Shown: positions 1 through 64,000 of the stretch, piece after piece
How the letters are laid out: the number at the start of each line of letters is the position of its first letter
Position numbering within the stretch: position 1 is the stretch's first letter
Assembly: GCA_010015585.1 (NCBI GenBank)
Contig: ML975150.1
Length of the DNA: 64,000 nt
From: Eremomyces bilateralis CBS 781.70
Lineage: Eukaryota
Strand: one strand, 5' to 3'
Program-made: the position numbers and the translations under genes
Notes under the pieces: model-generated
What the model was told of the DNA's origin: nothing
The model's database searches: none
The model's input: the letters and a program-made list of their open reading frames with translations, nothing else

Positions 1-2293
1 AAGAATGGCCACTGCTTCCAACCCCCAATCTTTGATGTCCTGTACCGTACCTTTGCCAATATTGTGTGGAATCACGGGGAACGGAGTGTCTCCGTCTATT
101 GGTGCCATGGTGGGTATGCCTCCCGTTGTGAGACATTTAGGTCCGTGTGATGGTCCGATTCGGGAGCCAGCGCCTCAGTCTTGGATGATCGGCGTAACCA
201 AGTCCATGCTAAAGCCGCCAATACTATAATTCGAAGAATAATGAACAACAATGCATGTCACACCTAACCCGACAGAACGGTCCAAGTGTTGCTCACAGCG
301 CAACGATATCCCAACCTGATCGCTCGAGGTGGTGCAGCATCTTGCTTGCGAGGGCACCTTCCCCGCATTCGATGCTGTCTTGGTCATTAAGAGACGTATT
401 ATACGTCGAACACAGCTCAGCCGAAATGCAAATAATGGGAAACTGCATCGGATTTCATGGATGAATATGTAAGTGGTTACCGGCAGCCAACGCAGCCATC
501 GAGGCCGATGTACGTTGCCGTGTCTCCATGCAGATTGTCCCGTCTTCTTCGCCCAGGGATAACCTGGAGACCGGATCCGCCTGCATGACATCGACCCAGA
601 CCATCGACCCAACAGTCGGTACACAGCAAGTGAGATGACCGGATTTGCTGTACGGACGTACAGTATGCAATGATCGACGATTGGAGATCCGATCTCTGAG
701 CAAAGACGAAGATTATTGGAATCACTGGGACGAGCCGTCGCCGGCAGCGAATAACCGCCTTCTCCAGCTCTGGAGTCCCTGGTATTTGGAATGATTGTCG
801 TCTAGGTTGGATTCCAACCGAGTGGGATCTTTCGTGAACTAAAGAAGTGAGCTGTCACATTTTGGACGTCAAGCGGACAGCCGATGCATGACACCCAATC
901 GGGTATGCTCCATTTCGTTGGATATCAGCCTCGTCTCCAAATTCCGGTTATGTGGATGGCCCATGGGACGCCACCTCCCACAACCTCAACATGGTGTGTA
1001 TTGTACCCCATTATCCCGGATCATCCTAGTACTGGCTGAGAACAGATGAACACCTCAATCGAACCCGAAGATGCTTCTCTACGATCTTCCCTGCATCTCC
1101 CTTGTGCACCTGTGCGTCTCCGGAAGAAGAAATCGGAGATGCTGGGTCGGTGGAACTATCGCTGGCGGGTATCGACAGTTTCTCCGCCGTGAGATACATG
1201 ATGGTATTCTCGAAAAGTGTCCGATTCGTTCAGGAGATGTGTCGTTGCATTTACCGTTTACATAAGATCGTCGTAGGCCACCTTTTGGCTCAATGGACCC
1301 TGGCGTGGCTGATCTGTTCCCGCAACCAATCCCTCATCTGATCCACAACGATCATCGTGGCGTTGGGCTGCCTGTCACACTGGCACAGAACCATAGCCTC
1401 TTCCGCTGTACATCCAATCTCTTCTGTGTACAGCCCTGGATATATCTACTCCACTTCGACCGACGGCGCCGCGTCGATCCGATCTGGAGATAATACATGC
1501 AAGCCCTGATAATACCGGCGTATCCACGGTTCTGGATGGAGGTTCGCTTGCGCCCAACCCGTCTAGGACATCATGGCCCCTCGAGGGTTCCTCCAGACAG
1601 GAAGCCGGTGACAATAGGTGGCTGCTATTCCCTTTGATATATTTGATATACCTCGCCTTGGCGCTTCCAGAGACCCTGTATCATTGGGGGTAGAAACGCC
1701 AGTTTGGTAAGCTGCTGCAGTCTTCATCAGTTTGGGAAGGATGCTACGCACTTGATGGTCAGACAAAGTGGATTGCTGGATGAGTCGTGATCCTGGTGGC
1801 GAGACTCTTCTTGCCATGTTCGATTTCCTCTATCGCTTGCCCGCCGGTATCGTGCCTCAGTATGAAAGGTTCAAAAGGAGGGAGGTCGTCGACCTTTCCT
1901 TCAAGCCATCCATTCGCTCAAAGTCCAAAAGTAAAGTTCTTCTTCTTGTTTACTACTACCCAAGTCTCCATAAGCCCAGGTATCCTTAGTACCCTTGATG
2001 TTCACCACGATATTGATACATATATAATCCAATTCCCCAGCATCTTGAGACAACCATCTATCAAGAACCACTCCCTTCGCGATCCAGCATCCGACCCATA
2101 TTCTCGCAGGAAAACCACCCTCCTACTCGTGTTGCTTCAGAAAGCGCGTTTTTACTGAACCGCATCTCCACGACTGGTAAGTGAGCAAGATCAGAGTTCA
2201 GGATCCTGGTCCGACGGCTCGAGTCCAGTTCAGCCTCTGACATCGCATCAGTACCAACAACCCACCCGCAACATCTCACCCCATCTTGGCAAC

Positions 2294-3013
2294 ATGGCCT
2301 ACGTCTCCCACCGCAGCTTCGTCCACGAGCGCCTCTACGGTATCGACAAAGGCTGCGCATCCGAATGGCGTTCCTCCGCCCCCCGACCTATGAAGCGGGA
2401 ACCCAGCTTCCGCAGCACCGATAAACGCGCCGCACACAACGGCAGCCTCCAGAACATCATCGAGCCCGTCCCCGTTCCCGCCACCGCGCCCGCCACCGCT
2501 CCCCCAATCTTCCGCAACGGCCATCACCCGCTCCCGCCCTCCGCCGGTCTCGCTGCCGGCCCACTGGACCTCCACATCGTCGAGCAGCCCAAAGGGATCC
2601 TCCGCGCGGGCCCGCTGTCCGGCGACAAGTTCTCCTTCCGCGTCTCCATTCGTCTACTCCCGACTTCCCCGGCGAACTACATCGACCTCTCCACGCTGTT
2701 CGCGGTGATCACGCTGGTGGGAATGAGCAACACTGGCGTCGAGCGGCCAGTGCCCGCGGGCGCGCTGACGGGTCCGCGGCCGGGGACGCCGCTGGCGACG
2801 TCAGTGTCTTTGGAGAATCCGGCGGGGTTGGGGAGGGAGGTCATGGGTGGGTCGGTAATGGAGGGACATGTCCAGTTTGAGGATCTAGTGATCTCGGCGG
2901 AGGGGATTTTTCGGATTCGTGTGACATTATTGCAGATGGTTGGGGGCGGCGTTCGGGGCGGAAGGGTTTTGCAGACCGTGGAGAGCGACATGATCATGGT
3001 GGAGGAATTGTAA
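2294..3013 (+). CDS. Small divergent velvet-like domain protein (239 aa, intronless)
   Basis: LDLHIVEQP...HVQFEDLVISAEGIFRIRVTLLQM...LQTVESDMIMV echoes the velvet fold hallmarks (L.v.QQP; F.DLSVR.EG.yRL.f.L; v.S..f.V). Codon usage is coding-like. Confidence 0.65.
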   Translation: MAYVSHRSFVHERLYGIDKGCASEWRSSAPRPMKREPSFRSTDKRAAHNGSLQNIIEPVPVPATAPATAPPIFRNGHHPLPPSAGLAAGPLDLHIVEQPKGILRAGPLSGDKFSFRVSIRLLPTSPANYIDLSTLFAVITLVGMSNTGVERPVPAGALTGPRPGTPLATSVSLENPAGLGREVMGGSVMEGHVQFEDLVISAEGIFRIRVTLLQMVGGGVRGGRVLQTVESDMIMVEEL

Positions 3014-3478
3014 GCTATGGCTGTATTTTATAAGGTTAATGAATGTTCTTTGTTTAGTTGTTCATAATAGATTTAGCAGGATACTTGGTTACTTTGGGTA
3101 CACACATTTCTGGACCACAACATTGGCGATTTGAAAGTTCTTTGAGGATGCTCAACCATTTATGCGCTCTTGTTATTTTGTGATGTGGAGACACAGTTTA
3201 TATAGTAAGAGAGTATATCCCATTATTATTCCATCTTTGTTGCTAGCAGTGGGAGGGGTTGAAGAAAACAATGTTCTACGAATAAAGTTTTATGTAACCC
3301 TCAGGGCATCTATCAGAATAATGGTTATAACTCGGGTTACTTTTTTGGGGACGGTCAGGAGGCACACTTCAGCCACTAGAATGAGAAAATCTGTGAATGA
3401 TTGACATGCATTTTTATGCACTAATACTAGTTACCTCAACTATCCCATTAAGCATCTGCTGGATCCCGAATTTTTTTT

Positions 3479-3600
3479 GTGAAGCATTTTCTCTCCCACA
3501 TAAGGCACTGTATCTCTACTAATCTACTATGAAGCAATTTAACTGCTCCATGAAGCATTATATCTCCACTGTAAAGCAATGTAACTCCTTCATGAACCAT
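3479..3600. repeat. Degenerate 21-nt minisatellite, about 5.5 units
   Basis: Units start at 3479, 3500, 3529, 3550, 3571 and 3592, e.g. atgaagcaatttaactgctcc / atgaagcattatatctccact / gtaaagcaatgtaactccttc. Confidence 0.6.
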
Positions 3601-3684
3601 GGATCTTCCCGTGGATCTGTAGATCGCTCGCTGATAGCTTCCCTCAATATCTCAGGCCTTGATGGAAGCAAAGTGGCCTCCAAC

Positions 3685-6339
3685 CTACCCATCATTCTCA
3701 ACACTCTCAACACCCCCATCGTCATGATCATGAGCATGATCATGGACAGAAGCTAACCCAACCGAGGCCGGGTCAATGTAACGGCACGTCAACGCGAACC
3801 TCAGATTCCCGGTCGGCTTCACCTGGTGCTCGAAGTACTTCTGGATCTCCTCCCCGGCCATGATCACGATGTCGCCGTGTGCCAGATGCATGCTCACCGC
3901 ATCTGGGGCAACTCCGGTCTTCTTCAATTTCAACTCCTTGGGGAGCTCCGCCATGCGTGCCCGACGCTGTGCCGGGTCGGGGATGGTGTTCAGCTGTTCA
4001 TGTGCCTCTTTACGAATAGCATGGTCACGGCAGCCTGGCAGCGGAGCGGCGTCGACATAACACCCGTTCTTTGAAGAACCATTGTAGTACTTGGCTTTCA
4101 TTCTAAGGGTCATTATGGCGGGTTGCCCGATGCTGAGGGTAGCAATGACGGGCCCAAGGCCGGTTTCGCCGTCGTCATGATACTGGAGACAGGGTCAGCG
4201 ACGTTGGAGATGTACTATAGCAGACAGGAAACTTACCTTGATCATCTGCTTCTCAAAATACCCAAGTGCAAGGACTTCGTTGAACTCAACGTGCATGCCA
4301 GGAGCAAATTCGGATGTGACTCTCTTTGAAATCCTGTCCATCAAAGAACGAGCAGTACTAATAACAGGGTCTGCATCCTCAATAGGCTTGCTGTCGACCA
4401 TGGCCACATAATTGTACTGGACCCCAAAATTTGCAGCAAAGTGATTCGTGAGGAATCCGCCACGGATGATTGCGCTCTTCATCAGGCGACGACGCAAGCC
4501 GATGTCGACGTTCTGAAGACGATCCCACATGTAGTCTGCCCCACCGGGAACCGCATTCATGGACTTATTCGCGAGAATATGAACGATGCATCCTTTGGCA
4601 CCAGGGATGGTGAAGACATTGGTGCGGCATCCTTCAATGTTCTGCACTCGGTGCTGCATTCCATCGAAACTATGATTGAGGAGATCCCTGTTGAAAGCAA
4701 ATCCATCGGAGATAGGATGCTGGAGGTCCTGGAGGGCAGCAAGGGGAAGGGGAGTTGCTGGAATTGTGTACTTCGCACCACAGTTTGGATTACTGCAAAC
4801 CCAGGCCAACCAATGTTCGCGAGAATTGCAGGAGCCACAGTGCGGGCATACAATTCCACGCCAGGCTTCCCATGACACACCTTGTCCCTGGATGCGGCCC
4901 AGTTCAACAGGCATAGGTGACGGGGCAAGCGAATGAGGCTCCCCATCTGTCTCCCAATGGGTCTTCTGCTTCAAGAACCGCGGGTCAAAGTTGAGATTGT
5001 CGTTTGGTTCCTGCCCGTTCAAGAGCCAGAAGTTTTGGCAGATCTCATTGCCATCATTCAAGCACATCCACCCCTGAAGGTAGATCTGTGGAGACGACCT
5101 CTGGCACTCCGAACAGGTTCGCACAATTGGGGTTGGCAAGCTACCCAGCGGAGCAGGATTGGTAACACCTTGAGGTGCCCACCAACTAACATCCTCCACG
5201 ACGATGCGCTCGAAGCGGAACCTGAACACCCGCTTTCCCCCAATCTTTTCAGACCACACGTGAGTTGGCTTAAACCAGCCAAGCACATTGTAGGGGTGCG
5301 GCATCTTGGACGGGGAGTTCACATTACGTTCTCCACAAATGATAACCACTGCATTCTCGAACTGGGTGTTATTCCGCAGCGCTTGGATGACGCCAGTGAC
5401 AGGCTGGTCATGCTCTCTAGTCATGGCGTCGTCGAACTTTTCTTTGGTAAGTCCTCCACCAGCAGTCGCAATAATGACGTCCGCATCCATGAATTCTCGC
5501 GCTCGAGGGCCAGATGCTAGGTCAAAGGTACAAGAATGTGAAATACCGTTCAACGTGTAAGCACAGGACTGGTAATTCCTCGCGTACAAAAGTGTTTCAC
5601 ACATGGCTTGGCGGCGCTGAGCCCAAACCGGTGGCTCTCCAACGGGATCTGGCTTCGCTTTTGCGTTGGTGATTTGCTGAAGTCGCTCCGAAATGAGTGC
5701 ATAGTCCTGCAGAGACCCATTTCGGCTGAGAACTTCATCCGTATCCATTGACACAGTATTTTCCGCCGTGGTAACCCCTCCACCTGCAACTGGGATTGAG
5801 TTCGGAGTTGCGGTGGGAATAAGCGGGTTCGTCACAATGGCTCCATAGGCGAAATCGGTTGGAGCCTGAGGAGGGGCGGCCAAAGTCCGTGACTCGACAC
5901 CACCCAGAAGCTTTGTGGTACTTTGAGCGGGAGAGACAGAGCTCTGGAAGCTGACCGTTGTCGCCTGAGTCGGGCTGTCAGACATATGCTGAGAATCCGA
6001 TTGCTGAGACGGCACGTAGCTCGATTCTTGAGAGAGTGCTGGCGGAGAAGAGCTGATTGCGGCTGCATAGAAAGTTCCAACATCGGGGCCTTGAGTAGCT
6101 GCCACTGGATCCTCTAGAACATCGAGCCCAGAATCCTTGCGCTTCTTTGTCGCAGGATCGCCGGCATCTTCGTCCGCAATACGCTTGCGCCCAGCTTGAT
6201 CAGCGGGGGCGGGGATGGCAGCATCATGGATAGGAGAGTTGGAATGATTGCGGAGGCTACGGCGACCAGGATGAGCGGCGATGATGCCGTTCACCCCAGC
6301 TGTGGCAACGCCGAGACCTCGAAGCTCCCTCAAAGACAT
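3685..6339 (-). CDS. SRA/SAD-like + Cys-cluster + AlkB-type 2OG-Fe(II) dioxygenase fusion protein
   Basis: ORFs 4195..6348 and 3685..4113 are joined by intron 4183..4236 (GTAAGT..GCTGAC..CAG), giving KQMIK|YHDDGE (HxD). Downstream are L.HGD..IM.G..Q..FEH.V (distal His) and RFALTCR (2OG-binding Arg pair). First ATG is at 6339; upstream exons are not excluded. Confidence 0.85.
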
Positions 6340-6620
6340 TATGGGCAATTAACGCTGAATGACTTGGTGAAAGTCTTGGTGAAAGACTTGGTGTAAGTAG
6401 GGGCAGTAAATCTGCGGAGATTTTTGAAACGAGAATTCCAGAAAAGCAATGACTGATGAGTTGAATCTCTAGTAGCAGCGGATCTGGTTGGCAGTCCCAC
6501 TGGGGTCAGAAGGGGGTGGATCGAGACGTCACTATGCCATTCCCGGTCAGTATACAGCCATTAATGCATGAGAACAGGTCAATACATACATAAAGCAACA
6601 CTGTTCGACAGTATTGCTAG

Positions 6621-6720
6621 TAATCGCTGAGTCGGCGGTCACCTTGGAAAAGGTGATTGCTAAGTCGGCATCCACGGAAAGGCGATCGCTTAGTCGGCGG
6701 TCACTTGTTGGTAGGTGAAA
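6621..6720. repeat. Degenerate ~30-33 nt tandem repeat (3 units) containing a GGAA-loop hairpin
   Basis: Core atcgctNagtcggcggtcac occurs three times. ggcggtcacctt-ggaa-aaggtgattgct can pair. Confidence 0.5.
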
Positions 6721-8456
6721 TCAAAGTGACGCTGGGTCGCTCGACTCAATGAACTGAAGCCGATGAGTCAGCATTCACTTAGCGAAGGTCAAATTGATAG
6801 GTGATTGTAGTCGTCCACTGAGTGAGAAAGTATGTATGAAATGCCCAATCTCATTAGGCTGCTCGAATAGAGGAATAAGGGCAAGGGAATGTAGACTCAC
6901 ATCGAGCTTCCAGTCGGTGGTATGCCGGATGAGTCTCAGTGGACCAGCGCACACTGGTTAACTACAAGGAGTAGCGAAGACTCAACGATGACGGCGAGGG
7001 TTGATGGTGATAGTAGGAGTGATCTCTGATAGACCAAGAGCTCCTGCTAGGTTGATGATGGGGAGGGAGAGCAAAGGGTTTAGTGAGTACAGAGGATAGA
7101 TGATAACTTGTAATTCTCAGAAAACGAATCTCAGAATGAGAGTGGGCAATGGACAGTGAGGGTGAGGGATTGTGCGCGACAGTATGGAGTTCTCAGAAGA
7201 GCTAAGTGCTCTTGCCAGCTTGATGCTGGGGATAGAGGAATGATCTTTACCGTCCAGAGAATTCTGGAGGGATGCAATTGTCCGAAAAAGGATTTCGGAA
7301 AGAAGGTAGGTTGGTGAGAGAGTTAGAAGGAGGGCGGATAAGTGAGAAGAAGATCAAGTAGAAGAAGGCGTTGGGAAGGCCAGATGGCAGTAAAACCGTG
7401 GAGTTGAGGAAAGCACGACTAGCTGGACTTGCCGAACATAGGGGATTATCACAGAAGCAAGGCCACGTGAGTATCGATTCAATAGAGAAGGCGTAGCGCA
7501 CGTGGTTGGGGTCTCAATTAGGAGTGGACTTCGGGCTTTTGTGCGGAGGGCCTAACAGCCCGTGCAATCGAAGAGCAATGGGTGCCGATGCTCACCGCCC
7601 TGTTTTGCACTGAAGCTTGTCTTGGAGAGAGGCTGAAGGTATTACGTCATGCCCATAGGGCTGGAGAGGTCGAGGATATTGCCTTGATCCATCCAACTTG
7701 CGTATTAAGTGCTGCTAGGGACACTTGGAGTCAGCAAGGCCCGAATATCGGATAGGAATCGAGGCATTCAACCAGGCTCAGGATCCCCGGTAGCTTGAGC
7801 CAGATTTCCGCCGAAGAGCCTGCTTGGTTCCGATACGAGTCCATCCCGCTCCCTCGAAGCCAACAGGCAAGGATACCGTATCCAAGAAAGGACAGGAAAG
7901 GGGGACAACATTGGAATGGTGCCAATCGCACTGGGGGGCTTCTGTAAGTTCCATGTTGCCAAATCATCGGGCCCCTCCCGCCAGATCCCTTCTATTTTAT
8001 ATATGCTGACCAGTGGTGCAGGGGACAATTTCCGTTTACCTCAGTCAGCCACGGCATCGTCACTGGCATTATCGACCCGAACCACGAGAAGCGAGGTGGA
8101 TACACCCCTCAGCCTCTCCTCGCACCAGAAATCACGATAGCCCCAGTCTCAACCAGTCCCATTGAGCAATGCAATCAAAGACTCAGATAGCAGGCTAAAC
8201 TTTAATTGGTACGAGCAATGGAAATACAAATCAGAATACTATGCCGTTAGACTTCGGCAAAATGAGTGAGCAAGCGTGACATCGGAATGAAAAAAAGGAG
8301 AGGAGACAATGCAAGACCCGACCAGGTTACAATACATAATCCGCGGATGGGAATGAATGGATTGACGTATATAGGTATACTGGTAAAAGAGATGGGATAG
8401 ATTGGCAAAGCAACTACATTTTGCCGCTGTAATACGTTGTCATTGTCGTTGTCGGT

Positions 8457-8580
8457 GACTCCGCGTCGTCCCGGACTCGGTGTATCGTCCCGGACTCGGC
8501 GTGTTGTTATCGCTGACTCGGCGTATCGTCCCGGACTCGGTATGTCGTCGTCCAACTACGTAGGCTCGGCGTGTCGTCCC
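8457..8580. repeat. Degenerate ~19-nt minisatellite (about 6 units)
   Basis: Unit gactcggcgtatcgtcccg is repeated head-to-tail with variants. Confidence 0.75.
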
Positions 8581-9520
8581 CTATTGGAAAGCAGCCGATT
8601 AATAGAAGGTCACGAAAGAACGGGATATTGCCTCTCTGGCGTCCATGAGGTTCCCTTTGCGCGTGAGAAACCTTCTATACCGCCCATGGCGGAAAGAATC
8701 AATCACCACAGCCTGCTATGTTGCCGGAGCAGGAGGGTGAGCAACATATTCAATCATGGAGGGGCTGGAGGTCGACGATGGATTAACACGTTCGTGATTG
8801 AGGCTGTGAAAGTACAAAGCTGCGGAGCTCCATCAGTCAAACCCCTTAACCTTGTGGATTGCGCAATGGACACGGAGCCGTATGGACTAGGGGCCCAGCT
8901 GAGAAGGTCAGAGGAACGGGGAAAACTCGGGGGTGGCGCTCATTTGCGGGGCCCCTGGGGCAAAGCGAACGCTTTATCTTCCTCGAACAAACTCCGGCAC
9001 CATCAAGTTCAGTTACTCACGTCTACGATGACGGCAAATGGCGAAGATCTATTTTGACAACTGACGTTGGAGTTAGAGAATGGACCGGGTCAGATCCTGC
9101 TGATACATCTACATTCTGCGGTTTGCCGTAAGCCATTTGCCGGCTGGTCGTCAATCGGCAGCCGAAACACGATTCCGCTTCGGATTAGCTTGGGATGGTG
9201 TTTGGCGGGGAACCGGGGATAGCGTCGGAGATTGACCAATCCCCATACTTCGCTACGGTCGGCAATCGGCAGTAAGGAGTAAGACTTGTAATTAGTGATT
9301 TGGCAATTGATGCACACGGTTTGACACACAGTCGGCTCTTCCCAGTTATCCTGGAGCTCGCCCGATAACAGCTCGGAGGCTCCTACGAAGTCGACTGCCG
9401 ATCCTTAGAACCGTGAGGGAGAATCTGACCAGAAGACCAGAGTACATAAATCTACTTCCAACCACCAGAATCACCGCTAAGTTCGTACGACATACGATCC
9501 GACGGACACAAACCTGCACC

Positions 9521-11476
9521 ATGCCTTTCAAAGCTCCCTCCTGGGTGCCGCAGCTCGCGTTCGACCCGCCAGATGACGTCTCGATATGCGACTTCATCCT
9601 CGATGACAAATACGCGCGCCATCCCCTCAAAGACTCGCGACCGCCCTTCGTGTGCGGCATCACGGGCAAGTCATACACGGGACTGGAAGTCAAGGAGCGG
9701 ATTCAGCACGTCGCGGCGGGCCTGTCGAAGGAGCTGGGGTGGTTGCCGAACGACGGCTCGGATTGGGACAAAGTGCTGTGCATATTTAGCACCAATGCGG
9801 TGAGGACAAGACGGACGGGGCGAGAACGAAGGACGGTAGCTCACTGTGGATCTAGATCGATTACTTGACCGTGGCATGGGGCACGCATCGATTAGGAGGT
9901 ATCGTCTCCCCAGCCAACGCCGCCTACAGCGTTTCCGAGCTGGCATATCAATTGAAGAGCTCGGGCTCACAATGCGTGTTCACCTGCGCGCCGCTGCTGG
10001 AAGCAACCTTGGAGGCGGCTAAGGAGGTTGGGATCCCGAAAGAGCGGGTGTACATCCTGGAAGTGCCTGGGCCATCGGCGCCGAAGGAGTTTAAGACGGT
10101 GGATCAATTCATCGACGAAGGTCGCAAACTGCAGCCGTTGGAGAAGCTCGTTTTTAAGCCGGGCGAAGGGGCGAGGCGGATCGCGTTTCTGAGCTATTCG
10201 AGTGGAACATCGGGATTGCCGGTAGGTCAACGACGAGGACGTGTATCAAGAATTCCGCTGATCGATTCATGAAGAAAGGCGTCATGATTACGCACCGCAA
10301 CGTGATCGCGAACACGATGCAGATGTGCACGTTCGAGCGGAAGGATCGAAAGAATCGACAGGAAAAAGAAGGAAGGGCTGATCCGACGCAAGTTGCGCTA
10401 GGTCTGCTTCCGCTCAGTCATATTTATGGGCTGATCGTGATCGCACACTGCCGCGCGTACAGCGGAGATTCAGCCATCATCCTGCCCAAGTTCGAGCCGC
10501 AATCATTCCTCTCCGCGATTCAAACTCACAAGATCAACATTCTATACCTGGTAAGTCCCCGTCCTGGCAGTCTCCCACCATCGCTGACCGGTCCCCCTTA
10601 GGTACCCCCGATTATCGTCCTCATGACGAAGAACAAGCCCCTCCTCGACAAATTCGACCTCAGCTCTGTGATAAACATCTTCACCGGTGCTGCGCCGCTC
10701 GGCGAGGAGACCGCCGCCGACTTGCTGACACAGTTCCCGAGCTGGGTCGTCGCCCAAGGCTACGGGCTGACGGAGACGTGCACCGTGGTCAGCGCGTCCA
10801 AGTTCGACGATGTGTGGCTAGGCAGCAGCGGCTCACTGCTTCCGTCGGTCGAGGCGCGAATCGTCGCGTTGGATGGATCCGAGGTAACAGAATACGGCGT
10901 CCCTGGGGAGCTGTTGGTGAAGGGTCCGTCGTGTACGTTGGGGTACTTTAATAACTCGAAGGCGACGTTTGAGACCTACGAGGATGGGTGGGTGCGGACG
11001 GGCGATGAGGTGGTGATCAAGAAGCATCCGGAGAGTGGGCACGAGCATCTGTTTATCGTGGATCGGATAAAGGAGTTGATTAAAGTCAAGGTACGGCACT
11101 TCATACTCTTTCATTACGCCAAGTGCTAATCCATCCACAGGGCCACCAAGTCGCGCCGGCCGAACTAGAGGCTCATCTACTCACCCACCATGCCGTCAAC
11201 GACTGCGCCGTCATCCCCGTCCCTGATGCCGACGCAGGCGAAGTTCCCAAAGCCTTCGTCGTCAAATCGCCCAACGTCGGCCTGGAGGAGAGCGACCGCC
11301 TGGTCGCGCGCGACATCCAACGGCACGTGGAGAAGCACAAGACGCGGGCGAAGTGGCTGAAGGGCGGGGTGGAGTTCATCGACGTGATTCCGAAGAGCCC
11401 GAGCGGGAAGATTCTCCGGCGGTTGCTGCGGGATAAGGAGAGGGAGAAGCGGCGGGTGGCGGGGCCGAAGATATAG
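9521..11476 (+). CDS. phlA: Phenylacetyl-CoA / 4-coumarate-CoA ligase-like adenylate-forming enzyme with PTS1-like C-terminus
   Basis: AMP-binding YSSGTSGLPKG, plus QGYGLTET, RTGD, DRIKELIKVKG and PKSPSGKILRR. Introns 9800..9855, 10222..10274, 10551..10601, 11091..11140. The N-terminus (CGITGKSY..LSKELGW.PN.GS.WDK) resembles Penicillium PhlA as I recall it. Ends -GPKI. Confidence 0.88.
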
Positions 11477-12145
11477 GATATCGAGTTGAGCGGTGGGCGA
11501 GTCTGAGTTGGATTATTCTGTAGATTGGATCTGTAAGCTGACTGGTGTCTTGGACGATACCCTGCCTAGGTACTGATGTAAACTGATGCGAAGGGAGGAG
11601 CAGTCCTCCGAGTCATTTGATCAGCCGGTATGGATATTGATTAGTGCCCCATTTGTTCCGCTCACAGCGAGTTCGCATACGCCCGATAACAGGAGGCTAG
11701 TTCTGCACCGTCTACGCATGTACCGTGATTATCTCAGTTCCGAAGCCGCATCGCTTGCTTGTTGATACATCGCGTAATCTCCCCAGCGACCCCATCCCTC
11801 GAACTCCCCACCCCGCAGCTCCCTGGGTCCTGGAGCCGATGCCCCTGTCATGCGGGGGGCGAACGACCGAATATACCTGGACCCTCGTGGAGGCTCGCTG
11901 TAAACATGTCCCGGAGTGATGACACGGTCCAATTCACTGGAAAATAATTCGACACGTGCCGGACCCCTCCATGGCCACCGGTTCAACGTGGGTTCACCCA
12001 ATTCACTGAAGTACTATGTATATAAAGGATGGTCGCCCGCTGAATGGAGTGCTTCTGACTTGGATACTTCCTCCTTCTGGTCCGTTTGAAGTACCTGTGC
12101 AGCCGCCATAGGAACTGAACGCGCTCGCATACTCGAGCTTCCACC

Positions 12146-13415
12146 ATGTCTGCAGCATTGTATTACGACTCCGATTGTTCCTCGGCCCCCCTCGCCGGGA
12201 AAACCATTGTCTTCGTGGGATATGGAAACCAAGGCCGAGCACAAGCTCTGAATCTTGTATGACCCTCCTCCGAAGTGATATCAGATACGACCAGAAGTTC
12301 GACTAACGAGAAATGCAGCGTGACACAATCCAGAGTGAAAACATCTCTCCCGCCCCTCGGATCATTGTCGCGAATAACAAGGATTCATACGCTTCCAAGG
12401 CCGAAGAAGATGGGTTTGGGTTCCAGACCGACTGGGCAGCTACAGCGGCAGAAGCCGATATTCTCTTTCTGCTCGTCCCAGACCAGGTATGGATGGGGAG
12501 CTCGATGGCTACCCTCCTCACTCCTGCAGGCTAACCATGGAGCCCAACAGGTCCAACCCAAGCTATTCAACGAATCACTGGCTCCCACGCTCAAGAAGAC
12601 CGCCTGCGTCGTCGTCGCTAGCGGCTACAACGTATTCTACCAGTTCCTCCATGTCCCCACCTCCAACGATATCGTCATGGTCGCGCCGCGGATGATCGGG
12701 ACGTCCGTCCGCAGTCGGTACGAGAGCAACCAAGGCTTCCCGTGCTTCGTGTCTGTGGAGCAGGACGGGACGGGGCATGCGAAGGAGGTGGCGTTGGCGG
12801 TGTGCAAAGGGGTGGGCGCGACGAAGGGAGGGGTCATTGAGAGCTCGGCGAAGGAGGAGACGCTGATGGACTTGTTTGCCGAGCAGGCGATCTGGCCGCA
12901 GGTGATTGCGACGTTCCGGGAGGCGTATGGTACCTTGAAGAAACTGGGGTGTTCGGATGAAGCGCTGGTGCATGAGTTGTGGTTGAGCAAGGAACCGGTG
13001 GGTCGACGACTCGACATCGATCCCGCAGCAACATCATAGCTGACTGAAATGTGGCTAGGCAGAGGTCTTCGAGAAATGCGCGGACGACGGATTCATTAGT
13101 CAATTGCGGTACCACAGCTCTGTCAGGTAAGTCACACATCATAGATACTAAGCTTGGGCTGCAATGCTAAGGCGAGACAGCCAGTACGGTCAGTTGAAGG
13201 GGAGCATGGAAGTGGACACGGGCGCCCTGAAGAAGGAATACCAGCGAGTCGCGGAGCAGCGAATCCTCAACGGGGCGTTCGCGAAGGAGTTTATGGCCCT
13301 TGACACCGAAGGCCCAGGCGTTGATAAGAAACTGGATGAGCTGTACGATGAGGTGAATCACAGCGAATTGGCGGAGGGTGAAGCGAGGGTACGGGCAAGG
13401 TTGGGATTGAATTGA
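12146..13415 (+). CDS. Ketol-acid reductoisomerase-like protein (short prokaryote-type IlvC homologue, no mitochondrial presequence)
   Basis: Exon 1 (not in the ORF track) reads [39 protein letters not shown]. Also [14 protein letters not shown] and [11 protein letters not shown]. Introns 12257..12318, 12487..12550, 12998..13058 and 13127..13180 all keep frame. Confidence 0.88.
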
Positions 13416-13735
13416 GCTGCATCGTTGACACTATATTTATAAACCCTAGTGATCCGCTGGCGCAAATTCATGGAGACAAGCTGTCGTGATTCGTAAATTA
13501 GTTGAGGAGTACATATCAAGGACATTCGAACGATTGACTCTATATGCAAGATGACCTGTGTGACCTTTGATCATGGAAGAAACCATCTGAACTGGATGGA
13601 GGCGACGTCCATTCAGTTGCAGACTTGCCGTTGGTGGAGTGGTCACGTGGGTTGAGATCACATGATGCAGAGATTTTTGTTTTGGATTTTGTCCATGTGC
13701 AGCTGGGTGGGAGGTGGTCTGTGCATGGAAAACAA

Positions 13736-13771
13736 GCACAGGCCACAGGGCCACAGGCCACAGAGCCACAG
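13736..13771. repeat. GCCACAG short tandem array in the RPL16 promoter
   Basis: GCCACAG at 13742, 13750, 13757 and 13765, plus GCACAG at 13736; about 200 nt upstream of the ATG. Confidence 0.6.
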
Positions 13772-13972
13772 ACAGTCAGACTCAACAGAGCATGACTGTA
13801 TGATGCCTGAGGCAGATAGGCGCCAAGGCATCCTGGCCACTGTGGAAAATAAAACACCCGGCACACACATTTATCCGATTCCGAAGCGAGCATCCTCTAC
13901 CCTTCACACTTCTTCCATGAATTTGACGACTCACGACGACGGACAACTCCATACCCACACTAACAGCCCAAC

Positions 13973-14898
13973 ATGTCGTCGTTCGAACAAGTGGTGCGTA
14001 CAATTGCAATCGGATACGAAGAAACACGAGATCGAATTCGCTGACGCCGAAATTAGGTGGTAATCGACGGCAAAGGTCACTTGCTGGGCCGCCTGGCCAG
14101 CATCGTGGCCAAGCAGCTCCTCAACGGACAGAAGATCGTGGTGGTCCGATGCGAGGCATTGAACATGTCCGGAGAGTTCTTCAGGGCCAAACGTACGTGC
14201 TGTCACCGGAGTGAATCGAGAAATCCAACCTCCAATTTGGCGAGATATTGGACCATTGTGCGAAGAACGTCGGGAAGCTGACTTGTTTTCTACAGTGAAG
14301 TACCAGGCTTTCCTCCGAAAACAGACACGATTCAACCCTACCCGCGGTGGTTAGTACTCCCGAGACGCTCGTCGTCGCATCTGCGATTCCTCTGTGCCTA
14401 ACAGCCTACCAGGTCCCTTCCATTTCCGCGCCCCGTCGAAGATCTTCTGGAGAACGGTTCGCGGCATGATCCCGCATAAGACCTCGCGAGGCGCCGCCGC
14501 CATGAACCGCCTGAAGTCCTTCGAGGGTGTCCCGCCGCCGTACGACAAGAAGAAGCGCATGGTCGTCCCACAGGCGCTGCGCGTGTTGAGATTGAAGCCT
14601 GGCCGCAAGTACTGCACCGTTGGTCGCTTGGGCCATGAGTTCGGCTGGAAGTACCAGGACGTCGTTGCCAGGTATGTCGAATCCATTTGGTGTCGTTCAT
14701 GGCTACACCACCGTCATGATCGATCGCTATCAAAATGCGAGACTAACACCATCCTACAGACTCGAGGAGAGGAGGAAGGTCAAGGGCGCAGCGTACTACG
14801 AGCGCAAGAAGGTGGCGCGGAGACAGTTGGCGGATGCGCAGAAGACGGCGAAGGTGGACACCAAGGTGACGACGGAGCTGGCTCAGCTCGGATACTAG
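13973..14898 (+). CDS. RPL16: 60S ribosomal protein L16 (uL13)
   Basis: [68 protein letters not shown]. Introns 13994..14056, 14193..14295, 14350..14412, 14672..14759. Confidence 0.97.
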
Positions 14899-15790
14899 AC
14901 TCTCCGCGACGAGTGGGTGACAGCGACGGCGGACCAGCATTTCCCCCGCGGTCCATTATCATCATGTCAATGTGGTCGGAGGGGATCGGCGTGAAAACAT
15001 GGCATTTGCAAATGGGAAACTCCTTAGTCTTTTATGCGAAAGCATTCCAATTGCGTATGGTAAACTCATATCAAAAATTCGACGGATGAGGGATGATGCC
15101 TCATGTTCAATATTTTCCTGATAGATAATGACTAGCAGTGGTGACTACGTCTTGTGACATCGTCTTGAGTTTCGGTTCGCTCCGTCTATGTGGTTTACTT
15201 AACGAGCCTCGCCGCAGTCGCAACCAGGAATTTCCACAACTGTTTATGTATCAATCCATCGATATTATCAACTGTATCTCAAAGGGTACAGAAATCCCTC
15301 CCCACAACAATATCGCGAACTTGTGGCAAGGGAGACATCGACAGCACCCACAATGGCTGAGTCCGACTTTAAGACGAAATTCGCCCGGGGGCTCGCACGG
15401 CAGTCAACCCACCTCAGCATTCTTCACTATTCCCGTCGTCCGGCCGAGACAACGGCTAGCACTGGGGTTCTCCATAAGGCCCTAACCCGCAATTCCTCGC
15501 CAGCCAACCCCAAAGTGGAGGAAGCGCGTTGACAATTGACCATGATCAGATGGCCCGAACCCCGAAGGTCCCGTAACTGCGGACTATGGTAGTAAGGAGG
15601 AGAGTGTGGACTCGGAGGTGCTGTCCGTTAGTCCCACTACGAGCAACGAAATAGCCGGAGCGACCTCACATTCCTCAACCGTATATAAGTATTATCATCC
15701 CTTGTCCTCAGCTTGGAGGATCTGAGGTTTTAATCTGCAGTGCTGCTCTCCCCCCGCAATCTATCTCATCCTTCCAAACCGCCCTCCACC

Positions 15791-17642
15791 ATGTCTGGTC
15801 CACTCTCCCGGCTCTCCAACATCGCATCACACCTGCCACCTACCCCCTCCCCGCGACCCCCTAACTTCCACACTCTCTCCCCAACTTCCTTCCTCCCCCG
15901 CGCCGCCGCCATCGAACCAGATGTAACTCTCCCTCTCCCCCTCTCATAAACCTCCACTGACCCATCTAGGCCATAGCCATCCACCACCGCACCGCCAACG
16001 GCGCCACCCTCCACCGCACCTACGCACAATTCTCCACCCGCGCCCGCGGCCTCGCCCACTTCCTCCGCGCTCATGCCCTCCGCCGCATCGGCATCCTCGC
16101 CCCCAACACCCCCGCCTTCCTCGAATCCCTCTTCGCCATCGCCGCTGCCTCCGCAGTCTCCGTCGGCGTCAACTACCGCCTGAAGCCCGAGGACATCACC
16201 TACATCTTTGAGCATTCTGGCGTGGATTGCATTATCGTCGATGCGGAGTTCGAGGGGTTGTTGGAGGGGTTTCGGGAGCGGTGGCCGCGCGTGCGGGTAA
16301 TTGTGGACACGGATACAGACGCGACGGAGGGGCCGGGCAGCGGGGAGTTCGATGCGTGCGTGCGCGAGGGACTGGAATATGACGCGGCGCACGGGAATAA
16401 GGGCTGGGACGGGTTATCCGCGCAGGCGGCGCACGAAGAGGACCTGATCGCGCTGGCGTACACCAGCGGCACGACAGCGAAGCCTAAGGGCGTGGAATAC
16501 ACGCACCGCGGCTGCTACCTCGCTGCCGTCGCCAACGTCATCGAGAGCGGGCTGAACTACCACCAGGACCGGTGTCGCTACCTCTGGACGCTCCCGCTGT
16601 TCCACGCCACCGGCTGGACCTTCCCCTGGGCCATCACCGCGGTGCGCGGCACGCACTACTGCCTCCGGAAGATCGACTACCCCGCGATCTGGGAGTTATT
16701 GAAGACCGAGGGGATCACGCACTTCAACGCCGCGCCGACGGTGAACACGCTGCTATGCGCCAACCCCGCAGCCGCGCGCCTGGAGCAGCCGTGCCGGGTG
16801 ACGGTGGCGGCGTCCCCTCCCACGGCGCACCTGTTCCGCACGATGACGGCGCTGAACCTGCAGCCGGTGCACGTGTACGGGCTGACGGAGACGTACGGCC
16901 CGATCACGAAGGGGTACCATATGCCGGTGTGGGAGGTGGTGGGGGAGGAAGAGCGGTATAAGCGGATGGCGCGACAGGGGCATGGGTTTGTGACGAGCGC
17001 GCCGGTGCGGGTGGTGAGGACGGGAGAGGAGGGGTGGGTGGAGGGGAGCAAGGTGGTGGATGTGAGGAGGGATGGGAAGGAGATTGGGGAGATTGTGTTT
17101 ACAGGGAATATTTGTGCGAGAGGTTACTATAAGGATGTGGAGGCGACAAGGAGGTTGTTTGAGGGGGGGGTGTTGCATTCGGGGGATTTGGCGGTGGTGC
17201 ATGAGGATGGGAGCATTCAGATTTTGGATCGGGCGAAGGATATCATCATCTCGGGTATGTCTATTTTCCTTTCTTCCCGACGTTTTCTGGTAACTGTTGC
17301 TAACCTCTGTCCCCTCCAGGCGGCGAAAACATCTCCTCCGTTGCCGTCGAAGCAATGCTCGCCACGCACCCCGACATCCTCGAAGCCGGCGTCGCCGCCG
17401 TCCCGGACGCGCAGTGGGGCGAGCGACCGAAGGCGTTCGTGACGATCAAGGACAACCGCACGGGGAAGATCACGGGCGAGGACATCGTGGCGTGGGCGAA
17501 GCACAAGAGCAGCATTAGCAAGTTCATGGTGCCGCGCGAGGTGCAGATCGTGGCGGAGCTGCCGAAGACGGAGACGGGGAAGGTGAGGAAGAATGTGTTG
17601 AGGGAGTGGGCGAAGGGGGGGAAGGGGTGGAGGGCGGGTTGA
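15791..17642 (+). CDS. Short/medium-chain acyl-CoA synthetase (AAE-like) with N-terminal PTS2
   Basis: YTSGTTAKPKGV, LWTLPLFHATGW, HVYGLTETYGP, HSGDL, DRAKDIIISGGENISS, LPKTETGKV. Introns 15923..15969 and 17255..17319. RLSNIASHL matches RL-x5-HL. Confidence 0.9.
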
Positions 17643-18910
17643 GGAGATATATCATGGTGGGTTGGAGGGAGAAGGGGGCGGATTCGGTCCAGTTCGAGCT
17701 TGGAGTTTGATTGAGCCTGGATTTTTCGAGATTTGGGTGTAAATATTGATGCATAACTAGTTAGCGATATACCAACAACCATTGATATCCCATGGTGTTG
17801 CAGCTTCAGATCCCGGTGCAGGTATCCAACCTGTCATGCAAACTTTTGGTAAGTTAGGACCATTAATTTATGAGGCTTTTCGTATTTCACCAGTCATTCC
17901 ATTGACGGCTCCCTTCCTCACTTAAAATCTGTTTGGAGGTGGAAGGCCTGACAAGCGAATCGCGGCACAGCCTTAATTATGTATCCCGGTTTCTTGTCTT
18001 TCTTTGGTCCTTTGAGTTGGGTCAGTTTACCTCAGCCGGTCTGCCCTATGGCAGGAAGAAACCACAAACTGCAGCGGAATGATCAGCCAGCCCGACGGTT
18101 GCAGAAGTGCCGATGCTGATGCAAATATCAGGAGCATTATGCAGTGGGAGCTTCATCCTACATGTCAGCGTCCCAGCTGCCCTCTGTCCCCTTTGTACTC
18201 TGTCGCGACTATTGGCGAGCGGTGCATGGTGATCGGCTTGACAGCTTCCCCTGTCCAAACCGTTGCTGTTGCATGTGTAGTACAGACATGGAAGCAGCTA
18301 GGCTGTAGGCATCATACCATCGCTATGGACATGAATCATGATAGTGAATAGGGGTCCTGTTGGCAGTTTGTCAGGAGCATCAAGAAAGCACACTATATAT
18401 GATGGATGGATAGAAACGATGATGATAATGAAATGATGTTTCCTTTAGTTCGCGTTCACGATTGATCCCGATCCACAGCTCCCACCAGAAAAAAAGAAAA
18501 AAACAACGCGAGAGAGACGCAATGACGGATAGACAGGGGGAAGCCACGCTCTAGACCTGAAGCAGACTAGCGTATCACCCCCCTCCCGTTTCGCGTATAA
18601 GTAATAAGACCGGGAGCTGCGCGTTTTGCGACGACCGAAGCTCCCGAATGAAAAAGTTGGTTCCATTCCAACTTCGAAGTCACGTGTCTTTTTCTAGCCT
18701 TCATCCACCACACGCCATTCGTCAAGTCACGTTATTGGTTTCAAGCGGCTGACCGTTGAAACGTGACAATTTCATACTTGATCGTTTTTCTTACATTCAA
18801 TCCTCTTGCATCACTGGTCAGAAGGACCCGAAGTGAGAATATGAATCGATTCGCTCATTTCATCGTCTGTTGAGAAAGTGAGAAGTGAGTGAGAAGTGAG
18901 ACAGCACAGA

Positions 18911-21900
18911 ATGGCTTCCAGGTAAGCAAGCCCCTTTGCCCCGATTAGTCCGCCCATCAGTCCCCAATCAGCCCCCGAATAACGGCGGACATATGGCCCA
19001 CGTACCCCCCACCTGCCCCCCGGCTAGCGTGTGCGGTTGGGTGGTACCTGTGCGCCAGCTGCTGACCCAAACTCTCAACGGGTGTCATCCATCCGCCAAT
19101 CAGAACTGACGCTAACCTCGGAATAGGCTGGACCGCTTGGTCACGTGAGTAACCTTCGTTCTTGACTATAAATCAATGTCGGTCTGCAATGCATGAGATG
19201 GACCGAAAATGGAGGCATGAGAGATTGAATCTAACTAAATGGAACCTCTAGACTGCTGGAATCTGGAAGTACCCAGCTCATCCGTAATACCGCTGCCCAA
19301 CAGCTTGCCGATGTCCAGAAACAACATCCGGACGAGCTCTTCAACCTCCTCACCCGCATCATCCCCTACCTCCGCTCCAAGTCATGGGACACTCGTATTG
19401 CCGCCGCCAAAGCAATTGGCGGGATCGTTGATAACGCCGACAAGTTCGACCCGAACGAGGATGATCCTCCTGCCAAGAAGGAAGAGAACGGCGCGTCGAA
19501 CGGTCACGTCAAGAAAGAAGAGTCCCCTGAACGGAATGGCGCTCTTACGCCAAACGAGGACCAACTGGACCTCGATTCCCTGGATGTCATTGCCATCCTC
19601 CGGAAAGGCAAGCCGCTCTTGAGCAGTGCTGGTAAGGAGTATGACTATAAAATGGCAGCCATGGATCCGGCCGATCGACTTGCCCACCAGAAAAGAAGCC
19701 TCACTGCACGCCTCGGGCTTGGTGGCCAGTACATGGAAGAAGAGTTGGTCAGCGAGATTGACTTCAAACTTCCCACACCTAGACTCGATACCAACCTTTC
19801 CTCCATCTCCAACGTGAGCGTGAATTCCGCCACCGCTACCACGCCTGGGGATCCTCAAACCCCATCCGATGAAACAGGCCTCAGCAAACGCCAACTCAAC
19901 ATGCTCAAACGCAAGAACAAGCGCGACTTCAAAGCCCAGGGCAATAAAGTCCGCATCATCGACCTGAACGCCTCGGGTCCTCGTCGTGGCAGCGTCGCCG
20001 ACCCAACCCCCACGTCTACCCATCCCTTCCCAATCAAGACGGACTCCGACGCATCCGACGAGAAAACCGGTCACTCCGACTACTTCTCCCTTGACCGCGG
20101 CCAACAGCGCGATGACGATTCCAAACTCGTCAAGGAATTCAAAGGCGTCCCCACCGAAGAACACTCCGCACTGCAACCCATCGCCGACGAAACCACCGGC
20201 CTCGAATCCGAATGGCCATACGACCGTCTCTGCGAGCTTCTCACCGTCGATCTCTTCGACCCCAACTGGGAAGTCCGCCACGGCGCCGCCATGGGCCTCC
20301 GCGAAGTCGTCCGCGTGCAAGGGGGCGGCGCCGGCCGAAAACGATGTCACTCGCGGAAACAGAACGATCTCCTTAACAAGCGCTGGTTAGACGACCTGGC
20401 GTGTCGGCTCTGTGCCGTCTTCATGCTCGACCGCTTTGGGGATTACGTATCAGACAATGTCGTGGTGCCGGTCCGCGAGACGGCCGGCCAATGCCTTGGC
20501 GCCCTGCTGCAGTACCTCCCCGCCGACGAGGTCAAGAAGGTGTACCGCGTGCTCCGCCGCCTCGTGGTCGCGGAGGATGAACACGACGCCCGCGACGGGA
20601 AGGAGTCGGAGTGGTCCGAGCGCGCGTGGCAGCCGTGTCACGGGGGGATGCTTGGCATGCGATACCTGGTGGCGGTGCGTGCCGACCTCCTCTTCCAGGA
20701 ACCCGAGCTTCTCGACGGGGTGCTGTCGACCGTCATGAAAGGCCTAGGTGATGGCGACGACGACGTGCGCGCCGTCTCTGCCGCGACGCTCATTCCGGTC
20801 GCGAAGGAAATCGTGCAGCTGCGCGCCACCGCGCTGGATGAGCTGATTCAGATCGTGTGGGACTGCCTGTCGAATCTGAGCGATGACCTCAGCGCCAGTA
20901 CCGGATCGGTGATGGATCTGCTCGCAAAGCTTTGTAGCTTCCCGGAGGTGCTGGCGGCAATGCGGCAGAACGCGGCGCGGGACCCCACCCAGGCGTTCGC
21001 GCAGCTGGTGCCCCGGCTGTATCCGTTCCTACGGCATACAATCACGAGCGTACGATCGGCCGTGTTGAGAGCGTTGATGACGTTCCTAGAAGTCGACGAG
21101 GGCGGCGACGGCGAGGTGGGGAAAGGATGGATTAATGGAAAGGCACTCCGACTCGTGTTCCAGAACCTGCTGGTTGAGAAGAACGAGCCGGTGTTGCGGC
21201 TGAGCTTGCAGGTGTGGCGGAAGCTGTTGGATACAATTGTGGGAGATGAGGAGGGGAGAGCGTATTTCGCGGAGGAGTTCCGGTCGCACGTGGAGCCGTT
21301 GGTCACGTTGACGACCACCCCCGTCGGCGTGTCGAGACATCCCATCCCGATGAATCCGTCGTTGTTCCTTCGGCCATCGGGCCAGACGTATTCGTTGCCG
21401 GCCAATCTGGATGCTGGGCACAAGTACCCTCCTGGAATGCCCATGGAGCCGCCAAAGAAGCGAAGGCGATCCGACAAGAAAAGCATGGAAAGGGACACGT
21501 CGGTTTCCAGCTCGCACAATGTGGATGGACATATGATGTCTGGCGATGTCGACCTTGTGGGCGTCGATGTTCTCGTTCGCTCGAAGATCTATTCATCAAC
21601 CGCCATGGGCCTCGCTATGGCTCTGTGGCCGTCGTCATCGCGGGCGGATGTCTTTGTCCCCAACATTCTTCCGCGTCTGAATTCTCTGCACTCCTCGACC
21701 CAACTCACCGCAAGCATTCTCATCGAAGAATACTCCCGCGCTCTCACCACCGCTTCCACGTCATTTACCGAAGAGGATCCACTCCTCCCGACCCTCCACA
21801 CCCCTCTCCTCCACCTCGTCGATTCCGAACTCTCACCCCACTACGCCGACCTAACCTCCTACCTCCACATCGTCCGCGCCCAATGCCAGAACCTCACTAA

Positions 21901-24900
21901 CACCTTCCGCGACAACGCGCACGTCCCCCCCGCCAAGCTCGCCATCATTCCCCCCGTCGTCAAGGGCGACGAGAACGCCCACGCCCAATTCGCCTTCGGC
22001 ATCCATGACGCCGAGAAGATCGTCGGCCCGGACTTCGACCGCTTGAAAAAAGCTCTGACCCCCGCGCAGCGCGTCGGCGCGGCCAAGCTGCTCGACGACG
22101 CCCGTCAGGACGCGTTGAAGGCAATCGACGAAGCCAAAGCGGTCAAGGAGCAACGCGACGTACGCATCCGATCAGCGGCCGCCGCTGCCCTCGTGGCGGC
22201 GAGCTTGTTGCCGAAGCGGCCGTCGTTGACGATTAAAGCGCTGATGGACAGTGTCAAACGGGAGGAGAACGGCGAGCTGCAGCGACGGAGCGCGGGCGCG
22301 GTGGCGCGGCTGGTGCAGCAGGTCGGTGCGACGGGCAAGCGGGCGATCGTGGAGAAGGTGGTGGGCAACCTCGTCAAGTTCGCGTGCATGGAGACCGCGG
22401 AGACGCCCGAGTTCCTCCCGAACAAGGGTGTCGGCGCAGGAATTCTGAGCCTGCGGAAGGAAGAAGACATCCGCGACCATCCGGACGCCGCGCGGTTCGA
22501 GCGCGAGGCGAAGGCAGCAAAGATCACCCGTCGTGGCGCGAAGGAGGCCCTGGAGCAATTGGTCGTCATGTTCGGCGCGGATCTGTTCGACAAGCTCCCC
22601 GTGCTGCGGTCGCTGATCGAAGACCCGGTGCGTCGCGCGTTTGGCGAGGTGGAGCTGCCAGGGGAGATATTCAGCGATGACAGCACGTTCGGGCAGGAGG
22701 TCGTCGACGGCCTCTCGACGCTGCGTGCGCTCGTCCCGAAATTCGACGCCGCGAACCTCGCGTTCGTGAAGGCGCTGTTCCCGCTCCTGTCGCGCGCGCT
22801 GCAATGCAACCTCGCGGTGCTGCGGTACGCGGCGGCGAAGTGCTTCGCGACGATCTGCAGCGTGATGACGGTGGACGGGATCACGACGCTGGTGGAGGAG
22901 GTGTTGCCGTGCTTGAACAACGCGTTGGACGTGCATTGTCGGCAGGGGGCGATTGAGTGTGTGTACCATCTGATCCACGTCATGGAGGACGGGATCCTGC
23001 CGTACGTGATCTTCCTGATCGTGCCGGTGCTGGGCCGCATGAGCGATTCGGACAACGACGTGCGGCTGATCGCGACGACGACGTTCGCGCACCTCGTCAA
23101 ACTCGTGCCGCTGGAGGCCGGCATTCCCGATCCGCCCGGACTGAGTGAGGAGTTGCTGAAGGGCCGGGAGCGCGAGCGGAAGTTCATGGCGCAGATGCTG
23201 GATGCAAAGAAGGTGGAGCCTTTCGAGATCCCCGTCGCCATCAAGGCGGAGCTGCGCAGCTATCAGCAGGAGGGCGTCAATTGGCTGGCGTTTTTGAACC
23301 GATATCATCTGCACGGCATCCTGTGCGACGACATGGGCCTAGGGAAGACGCTGCAGACGCTGTGCATCGTCGCGAGCGATCATCATCTGCGCGCGCAGGA
23401 GTTCGAGAAGACAGGGAGCTCGGACGTGCGCCGGTTGCCGAGCTTGATCGTCTGTCCGCCGACGTTGTCAGGGCATTGGCAGCAGGAGATCCGGACTTAC
23501 GCGCCGTTCTTGACGAGCGTGGCGTATGTGGGGCCGCCGGCGGAGCGGGCAAAGGTGCGCGCCCAGCTGAAGGGCGTGGACATCGTGATCACATCCTACG
23601 ACATCTGCCGGAACGACAGCGAGATCCTGGCGCCGATGAACTGGAACTATTGCGTGCTGGACGAAGGGCATTTGATCAAGAACCCGCGCGCGAAGACGAC
23701 GTTGGCGGTGAAGAGCCTGCTAAGCAACCATAGGCTCATCCTCTCCGGCACGCCGATCCAGAACAACGTGCTGGAACTGTGGTCGCTCTTCGACTTCCTC
23801 ATGCCAGGGTTCCTCGGCACCGAGAAGGTGTTCCAGGATCGCTTCGCCAAGCCCATCGCGGCGTCCCGGTTCGCCAAATCCTCCTCGAAAGAACAAGAAG
23901 CCGGCGCGCTCGCCATCGAGGCGCTCCACAAGCAAGTCCTCCCGTTCCTCCTCCGGCGCCTCAAAGAAGAAGTCCTCAACGACCTTCCCCCCAAGATCCT
24001 CCAAAACTACTACTGCGACCTCTCCGACCTGCAGCGGAAGCTCTTCGAGGACTTCTCCAAGAAGGAGAGCCGTGCCCTCACCGAGAGCGCCGGCCGCGCC
24101 GACAAGGACGCCAAGCAACACATCTTCCAGGCCCTCCAGTACATGCGCAAGCTCTGCAACTCCCCGGCCTTCGTCATGACCGAGAAGCACAAGGCCTACG
24201 CCGCCACCCAAGGCTACCTCGCCAAGCACGGCACCTCCCTCCGCGACCCCGTGCACGCCCCCAAGCTCACTGCACTGCGTGACCTCCTCGTCGACTGCGG
24301 CATCGGCGCGTCCGACGCCGCCCCCAATGGCGCCAACCACGCCGCTAACGGCGCGAACGGCGACCTGCTCATCAGCGGCGGCGACGCCGTCTCGCAGCAC
24401 CGCGCCTTGATCTTCTGCCAGATGAAAGAAATGCTCGACATGGTGCAGAACGAGGTGCTCGCAAAGCTTCTCCCCTCCGTCACCTACATGCGGCTGGACG
24501 GTAGCGTGGAGTCGTCGCGCCGCCAGGACATCGTGAACAAGTTCAACGGCGACCCCAGCTACGACGTGCTGCTGCTGACGACGGCGGTGGGCGGGCTGGG
24601 GCTGAACCTGACGGGTGCCGATACGGTCATCTTCGTGGAGCACGATTGGAACCCGCAGAAGGATCTGCAGGCAATGGATCGGGCGCATCGGATTGGGCAG
24701 AAGAAGGTGGTGAATGTGTATCGGATCGTGACGCGGGGAACGTTGGAGGAGAAGATTTTGAAGTATGTTTTTTCTTCCTTTCCTGATTTCCCCTTCAATT
24801 CCCCTCTTCTCTTATTTTCGCTTTCTTTTCGTATCAAAGATCCGTCCGACTAACATATATCCCAAAGCCTCCAACGCTTCAAAATCGACGTCGCCTCCAC

Positions 24901-25189
24901 CGTTGTCAACCAACAAAACGCCGGCCTCGCCACCATGGAAACCGACCAGATCCTCGACCTCTTCAACGTCTCCTCTAGCTCCGGCGATGCGGCGCCGGCG
25001 CTCCCGGGGCCCGAAAACGGCGACAACGGACCCCCCGGAATCACGGAGGAAGACGCAGTTGACGCGACGGGCGAGGTGCGGAAGGATGGGAAGCGCGGGT
25101 ACCTGGACGAGTTGGGAGATCTGTGGGACGAGCGACAGTATGAGGAGGAGTACGATATCAATTCGTTCTTGGCGAGTATGAAGGGCTGA
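18911..25189 (+). CDS. MOT1: TBP-associated SNF2-family ATPase Mot1/BTAF1
   Basis: N-terminus MASR|LDRLVT|LLESGST; HEAT-repeat region; GILCDDMGLGKT, LDEGH, LSGTPIQN, QAMDRAHRIGQ. Introns 18922..19126, 19145..19251, 24763..24867. Confidence 0.97.
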
Positions 25190-25847
25190 GATGGTGGGTG
25201 GGTCACGGCTCATGACACGTCATGATGGGTTTTGTACGATAGGACAGACATCACGGATGCGCGAAGGGTTTGGGGGTTGGGGTAGGATTCATTAGTAGAG
25301 AACTCGGTGACTCATGGTCGATCCATATAGGGTCGACTTGGATGGACGGCTGCGGAGCCTGGCATTTTGGAGTCTCGTCCAGGGCGGACATGGGGATATC
25401 AAGACGTCGCATCGACGCGCATTCTTCGCCTGCGGAAACGACGGCGCACCCTTTCTCGGTTTGTAGCATCGATTAGCGAAACATCTTAACCCGGCGTTGG
25501 TGAGATGGGTGGAAAAACCACGTCTCTTCATTCTCGTTCGTGAGATGCAATTGGCGCTGTACAATACACATTCCAATGCTTCTCGGTTTGTTCTCTCTCG
25601 ATCCGTGAGAAACAGTGGCCCAACATGAAGGCTCAGCGATCCCTGTTCCCCGGCGCGGATTGAAAAAAAGGCATCCATCGTGTCCCGTCCGGCGTCTATG
25701 CAGATGCAGATGGTATCAATCCCGACTGACAGCAAAGAAAACATGGCCAAGATATATCATCCTCGTCTAGCAGATCCCAATTCCCAAACACAGGACACCA
25801 AGAAATGCGGACATCGATCCTCACTCGACACGTGAATCCTCCCCATC

Positions 25848-27048
25848 CTATCGCATGCTCATCCCCGTCGACTTCACATTCCCATTCCGCCCATTCATCA
25901 CCTTCTCACTCACCACCTCCCTCTCTACCCGCCCATTCCACCGCTCCCCCAACCGCGTCAACTCCTCAATCTCTCTCAACATCCCCTCTCTCACCCTCTC
26001 CATCAACGCCCCCACATCCTCCTGCCCCAACCCCCTCGTCTCCACCGGCTCCATCACCCGCACAGGAATCCTCCCCGCGCGGAAGATCTGCCGCCGCACG
26101 TCCACGACGTTCGCGTAGTTCGCCACCGCGACGGGGACGATGGGCACCTGCGCCTGCACGGCAAGGTGGAAGGCGCCCTTTTTGAAAGGGAGCAGCATCG
26201 CGTGGTCTGGGTACGAGCGTGTGCCTTCGGGGAAGATGAAGACGGATTGGCGGTGCACGCGCATCGTGTGGGCGGCGCCATCGAAGGCGGCGATGGCGGA
26301 TTGGCGGTTGGCGCGGTCGATGAAGACGGTTTTGGAGAGGGCCACTGGGTAAGGGGGTTAGCGTGGGGTCATCCAGAGCGTCGGGTGGTTTTCGAGTGGG
26401 ATCAAAGAGAAGTGAACGGGCAATTATAATCAAAGGCTCAACTGGACTTGCGCCAAAGGGAAGAGGGGAGAAGAACTCACTAAACCATCCCAAAAACGGA
26501 TACCACATCAAACTCCGCTTGCTGGTGACGCTGCAATACTTCGGAAACATAGCCCCCAGCATCAAGATATCCAGCTCCGACTGATGGTTCCCCAAAAACA
26601 CCGCCGGCCGCGTCCCGTTCAGCCAGTCGTCTCCCTTCCCATCCTCCCGCACCTCTTTCCCTCCGTTCGCATTCAGCACCTCGAACCAGATCCCCGTGCT
26701 CAGCCCCATCATCCACTTGAACGCGCGGGCGGTCGTCCATTGCGACAGGCCGCCGAGGCCGAAGAGACGGAGGAGGATGGAGGAGATGGCGCCGTAGGAG
26801 GCAGCGACGATGAGGAGGAGGAGGGAGGTGAGGAGGCCGGCGTAGAATTTGAAGGGGTCGGAGTGGACGATGGGGGGGAGTTCGGGGGAGGGGCGTTTGG
26901 AGAGGGAGCCGTTGGAATGAGTGGGTGAGGGGGAAGGGTCGAGGCGGCGGGACATGGCGTTGGTGATGAAGGAGAGGAGGTGGAGGAGGGCGATGATGAG
27001 GAGGGAGAGGGTGAGGAAGACGACAAGGGGGGCGAGGAGGTTGGCCAT
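25848..27048 (-). CDS. SLC1: 1-acyl-sn-glycerol-3-phosphate acyltransferase
   Basis: NHQSELD (HxxxxD), FIDR, FPEGTRS, PFKKGAF and N-terminal TM helices. Intron 26345..26480. Confidence 0.93.
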
Positions 27049-28231
27049 GGTGAGGGGTGGATATGGAGGGTGGAGGAGAAGGAAGAGGAGGAGGAGGGCC
27101 TCAGAAGGGGTTTATGGAGTGGGATCGAGGGCGTACTCCGAAGTTCGGGGAGCGGTTCCAAAAGCGTCAGTTCGGAGTATGCTGTGTAGCGATGGTGTCA
27201 ATGGATCGGCGTCCGGGCCTACAACCATCGACGGAGCAATCAATAAAGGGGAGTGACTTCTCTCGTTGACTGGATTCCTCGCGGAGAGAACGAGACGGGT
27301 CAACTCATGGAGAGAGAAGAGACAAGATGAGAAGTTACATGTAAAAAAAAAACCGCGGTGATGCTGGGGGGTTGGTGGTGGAACGGGAGCGGAGGAGTAA
27401 ATGGGCTATGGAGAGTGGAGAGTTTCACATGAAGACGAATTTGGCGGGGTGAAGTCATTGATGCCTGAGGCCCTAAGGCTGAAAGGAGTGATCAGCCGCC
27501 AATCATCATGTGCAAATATCAGATGACCCCATGGAACTATTTCCATCAATCACAGAGGAGGGATTTGCACTCCACAACCATGTCACGTGCATGCCACATT
27601 CCCAGATCATCAGTTTTGTCCAGAGAATCAAGATCAAGATGCGTATGATACCATCCAAGGGATCCAGAAACTAGAAGAGAGATCTCGACTCTATTCCGTA
27701 CTAATACACGTACCATCTAAGTTATATATAATACTGTTAAAGAAAGGATTCCGGGTCTGTCCAACCAACCCCAGTCCGCCAACGAAGTCGGGATGCTTTT
27801 GAGAGTATAAGTACAACCAATAATACAAAAAAGTAGAAACGCAACTATCTGCGCTATGGCAGGTATATATATATGAACAGGGTCCTTTTCCATGCCCTGT
27901 AGACCGAGATAATAATAAGAGTGGTGAGTGTGGAAAGATGTTCCCCGTTGTTGTACAGTGTGCGGTTGAAAACAAGAAGAAAGATATCCGTCCAAAGGGG
28001 GACTGGATCCAATTGCGCCGATGCTGAATGCTGTCCGTTCATTCGGGAACCAGAGATGCAACGCCCGGGATGGGAGAGACTCGTGAAAGCAACCATACGG
28101 AGCGGAAGGAGACCACAGAATATTGTACAGGGAGAGAGGAACAAGACGGATGGAACAAGTGAGGAAGAAACAACGCGACCACCAATCGAAAAGAAAAGAT
28201 ACGACATTCAGAACCCTCGTCGTTCTACCTC

Positions 28232-31200
28232 TCACCTCTTCCCCCCTCTCGCCTTCGGATTCCCCCGCCCTCGCCCCCCCTTCTTCCCCGTCTTCTTCGA
28301 ATCCCCCTCAATATACTTCACCAGCTCATCGATCGTCCGATTCCCCAACGATGACCCCGCCACCCCCTCCGTCGACGGCCCCGCTTCCCCGGGCCCTGCC
28401 GCCGCCGAGTTGACCCCCACCCCGCGCTGCCGCGCAGTCAGCATCGGGAGGGAGCGGAGCCCGGCCCCTTGTAGCATCTTGACGGCGCGCGCGCTCTTGA
28501 CGGCGTTGGCGGTGAAGAACTCGAGGTAGTGCTGCGCCTCCTTGGTGCGGGTGTCGTCCTTCCCGCAGACGTTCTCAAAGACGTGGCGCGCGTCGCGCAT
28601 CTTGTTGACGGCGGCGTGCGTGTTGCCCTGGAGGGCGAGGTTGTGCGCGAGCTGATAGGTCAGCGCGGCACTGCTGATGGATTGGTCGGTGAAGTAGAGG
28701 CTGGAGAAGTGGAGCGCCTGGTGTAGCCATGCGATCGACGCCGGGTAGTGCTCCTGGTTGCCGGCCATGACGGCGAGGTTGGTGATGGCCGTGATGGCGT
28801 CGGGGTGGTCGAGGCCGTGGATAACCTTCCAGAGCTCGAGCGCATGAAGGATGAGGCGGACGCCTTTGGCACCGTTGCCGGCGCTGTGCTCGTGGATGGC
28901 GTAGTTGAGATACGCTTGCAGGGTCTCGACGCTATCGACGCCGAGGGTGCGTTCGGCAATGATGACCGCTTTGCGGGAGAGCTCCAGCGCGGCGTCCTTG
29001 TCGCCGATGTTGCCCAGGAGACTCGACAGGTTAATATAGATGCGGGAGCATTCCGGGTGGAGGATCCCGTAGATCTGCTCGTACAGGGAGAGGGACTCGT
29101 AGATGAGCTCGAGACCGAGTTGCTTTTGCCCGGTGCTAAGGGACATCTGGCCGCCTGCGAAGGCTTCCTCGGCGAGCGCAGACTGTTTTCGTTAATATCG
29201 ATGATCGTCATGAAAAGTGGAATGTACTTACCCTTGGAGATGCCTCCTTGACGACCGGCACAAAGTTCAACACGTTCTCCGCATGGAACGTCTGCACCAC
29301 CTTTGCTGGCACGATGCAGCTTGCCGCAGTATTGTCCTGGTTCTTCTTCTTCTTCTTGCCACCAGTACTAGCGCTCGACGGCTCGCAAACCTCCTTGGAC
29401 ATCCCCTCTCGCCTGAAAATGTATTCCTTCGCTTCCAGCTGCAGACCCAGCGTCAGCGCAATCTCTCGGAGCTGCGAGAACGGCGTCTTCGCGATGATTG
29501 GTCCGCTCCAGTTATACTTGAAGCGCATCTCGATCTCCTGCTCGAGCTCTGTGAGCAGCGATTCCGGCGTGGTCGCCTCGAATGAGAAGTCCGCATCGCT
29601 GAACATCTTCTTAACCTCCGCATTCGCCTCGGGGACGGGCTGGGCGTTCACCTCGGCGCCCAGTAGGCAGTTGAGCAGGTGCGCCATGCACGCGGGCCCG
29701 AACACGGCGGGGAGGTTCCGCATCTTCTTCGCGGCGACGTGCTTGAACGCGCGCGTCACCATCTCCTGGCGGCAGAGCTGGTACAGGACCATGAGACGCG
29801 GAGCGCCGTCTTTCATGGCGACGCCGGTCAGCCGCGTGACGTGGCCGAGGTAGCGCATGTTAATGCCGCGGCGGTGGAGGAGCGCGGTTAGCGAGAGGCC
29901 GTCCATTGGGAAACCGGCGTCGACGGTGCTGTAGTCGGAGACCAGGCGAGGGATGACGTTGTCGACCAAGAACTTGCACGCCTCCCGCAGTCGGGCTTCG
30001 TCCTCCGCCATCTCTTCCTTCTCCGCATCAGTTCGCGGTTCCTGGCCGCTGAAGACATCGGGGTTGAGAAAGTGCTTCGAGATCATCTCCTCCGAAGCAT
30101 GCGCCTTCGCCTCGCCTTCGGCCTCCTCCTTTTTCTCTGCCGACTCCTCGTTTTCGGCCGGTTTCTCTTCATCGAGTGTGTCGCTTTCTGACTTGGTGGA
30201 TTCCTGATCCGCTTTGGCGTCATTCTTGGTTTCCGCCGAAGCAGCTTCCGCACCATTCGTTTCTTTCACAGCGGGGACCTCCGGCTTCTTCTCGGGAAGG
30301 ACCTTGTGTTTAATGTAGGATTCCACCAATTCGGCTCTCAAAGCCGCGACTCGGTGGGGGTAGTTCTTGCCCTTCGCTTTCGGCTTGGGCGTACTGTCCT
30401 CATCCAACTGGTTCTCTTCCCAATGGCGTTCGAGCCAGCACATATCCAGAGGCGTGATGCGGTACAGATCCAACACGTACTTGCGTCCGTCCGTCCCGAG
30501 GACGCCTTTCGTCTCGATGCTAGCTTCTAGATCGTGCCGCTTGCCTTTCTTGTCCCATACCGGGTGCGCCTTGACGAACATCTGCTTGGACAGCTGGCGG
30601 AACAGCGGCTCGAATGCCTCGTTCCTGGCAACGACATCTTTGCCCTCGACGCCACCATAATCGATGTTGTTCTCCTCCGGCTCACGCTGCTTGAAGATGC
30701 CTGGGACAATGCTTTGGCCTACGATCCGCTTCCCGAGGTAGTCTACCACGACGGTCCCGGCGGTGAAAAGCCCATTGATATCCAGCTGATTCACGGCACG
30801 CACCCCAGTGACGTCCTTGCCGACCACCACCCGGGCCGCCTCGTCGCCACCCTCGGTCGCAAACGTTCCGACCCCGTCGGCACCAAACGAATAGAAGATA
30901 TTGTTCCACACGAAGATCTGCGCGTCCTTCTGCTCGGTCGGGTTCAACGGCGCCAGCTCCCCGCGCGCGACCAGCACGGCGCCTTTGACGGCCGCCTCGT
31001 TGTAGTCGGCAAACAGCTTGGCGGTCAACCGCTCCCGGAACACGCGGTCCTGGACCGACTCGCGCGGCAGCTCGCGCGTGGATTGGAACTCCTCGTTCCA
31101 GTCGCGGAGCGTTTCGCTGCCGTCCGCGCCGCCGACCATGTAGGCTTCTTGCGAGCGGCTGATGTCCGGTTGGTATGTCGTGGTCGATGCGGCTGACGCG

Positions 31201-32372
31201 GGGACCAGCCAGGGGTTGGCGGGGAGGGCGTGCGTCAACGGATATAGGGAGATGGGGTCGCGGTCCGCGTTGGAGGTCTGGAGGGTGTCGAACGTGGATT
31301 TGAAAGACGGCGATACCTTCAGGAGCAGGGTCAGGAGGGAGTGCGAAAGGTAATCTTTCGGTGCCGCGCGTGGGCACGGGTCGAATCGGTTGGCAGTCGA
31401 CTTGTTCACGTAAAACCCGGAAACGTGGGACGTGATGCATAGTGATTCCCCCTCGTTGATCGTGAGTTGCAGGTAGAGGAGATGGCCTTGAGCGCGGAGG
31501 TAGTGCGGAGGTGGGCTCCACGGGGAGAGAATCAAGGATTTCAATGTCTGCGGTTGTGGTGTCTGCTCGGGTCGGAGCACGGCATGGACGTCTCCCTGGC
31601 TGGAGAAATCGTAGCCGGTAAGTTCCGTGTCATTCAAATGGGCCTTGAACTGCTCATCACTGGCTGGTATCGCAGTGGAGTTCTCCATGCCAGCAGACAT
31701 GACGCTGTCAAGGAGTGATACGCCAGCTTGGATGCCATGAGTCAGATCCGACTTCTCACTAGCCAGTCCTATCAACTCCTTGACCCGCAATGTGTGTAGT
31801 CGTGCGTCCTTCTCGGTGTATGGGTCCTCCTTGAGCTCGACGATGGAACCATTGTCAATGCCGGGTACTTCGGAGAGATCGATGAAGTCGTTGATACGTT
31901 TTCCGTCATGTTCGAGGTGGAAACAGGAATACTGCACGGCGTATGGTTGTTCGGAAATGATTTGGCGGAGGTCCTGGACCTGTTCTTGCTTGGCAACCTA
32001 GAGAAGTTCAGCGGCGATCTGTTGATATGGGTTTTCTCCAGCATACGGTGATGTCGGTCTCAAAAGGCTCATGCGGGAGCTTGATCTTCAATGCGAAGGT
32101 GTCTAGATTGACATCAGCAACGGATCACACGGGAACCATGCCAAATGATCTTCGTACCATGCACCACACCAGAGTGAGCGTCATCCTTAGATTCCTCCAT
32201 TTCGGAGTATGTTGGTGGAGGGTCGGCGGGTACTGGCTGTTGTGATACTGGAGGCATTGCGGTGATTAGTTTCCGATGCAATTGATTCCAATACCAATGT
32301 CTCGGGGAGGATGTATCCAACTATGACAGAAAATCGCAACATACCAACACCGTTAGAATCATTGCCACCCAT
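28232..32372 (-). CDS. CLU1: Clustered mitochondria protein Clu1/TIF31
   Basis: LSPWSPPP, RDWNEEFQSTRELP, VDYLGKRIVGQSIVPGI, DGRKYVLDLYR, LHRRGINMRYLG and C-terminal TPRs. Introns 32248..32344, 32103..32157, 31998..32046, 29183..29231. Confidence 0.95.
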
Positions 32373-33334
32373 GTTTATGTTGTTTATATTGGAGTATGCA
32401 GTGTCGTCACGACCACGAGGCAAGCGCAACCGGTAGCGGATCTAATAGGAAAACGAAGGAGGGAAAGGAAGAGATAGACGATGCCAATGACGAGCGAACC
32501 GGAGGGTTTTTACAATTCTATATTATACAAGGAAAAGATCGAAGAAGACACGATGGTCGTTGTCCCAGGTCAATTGTACCAGGAAAGAAATAATGACAAT
32601 CTTGAATCTCGAGGCTGGAGATGCGGAAGGAAATTTTTGAGAGGGCCGAACTTTTTACTGCACCAAGGTTTTGTTTCCTACAGGCATTTCTACGGTAGCT
32701 TTCCCTGTTGGCTTGTTCTGTGGTCACTATCACTGGCTCTCTGTCCCATATTTCCCGTCAGTCCGAGAATGGGCCGGTTGTTACCTAGATGCCAAGGGTT
32801 GTCCCGTCCGATGCCGACGGGTTTCCGGCATCAGTCATCAGCGGAATCGATAGGTATGGGAGTAGAGAGGGAGAGCGAGCGAGTCAAATCAGGTTGCATA
32901 TGAAATTATGCGATCTAATATATACAGTCAAGTATTCCGTAAAGATATCGGATACAATACAGCTTACAAAGATTTCATCAATGACGCAGTAATATTCCCC
33001 CAAACACAACAGAAGGAGCGACTTTTCGAGGTTCGAGGGTCGAGGCTCAAAGGGAAGGCGCACGCGACTCGCGTAACTTTGCCACCCCCCTGTCTCTCTC
33101 TCTCTCACTGACTCTTGAGTCTTGGCTGATTACTCTCCCAATTTCTCCAGGAGATGGTGAGGTGCATGATTAGCAGCGATCGCAATTCCCCACCCCATAG
33201 TGACCACTGTATGTATTAGTGAGTGCTCTCAGTTATGCGAAGAATGAGAAACACGTCGCATTAACATTCATTTAAACCATTCATTTAAACCAATTCGACA
33301 TAACCCTAAATACCATGGCCTTCAGTCCGTGGAC

Positions 33335-33350
33335 ACGCGCTTAAGCGCGT
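33335..33350. promoter_or_regulatory. Perfect 16-bp palindrome ACGCGCTTAAGCGCGT in the CLU1 / P-loop-gene divergent promoter
   Basis: The palindrome is directly visible about 100 nt upstream of ATG 33451; its function is inferred only. Confidence 0.35.
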
Positions 33351-33450
33351 TGCTTACCTGCGCGTTGGGACAAATCATCAAACACGCCGTCTTGGTGTCG
33401 CTGCGGGAACACTTGGCAAAGAGGGCCTCCCATCCGCTTAAACCGCCAGA

Positions 33451-35323
33451 ATGGCAACAAGGCCCATCGTACAACATGCATCAGGATTCATGAAAGGCGC
33501 AAGAGCTCGGGACTTCGGGTTCCGCGTCCATCGGAGTGCCATCCAACAGTTTCGCGCCCAACCGATCACGTGGCGGCAGACCATCGTCAGCGTTGACCCC
33601 TCGCCCTCCACCGCGGGGACGAACCAAGTGGTTAGCAATGCGCCCGGTCCCGAGGACGACGATGATGGCGAGGGGAATAAAAAAGCAAGGAAACCGCAGC
33701 AGGACAGGAAACTGGACGGCGAGAGGCCGGATGGAGAGAAACCGGATGGCGAACGGGGCCGCACCGCGTTCAAGATGTTCGAAGCGGCCATGACCACCTT
33801 CGCGTCCATCTCCATCCTGGGCCTCGTCGGCTACAGCTACACCCGCTACTACAAGTATCACATCCTCGAGAAGATGGAGAACGCCTTCAAGCCCGGCGAC
33901 CCCGTCCTCGAGCTCGCCCAGAAGTCCCGAACCAACCACACGTCCCTCCTCGCCGACACCGACGACGAGGACCGTTGGATCCCGCGCCCTGAGCAACGCA
34001 AGATCGACGAGATCGTCGCCGGCCGCGACACGGGTCACTACCACCTCCTCATCGGCGAGAAGGGCACGGGGAAGAGCTCCATGCTGATCGACGCCATGGC
34101 CAAGGTCGATGGCGAGGGCTGCGCCATGTTCGAGGCGCACGCCGACGTGGAGATCTTCCGCGTGCGGCTAGGCAAGGCGCTGGACTTCGAGTACCACGAG
34201 GACAACATCGGGTCGCTGTTCTCGATCCGCGGGCCGCGCGACGCGTCGGCGCTGCTGGACGTGGAGCGGGCGTTCAACAAGATGGAGAAGGTGGCGCTGA
34301 AGCGGCGGAAGGAGGTGGGGCGGCCGTTGATTCTGATCATCAATAGCGTGCATTTGGTGAGGGATGACGAGGATGGGAAGGATCTGATCGAGTTGATTCA
34401 GCAACGGGCGGAACAGTGGGCGGCGAGCAATTTGGTGACTGTGGTGTTGAATAGTGATGATTATTGGGTGTATGAACGGTTGAAGAACTATGCGACGAGG
34501 ATGCAGGTGATGGCGGTTGGGGACTTGCCGAAGAAGACGAGTTTGATGGCACTACAACAATATCGGATGAGATACCGCAGCGAGAAGCCGAGCATGGAAA
34601 CCTTGGAGCAGGTGTATGATATGATTGGGGGGAGGTTGACGCATCTGAGTCGCGTGGCGAAAAGTAAGGATATGTTGGAGGTGTGCAAGCAGATTTGCCA
34701 GGCGGAGAAGACGTGGTTGTTGAGTCAGGTATGGTGACCATCATTGTCCGCGGAAACATTATTGACAACGGTTAGTGCTGGATTCTCGGTATGGAGATGG
34801 ACGACGATGTCATGGACCAGCAGAAATACGCTGTAAGTCACCCATCCCCTTATCTCTCCATCACTTTTCACTAACCAGCTAGTCCGCTGCAATGGTCCTC
34901 GCTAAGGCCCTAGTCGACCGAGAGAAGGAAATGGAAAGCACCTACGACTCAGAGAAGGGCCACGTCCTCCCCGAAATCCCCTTACATGAAGCCCGATACA
35001 TCATGACCCGAGCCGACTTCATCCAAAGCTACGACCACATCAACGTCTTCGCTATCGGATCCAACGCCATGGTGCGCGCCGACTCGGTGCCGATGATGAA
35101 CGCGTTCCGCCAGGTCTGCAGCCAGCCGGGCTTCGACGAGCATCTGGAAGCGACGCTGGAACGCATTGGGGATATCGAGAGCTTGGGGAGGACGCGGGAG
35201 CTGACGATCAAGGATCTGTGGAATGGTGGGAAGTATAAGACCACGGTGGCCGACTCAAAGGGGCGGCATCAGAGTGAGGTGACGTTTGAGGTGGTAGAGC
35301 CGAAGAAGGATGATGAGGAGTAA
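33451..35323 (+). CDS. Uncharacterised membrane-anchored P-loop (AAA-like) protein, probably mitochondrial
   Basis: Arg-rich, acid-poor N-terminus; TM segment FASISILGLVGYSY; Walker A GEKGTGKS; GGRL motif. Introns 34729..34775 and 34833..34882. Confidence 0.8.
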
Positions 35324-35367
35324 TGGGATGCTGGAGTCCCCGGTGGACCTGATTGTGCACACCCTTC

Positions 35368-36311
35368 TCACCCGACCTCCTTCCCGCTGTTCTTCGCCCC
35401 CTGATCCTCCGTCTCCTCCCCCTCCCGTTGGAAATAGAACGCCAAATCCAACGCCGTGTCATGCAGCTCGAACTCCGGCATCGTCACCACCTCCTTCCCG
35501 GCATTAAACCCCTCCACCACCCCCGTCAACCGCCTCAGCTTCCCCTCACTCACCCCCTTCTCGCCCTCCCCGCACCGCAATGCCACCCTCCACCGCGCCT
35601 CCGTCACGTCCCGCATGTCCGGACCCAGAAACACCGCCGGACACTCCACCACCCCCTCTTCCTCTGTCGCCAGGAACTCCTCTAGCAGCGTCTCCAACTG
35701 CATGAACGGGGCGTACAGGAACGTCGAGGACGCATGCTCATGGAACTCGTGGGCCGCGTTGCGCTCGTCCGCAAGGCACAGAATCTCGATCCCCAGACTC
35801 CGCAAAAACTCCTCGTCCGTCGCCGCAAACTGCGGATCCTGCGCGAACATCCGGATCGGTTCCGTCGCATCATCTCGTCCTTCAGATACTATCGTAGATA
35901 AATCAGTGATTCCGATCGATCAACCATGACCGTCGCCGAACGCCCGTTCCAAGCGACAATCCACCTCCCCCTATCTAGCTGTCACTTACAAATCTGCACG
36001 ACCTCCAAAAATGCGAGCAGCTGCCACCCCGCCCGTCGCGCGTGCCCCCACTCCCTCGCCACGCTCCCCAACCCTACGCACACCGCCTGGGTGACCGTCG
36101 CTCGCTTTCCGAACCGCCGAGCGAGCAGCCGCATCAACTCGCCTCGCATTGCTGTCGCACGCCATGCGGTCTGCTGCTTAGTGAAGGCGCGCTGGACGGC
36201 AGAGAGGGGGGCGTAGGTGGCGGGGGAGGAGGGGGCGGAGGGGGGGGCGCGGCGGGAGCGGGGGTTGGTGGGGATGGTGGTCCAGGTGGTGTTTGGGGAG
36301 GGGGGTGGCAT
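35368..36311 (-). CDS. SRR1/Ber1-like domain protein
   Basis: AVCVGLGS...WQL, FAQDPQF...DEEFLRSLG and TFLYAPF match the SRR1 family pattern. Intron 35889..35989 keeps frame. Confidence 0.75.
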
Positions 36312-37522
36312 GGTTGGGAGGGGGGAAGGTTAGGTGGTGAGGATCATTGGGGGAGGATATTCAGAGGGGTATATAAAACTCGGGAACGGGCTTTTATTAA
36401 GGGAGGAGGGGAAGGAAGATGAATATCAAATCGCAAAGGACAACGGGTAGAAAGGATTTGCTGGGCTTGATATTGATTATAAAACCCGTTCTTTGGGATT
36501 TTATGGTTCGCACTAATATTCGAGCCTGATATAAAGGAAGATCAAAAACCTTGATGGATATCTACGATCTTCGGTTGAAATCACGTGCTTAGACACATCT
36601 CTGTTTTAAGACTACAATTTCCTTCCGATGGCTCAAAGCTGATATCGCGCAGTAGCATACACTAATCATGATCGGTATCAGAGACCACCTTGATTTTTGC
36701 AGGATTCCAAATACCATGGTGGCTCCAAAAACAGCTGTCAGACTAATAACGCTTGACTGCCCCTCGTTGCTTTTGTCCCCTCGCAGCATTCTAATATTAA
36801 CCATTTCAAGACCGTGGAGCAGACTCGATATGCCGAAATACGGTTATTATATATGACCTATATCCGGCGTTCAAGACCTCTACAAGAATGCCCTTTGCGA
36901 ACCATCCCCTATGATATGTACTATGTAGTTGCGCCGAAATCGACTGGAGGCAGGGCCAGATTGGAGTCCTGGCGTACGAAACTAGTTCATCAACAATGCG
37001 TCGAAACACAACCTCATCATTTCGAATATTTTTCAATTCGTTGGTATCAACATCCAGACTCGGCCATCCAAGGTCGACCAAATGCCCGACCCCATCGGCT
37101 AGTCAAAAAGTGCCGGAAATAATTACAAAGGAATATCCCGTCAAGGACCGACAGACCGACGCTTCATTGCGCCCCTAACCCTCCGACACCGTAACATCAC
37201 ATTTTCCCATAAGATTATTGGAGATTGGTGGAGTAGATCCCGCTGAAAAAGGGGAGGTGGATGAGATGATAAGGGAAAATCGTTTCTCGATTGGAGAATA
37301 TGTTTTCGCTCCGTGACTAACGCCAGACCCAGGGGTGTTTCTTTGGAAAGGAGCCGGAACCGGAAGGATGCTGAAATGCTGTACAAGAAAAGGAAAATTG
37401 AAGAGAAACTGCCTCCAATGGACGCGCGGTAGACGCTGCAAGCATCGCCGAGGAGATCAGGTGGGATTTGAGATATGAGCGTCAAAGATGTCTATCCGGG
37501 ATGAAAGATTCCAATGCGATGA

Positions 37523-38411
37523 TTATAAGATCATCAGGACAGCCGCAAGCATCGCCGTGAACGAAGTAATGACGACGGAGGGTTTGACCAGCGCGTTGGC
37601 GCTGTTACTCAAGCTCGTTGTGGCGAAGACGAGGTTGAATTCGATGTTCTCCCCCGCCTCCGTCGAGTTGAAGCAGTTGGTCTCGTTGACCTCGGCGACG
37701 TTCTGCGGCTCGTCGAAGATGATATCGACGCACTATCGCATATTAGCCCCATTCGTGGCGGTCGCTGTTCGTCTCCAGAGGATCTACTCACGCTATACAA
37801 CGCGGCCCCATGCTGCGCCGTCTCGATCACCTGGATCGTCGCGTGGTCGCCCACCTTCGGTTCCAGGCCCTTGGGCAACGGCACCTGCGGGAGGCAGACG
37901 GTGCCGTTGTAGTACTCGTTCGAGGGGCCAACGATTTGGAACGGCGGCACCATGTTCAGCGACATGTTCAGCGGCTCGGTCCCCACGCCCATGTTTATGT
38001 AGACGAGCGCGTTCGCATGGCCCGGAAACCATCCGGGTTGGAAGGAGAGCGCGCCGCCGTGGATTGGCCATCGGGTACGGTTGGTGGATGTCGGCATGCC
38101 GCCGCCTGCGAAAACATGTCAGCGTAAGTGTTCGTGATGCATCGTCGCACCGGTTGCATCCGATCGCAAGGGGGAGGAGAGGGTAACGCACATGGATACA
38201 TCCACTGTTGCCCGTACGGGAAATTATATGTTTCCGTCTCCTTATCCCAATTCATCCCCAACGCTCCCGTCGGCACCTCCCCACTCGGCGTCGTGCCGTT
38301 CTGGTGGAGATTGTTCCCTCTCCAGCCCGGATAGACAATGACGGTGTGCGCCGCGACGACGCTCCATAACGTCGCAATTGCGACCAGCGTCCTCCGCGCG
38401 CACCGGAACAT
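37523..38411 (-). CDS. GPI-anchored copper-binding X325/Bim1-like (LPMO-like) protein
   Basis: Signal peptide ending VAA, then His1 (HTVIVYPGWRG); PCGG; PGH; QHGAALYSCVDI; hydrophobic C-terminal GPI signal. Introns 38106..38191 and 37733..37791. Confidence 0.85.
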
Positions 38412-40723
38412 TTCGGTGAGTTTATTTGGGGATGGTTAGGAGGCGGGGGCGAGACACCCAGAAGCGATCCCGTCGTGGATCTGGATGTGTTTCGTTTCGA
38501 CGCCGCCAACCGTGGACTAGACGTTCGAGGGGTTGGAACTCGATGCGGGCGACGGGGGTGCGCGGAGCAGCAGAGAGCGGTGCGCTGATCTAGATCGGTT
38601 TCGCGTGGTTGGAAACCTTATTTGACGGCAGAATCCACGTCTCTGAATATCGCAAACCTCAACAATAAAACAATGTCTACCTTCGAGAGAGACGACGATG
38701 TCCGAGAGTGGTGAGAGTTCGGTAGTCAGTCAGTTAATCAGTCGGTCAAAGCGGAGGTCCGTCAGGTGGGTGCAACGGAGAAACCAAGAGGGCCGCCCGT
38801 CATACTTAAAAGGCATCCCATGTCCATAAGCATTCAATGGCGATCCAGGGAACTGGGCCATCCGGCCGCCCATACCTCCTCGACCTTGTCCGAACAGGGC
38901 ATTGGAGATACATGGGATTACAGATGTTAATGTGGGACGGGACGGTGGCATTGGAGCGGTTTCGCGAGACAATTGGTCGGTTCGTCACATCACCAGCCAA
39001 GCAAGCGGCGGAACAGTCGTGATGGTGCACATCGCTGTCTGTCGGGGCCGCATATCCCGATCCCTCAGCGCCAATGAGTATTGTCCGTTGCGATGGGAGT
39101 TCTTCATTATTGTCTTGGTATCGGTACAGAAAGAGATTGTTGACATTTCACCTATTGTCCTCCTTTACCTCCTATTGTCTACTACGGACAGTCCATCCCC
39201 TTCAGGCCCACAGGTTCCTCGGCTCTATTTTAATTTTTTGATTTCCGACTTTGATATCATCGACAATGCGAACACATAGCGAAAAAGTCTTCTCTTCCAA
39301 AGCCCCCGACCATTGCACGACCTGCATCGACGCGTCCAATCAGCGATTGCAGCCCCTAAGCGCCGACGCTGTTCAACGTGCAGGGAGATGCTCGCCATGG
39401 GAACCGCCGTGGATGGACGCCGACCAAGATGGGCATCCCCGCTCGACCCGCTCACAATCTAAAGTCCTAATATTCCTTAGAAAATCGCGAACTGGACAAA
39501 CCACCGTGAGTGATCTCTGAAGGAGTGTCATTTTGAAGGAAAGCGATGGAAGCCACGAAATGTCCCGACCGGCATCTCGATCGGGTGTTGCGACTCCTGG
39601 GGGTGATCCGTCGTTGTGGCATGGCGGCACAGCGGAGGTAGGGGCCGGCATTATGGTTGAGCTATTGCTCGATGCGCAACAGAAGCGGGTGGAAGACTTT
39701 TCTCGACATCCAGATTATCTCGGAAGAGGGCAAAGCAGCTACTGTTTAGGAGCTGCTGTAACACGGTGCTACCTTGGGACCGCTTGAGATATTGTAGCTT
39801 GCCGATGGACGATAGTCCCATCGACCACCTGCTCGCATAATTAAGTCTCGAACCGATGACCCAATCATCTCAGCTCGCCAATGCCCGCGATGTGCCATTA
39901 AGCTCTTCCTTGCATGGGCCGCCAATCCTCGAGCTCGGGACTGTGATAGTTAAGGAACGGCTCAATGTGGTTTGTCTATTCGGTGCCGACCTCAAGCATC
40001 AGGCTGCATGCCACCAAAGAGGAAATACCGCTGTCAAGTGATGTCTGCGGGATATACGGAAACGTCTTCCCCCATGCTGAGAAGTGACGTGAGCATCGGT
40101 AGATACATCTAGCGGGGCCCTCCGGATCGCTAAATACCAGCGCTTATGGAACGGCATGTTGCATTCCACGCTCTTCCGTTGCACAGAAGGGGATATCGGA
40201 ACCCCAATCCGCGCAGACCAGGCCGCCTTTGGGGCCTCGCTGAGCGTCCTGTTTGCCGCTTGGCTGGACGGCGGTTCACGTCGTCACACATCAAGGGCAT
40301 GTGGAAGCGACCGAAATTTCCACGCGTCTCGTGGCACAGGAGGTGTTCATGCAGTTACGGAGTGGATCATGGATGGAAGGAGGGACTCGCCCTCCGATGT
40401 TGCAGATAGCAGGAATCGAAGCCATCAAGTAGCGAGTGATATTGCCCCCTTTCTATGCCGTGAGCGGCCCGAAGGGAGGCCAATCGACGGTCTTTGTAGG
40501 AAGTAGGTTCTACGCGCATTATCAATATAGATAGACTCAATTCGGACTATTCGCTCTCTCCAAGCGCCTATGCTGTGATGAAAGCTATATCAAGCAGCCT
40601 AGCAAGTAATACTCCAGTTTCCCATGCCATCATCGAACAACTGCTGTCTCATTCAAGGCACGCATCGTCTCAAATCCCAAGCCGGATGCAAGATATCAAT
40701 ATGCATCTACGACCCTTCGGCCT

Positions 40724-43455
40724 TCACCGCACCACATCCCTCAACCGCTCTAACCTTCCCCCCGTCGCCTCCACCAAAGATTCCTGCCTCGCCAACATCT
40801 CCATCACCTGCCCCATCCTCGCCTTCCGATACCCCGTCGGCACCTTCGGCGCCCCACCGCCCGTCCCCTCCACCCCCTTTTTCCCCTCCCCCACCCTCAC
40901 GACCGCCTCCACCCGCCCCCGCAACTCCTCCTTCAACCCCGCCACCTCCTTTACCCTCCCCACCACCGACTTCCCCTTCTTCCCCCCCTCCACCTCACCC
41001 CCCTCTATCGCCCCCGCAACCTGGTACACCTCCCGCACCCACGCTTTCTCCTTCTCACTCAACTCCAAGCCCCCCAACCGCGCCAACTTCTGTTTCAACC
41101 GCTCATGCTGCGCCACCAGCTCCCGCTGCCGCTCCGTCGTGCGCGCGAACTTCTCCCGCAATTTCTCATCCGCGAGCAGCGCCTCCCCCGCCTCGTCCGT
41201 CTGGAAATCGTCGTCGTCCTCCCCCGTCACCGCGTCGATTTTCCGCACCAGCTCCTTCGTTTTCTGCAGCTGGTCACGGAACTCCCCGAGCAGGCGCTCG
41301 CATCGCGTAAACAGGTCCGACACCGCGTCGTTGATCCCGATCGTCTCCTCGGCGAGGTAGCGGTGGATGTCGGTCATGATCGCGAGCGTTTCGGGGCCGA
41401 GGCGCACTTCGTTCTCATAGCGTCGTCGGTGACGTTGTGGGATGACATTCTCGACGAAGGAAAGTAGGCCGGGGTCCTCGACTAGTCGGTCGGATGGCAT
41501 GAAGGGATGTCGGGGTTCCGCAAGGACTAGGGCGCCGAGGTTCAGGTCTTCGATGTCGTAGCCACTGGCGTTGGCGACGTCCGTTTCGAGGATGTCGCTA
41601 GGGATGTCTAGGTTCGCGGCGAATGGTTGCCCGTTGGCCGCAGTGAGGAGGAAGTATCCAATCTCCGAGTCACTGAGTGTGATGCAGGCGGAGATATTAG
41701 TGCGTGCAACGGCTTCGGGGAATGGCAGCACGTGGTCGACGATCGATTTGGCCCGTTGAAACCACTGTTCGAGGCGCAAAGAGAGGCGTTCTGACAATGG
41801 GTCCTCGATCTCGTCGATGAATGTATCTACGGTAGAAGATAGAGATAGGGAGTAAACTCCGTTGAGGTCGGTGACAAAGTAGGTAAATGGCGAGAAAGGG
41901 TCTGGAGAGAACGACGCCTTGAACAGATGCTCGGTGTCGTGGAGGGTGATGACTTCGAAGTTCAGCAAAGCATCTGCATCTGGTTCATCGTCGGAATCAT
42001 TTGCTTCCTATGATATATTAGTTATGACTTATAACAGCTTTCAGGATACGTACCGAAGTAAAAGGCAGCCAAGCTGCGGTGACTCCAGTGAGATTGAGGC
42101 AATTGTACACCTTGCCATCGGTGGTGAGAAGAGATAGGATGTTCGACGAGAGGCACTGTACTTCCTCCTCTGCAGCGCTGGCATAGAGGCTATCATGGAG
42201 GTCTAGATCACGCGGTTTCGTGAGTGCCGTGACTACAAGGTCAGACACTTCGCAATCTCCCATGATATCCGGCTCGGGGATGAATGGGCCTTGGAGCTTC
42301 GGAATCGGGCCAGGTTGTACGGGTCGGTAGAAAACTTCCGCCGATGGATAACCAGGCCTTCCGCTGACCTTGATCGGTTCCTGGCCCTCAAGCTCCGTGA
42401 ACCACTGATGCAAGAGATCCAGCTGGAGGTTTTCTTCCTTTTTCGAATCGTTCGGTGACATCTCCGCACTGACGTACGTGCTAACCGCTTTGAAGAAGCC
42501 GGGTGGTGCTTCCCATTTGGTCGGCAAACACGGGCAGAGTGAGTACACGCATCCATTCGCCATTGCGATCCACAACGTCGTGGCGGACCAGGCATGTCCA
42601 AATGATGGGTCCGATGTGCCAAAGCACGTCGAGGCGACCTTCATATCCACATCGTCCGGGGAGAACCCAGTGTTCGCATTATTTACTGATGCTCGCATCG
42701 CATCCTCCGACGTCGACGCATCGATAAGAGCGGGGAGGTTGATGGTGAGGCTGGGGGTATCGAAGGACCATCTGTCTTCCCGGCTGACCTCCCATAGCCG
42801 GACGACGGCGTCGACGGTGACTGTCACGATACAGCAGCCCATGTGTCCAAGTGGGTGCCATAGGAGCGATGCAACTGCAGGCTTCTCGATGACATGGATT
42901 GTGGGACCGAGTTGGAAAGTCTTGAGTCGGTATGGTCCGCGGTCGCTTTTCTGCAACTGGGAGGTCTCCGGGATGGTCGCGATGTGGACTGTTGCCGCTG
43001 TAACCATGGCCAGATAGTCTTGGTTCGGTGAGATTATCAGTTGGAGAATCTCGCCGTCGAAGTTTGGCTTGAGGATCTGTATTGCTCAACATCAGCGGGA
43101 TAATTCAACCCATTTCTGTAATAGTAATGCTCACGGTATAAGAGTAGTCCTCCTCATCGTCCTCATCGTCATCCGAAACCGAGTGACCACGCGGTCGAGA
43201 CAATCGTCTCCTCGCCTTCGCCTGGTGTTCATCCTTCAGTCTCTGGAGATCCGTCCATCTAACCTCGTTTCCCACCGCGACGAAGATCTGCGTTCCTCGA
43301 TAGGCTACCTTCTTCAGTGGAACAGCAGCAGCTCCGGCCTTCTTCGTGCCATTCGATGGTCTCGCCGGGCTCCGTGGCGCGGTATTCGCAAATATATTTG
43401 CGTCGGGGGAGAGGCGTGAGAGCCAGGAAGGCGTGTAGTTGAGGACGCGCACCAT
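40724..43455 (-). CDS. NUP82: Nucleoporin Nup82
   Basis: MVRVLNYTPSWLSR; IFVAVGNEVRW; beta-propeller LWHPLG..VTVTVDAVVRLWE; C-terminal coiled coil with LSEKEKAW. Introns 43077..43134 and 42008..42053. Confidence 0.88.
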
Positions 43456-43793
43456 GTTTCGGAGATCTAAAACTAGGTTTCTTCGTTCTCCAGTTCCCAG
43501 ATGGGATTTATAACATGAGAAACTGGAGAGTGGGATTATATTATCAACACCCAAGTGATCTTTAGTCCTTCATCAACACCGTCTTAGACAACGTGAATCT
43601 GCAATTCACCGCGTTCGGAGCTTGGACCAATCAGAGCTCATCCCTGCAACTTCCATTCACTCATTCAAGACAATTCATGACAAGTGAAGATACAGATATT
43701 CTGGTGACTTTCTTGCGACTTTCCCTGCTCAATCTCAAAGCTGCATTCTCCCGATCATCTGCTTCGCCGGCACACCATCCGTGAGATGACAAG

Positions 43794-44528
43794 ATGCTTC
43801 CACGGGATAGGCACACGATCGATCGGCTAGACAAGCCCAGCTCATACACCACCAACAAGGTTCGCACAGCTGTGTATCCATGCATCTTCTCGACTAACAT
43901 CACTTCAGAGTAGAAAGCGAAAGCACCGCGACCGTGAAGGTGATGAGCCCAAGGACAGGCCGTCCGAGCTTGAGGACAAACTCCGCGATGCGACGACACT
44001 CTACGTAGGGAATCTGTAAGAGCCACTCATTCACATTGGTTCAGAGCATCCCTCTAACGCGTTATCAGGTCATTCTATACAACAGAGGAGCAGATCCACG
44101 AGCTCTTCGCAAAGTGAGTTGCACCAAGGTTCTCCTAGCTTGTAGATGAATGACTGACCACTGGCCCTGTACAGATGCGGTGAGATCAAGCGGCTGGTTA
44201 TGGGCCTCGATCGATTCCAGAAGACGCCGTGCGGGTTCTGCTTCGTCGAATACTACAACCACCAAGACGCATTAGACTGCATGAAGTACATCGGCGGGAC
44301 GAAGCTCGATGAACGCATCATCAGAACGGATCTCGACGAAGGCTTCGTAGAAGGGCGACAGTACGGGTACGATTGGCTAGTATCACGAGCAGTGAGGCAT
44401 CGCTAATGGATCGCAGGCGTGGAAAGTCGGGTGGACAGGTCCGAGATGAATACCGAGAGGAATATGATCCAGGACGCGGGGGCTACGGCAGGGCAATCTC
44501 GGACACGATGCAAGAGGGGTACAAGTGA
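43794..44528 (+). CDS. CBC2: Nuclear cap-binding complex small subunit (CBP20)
   Basis: [58 protein letters not shown]. Four introns, the first at 43860..43908. Confidence 0.95.
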
Positions 44529-44752
44529 GGAGGACGGCTGCTACCTCGTTCAAACAAGGCGTTACGGATCATATCAGGCATCTAGGCGAGCTCGGGGCTC
44601 GCAACGGGAGTTTATACCGGGTTTAATTCCTCTTTCGTCGCTTGCGGGTGTCGCTTATGGCTGTAAATCATGGAAACCCTCTTTTTCAAACCGAATCGCG
44701 CTGGGGTGGAGCTCGAACAAACTAAATACATTCGACTTTCGCCTCCTCAATC

Positions 44753-46003
44753 TCATCCCATGAGTTTCGAGATCTTCCTCTGGAAGGCAAGGTTGAGCTG
44801 CCCCGTAATCGTGTCGGGAACGAACGTCAAGAGCTGGCTCGCATAGAAGCCTGCAACGCACCGCTCCTGGTTCATAAACCACGACAAATTCCCAGCGCCG
44901 CCCCAGAACAGTGTTCCCTTCTTCAACCCGACCTCCGCCGCATCCTGCGTGAGATATACCCCCCCAAAGCCCAAAATTCATGTCATCAGGCGGAGGTCCG
45001 GTAGCGCCCATCTGCCCTGAGAAAGCTGGGTAGAACGCCTGTAAATACCGCACTGCGATCCCTTCGCCGGAAGCTGTGGCTGTAACATTATGTCAACCGT
45101 TTCCTTCTTCAACAGCGTCGGCTCCTCTTGCATTAAATCCACCAGCATCGCCTTGTAATCGCCGACCGTCGAGTAGAGGCCCGCTCCCCCCAGCTCCTCC
45201 GCGACCTTTCCTGGCAAAATCTGCTGCGTCGGAATGACCGTGCCGTCCGGGTCCCGCGTGCTCATCGATACTAGGCGCTTCTTCACATTGTCCCACACGT
45301 CCAGATGGAACGTGGTCGATGTCATGCCCAGCGGTTCGAAAATATGCGTCTGTATATATTCTTCGAGGGTGATCTTGTTTAATCGTGCCACAAGCCACCC
45401 GGCCCAGTCCAAACTAGTCCCGTAGGACTACTTTCCCCAGGCTCCTGGAGTAGGGAGTAGAGAAGTGTCTCTTTCGAGCCTCCGGCGAAGCACGTAGGTA
45501 GCTCACCCCGGGATGCTCGCCACATCCTCAGGTTAGGGTTCATGGCATCGTAGTCTAGCCCACTCGTGTGCGTCAAGAAGTGCCGGAGAGTGATCGGGTT
45601 GGTTCGAGGCCGGAAGAGAAACTGGTTGTCGACCGTATCTGGCCCCTGGTTGGGGCTCATGACTTCCAATGTCACCAGCTCAGGGAGTAAGTTCATCACT
45701 TCATCATCGAGGGCGATTTGTCCTCGTTCTACGCATTGCAACGCGGCGATCGTTATCACTAACTTGGTGCAGGACGCAAGACTGAAGGTATTTTCGAAGG
45801 ATATATCAGCTGCTGAAGGGTCCGGGGAGACATATCCGGAGGCCTTGGAGTACAATGATTTGCCTGCGCTCTCTCTCAGTGGGTACAGTCTTAAGCAGGC
45901 TAACCTACCTACCATCTTTCGTTACGGCAGATAGGACCACACCTGGGACGACGTTGGCCCCTTTTGCTGTGAGCTTTGGTAATAGACTGTCCAAATCTTC
46001 CAT
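44753..46003 (-). pseudogene. Beta-lactamase-family / LovD-like transesterase pseudogene
   Basis: ASCTK (SxxK), LRHFLTHTSG, YGTSLDWAG, GGAGL and WGGAGNLSWF are present but spread over different frames. Frameshifts near 45431, 45057 and 44967, plus TAG where Trp is expected at about 45428-45430. Confidence 0.85.
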
Positions 46004-46903
46004 AATTCTCTTGAAAGAGTTGACTAGGATCTTTGAAAGCTGTAGAGGGTCGAATGAAACGAAACACTTGATCCTCAACTACTAGAAAGGAACTCGCTTG
46101 AACTACTCAAATGTATACTGACTTGAATCGATTTAAACAAGAAACATGGCCTCGAAACCTCAGAGAATTTATACGTGGACAATTGGCAAATCGTACTATA
46201 TCACCCGATGATCCGATCTGATATTTCTTCATGTACAGGAGTCCTACCTACTGGGGTCGATTTGTATAGTACTTCCATTATTCCATATCATAGTTGCAAA
46301 CAAGCTTGGTTGCATGGCAGTCCTTTCTGAATTCGAGTTGTGAAGAATCGAATGATCCACGACCGATAAGCCATCCCAGCGTCGTTGAGGCGCATTGAAA
46401 TGAGGTGGAAAGATGGTAATGAAGAAGCGAGATAAACTACAGCAACGCGTATTATGATTTATGGCGCTCGTCACCAGACTAGCCGTTTCCAGCGTCGTGG
46501 CACCACTTGAAGACATCGCCCTAAGGTACCAAATTTAACCAACTTCATAGCAATGAGCTTCAAGCCATACGGAGATCAAGAGCAAGGAAGAAAACATTTT
46601 TTACGGCACATATGGAAATGCAACTTGTTCTACTTCCAAGCAAATCGAACTCAGGTATAATCAAAACAGAAGCGATGTCTCGATCCGAGGATTCACAAAT
46701 TCGGACGCCGAAACTGCGATGAAGCTGCGGGACCACCGCCGGGACCGCGCACATTTCTTGATTACGGATACCTGTTTTAATTGGCCTCAATTGCGTCGCG
46801 TCGTCACCACCACGCAAGCCCATCCTAACCACATGTCATTGCGGTGACAGATTGGGTAACCGCAAAGAAGCCATTGTCCCGGTGAGACATACAATCGGCC
46901 ACC

Positions 46904-48013
46904 ATGTCCACCCAACACCCATCGCAGCTCATATGCTGGCTCCTCGACGTCCGCTCTCTCTGGCCCGGCGACCACATCTCCTCTTCGGTAACCTCACTAC
47001 CCCACCCCCCGCAACCCCGCTAACCCCTCCAGGCCACCGCCGCCCTCTCCCTCCTCACCTCCGACGAGCGCGCCAAAACCCTCAGCAAACACTTCATCCA
47101 AGACGCGCGCATGGCACTCGGCTCCGCGCTGCTGAAGCGGCTGTTCACCGCACGGTATCTCGGGTCCGGGGGGCCGTGGGCGGCGATGGAGTTTCCGAGG
47201 CGGGGGGATCCGGTGCATGGCAAGCCGGCCGTGAGGGAGGAGTGGGCGGGGAGGGGGCGGTGGGTGGATTTTAATGTGAGTCATCAGGCAGGGCTGGTGG
47301 CGTTGGTGGGGGTGGTGGAGGAGCTGGAAGATGGGGGGAGGGCACGCGAGGGTGGGAAGAGGGGGACGGAGGTGGGTGTGGATATCACTTGTGTGAACGA
47401 GCGGAATGACTGCCGCACGATTGACCGGGAGCGCTTCGACGGCTGGGTGGACACGTTCTCCGAGTTCTTCTCCGCGGATGAATGCTGGGACATGAAATAC
47501 AACATCGACCCGTCTGGCCTCCCCCTCCCCGACGGCACGGTTCTCTCTGCCAAAGAGATCGAGTCCACGCCCGGGCGTCCCGACCGGTGCCTTGTCAAAG
47601 ACCAAACCTTTTCCGTCCGACGCGCCGACGGCTCCAACGTCGCCCTGAGCTCCGACCTGATCGTCGACGCGAAGCTCCGCCGCTTCTACGCATTCTACTG
47701 CTACAAGGAGGCATACATCAAGATGTCCGGCGAGGGGATGATGGCGGACTGGCTGCAGGATCTCGAGTTTCGGAACGTGAAGAGTCCGAAGCCGGGAACC
47801 GTCGCGGGGGTCTGGGGGGGGAGTATGAGCGATGCGGAGGCGTATCTAAACGGGGTGGAGCAGACGGATGTGGCGTTGGAGATTCGGGGGCGGGAGGAGG
47901 ACTTTATGATTGGGGTGGCTGTGAGGCCCGGAGAGGGGTTCAGGGGCAGGATCCCGATGTTTGAGCGGATTGATTTGGAGAAGGATATTATGGCGGCCGC
48001 GGAAGGGCGGTGA
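46904..48013 (+). CDS. npgA: Sfp-type 4'-phosphopantetheinyl transferase (NpgA/Ppt1/Lys5 family)
   Basis: WLLDVR.LWP, DARMALGSALLKR, GKP, FNVSHQAG, VGVDI, FYCYKEAYIKMSGEG. Intron 46988..47032. Confidence 0.92.
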
Positions 48014-49151
48014 TACAAGCGGGTATGATACCACGCTTGATATGCGGCATACGCATAGGCGTACCCCATACGGATAGCACCGCTACAATTGACACTGATA
48101 TGGTCGATTTGGCTTTCATGCTGTGTCTGGAAGAGCAGTGCTCCATTCCGCACTAGAGTAAAAAGGATCGTTTCTTGATCTTCTAATCATCACGATTGGC
48201 TACTCTTCCAATATCCCCCTTAATTGTACCCTGTGTACTTCGTCTCAATCTCCTTAACAATTCTACTTACTATTGAGCATAGATCGACAAGTCCTAGCTT
48301 AATTCGGTTAGCGCAATGCAAACTCCACCACCGAAAATAGCCCAATTCCACAAGTGACGTCGAATTCCCTCATCCTTCAACTATTTCTCCACGTCAGACG
48401 CCCTGAATCAGGTTGCCTGAAGAATGGAATGAACCCCCCAAAGCTTGCCAACGCTGCATCTCTGCCGTGCCAGCCGAATTCACCAGTCCCTAGCGTCGGA
48501 TGAAAATATCCTAGCGTTCCGATGGTACCCCAAGATCGCGCTGGTAGCGAGAGAGACGTGAGTCTGGGACTTGCGCGGTCAAGTTCCCAGAAAGTCGGCG
48601 ACCCGGCTGGCCAGATCGCTCCCCGACTCCGACACCTGACGCGTCCCGAAAGGAGCCAATTCCTGCGAATACGGACGGGTCGCACCTGATGGGCAACGAT
48701 CGATCTGCCGTGCCTCCCATAGGTCTGCTCGTGCTCTCAACGGCCGCTGCTGATATGGCGGCTCGAGGTACGAACAGTGCGGGTTCCATGGGTAGGGTAT
48801 GTGCCAGGAAGGGCAAATTGGGTAAGATGGGGTTACATGAGTGGTATTGGAGTGATGTCTGTATGCTTAAAAGAGTCGAATAAAGGGGGCAGTGGTCCTG
48901 CATGCGGTGGCAAGCTGGAAGGGCCAGACCAAAATATTGGCTCCACATTGTTGATCATCGCTCGGTACCAGACGATTTGTACCGATCGAGCTGGTAGAAA
49001 TACAACTGCATATCCTTTGAACTTTCGATTTCCTATTCTCTATTATCCATTTCCATCATATACCTTATAATATAATATATTTCCATTTCCATACTTCAAA
49101 TCCTTCCGAGTCAATCGCTTGATCCCCGTCTACCTACTAGTCATCAACACT

Positions 49152-50133
49152 ATGCGCCTCCCCGCCCTCACCACCACCGCCCTCCTCGCCCTCTCCCACC
49201 TCTCCCTCGCCGAAGCCTACTGGAAAGGCTTCAACGTCGGCGCCAACAACCCCGACGGCACCTGCAAAACCCGCGACGACTGGGCCCACGCCTTCACCCA
49301 GCTCGCCAGCCTGCCCGGGCACTTCACCACCGTCCGCACCTTCGCGACCTCCGACTGCGACACGCTCGCGAACGCGGTGCCCGCCGCCCTCGACACGGGG
49401 ACGCAGCTGCTCGTCGGTGTGTGGACGCAGGACGACGCGCATTTCGAGCGGGAGAAGGTGGCGTTGGAGGCGGCGATCAGGGAGTTTGGAGATGAGTGGA
49501 TCGTGGCGATTATGGTGGGGAATGAGGATCTGTATCGCGGGGAGGTAACAGCGGAGGTACTGGCGGGGAAGATTTATGATGTGAGGGGAATGGTGAGGGC
49601 GTTGGGGGTGGAGAAGGAAGTGGGGCATGCGGATACATGGACGGCGTGAGTTTTCTGAGAGGTTAATATGATAATGGATGGAGCTGACTTGCCGTAGGTG
49701 GGTGGACGGCGCGAATGAGGCAGTTATTCAAGCTTCGGACTTCGTGGCCCATCAAGGCTATCCATACTGGCAGGGCGCGGATATCGCGAACAGCGCGAGC
49801 GTCTACTGGGCCAGCGTGCAAGCGACTCGCGACGTCGTCAACGCCGTGAAGGTATGTCCCTCCTCCTAGCCATAATTCGAGGATTTCTGCTAACTTCCCT
49901 TCCAGCCCGGCACATGGGTCTGGATGACCGAGACCGGATGGCCGGTTACCGGCGATGACTTCGGAGCGGCGCAAGCGAGTGTGTGGAATGCGCAGGAGTA
50001 CTGGAAGCAGGTAGCATGCGAGGCGTTCAACGAGGGCCACACGTTCTGGTATGCGTATCAGGACTACACGTCGACGCCCAGCTTCGGTGTGATCGGACAA
50101 GATGGAAACCCGCTATATGATCTCACGTGCTAG
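49152..50133 (+). CDS. Secreted GH17 beta-1,3-glucanase/glucanosyltransferase
   Basis: Signal peptide; GFNVGA...CKT; VGNEDLYR (acid/base Glu); YPYWQG; TETGWP (nucleophile Glu). Introns 49646..49697 and 49852..49905. No GPI tail. Confidence 0.92.
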
Positions 50134-52493
50134 ATGGGTAGATAGATATGACGACATAGGGTGGACAAGATAGAGTAAGATAGGGAGAGGATCTGGACTT
50201 GGGGGCCTGGAACTGAAATCACTGAAATATAATGTAAAATCGAACATCATATGACCCCCTCTTGCCTGTCCAAGCTCCGGAAGTCCGGATTGATGAACAT
50301 ACCCCAAGCCGAACGGATCAGACACTAAAATCTTGATTCCTGACCCATTTGTACTAAGAAGGCCGCGCGGATAGACGATCAGCCGTGCGGCTCAATGACT
50401 ACTGTAGATAAATCATCAAATCCTCCGGAAACGCGGGATGGACGGAACGATCCTAGATGAACATCCCAGCACCCAGGTTGTTGGGCAGACTCGGTTTGCG
50501 TCACACGAGGAGTGGTGCATAACAAACTGGCCACATGACCATAGGCCATAGATTAATGAAATTCGGTAGTGAGCTTAATCGGCAGAGAACTGCTGTCGGC
50601 GTCCATATCGAGCGATAGAATGCAAGTCTCGCCAAGGTCATCATTGCGAGCGTATGAGGCCTTGCCTCACGATCCACAACATTGAGGGGATGGTTCAGAC
50701 GGTATGACAGGATGTCAGAAAGCTCATAAAACGGTCCCTGAGCAACATGAACACCCGATAAGGCTCCGAAGGATCAATAAAAAGGAAACGCAGATACGAG
50801 ATACCCCTCGAAGGGCTCAACAGGCAATGCTTGACGGTTGGGCACCCTTGCTTCTCGAAGGCACGAAGAACAACCCAAACGAGCCATCTAGAGATTGTAG
50901 TCCGAATTTCGATAGATACGATAACTAGCGCCGACCTCAAAGCTTGAATTCTGCACCTATCTCCTCGAATCATGATTCGTAGCTTCGCGAGCAAAGGGCC
51001 ATCCCCTTCCCGGTGGCCGGTAGTCGATCCGCGCTGCTCGGATATCGGCATGCCAATCCCAGGTCACGAGGTGACAACTTCACGAGCCGCGTCACCAATC
51101 TCACCATGGAGCCGATTGGGGAGGAATATTTCCGACGCTTCCGCAACTTAACCCATGATAAGTAAGGCTGGCATGGCGCCGTCGAGTTTCATCCTTGCGG
51201 ATCTTGAATTCTTGATGTCACACTGTCGAGGTTCGCGGTGACGGGATGTGGTGAAATGGACTGGGACTTGGGAGGGGACTAGAGGAGGGATTGGTGCGGA
51301 GAGGAGGAGACATTTGGCGAGGTCCGATGGGATAGAGATGTCATATCGCATCCATCTGATGATTCGGGATTGGATTGGCGATATTATGCATTCCTGTCTG
51401 TTGTTATTACTTCAATCAATTCCATGTTAGACAGCCAAGACATAGTGGTGGGATATTGGAGATTGGCATTTCTTGATATGCATGACGGTCGGTTGACGAC
51501 GTTCGGAGGTGAGCGGTGTGGGGAGGACTGAGGCCGCAAATAAGACCCACAATTCTGGTCAAGGCATGGTGTGATTGGTCCATGGGATGATTCAGCGAAA
51601 GCTTCACCGCTGCATGTGACCTGGGGATCATCCGAACTGCACGACACTTGGGACTCTCTGCGTCCCCGACTTCTTGACGTGCTAATAACTATTAACTAAC
51701 ACTAACTTACTGGTCCTTTGGGGTTTATTCCAGAATGGGACTTAGGGTAATAGGGCTGTCCCACCAGAACGGCATGCTGTTGTCCGGTCGGTTATCGAAT
51801 GACGAATTGGCACTTGACCTCATTGTTCTCCAATCTCCACCTTCCAATTGTCCCTCTGCAGTCTGCAGGACGGAGTCATGCTGCGTTACTAGACCGATTC
51901 ACCGCAGCGAATCACCCATCTGTTCCGGTCGTTCCAGACTGGAGGACCGAAAGCACATCGTGCCCAACCCTTACTGGCCAATTGGCCCCAGGGCTGGCGG
52001 AGGAACCACGTTGGCATTACCATTGCTCACTGACCGGAATGCTTGACCAATGGCTCGACCGGTGATAGACCGGCGATGAGCCGGGATTGTGTCCATTTGA
52101 GCCTCCAGTGGGGTCAAGCGTCGCCTCTAAATGATATGCCCCTCTAGTCCTTCAGTCCCTGTGAACGGGAATTCCGCATACCCTGAGTCCCTGACCCCAG
52201 TCTGGTGAAGCATCCGCGTCCCGCGACCTATTAGCGGAGTTATTCCTGGCATCATGTATGTGGGCCATCGAGAGTTCGGTCAGGATGAGGATGTGGAATC
52301 GAATAAGCAATTGAGAGTCCTGGTGGCTTGCAAATAAATACTGGAGGATCCCCTCCTACTGTGGTTTTATCTTTTCCCTCTTGATCTTGAATCAACTGTT
52401 CAACTGTCCGCCAAGTCACCCTCAATCAATCCAACCAGTCGAGCTTCCAGTGTCCACCACTGCCAGCTCCATATCCACATCGACTCACCACCA

Positions 52494-53096
52494 ATGCCAC
52501 CCCCTCCCTCCCCCCAACCCATCTGCGTCCAACGAACCACCACAGCCGACACCTCCCTCACCACCACTTCCACCGTCTCCACTACCTCCACCTCCCCCCT
52601 CCCCACCTCCACCCCTCCTGCCACCGCCCCCTCCCCCTCCCCCTCCTCCCCCACCGACCGCTTCTTCGGTGCCCTCAAATCCCACATCCCCCACCGCTCC
52701 CGCTCCCGCTCCCGCTCCACCGTCCGCCCCTCCCCCAACGACCGACCCCGCACCCGCACCCGCTCACGCTCCCCCTCGCCCGCGGACCCAGTCGTCGATC
52801 ACCGCCGCCACACCATGTCGTCCGCCTCGCCTCGCCCGCAGTCCGACCGTCACGCCTCCAACGCCTCCGCCTCGTCCACCGCCTCGGGGACGTCGATGGC
52901 GCAGCATTCACGCGTGCGGAGCTCCGGGCAGGAGAGTGACTTCGAGCGGTTCTCGTATGGGCGGCATTCGAATGATGTGAGTTGATTCCGAGTTTCTGGG
53001 ATGGTCGGATGTTGACGATATAATCAGTGGCTGTTCGGCGGCTTCAGCGTCCGCGATAAGATCAAGCATGCGTTAGGCCGCAACAATGAGCAATAG
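52494..53096 (+). CDS. Small Ser/Pro/Arg-rich hypothetical protein
   Basis: The ORF is extended by intron 52977..53027 (GTGAGT..TTGAC..CAG), giving C-terminus FSYGRHSND|WLFGGFSVRDKIKHALGRNNEQ*. Confidence 0.7.
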
Positions 53097-54001
53097 TGGT
53101 GGCTCTCGTGACCGGTACTAGTATTGGTCACGGCGCGTGCCTTTTCGCTGTGGCTTGCCATCGCATGGATTGATTTCGCACTGATTGATTTATACGAACC
53201 GGATTCGTGACGAGCGCAACGACACGCCCTCTTAACGGCCGAACATATTTTGCGCTTTCTTCCCTTCCCCGTGGTGCCGGGTCACCGGGTGTTGCCTTCT
53301 TTTATCTGCATCATGAACGGCGATGATTCACGGACTTATTGCATGGGAAGGGAATTGGGAAAATTGATACCATTTTGCTGTTTTTATTATTATCATCATT
53401 GGGGGAACTTTGTTCGGAGAGATCAATTGTCTGCTCCTCGCTGAGGGATGTTCTTGTATACCTACCAGACCGGACGGGATCAGGTTGGGATTGGACCTGA
53501 AAGACTGGAGGGGCTTCTGGTTGAATGGAAGCGGGTGATAATAAGTGAGATATTACCGTAGCAGAGTAGAATGATGCTGCATCAGTCTGTCTATGCTACA
53601 ATCCAAGGAGCTAGCACCCGACCAATAAGTCATGATATCGTGCATCGAGTCAATTAAGAACTTAACATTATTCCATCCCTCCACCATTGTCGTGAATTAT
53701 ATATATGCCACGCATCTATGGCTCAAGTCCTTATCTAACTCTGACATGCTCCCCTCGGCTCTCAATATCAGATCGGGCGGATAAGCTGCCTAATCCGGAA
53801 CTTGTGGCTCTGATCGACTAGACCCTGAACATCAGCGCTCTTGACGACCAAACATACCGGTCTTCGGAAGCATATATAAAGATCCCCATCGTACTTCCAG
53901 CTCCAGCTCCATCCACTTCGTAACCAAGTACTTCTACGTATTATTACCCCTCCCGTAACTCTCTATCATCTGTATCCACCATCTATATCCACCACCCCAC
54001 A

Positions 54002-55686
54002 ATGCCCCCCTCCACCCCATCTCCCCTCCCTACCCCCTCCCCCTCCAAATCCTTCTGGCACTCCGAGCCCTCCTCCTTCCTCCTCGGCCACCGCACCACC
54101 GCAGACCTACCATCATCCGCCGACGTCGTAATCATCGGGTCAGGGATCACCGGTGCGTCGGTCGCGCGGTATCTGAAAGAGGAGGAGGGCGCGGCGGGGT
54201 TGAGCGTCGTGATGCTGGAGGCGCGGGAGGCGTGTTGGGGCGCGACGGGGAGGGTACGTGATGTGGTTTCTTTTGGATGTGGTGATTCGCGATAGTGCGA
54301 GCTCAGTCTGTTTCTGTGTCTGTTGATTTCGTGATATGCCGTTGTTCCGCTCCAGACTCGAGCTCACCATATATCGTTCCATTCGTTGCTCCTACGCGAT
54401 ACATTTCCCACGTACTTCACATCCAGCCACTAACCCCCCCAGAACGGCGGCCACTGCCAACCCATATTTCTCCACCAACCCCCCTCCATCGGTCGCTTCG
54501 AGCTCCGCAACTTCCACTCCGTCGCCACCTACATCTCTACGCACGCCGTCCCGTGCGAATTCCGCCCCCGCCCCTCCGTCCGTGCCCTCCACTCCTCCGC
54601 CCTCCTCGCCCACGCCCGCGCCTCCGTCGCCGACCTGCGCGCTTCCGCACCTGACCTCGCTGAACACCTCGCTGTCGTTACTGATCCGGAGCGCCTGAAG
54701 GACTACAAACTACGGAGCGAGGTGCCCGATGGTGATGAGGCGAAGTGGAATCCCGCGAAGGGCGCGGTGGTGTGCGATATCGCGGGGAGCTTGTGGCCGT
54801 ACAAGCTAGTCGCGCACATCCTCGAGGCGTGCGTGACGGCCGGCCGGCTGAACCTCCAGACCACCACTCCCGTCGAAAAAATCGAGCGGATTGCTGATTC
54901 CGGTGACATGGCAGGGGGGCCGCGGTACCGGGTCATCACGACGCACCGCGGGGCGATCGAGGCGCGGCATGTGGTGCTAGCGACGAATGGGTATACGACG
55001 CATTTGCTGCCGGAGTTGGCGGATTTGATCGTGCCAAGCCGGGGGCAGATGTCGGCGCTGCGAGCGACAGGTGGGGAGCGGTTGGGGAATTCTTATGGGT
55101 TTCTGGGGGTGGGCGATCCGAGAGATAACGACCATCCAGACTATTTGATTCAGCGGCCGGTAGAAGGGGGCGGGCAGATGATGTTGGGGGGTGGATATGC
55201 GGGGGCAACGAGGGAGTATGTGGGAGAGGTGGACGATGGGGTGGTGGATGAGGGGGTGGCGGGGTATTTGACGGGGATGTTGGGGAAGGTGATGACGGTG
55301 GCGGAGGGCCCATTGGAGGCGGAGTATATGTGGACGGGGATTATGGCGTATTCGAGGGATGGGTGTCCGTGGGTGGGGGCGGTGCCAGGGATGGAGGGGG
55401 TGTGGTTGTCAGCGGGGTATACGGGTGAGTGAACTGCATTGGAGGTGAAGATCTTTTGCTAATGGGTATAGGCCATGGGATGCCGAATGCGACGCTCTGT
55501 GGGAAAGCGGTGGTGGATATGCTGTTGGCGAAGGAAAGGGGGTCGTTCGACGAACCGTTCGTGGATACCATGGTGCACGCGGGCGATATCCCACGGCAGT
55601 ATGTCATCTCGGAGGAACGCATAGAGAGAGCTAGGCATCTGCCCAGCGTCGAAGTGCAGAACAAGGAAGGTCGAATTCATGTTTAG
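54002..55686 (+). CDS. FAD-dependent oxidoreductase (DAO family)
   Basis: VVIIGSGITG; LEAREACWGATGR|NGGH; LATNGYT; WTGIMAYSRDG.PWVG; GYTG|HGM. Introns 54254..54442 and 55425..55471. Confidence 0.9.
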
Positions 55687-55718
55687 ACTACAACGATACC
55701 TCATCCTCAGATCAGCCC

Positions 55719-56774
55719 TCACAATCTCCCCTCTCCCTGCGCCGGCACCTCGACAATCTGATCCACGCCTTCATACGGCGGCATATCCAACCCATACTTC
55801 TTCGCTACCTCCTTCGTCAAAAACCTACACAGCCTCAGCAACCTTTCCATTCAGTCATCGGACGTGAAATAAAGCAACTTACCTCCCCCCCACAAAATGC
55901 CTCCCCCTAAACCACTTCACCAACGGCTTCGGCGCCGTCAGTGAAACCAGTGCCCCGGGCTGAAACCCCTTCCCGGGCCCGTCCTCCGGCGGTCCGGTCT
56001 CGATGTTCCACGACGACGGCGCGTCGACCGCCAGCACGGGGACTTTCGTGTCGCGTAGCGCTTCGATCACTTGGGGGAACGGCTCACGGACTTCGCCAGA
56101 GAAGCTGAAGCCTGGAGAGGTAAGTGAGATGGTGGTGAGATGGGGAAACGAAAAAGGGGAGAATACGTACCGAAGATGGCATCGACGACGTGGTCGGCGT
56201 TTTGGAGCGCGGTGGGGAAGTCGGTGGTGAAGGGGATTTGGAGGTCTTGGAGTTGCTTGGTGAGGCGCTGATGGGCTCAGTGGAGGGAGAGGGGGTGTTT
56301 ATGGGCAAGGGGGATACCTGGTATAGCTCCTTCTTGCTCTGCTTCGGGTAGTACATCGTCGGTTGGTATCCGTAGTGCCATAGATGCCTGGCAGCCACAA
56401 GGCCGTCGCCGCCTTTCAGTGGTCATTTCGCATCCTGAGTAGGGATTCTATTGATGCTCACCATTGTTCCCGGGTCCGCATGCCACGAGGATCCGCCTGC
56501 CACGACTTGGTGGCTGGAGCTTGTAAACTATAGGATCAAATTCCGTCAATTCTCAACCGTCAATTCTCCAATTCTCAACCCTCGATTTCACGCGCGGGGT
56601 TGGCATACCTGCCTGTGAGACTGACAGCCCGGCCAGTTCCATCAGTTGATCGATGGAGAATGCTCCCGAGCTCATTAACTCCTGGTCGAGTGCCGCGGCG
56701 TTCTTTGCGGAGAGGGTCTAATTGAAGTTAGGCGTGTTCTATTGTCGTAGAAAGTGACATACTCGGAGGGCCAT
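55719..56774 (-). CDS. NNR1: NAD(P)H-hydrate epimerase (YjeF N-terminal / NAXE)
   Basis: [79 protein letters not shown]. Multi-intron. Confidence 0.92.
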
Positions 56775-57380
56775 TTTAGTTGCCATGCTACATTTGCTTT
56801 CGATAGTTGGTAAATGAAAGTGTCGCTTTTGCGAAGTTGGGATGAGGATAGTATAGCTCCACTCGATGCCATTACATCACCCCTGGTCATCCCAACACCA
56901 TGACCAAACATCGTGACTTCTCTAACTTTTCGCATGCTCTCTTAAACCTCCATTCTCTTTCACTTTCCTCCGGTCCTTTTCCTCTGAAATCAAACAACGC
57001 GGCGAAATTAGCTTGAAGGCATGGCGATTTGAGGAAACCGTCTCATCTCGACGTGCCTGCCGTTAACACGCGGATCGGTTATTAAACATTCCCTCGATTC
57101 CCGTATCCTCGTCTCGTCATGCCCACTACCACATAGACGCAGCCTCGAACGTATATCTGAACTAGTGGAAACATTCGAGGCACCGCCTACTACATGATAT
57201 AAGAGTCATGGAACTAGAGAAATGCACCTGGTATCCCAACACAGATCGAACCTACCCTGCTACGCGAGCCTGCTCTACGATAAAGACCTGAGCCGAGTAA
57301 CCTGCCACGTTTGACAGAACGGCAACTCGTTTAATCACCAATTTCGACTTTATCGTAACCAAACGACATCCTAATCCATC

Positions 57381-58841
57381 ATGGTGGCTCAATCGTCAGG
57401 TGCTCGATTTCAGAATCTTCCATCTGAACTCGTGGAGGACATCGGACGATACCTCCTAGAACCGGTCTCTAATGTGAAACCGGATATATCGCAACACTTT
57501 ATTTTTAAACGGACCCAGCCTATGACCAAGTCGCCAGTACGGTATACTAAGCAAAGCGTCAAAGAGTTTGTTTCCTATCGGGCGGCATGCCAGGATTTCC
57601 GGGACTCAACTTCACGTCTCTTCAGCTATATTGTCGATGATACCGAGTACGCTGTGGACCAGAAGAGCTTGAAGGGCCTTCTCTACGCATCGAGCCACGA
57701 TGGTCTCCGTTCCGGAGTTCGGACGGTCAATATCCGGATCGATTATCAAGAGGTTCTAGATTCTTTCACTCCGGAGGAGCTGAAAAGATACCAGCAGTAC
57801 AACAACCCAGCTAAGAAATCGCGGATGACGCTGCAATCGAGTGCCCTCTCTCGATCCACGGTGCTCTCCCAAGCATTAGCGGCGTTTCCGGATCTCGAGT
57901 CACTCAGACTGTCCATTACAGCCGCGGGCATAAACATGCAAGGCAAACTAACTCCTGAAAGGGAGAGCGTGTTACTCCTGCTTGGGATTGTATGCAGCGT
58001 CATCCGCGATGCGGTCTTGAGCAGCAAGCGCCCATGCATCGCGGAGTCGATCGACGTGGCGATCCAAGAACTCCATCGCGGGATCAGCGAGACCGAAGTC
58101 GAGACGGTCCTCCAATATTTCCCCCTCTCCAAAAAGCCCAACCACCCCTCCAATGTGCGGGCTACCTCCCACCTCCCCTCCCCCAACTGCACCGTCGAGA
58201 CGTTCAACAACGCCTGGGGCATCGTCCACGCGCTCGTCCACAACTATCCGCACATAGGTACCCTCAGCCTCGATCTGGACCTGTTCAACAACCCCAACTC
58301 CAAGCTCGTCAGCACCGCCGGCCACCGTCGCTACCTCGGCTTCGAAGGTCTGCTGAAGCACATGGAGTACTGGCGGCTCTTCCCGAACATCCGCACGCTG
58401 CATCTCGGCGGCATCCAAGCCGGCGCGCTGGATCTCCGGCGGTTCCTGGAGCGCGTGCGCCACGGAGTGACGTCGCTCACCATCTCCCATTCGCGTCTGA
58501 TCGCGGGGGGTTGGAAGTTCCTGTTCGGGTACTTGAGTCAGTGGCAGCTGAAGGAGCTGCATCTCCTTGGCCCGGAGATCATCGGGGAGTACGGGATTCG
58601 ATCGTTGCCGGTGCGGCTGTTCGTGGATGGACGGTGGCGGAACGAGGTGCATTTTTTGGGGCCGCTGGTGTCGGAGCAATGTCTCGCAGTGAAGGTGCTC
58701 TATCCTCCAAAAGACGGGCATTGGATCGAGGATGCGGATGATGGGAGTGGCGGCGTAGATGACGATGAGAATCATGACGAGGACGAGGATGAAGATGAGG
58801 ACGAATATGACAGCGGAGAAGATGAGCACATTGTAGTATGA
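57381..58841 (+). CDS. Hypothetical F-box-like protein with degenerate LRR-like region and acidic tail
   Basis: FQNLPSELVEDIGRYL resembles an F-box start; FPDLESLRL, FPNIRTLHL and LKELHL are LRR-like. 486 aa, intronless. Confidence 0.6.
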   Translation: MVAQSSGARFQNLPSELVEDIGRYLLEPVSNVKPDISQHFIFKRTQPMTKSPVRYTKQSVKEFVSYRAACQDFRDSTSRLFSYIVDDTEYAVDQKSLKGLLYASSHDGLRSGVRTVNIRIDYQEVLDSFTPEELKRYQQYNNPAKKSRMTLQSSALSRSTVLSQALAAFPDLESLRLSITAAGINMQGKLTPERESVLLLLGIVCSVIRDAVLSSKRPCIAESIDVAIQELHRGISETEVETVLQYFPLSKKPNHPSNVRATSHLPSPNCTVETFNNAWGIVHALVHNYPHIGTLSLDLDLFNNPNSKLVSTAGHRRYLGFEGLLKHMEYWRLFPNIRTLHLGGIQAGALDLRRFLERVRHGVTSLTISHSRLIAGGWKFLFGYLSQWQLKELHLLGPEIIGEYGIRSLPVRLFVDGRWRNEVHFLGPLVSEQCLAVKVLYPPKDGHWIEDADDGSGGVDDDENHDEDEDEDEDEYDSGEDEHIVV

Positions 58842-59106
58842 GGACAGTCGGTGAAGCAACTTGGCGGGACCCGTCCCAGCAAGCCATTCCATTGCGGGAC
58901 ACGTTTGTCTCTAGCTTGTGGAGCGAGACTGACAATCCTCTAACACAATCTATGTCATTATCAAAACCGTGAGGGTTCATCTCTAATTAGATGGTTCGTA
59001 TGGCCAACAGGCACATAACTACTATTTTCAAGCGACCAAACCCCAGACACCTATCATAGTCCACATCGTGATCCCACCTCAAACATCTCACAGCGACTAG
59101 CAATCA

Positions 59107-62100
59107 CTACTGCCTCTCCACCCCACCCCCCACCATCCCCACCCCCCCAAGGCTCGGATACTTCCTCTCAAAACTCGCCTCCCAATCCTCCCCGCCCTCC
59201 TCTCCCCTCCCATCCTGGTTCCCCGTCCGCAATGCCTCCGGCTTCGGCGCCACATTCGGCCTCGTCCCTCCCGTCCTCGCCGGCGCCACCGCCGCACTCG
59301 GACCCGCCGACGCAGTGCGCACCGGCACCGGCTTCCGACCGACCATCGGACGCGGTTTCGCATTCGTGGGCGACTGTTCCGCCTGCTTCGTCGCCGAGTC
59401 GTCCGCGAAATGCCCGTATCCCTCCGCCGTACGCACTGTCACCTCCCGCCTACTATCCTCCATGAGGTTCCGCATGCGATTCTGAATCAAATTGCTCTTC
59501 TGCGCCGGCGCCAGCGACGGCGCTGCCGAACTTCTTCGTGTTCCCGCGCCTACGTTTTGCCCTCGATGCGCCAGTCGCTCCCGGTACTCCCGCGCTGCCG
59601 CCTCCACGCGCCTCTCCTCCTGACTCAACCGCCGGCGCTCCAGCTCCCTCCGCACCTCGGGACTCAACTCAATGCTCTCGTCGATGGCGCTCTCGCGATC
59701 CTGTTGATCGCTCGCGGTGGCCTCGCTGCCGGCGATGGGGGTGAGGGACATGCGGGGGAAGCGGTCGGTCGGGTCGGGGCTGAGCGGCGGGGCGGCGAGG
59801 AGGCCGTCGCGGAGGTTGTCTTCTTCGTCGCCGGTACCAGTGGCGGTGTTGGTTTCGAAGCGGCGGAAGGCGTCGCCGAACTTGCCGGCGAGGATGTGCT
59901 TGGTATTGGCGAGGGCGGAGCCGACACCAGGGAGAGAGGAGCGTTTGCGGTCGCGGTCGGTTTCTTTGATGGGATCGTCGCTGCTGCGGCGGCGGCTGGC
60001 GCGGTCTGTTTTGTCGTCGTGCTCTCGGGAGCGGAGGTAGGAGAGGTTATTGGAGATGGTGCTGGGGCGTCGGAGGGCAGTGTCGCGGTCGCCGTGAAGT
60101 TCGAGCGGGCTTTCGTCGTCAGAGCTTCCGACGGCCACGGTGCGGACGACGGCGCTGTCGCCGTGGGGGGTAGGGCCGGCGGTGCGGCTCGGGGTGAGGA
60201 GGTTTTTGGTTTTTGCGGCCCCTCCTTCGCGGTCGCGGAGGAAGTCGAGGTTGTTCTCGACGTAGATGGTGCTTGGTCGCTTTGGTTTTAGGTCGCCTTC
60301 CATGTGGATTTCCATCTCCTCGGTCTCGACGCCCAAGCCCATATCTCGTGCGCTTGGACGCCGCGTTTCTAGGCTCGGGCGGCTGGACGATGATAAGACG
60401 GATGGAACTGTGGCGCTGGTCAGAGTCGTAATCTGACTCTTACTCCGATGGAGTTCTGGTGCTCCCGGACCCTGATCTGGTCGTAATTTCGAGCCCTGGG
60501 TCGGGCGGGGCTGGGAAAGGGCGCGATGCTGTGGAGTTTCAAGAGTTGAGGAACGTGGTACTCTCCATATTGGTTGCTCCGCCGGTTGATTTGGAGATTT
60601 TCGAGAGATGGTCGCGTTACTTGGCGGTGACGGAGGAGATGAATCCGTCCCGACTCCGACCGAGACGTATTGGTGTGGTTTCGACGTCGCGATCGACTCT
60701 GATTTGGTGATCTTCGGTTGTGAAGGGACCGGCGGAGTGGACGGCAATGGTTTCGTTGTGATCGTCGTAGATGGTGTAGGTACAGTTGGTTTCGCGGGCT
60801 TCGCGGGCCGAGCAAATGCGTTGTCCGCAAGTGCCTGAGTCACTCTCTTTTGCAGCATCGCGTCGCCGGGCTTCTCCTTAGGGGAATCTTGACTGAACTG
60901 GAATTTGCCTCCCTGGTCATGTAGGAGAGAGAATTCGTCCAGGGAAGGAAATCTCGAAGAGATGTCCTCTGCAACAGTCGATTTCGTCGGTTGTGGCTTG
61001 GAGTCTAGCGCTGCAAATGGATCGCTACTAACGACGCGAAGGGGGGAAGGGCTCGGGCGGGAAGCAGTCGCAGTTTGGGTGGGAGCGGTTGGTCTGCCTC
61101 GTCGCATTGGCTTGACATCCGGGATGCTCTGGGCCTGTTGCATAGGAGCGACTTTCTGAATACCGACGACGGGTGGCGGAGTGACATCTGGTTCTAGTGA
61201 AGGCAGCTCTTGGTATCGTCGTGCTTCGGATTGTGTGCGACGGGCATATATCTAGTCGGGTTAGAAAACAGTATACAATAGCTCAATCATACTTACGTCT
61301 TTGATCGGAACCTCTGTTCCACGCATCGAGCATACTTCCTTGATCACCTGGTAGATATTGGGCCGTTGGCTCGGATGCTCTCGCAGCATTGAAGCTATAC
61401 GGTCAGAATCGTCCTCACCATTTGACCAGGGAGCTTACCTATGAGCTTCTTTATCCGATCCGAAAACGATGGATACGGAGGGAATTTATATGACGCATTC
61501 AAAATGGCCATCTGTCCTTGCTCCTCAAACGGCGTGGTATAATAGCATAGCTTGTACAATAACACTCCCAAGGCCCAAATATCGCTCTTCTCGTCTATCG
61601 GTTGCTTCCGGTAAACATCCACTATTTCCGGGCTCCGATACTGCATCGTCGTATGCTTCTGCACATCGTCCTCGATCAACCGCCCCTCCTGCGCCGTTTT
61701 CGCCGCAGGTCTCGGCGGCGCGGTGGACCCAAAGTCGCACAGCTTATACGATCGCGACGACCCCGACGTCGAAATCAACACGTTCTCGACCTTCAGATCC
61801 CGATGCAGCAGCGGCGGCTTCAGATAATGCATCGTGGCCACGCCCTCGGCCACGTCGCTGAAGATCTTCAGGATCTCGGGCTCCGTCAACCGATGCTGCA
61901 GGCGCGTGTTCATGAAGTCGATCAGCCCGCCCCCCGCGCAGTACTCCATCAGCAGAAACACCTCGTACCCGCCGCCCTTCAGCTGGCTGGCGTGCGAGTC
62001 GATGTACGTGACGATGTGCGTGTGGCCCTTGAGCTTCTTCATCGTCTCGACCTCAGTGCGCATGTTCGCGAGGGCTTCCTTGTCGGATACGGCGACGCGC

Positions 62101-62336
62101 TTGAGGACCGCGATGTCGTGTTTATTAGGCGCCCCATCGCGCGGTACGCGGACGACGTAGACGTGGGCGAAGCCGCCTTCGGAGAGGTATTTCTCGATGA
62201 TGACGCGGTGGGCGCCGACGTGGACTTTGGTGCCAGAGGAGAAGGTGCCTGGAGGTGCGGAGGCGGTAGAGGTGGGGGGGTAGGGGCGGGAGAAGGTGTG
62301 GGAGGAGGAGTGGGAATGGTGATAGGTGGAGGACAT
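59107..62336 (-). CDS. ARK1: Ark1/Prk1 (NAK family) Ser/Thr kinase
   Basis: LSEGGFAHVY, VLKR, HRDLKVEN, LCDFGS, TTMQYRSPE, KSDIWALG; DPF motif; C-terminal FERKYPSL. Introns 61395..61438 and 61252..61296. Confidence 0.93.
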
Positions 62337-64000
62337 GGTGGATGGAGTGGTGGAGGTGAGATGTCGGCGGAGGAGTTGGAGATGGGGGCAGTCCTGGAGG
62401 AGGAGGCGGGATGGAGGGTTATGATGTGGTGGAAGAGGACACGTAGGATGTAGCCATTCAAAGGAAGGGGAATATACCAACAAATTGTCGCGAATTGGAG
62501 GGTGGAAGGATGGGAATTGGGATCTGAAGGTGTCGGGAAACTGGAAAGTTGAACAGTGACGAACTGACGATGAAGGCGGTGCAGGCGGTGGTCAGAAGCA
62601 GGGGTCCCATGACAGCCATCGTGAGCCTCTATTGACTATTTACCGTAGCAAGGTACCGTATTATCTGGTCAGATATTCGGAGGCTGAAACATCTCAGCAT
62701 CTACTATCTCTCCTTCAATAAACATGATTCAATAATATCCCTTCAAGCAAGTCTCGGAACAGGGATATTTTGGTAACCATCTCTATCAACACCTCAACCC
62801 CGATTCTAGACCGAGAACCGTGTACGAAATAGTCCAGCCTCTATTAGGTAGGATGGTCACTAGGCAGCCCAGTTTCAACATCGCAGATAGAGTGGACAGT
62901 ACGTAGTCCCAGCAGCATCCATTTAAGTATTCCTCTATAGGCCTTCCATAGGCCTTGCATCATTCCGTTATTATAAGATCTTAGGTCTGATTGCCGCCTA
63001 GCCACGCCCACGGCCAATCTGCACCCTCCTGATCAGCTGGATATGAAGGCCAAAGATGAAGACAGGGAAATTGATGTTGAGGACCAGCGGCTTCGATGAG
63101 CAGCATTGCCATTCATAGACGTGGTTCAAGCTATTCGAAAATCCAAGCTAAAAAGACAAACCCTTGCAATACGAAGGATGCAAAGAATCACTGCCGGTAT
63201 GGAGTCCATCGAGACCCCTCGTTTTTGTTGCACTCCAAAATCCATATTCGGCGTGATATTATAGCAACTCAATCCCTGGAATTATCCCAGTGGCTTTGTG
63301 CTCACTGCTCAGAGATATTTAGCCAAAGAACCGTTCTCGATCCAGCCAGCCGATATATCTCCCCTCACCACAGCGTCACACCACCATCCTGTCCGAATTT
63401 CCGAGGTTGAACAGAACCATCGATGTCGACCCGGTTCAAACCGTTGAAATTCGCGTAGGTCGGAATGTACGCGTGGCGATGATCGTCAGCCAAAGGTGAG
63501 TGCGCCGCTGCCACTTCATCCGGGCGGTGGGCGTCTGTCAGGGCCTCAGGGGACGGTTCATGATAGGCCCAATGTGCGAATTGGGTTGAAGGAAGTCGGT
63601 CGCATGGACGAGGAGGGGTAATGTCACATGTTTGTGATACCCACGATAGGTTGGAACTTGGTTCAAGGAGAATCGACGAAGACCAGGCTTGGGGAGGGTT
63701 TGTTAATGGTGGGAAATCTGGGATTGCGTAGGTATAGTACCACTATGGCTGCAGTAGACTCGAAGATTTGATCAAGGCACAGGATTTGGAACCATTGATT
63801 ATAATGAAGGACTGTGAAGTTGGTACAACATATGGCTTGTTTGGGTTGGGACGGGTTTGAGCGAAGTAAGAAATGTAGGTACCTCCGTATCTGATCATAT
63901 TGATATTCAATACTACTTTGGACTGCTAAGTGCTGGAGTGAAGAAAAGCACTTGATGATCTTTGAAGGGTACCTATCCCTGAGGCGTCGAATACCCTTGA

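What the first reader, a model, noticed from the sequence alone, without database searches (positions are those of the whole stretch)
3685..6339. SRA/SAD-like reader + Cys clusters + AlkB dioxygenase: candidate modified-base reader/eraser
Seen: residues at about 5205-5580 (ATAGGG..DQPVT..QAL.N..AVVIICG..YNVLGWFKPTHVWSEK..VFRFRFER) align by eye to the SRA core (YTGSGG..DQ.LT..RAL..PVRVVR..RYDG.YKV..YW.EK..VWRY.L.R). Two Cys clusters follow (CSEC..C..C; CPHCGSC..CSNPNC), then an intact HxD..H..RxxxxxR AlkB centre whose HxD is only restored by intron 4183..4236. The tail is His/Asp-rich (HDHAHDHDD). Known: SRA domains flip and bind 5mC/5hmC, and AlkB/TET enzymes oxidise methylated bases. As I recall, fungal SRA-AlkB fusions were predicted computationally, but I know of no established substrate. 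The YDG signature is changed to VLG, suggesting a different ligand. Inference: an uncharacterised fungal epigenetic or repair enzyme that couples base reading to oxidation. This is the best candidate for a poorly described system in the window.
Basis: partly seen in the sequence, partly recalled or inferred. Interest (0 to 1): 0.75.

Follow-up and report, generated by a model that had tools for sequence, protein, structure and literature searches.

The report
Fungal SRA-AlkB dioxygenase fusion gene
This is a real two-exon fungal gene that joins an unusual modified-DNA-reader-like domain and two zinc-binding clusters to an AlkB-type oxidative demethylase; the fusion family has already been predicted in print, but its substrate has never been measured.

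Summary
On the minus strand, 6339..4237 and 4182..3685 are joined by a canonical 54-nt intron. The encoded protein is 100% identical to an annotated Eremomyces bilateralis protein.

An AlphaFold model of the N-terminal part has an SRA fold. It matches SUVH5 SRA at Z 12.1, rmsd 2.3 A over 133 of 148 residues, and the 13 best structural matches are all SRA-like. Sequence also finds SUVH5 SRA (E 6.5e-5 single sequence, 2.9e-6 profile).

The domain is divergent. Pfam SAD_SRA scores below its cut-off, YDG reads VLG, and the 5mC-stacking Tyr428 position holds small residues. Nine Cys in two clusters are invariant in 62 of 62 relatives.

The AlkB part passes Pfam's cut-off and keeps HxD..H and RxxxxxR. 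The His/Asp tail comes from a lineage-specific hexanucleotide repeat.

The architecture is not new. Iyer, Zhang and Aravind (2016) describe a 'divergent SAD(SRA)' plus zinc ribbon fused to AlkB in fungi. They list SNOG_03244, a family member (41% identical over 57% of the query), and suggest m6A demethylation.

I found no experimental substrate. My best guess (0.4) is a nuclear DNA N-alkyl-base demethylase.

The parts
3685..6339 (-). Whole coding region in its longest form: 866 codons plus stop, two exons
   Evidence: The ATG at 6339 is the first ATG after an in-frame TAA.
5749..6339 (-). N-terminal low-complexity extension (197 codons) that is absent from the annotated model, which starts at 5748
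   Evidence: 0 stops in this frame against 4 and 4 in the other two frames; GC 0.572 against 0.473 upstream. Homologs have N-terminal regions of 79 to 407 aa. BLAST against two homolog N-termini was not significant.
6136..6189 (-). Bipartite-NLS-like basic motif RKR-x11-KKRK (aa 51-68 of the long form)
   Evidence: By a crude regex, 18 of 23 homologs with an N-terminal region of 60 aa or more carry a basic cluster. It was not tested with an NLS predictor.
5173..5637 (-). Divergent SAD/SRA-fold domain (P0003 residues 38-192)
   Evidence: AF2 model residues 22-176 match SUVH5 SRA at Z 12.1, rmsd 2.3 A, 133 of 148 residues. Foldseek matches SUVH5 at E 1.2e-6, TM 0.70 by target. phmmer gives E 6.5e-5. 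Pfam SAD_SRA scores 22 bits, below its 30.7 cut-off.
5038..5115 (-). Cys cluster 1 (C212, C215, C229, C237 of P0003), a putative zinc ribbon
   Evidence: All four Cys are invariant in 62 of 62 family members. There is no significant Pfam match. The Iyer 2016 supplement notes a zinc ribbon after the SAD domain.
4780..4848 (-). Cys cluster 2 (C301, C304, C307, C318, C323), a putative zinc ribbon
   Evidence: All five Cys are invariant in 62 of 62 members. The only structural leads to zinc ribbons are weak: Zn_ribbon_NUD at TM 0.24 and eL43/L37Ae at E about 1.
3772..4620 (-). AlkB-type Fe(II)/2-oxoglutarate dioxygenase domain (P0003 about 377-641), interrupted by the intron
   Evidence: Pfam PF13532 scores 51.4 bits against a 31.2 cut-off. 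The Atlas model of residues 377-641 superposes on a 193-aa 2OG-FeII_Oxy_2 cluster at TM 0.84 by target. The profile hits ALKBH3 at E 3.6e-5.
4183..4236 (-). Intron: 54 nt, GTAAGT..CTGAC..CAG, with an in-frame TGA
   Evidence: The junction is identical in the annotated protein P0003 and is gapless against 30 homologs.
4171..4179 (-). HxD iron ligands (H506, D508). E510 follows at 4167..4165.
   Evidence: Conservation across the family: H 50/52, D 51/52, E 50/51.
3826..3828 (-). Distal iron-ligand His (H623)
   Evidence: Conserved in 46 of 49 members.
3781..3801 (-). R-x5-R motif (R632..R638, RFALTCR)
   Evidence: R632 is conserved in 46/47 and R638 in 46/46 members.
3688..3744 (-). His/Asp-rich C-terminal tail, encoded by short tandem repeats
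   Evidence: TRF finds 3722-3744 as period 6 x3.8 copies and 3696-3713 as period 9 x2 copies. The tail is not conserved in the 30 homologs of A1, which carry P.YEV.PD.G.YDG at this position.

Best explanation
The gene encodes a member of the fungal 'SAD(SRA) + zinc ribbon + AlkB' family that is already described computationally.

Shown here:
- It is a spliced, conserved gene.
- The model of its N-terminal domain has an SRA fold with a remodelled pocket.
- Two invariant Cys clusters are present.
- The AlkB domain keeps its iron and 2-oxoglutarate ligands, so it is probably an active dioxygenase.

Inferred: the long form carries an NLS-like motif. Every characterised SRA-fold domain that matched the model binds duplex DNA, most by flipping a base out. 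From this I infer a nuclear, DNA-directed oxidative demethylase. The SRA-like domain and zinc ribbons would clamp DNA and open or sense a modified site. The AlkB domain would hydroxylate an N-methyl or N-alkyl group, which then leaves as an aldehyde.

One flipped base cannot sit in the SRA pocket and the AlkB active site at once. The two modules must therefore act on different bases (opposite strand or neighbour) or hand the base over.

Most likely substrate class, by inference only: N-alkylated bases of the 1mA/3mC type in DNA, rather than 5mC.

Probabilities: family identity and architecture about 0.9; active dioxygenase on nucleic-acid bases about 0.75; the N-alkyl DNA repair or demethylation reading about 0.4. 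The overall figure given is the last of these.
For: Gene and splice.

SRA fold:
- The AF2 model has mean pLDDT 82.4 and pTM 0.84.
- Foldseek gives 56 PDB matches at E<=1e-3, led by TagI, SUVH5, SUVH6, UHRF1/Np95, UHRF2, KRYPTONITE and SUVH9.
- VIA against 48,161 chains gives 13 with Z>=5, all from SRA-like proteins or entries that contain one.
- In the second look, 61 of 998 chains reach Z>=8.

SRA sequence: SUVH5 SRA at E 6.5e-5 and 2.9e-6 with the profile.

AlkB:
- PF13532 is found in 31 of 31 members.
- The ligands are conserved: H506 50/52, D508 51/52, H623 46/49, R632 46/47, R638 46/46, Y497 52/52.
- The best solved relative is ALKBH3, and the HxDxE acid is retained (E510 aligns with the Glu of ALKBH3 'HSDDE').

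Family and literature: 799 representatives match the SRA+Cys module at E<=1e-3. SNOG_03244 (P0113) is a homolog at E 1.8e-78 and is listed as SAD+AlkB in the supplement of PMC4738411.

Against a canonical 5mC reader: SUVH5 Tyr428 aligns with A94 (family T23/S14/A13 of 61) in both alignments. The pocket roles come from PMC4740795.
Against: - There is no biochemical or genetic data for any member in the papers I could search.
- The Pfam SAD_SRA score is below its gathering cut-off for this protein. Only 9 of 31 homologs match at E<=0.01.
- The pocket mapping rests on sequence alignments that disagree by one residue around Asp418 (R84 by phmmer, D/E85 by profile). The first stacking Tyr falls in a loop with an insertion unique to this protein.
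- Two Asn of ALKBH3 align with hydrophobic or small residues here: L495 (L/I/V/F) and A634. From memory, these Asn contact 2-oxoglutarate, so cofactor binding may differ.
- The similarity to ALKBH3 is weak (E 3.6e-5, 56 profile positions). The authors of the fusion prediction favoured m6A.
- The N-terminal extension and its NLS-like motif are not in the annotated model and have no RNA support here.
- I could not model the AlkB half myself.
Confidence: 0.4

Rival explanations
1. It is an m6A (DNA or RNA) demethylase. The divergent SRA-like domain would read N6-methyladenine instead of 5mC and direct the AlkB domain to erase it. This is the published prediction.
For: [quoted passage not shown] The loss of the Tyr428-equivalent and of YDG is compatible with a different base. 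AlkB-family m6A erasers exist, for example Dmt1 in Mucor according to the review PMC13297926.
Against: No residue-level argument for adenine could be derived here. The family is abundant in Pezizomycotina, where, from memory, DNA 6mA levels are low. The nearest solved AlkB relative is the repair-type ALKBH3, and the HxDxE acid is kept. From memory, this acid is not a feature of ALKBH5 or FTO.
Confidence: 0.22
2. It is a 5mC reader/eraser. The SRA-like domain would bind 5mC or 5hmC as in UHRF1 and SUVH5, and the AlkB domain would oxidise 5mC in a TET-like manner.
For: The SRA fold matches 5mC-binding SRA domains at Z 12-13. The GGG and DQ motifs and a possibly conserved acid (D/E85, 44 of 61) are retained.
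Against: The Tyr428-equivalent is a small residue. The Tyr416-equivalent is not conserved. YDG is replaced. Pfam SAD_SRA is below threshold. The family occurs in Aspergillus, a genus that, from memory, has little or no detectable 5mC. There was no TET/JBP family match among the Pfam hits.
Confidence: 0.08
3. It is an RNA-directed enzyme that demethylates tRNA, mRNA or rRNA. The SRA-like PUA-type barrel and the zinc ribbons would bind RNA.
For: PUA-like barrels include RNA binders, and the authors leave RNA open (PMC4738411). From memory, ALKBH3 also acts on RNA. Zinc ribbons are common in RNA-binding proteins. One JGI homolog carries the automatic name 'predicted RNA-binding Zn-ribbon protein' (P0101).
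Against: All structural neighbours with Z>=5 are DNA-binding SRA-like domains. The NLS-like motif fits a nuclear role, but that does not exclude RNA.
Confidence: 0.12
4. It is a non-enzymatic or non-base-flipping protein. The SRA-like domain would be only a structural or DNA-clamp module with a dead pocket, or the AlkB domain would act on a protein or have lost 2OG turnover.
For: Pocket aromatics are lost. Two ALKBH3 Asn positions are replaced by L and A. There is an insertion of about 55 residues in the jelly-roll relative to ALKBH3.
Against: The iron ligands, both Arg, Tyr497 and Thr636 are nearly invariant across 46-52 diverse members. This argues for selection on catalysis. A Gln (Q60, 56 of 62) sits in the loop that corresponds to the base-replacing thumb loop of SUVH5, within about 2 residues (inference).
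Confidence: 0.08

Closest known systems
Fungal 'SAD fused AlkB' group of Iyer, Tahiliani, Rao & Aravind 2009 and Iyer, Zhang & Aravind 2016 (e.g. SNOG_03244, AN3951.2, AFUA_5G07420, CHGG_06386)
   Same: It has the same architecture: divergent SAD/SRA, zinc ribbon, then AlkB. SNOG_03244 is a direct homolog (P0113: E 1.8e-78 and 41% identity; E 2.4e-235 with the family profile). [quoted passage not shown]
   Different: Nothing essential differs. This copy has a lineage-specific His/Asp repeat tail, a 2-residue insertion in the SRA pocket loop (P81, R82, present in 1 of 62 members) and a probably mis-annotated start. I resolve two Cys clusters where the supplement speaks of one zinc ribbon.
SRA domains of SUVH5, UHRF1/Np95 and UHRF2 (5mC/5hmC readers)
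   Same: The fold matches: Z 12.1-12.9, and rmsd 2.1-2.3 A for SUVH5 at 25-26% identity. The GGG and DQ motifs, the PV.VI strand and the W.E / R.R.E strands are shared.
   Different: The Tyr428-equivalent is T/S/A and the Thr429-equivalent is mostly Arg (47 of 61). The Tyr416 position is not conserved. YDG reads VL(G/D). The Pfam score is below its cut-off. The domain is fused to a dioxygenase instead of SET or RING modules.
Human ALKBH3 (and, from memory, E. coli AlkB and ALKBH2): 1mA/3mC repair dioxygenases
   Same: It keeps the HxD..H triad, R-x5-R, the Tyr of N-x-Y, Thr of R-x-N-x-T-x-R and the acid of HxDxE. ALKBH3 is the best solved relative by profile (E 3.6e-5).
   Different: There is an insertion of about 55 residues between the 'RMK' strand and 'LxHGD' (profile 685-753 against ALKBH3 172-186). 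Two Asn are replaced by L495 and A634. There is a large N-terminal reader module. The Iyer supplement treats the SAD-fused group as its own minor clade.
Bacterial modification-dependent (type IV) restriction enzymes with SRA-like domains (TagI, MspJI, AspBHI, LpnPI, ScoMcrA, SauUSI)
   Same: They follow the same logic: an SRA-like reader fused to a DNA-acting catalytic domain. TagI is the top structural match (Z 13.5-13.6).
   Different: Their effector is a nuclease, not a dioxygenase. They are prokaryotic, and sequence identity is 4-15%.
TET/JBP dioxygenases
   Same: They work alike only in the broad sense. Both are Fe(II)/2OG enzymes that oxidise a methyl group on a DNA base, sometimes with a DNA-reading module attached.
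   Different: They are a different dioxygenase family. No TET/JBP match appeared in Pfam, and no evidence for 5mC oxidation was found here.

Membership tests
SAD/SRA domain (Pfam PF02182; PROSITE YDG) | Scores above the curated Pfam gathering cut-off | tested here: not met
   It scores 22.1-22.4 bits against a 30.7 cut-off, E 1.2e-4. Nine of 31 homologs match at E<=0.01, the best at 4.1e-9. UniRef nevertheless names the identical protein 'YDG domain-containing'.
SAD/SRA domain | SRA fold | tested here: met
   The AF2 model has pLDDT 82.4. It matches SUVH5 at Z 12.1, rmsd 2.3 A, 133 of 148 residues, Np95 at Z 12.7 and TagI at Z 13.5. Foldseek gives E 1.2e-6 and TM 0.70 by target. This is a model, not a solved structure.
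SAD/SRA domain | Two aromatic residues that sandwich the flipped 5mC, plus an acid on its Watson-Crick edge (SUVH5 Tyr416, Tyr428, Asp418; PMC4740795) | tested here: not met
   Tyr428 aligns with A94 (family T23/S14/A13) in both alignments. Tyr416 aligns with R82, an insertion found in 1 of 62 members. Asp418 aligns with R84 (phmmer) or D/E85 (profile), so the acid is ambiguous.
SAD/SRA domain | YDG signature | tested here: not met
   SUVH5 YVYDG aligns with YNVLG here. The family reads Y-(N/C)-V-L-(D/G).
SAD/SRA domain | Thumb-loop residue that replaces the flipped base (SUVH5 Gln392) | tested here: inconclusive
   Q60 (56 of 62), followed by S/G and G, lies in the alpha1-beta2 loop of the model. 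The register against SUVH5 is known only to about 2 residues, from the aligned ranges. phmmer of the N-terminal half found no PDB match.
SAD/SRA domain | Binds modified DNA by base flipping | not testable with these tools
   This needs binding assays or a co-structure.
AlkB family (Pfam PF13532, 2OG-FeII_Oxy_2) | Scores above the curated Pfam cut-off | tested here: met
   The spliced protein P0003 scores 51.4 bits against 31.2. The read-through of the window scores 41 bits. All 31 of 31 homologs match.
AlkB family | HxD...H iron triad | tested here: met
   H506, D508 and H623 are conserved 50/52, 51/52 and 46/49 in the family. They align to the ALKBH3 motif.
AlkB family | R-x5-R and the other 2-oxoglutarate contacts | tested here: inconclusive
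   R632, R638, Y497 and T636 are conserved. However, the ALKBH3 Asn in 'CNLY' and 'RVNLTFR' align with L495 and A634. Their role in 2OG binding is recalled, not checked; paper searches found nothing.
AlkB family | Double-stranded beta-helix fold | tested here: met
   In the Atlas's own model of this protein, residues 377-641 superpose on a 193-aa PF13532 cluster at TM 0.84 by target, with 191 residues aligned.
AlkB family | Oxidative dealkylation activity | not testable with these tools
   This needs an enzyme assay.
Fungal SAD+ZnR+AlkB group (Iyer et al.) | Architecture of SAD/SRA, then zinc ribbon, then AlkB in one fungal polypeptide | tested here: met
   compared with the supplement text.
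Fungal SAD+ZnR+AlkB group (Iyer et al.) | Full-length homology to a listed member | tested here: met
   SNOG_03244 (P0113) scores E 1.8e-78 and E 2.4e-235 with the family profile. That entry's own gene model covers only 52-57% of the query.
ALKBH3 clade | Groups specifically with ALKBH3 rather than with other AlkB clades | tested here: inconclusive
   ALKBH3 was the only solved AlkB-family protein that the profile matched at E<=10. The match is weak and no tree was built. The Iyer supplement lists the SAD-fused group as a separate minor clade.

The most novel reading that the evidence does not exclude
The remodelled SRA pocket has lost its aromatic cage and gained conserved Arg84 and Arg95 around the base-binding site. 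It may read a DNA base modification that has not yet been recognised in Pezizomycotina, with the fused AlkB domain erasing that same mark on the partner strand or a neighbouring base. The protein would then be a self-contained reader-eraser that defines a new fungal DNA mark, rather than a repair enzyme.
Probability: 0.1. Interest if true: 0.8.

Novelty: already known. Interest (0 to 1): 0.35.

Why it matters
Fungi of the Pezizomycotina have no established active DNA demethylase. This family has at least 799 representatives at 50% clustering and has stood as an untested prediction since 2009/2016. Knowing its substrate would show one of two things: either these fungi erase a DNA or RNA methyl mark, or they have built a repair enzyme around a reader fold that elsewhere recognises 5mC. 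It gives structural-model confirmation of the SRA fold. It gives a residue-level account of what is lost and kept in the pocket and in the AlkB centre. It also gives a corrected gene model. Together these make design of the binding and activity assays straightforward. It is not a new kind of system.

Tried and rejected
- Phyletic correlation with DIM-2, RID, DNMT5 or 6mA methylases: no genome is held for this window and the genome collections are prokaryotic. This was not done.
Only the SRA+Cys model was made. For the AlkB half I relied on the Atlas's own model.
- Naming the Cys clusters: Pfam on residues 195-335 gave only insignificant hits (Integrase_Zn at E 0.022, the zinc-ribbon families at E 0.8-5). 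The Atlas structural hits were weak (TM 0.24-0.35). 'Zinc ribbon' therefore rests on the Cys pattern, its invariance and the literature note.
- Sequence support for the N-terminal half of the SRA domain: phmmer of 71 aa found nothing in the PDB.
- Sequence support for the N-terminal extension: BLAST against P0010 and P0008 was not significant. A by-eye likeness of the first 9 residues to P0010 is not evidence.
- Exon 2 alone against the PDB found only a chance bromodomain hit at E about 1.
- A link to the F. graminearum 'ALKBH2' (FGRRES_09872, 933 aa, induced at ascospore formation; PMC10826363): I could not show that this gene belongs to the family. Its Pfam E-value of 1e-29 is much stronger than any member here, so I make no claim.
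- Experimental work on listed members: a search for AFUA_5G07420, AN3951 and CHGG_06386 returned one unrelated transcriptome paper by its listing and two false hits.
- Neighbouring ORFs (five tested) have no Pfam family.
- Earlier scan notes: none exist.
Full report
GENE MODEL

The finding lies on the minus strand.
- The frame is open from 6348 to 4195 and from 4194 to 3685.
- Translating 6339..4237 gives 701 residues ending ...FEKQMIK.
- Translating 4182..3685 gives YHDDGE... and 165 residues before TAG.
- The 54 bases between them, 4236..4183, read GTAAGT...CTGAC...CAG and contain an in-frame TGA.

A database protein of 669 residues (P0003) is 100% identical and uses exactly this junction. 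It is annotated in Eremomyces bilateralis CBS 781.70 as a hypothetical protein, and UniRef names it 'YDG domain-containing protein'. Thirty homologs align across the junction without a gap.

One point needs correcting. The HxD motif lies entirely in exon 2. Splicing joins it in frame to the first half of the AlkB fold; it does not rebuild the motif.

The annotated model starts at 5748 (Met198 of the long frame).
- The 197 codons upstream have no stop, against 4 and 4 in the other frames.
- They are more GC-rich (0.572) than the sequence upstream of 6339 (0.473).
- They begin at the first ATG after an in-frame TAA.
- They contain RKR-x11-KKRK at residues 51-68.

Homologs have long, poorly conserved N-terminal regions. 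By a crude pattern, 18 of the 23 with 60 or more residues there carry a basic cluster. BLAST against two homolog N-termini was not significant, and RNA evidence could not be obtained.

THE N-TERMINAL DOMAIN IS AN SRA FOLD

Sequence evidence:
- Pfam SAD_SRA matches residues 280-379 of the long form (window 5502..5203) at E 1.4e-4. The score of 22 bits is below the 30.7-bit cut-off.
- Among 31 family members, 9 match SAD_SRA at E<=0.01, the best at 4.1e-9.
- A profile of 31 members finds the SUVH5 SRA domain at E 2.9e-6.

Structure evidence comes from an AlphaFold2 model of window 5700..4720 (327 residues), built with 30 homologs. It has mean pLDDT 82.4 and pTM 0.84.
- Foldseek against the PDB gives 56 matches at E<=0.001. 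They are led by TagI, SUVH5 (E 1.2e-6, TM 0.70 by target), SUVH6, UHRF1/Np95, UHRF2, KRYPTONITE and SUVH9.
- An independent all-against-representatives search of 48,161 chains gives 13 chains with Z>=5. All are SRA-like proteins or entries containing one: TagI 13.5, Np95 12.7, SUVH5 12.1, then KRYPTONITE, SUVH6, SUVH9, ScoMcrA, AspBHI, LpnPI, SauUSI and MspJI. The SUVH5 match has rmsd 2.3 A, 133 of 148 residues and 25% identity, over model residues 22-176. The next unrelated row is at Z 4.5.
- A second look at Foldseek's best 998 chains gives 61 with Z>=8.

The domain spans about 5637..5173.

THE POCKET IS NOT THE CANONICAL 5mC POCKET

In SUVH5 the flipped base stacks between Tyr416 and Tyr428. 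Asp418 binds its Watson-Crick edge, and Gln392 of the thumb loop fills the gap left in the duplex (PMC4740795, passages).

I aligned 62 family members: P0003 plus 61 of the 150 representatives listed, picked by hand across the list. Conservation in that set is as follows:

| SUVH5 residue | Position here | Family pattern |
|---|---|---|
| Tyr428 | A94 (both alignments) | T23 / S14 / A13 of 61 |
| Thr429 | T95 | Arg in 47 of 61 |
| Tyr416 | R82 (phmmer) | part of a two-residue insertion found only in this protein (1 of 62) |
| Asp418 | R84 (phmmer) or D/E85 (profile) | R84 56 of 61; D/E85 44 of 61 |
| YVYDG | YNVLG | Y-(N/C)-V-L-(D/G) |

Several features are kept: GGG (G98 in 62 of 62), DQ (D114 in 49 of 62, Q115 in 43 of 62), W165, R178, E180 and W189. 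A Gln (Q60, 56 of 62) followed by S/G and G also sits in the loop between helix 1 and strand 2 of the model. That is where SUVH5 has Gln392-Ser393-Gly394, but the register is known only to about two residues. This fits a domain that may still open DNA but holds something other than 5mC in a different way. It does not say what that is.

CYS CLUSTERS

Nine cysteines are invariant in 62 of 62 members:
- C212, C215, C229 and C237, at window 5115..5038.
- C301, C304, C307, C318 and C323, at window 4848..4780.

The patterns are CxxC...C...C and CxxCxxC...CxxxxC. Pfam gives nothing significant for this stretch. Structural leads to zinc ribbons are weak. The high pTM of the model suggests that these parts pack on the SRA domain. 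Calling them zinc ribbons rests on the pattern, the invariance and the literature note below.

AlkB DOMAIN

- PF13532 scores 51.4 bits on the spliced protein against a 31.2-bit cut-off, and matches 31 of 31 members.
- In the Atlas's own model of this protein (pTM 0.80), residues 377-641 superpose on a 193-residue PF13532 cluster at TM 0.84 by target.
- ALKBH3 was the only solved AlkB-family protein that the family profile matched (E 3.6e-5).
- The catalytic residues are close to invariant among members that cover them: H506 50/52, D508 51/52, E510 50/51, H623 46/49, R632 46/47, R638 46/46, Y497 52/52 and T636 46/46.

There are two differences from ALKBH3. First, the family has about 55 extra residues between the 'RMK' strand and 'LxHGD' (profile 685-753 against ALKBH3 172-186). 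Second, the Asn of ALKBH3 'CNLY' and 'RVNLTFR' align with L495 (L/I/V/F) and A634 (A43, G3, S1). That these Asn contact 2-oxoglutarate is my recollection; two paper searches for it found nothing.

THE TAIL

HDHAHDHDD is encoded by a period-6 repeat at 3722-3744 (3.8 copies), next to a period-9 repeat at 3696-3713. The 30 homologs in A1 carry a conserved P.YEV.PD.G.YDG stretch there instead. The tail is a lineage-specific repeat product, not a family feature.

THE FAMILY

- The first search gave 127 proteins at E<=0.001 among 4,508 candidates. The named ones were almost all Dothideomycetes, plus Candelariales lichen fungi.
- An exhaustive search with the SRA+Cys module found 799 representatives at E<=0.001, 501 at <=1e-10 and 193 at <=1e-30.
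- Of ten distant representatives looked up, eight carry organism names. They come from Xylariales, Eurotiales, Onygenales and lichen-forming fungi (Vezdaea, Gyalolechia); that assignment of the named genera is from my own knowledge. Two have no organism.
- A profile search listed further members, including Phyllosticta, Venturia, Malbranchea and Emydomyces.

WHAT IS IN PRINT

Iyer, Zhang and Aravind (Bioessays 2016, PMC4738411; I read passages of the text and of supplementary file 1, and could not see the figures) write as follows. [quoted passage not shown] The proteins might be m6A demethylases.

[quoted passage not shown] Its members include SNOG_03244, AN3951.2, AFUA_5G07420 and CHGG_06386. 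SNOG_03244 is my P0113, a homolog of the window's protein. The original paper (Cell Cycle 2009, PMC2995806) is not held.

I found no experimental characterisation:
- 'SRA domain' + AlkB + fungi returned 4 papers. I read passages of one, a 2026 review that names only Dmt1 and CcTet as characterised fungal demethylases; the other three I judged from the search listing only.
- 'SAD SRA' + AlkB + fused returned 0.
- The Pfam names of both domains together returned 0.
- The locus tags returned nothing relevant.
- A broad search listed nothing on this family among its first 15 of 139.

The library lacks most subscription journals.

MECHANISM

Shown: a conserved, spliced gene; an SRA-fold model with an altered pocket; invariant Cys clusters; and a conserved AlkB catalytic centre.

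Inferred: nuclear location, DNA as the nucleic acid (because all strong structural neighbours are DNA-binding SRA-like domains), and catalytic competence.

One flipped base cannot occupy both the SRA pocket and the AlkB active site. The modules must therefore act on different bases or pass the base on.

For the substrate I favour N-alkyl bases of the 1mA/3mC type in DNA (0.4). The reasons are that the nearest solved relative is ALKBH3, the HxDxE acid is kept, and the pocket has lost what defines 5mC reading. m6A erasure, the printed prediction, comes second (0.22). RNA (0.12), 5mC (0.08) and a non-catalytic or non-flipping role (0.08) follow. None of these is tested.

VERDICT

Interest is moderate: this is an old, still untested prediction, made easier to test by the residue-level map given here.

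Noticed in passing
window 5748 vs 6339: The public gene model (P0003) starts at Met198 of a frame that stays open for another 197 codons up to an ATG at 6339. The extra part contains an NLS-like RKR-x11-KKRK motif. The annotated start is probably too far downstream.
   Followed up: partly
window 3696-3744: The His/Asp-rich C-terminus is encoded by a period-6 repeat (3.8 copies) and a period-9 repeat (2 copies). Here it replaces a C-terminal P.YEV.PD.G.YDG stretch that is conserved in homologs.
   Followed up: yes
window 6363-6398: There are three tandem copies of a 12-mer (CTTGGTGAAAGT on the + strand). They start 24 bases upstream of the ATG at 6339, in the presumed 5' leader or promoter.
   Followed up: no
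window 3529-3596: There are 3.2 imperfect copies of a 21-mer (65% matches) about 90 to 155 bases downstream of the stop codon, in the presumed 3' UTR.
   Followed up: no
P0003 residues about 534-603 (window about 4095..3886): The family has an insertion of about 55 residues in the AlkB jelly-roll relative to ALKBH3. It contains a conserved P..PGC motif. Its role is unknown.
   Followed up: partly
P0285 and P0138 (homologs, not in the window): Two long homolog models (1416 and 1373 aa) carry eIF-5A domains after the AlkB domain. This is probably a merge with a neighbouring gene. P0276 carries a fungal Zn2Cys6 domain upstream.
   Followed up: partly
window 2159-3013 (+): A 284-codon open frame converges on the 3' end of the gene. 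It has no Pfam family at E<=0.01, and neither do four other ORFs within 12 kb.
   Followed up: partly
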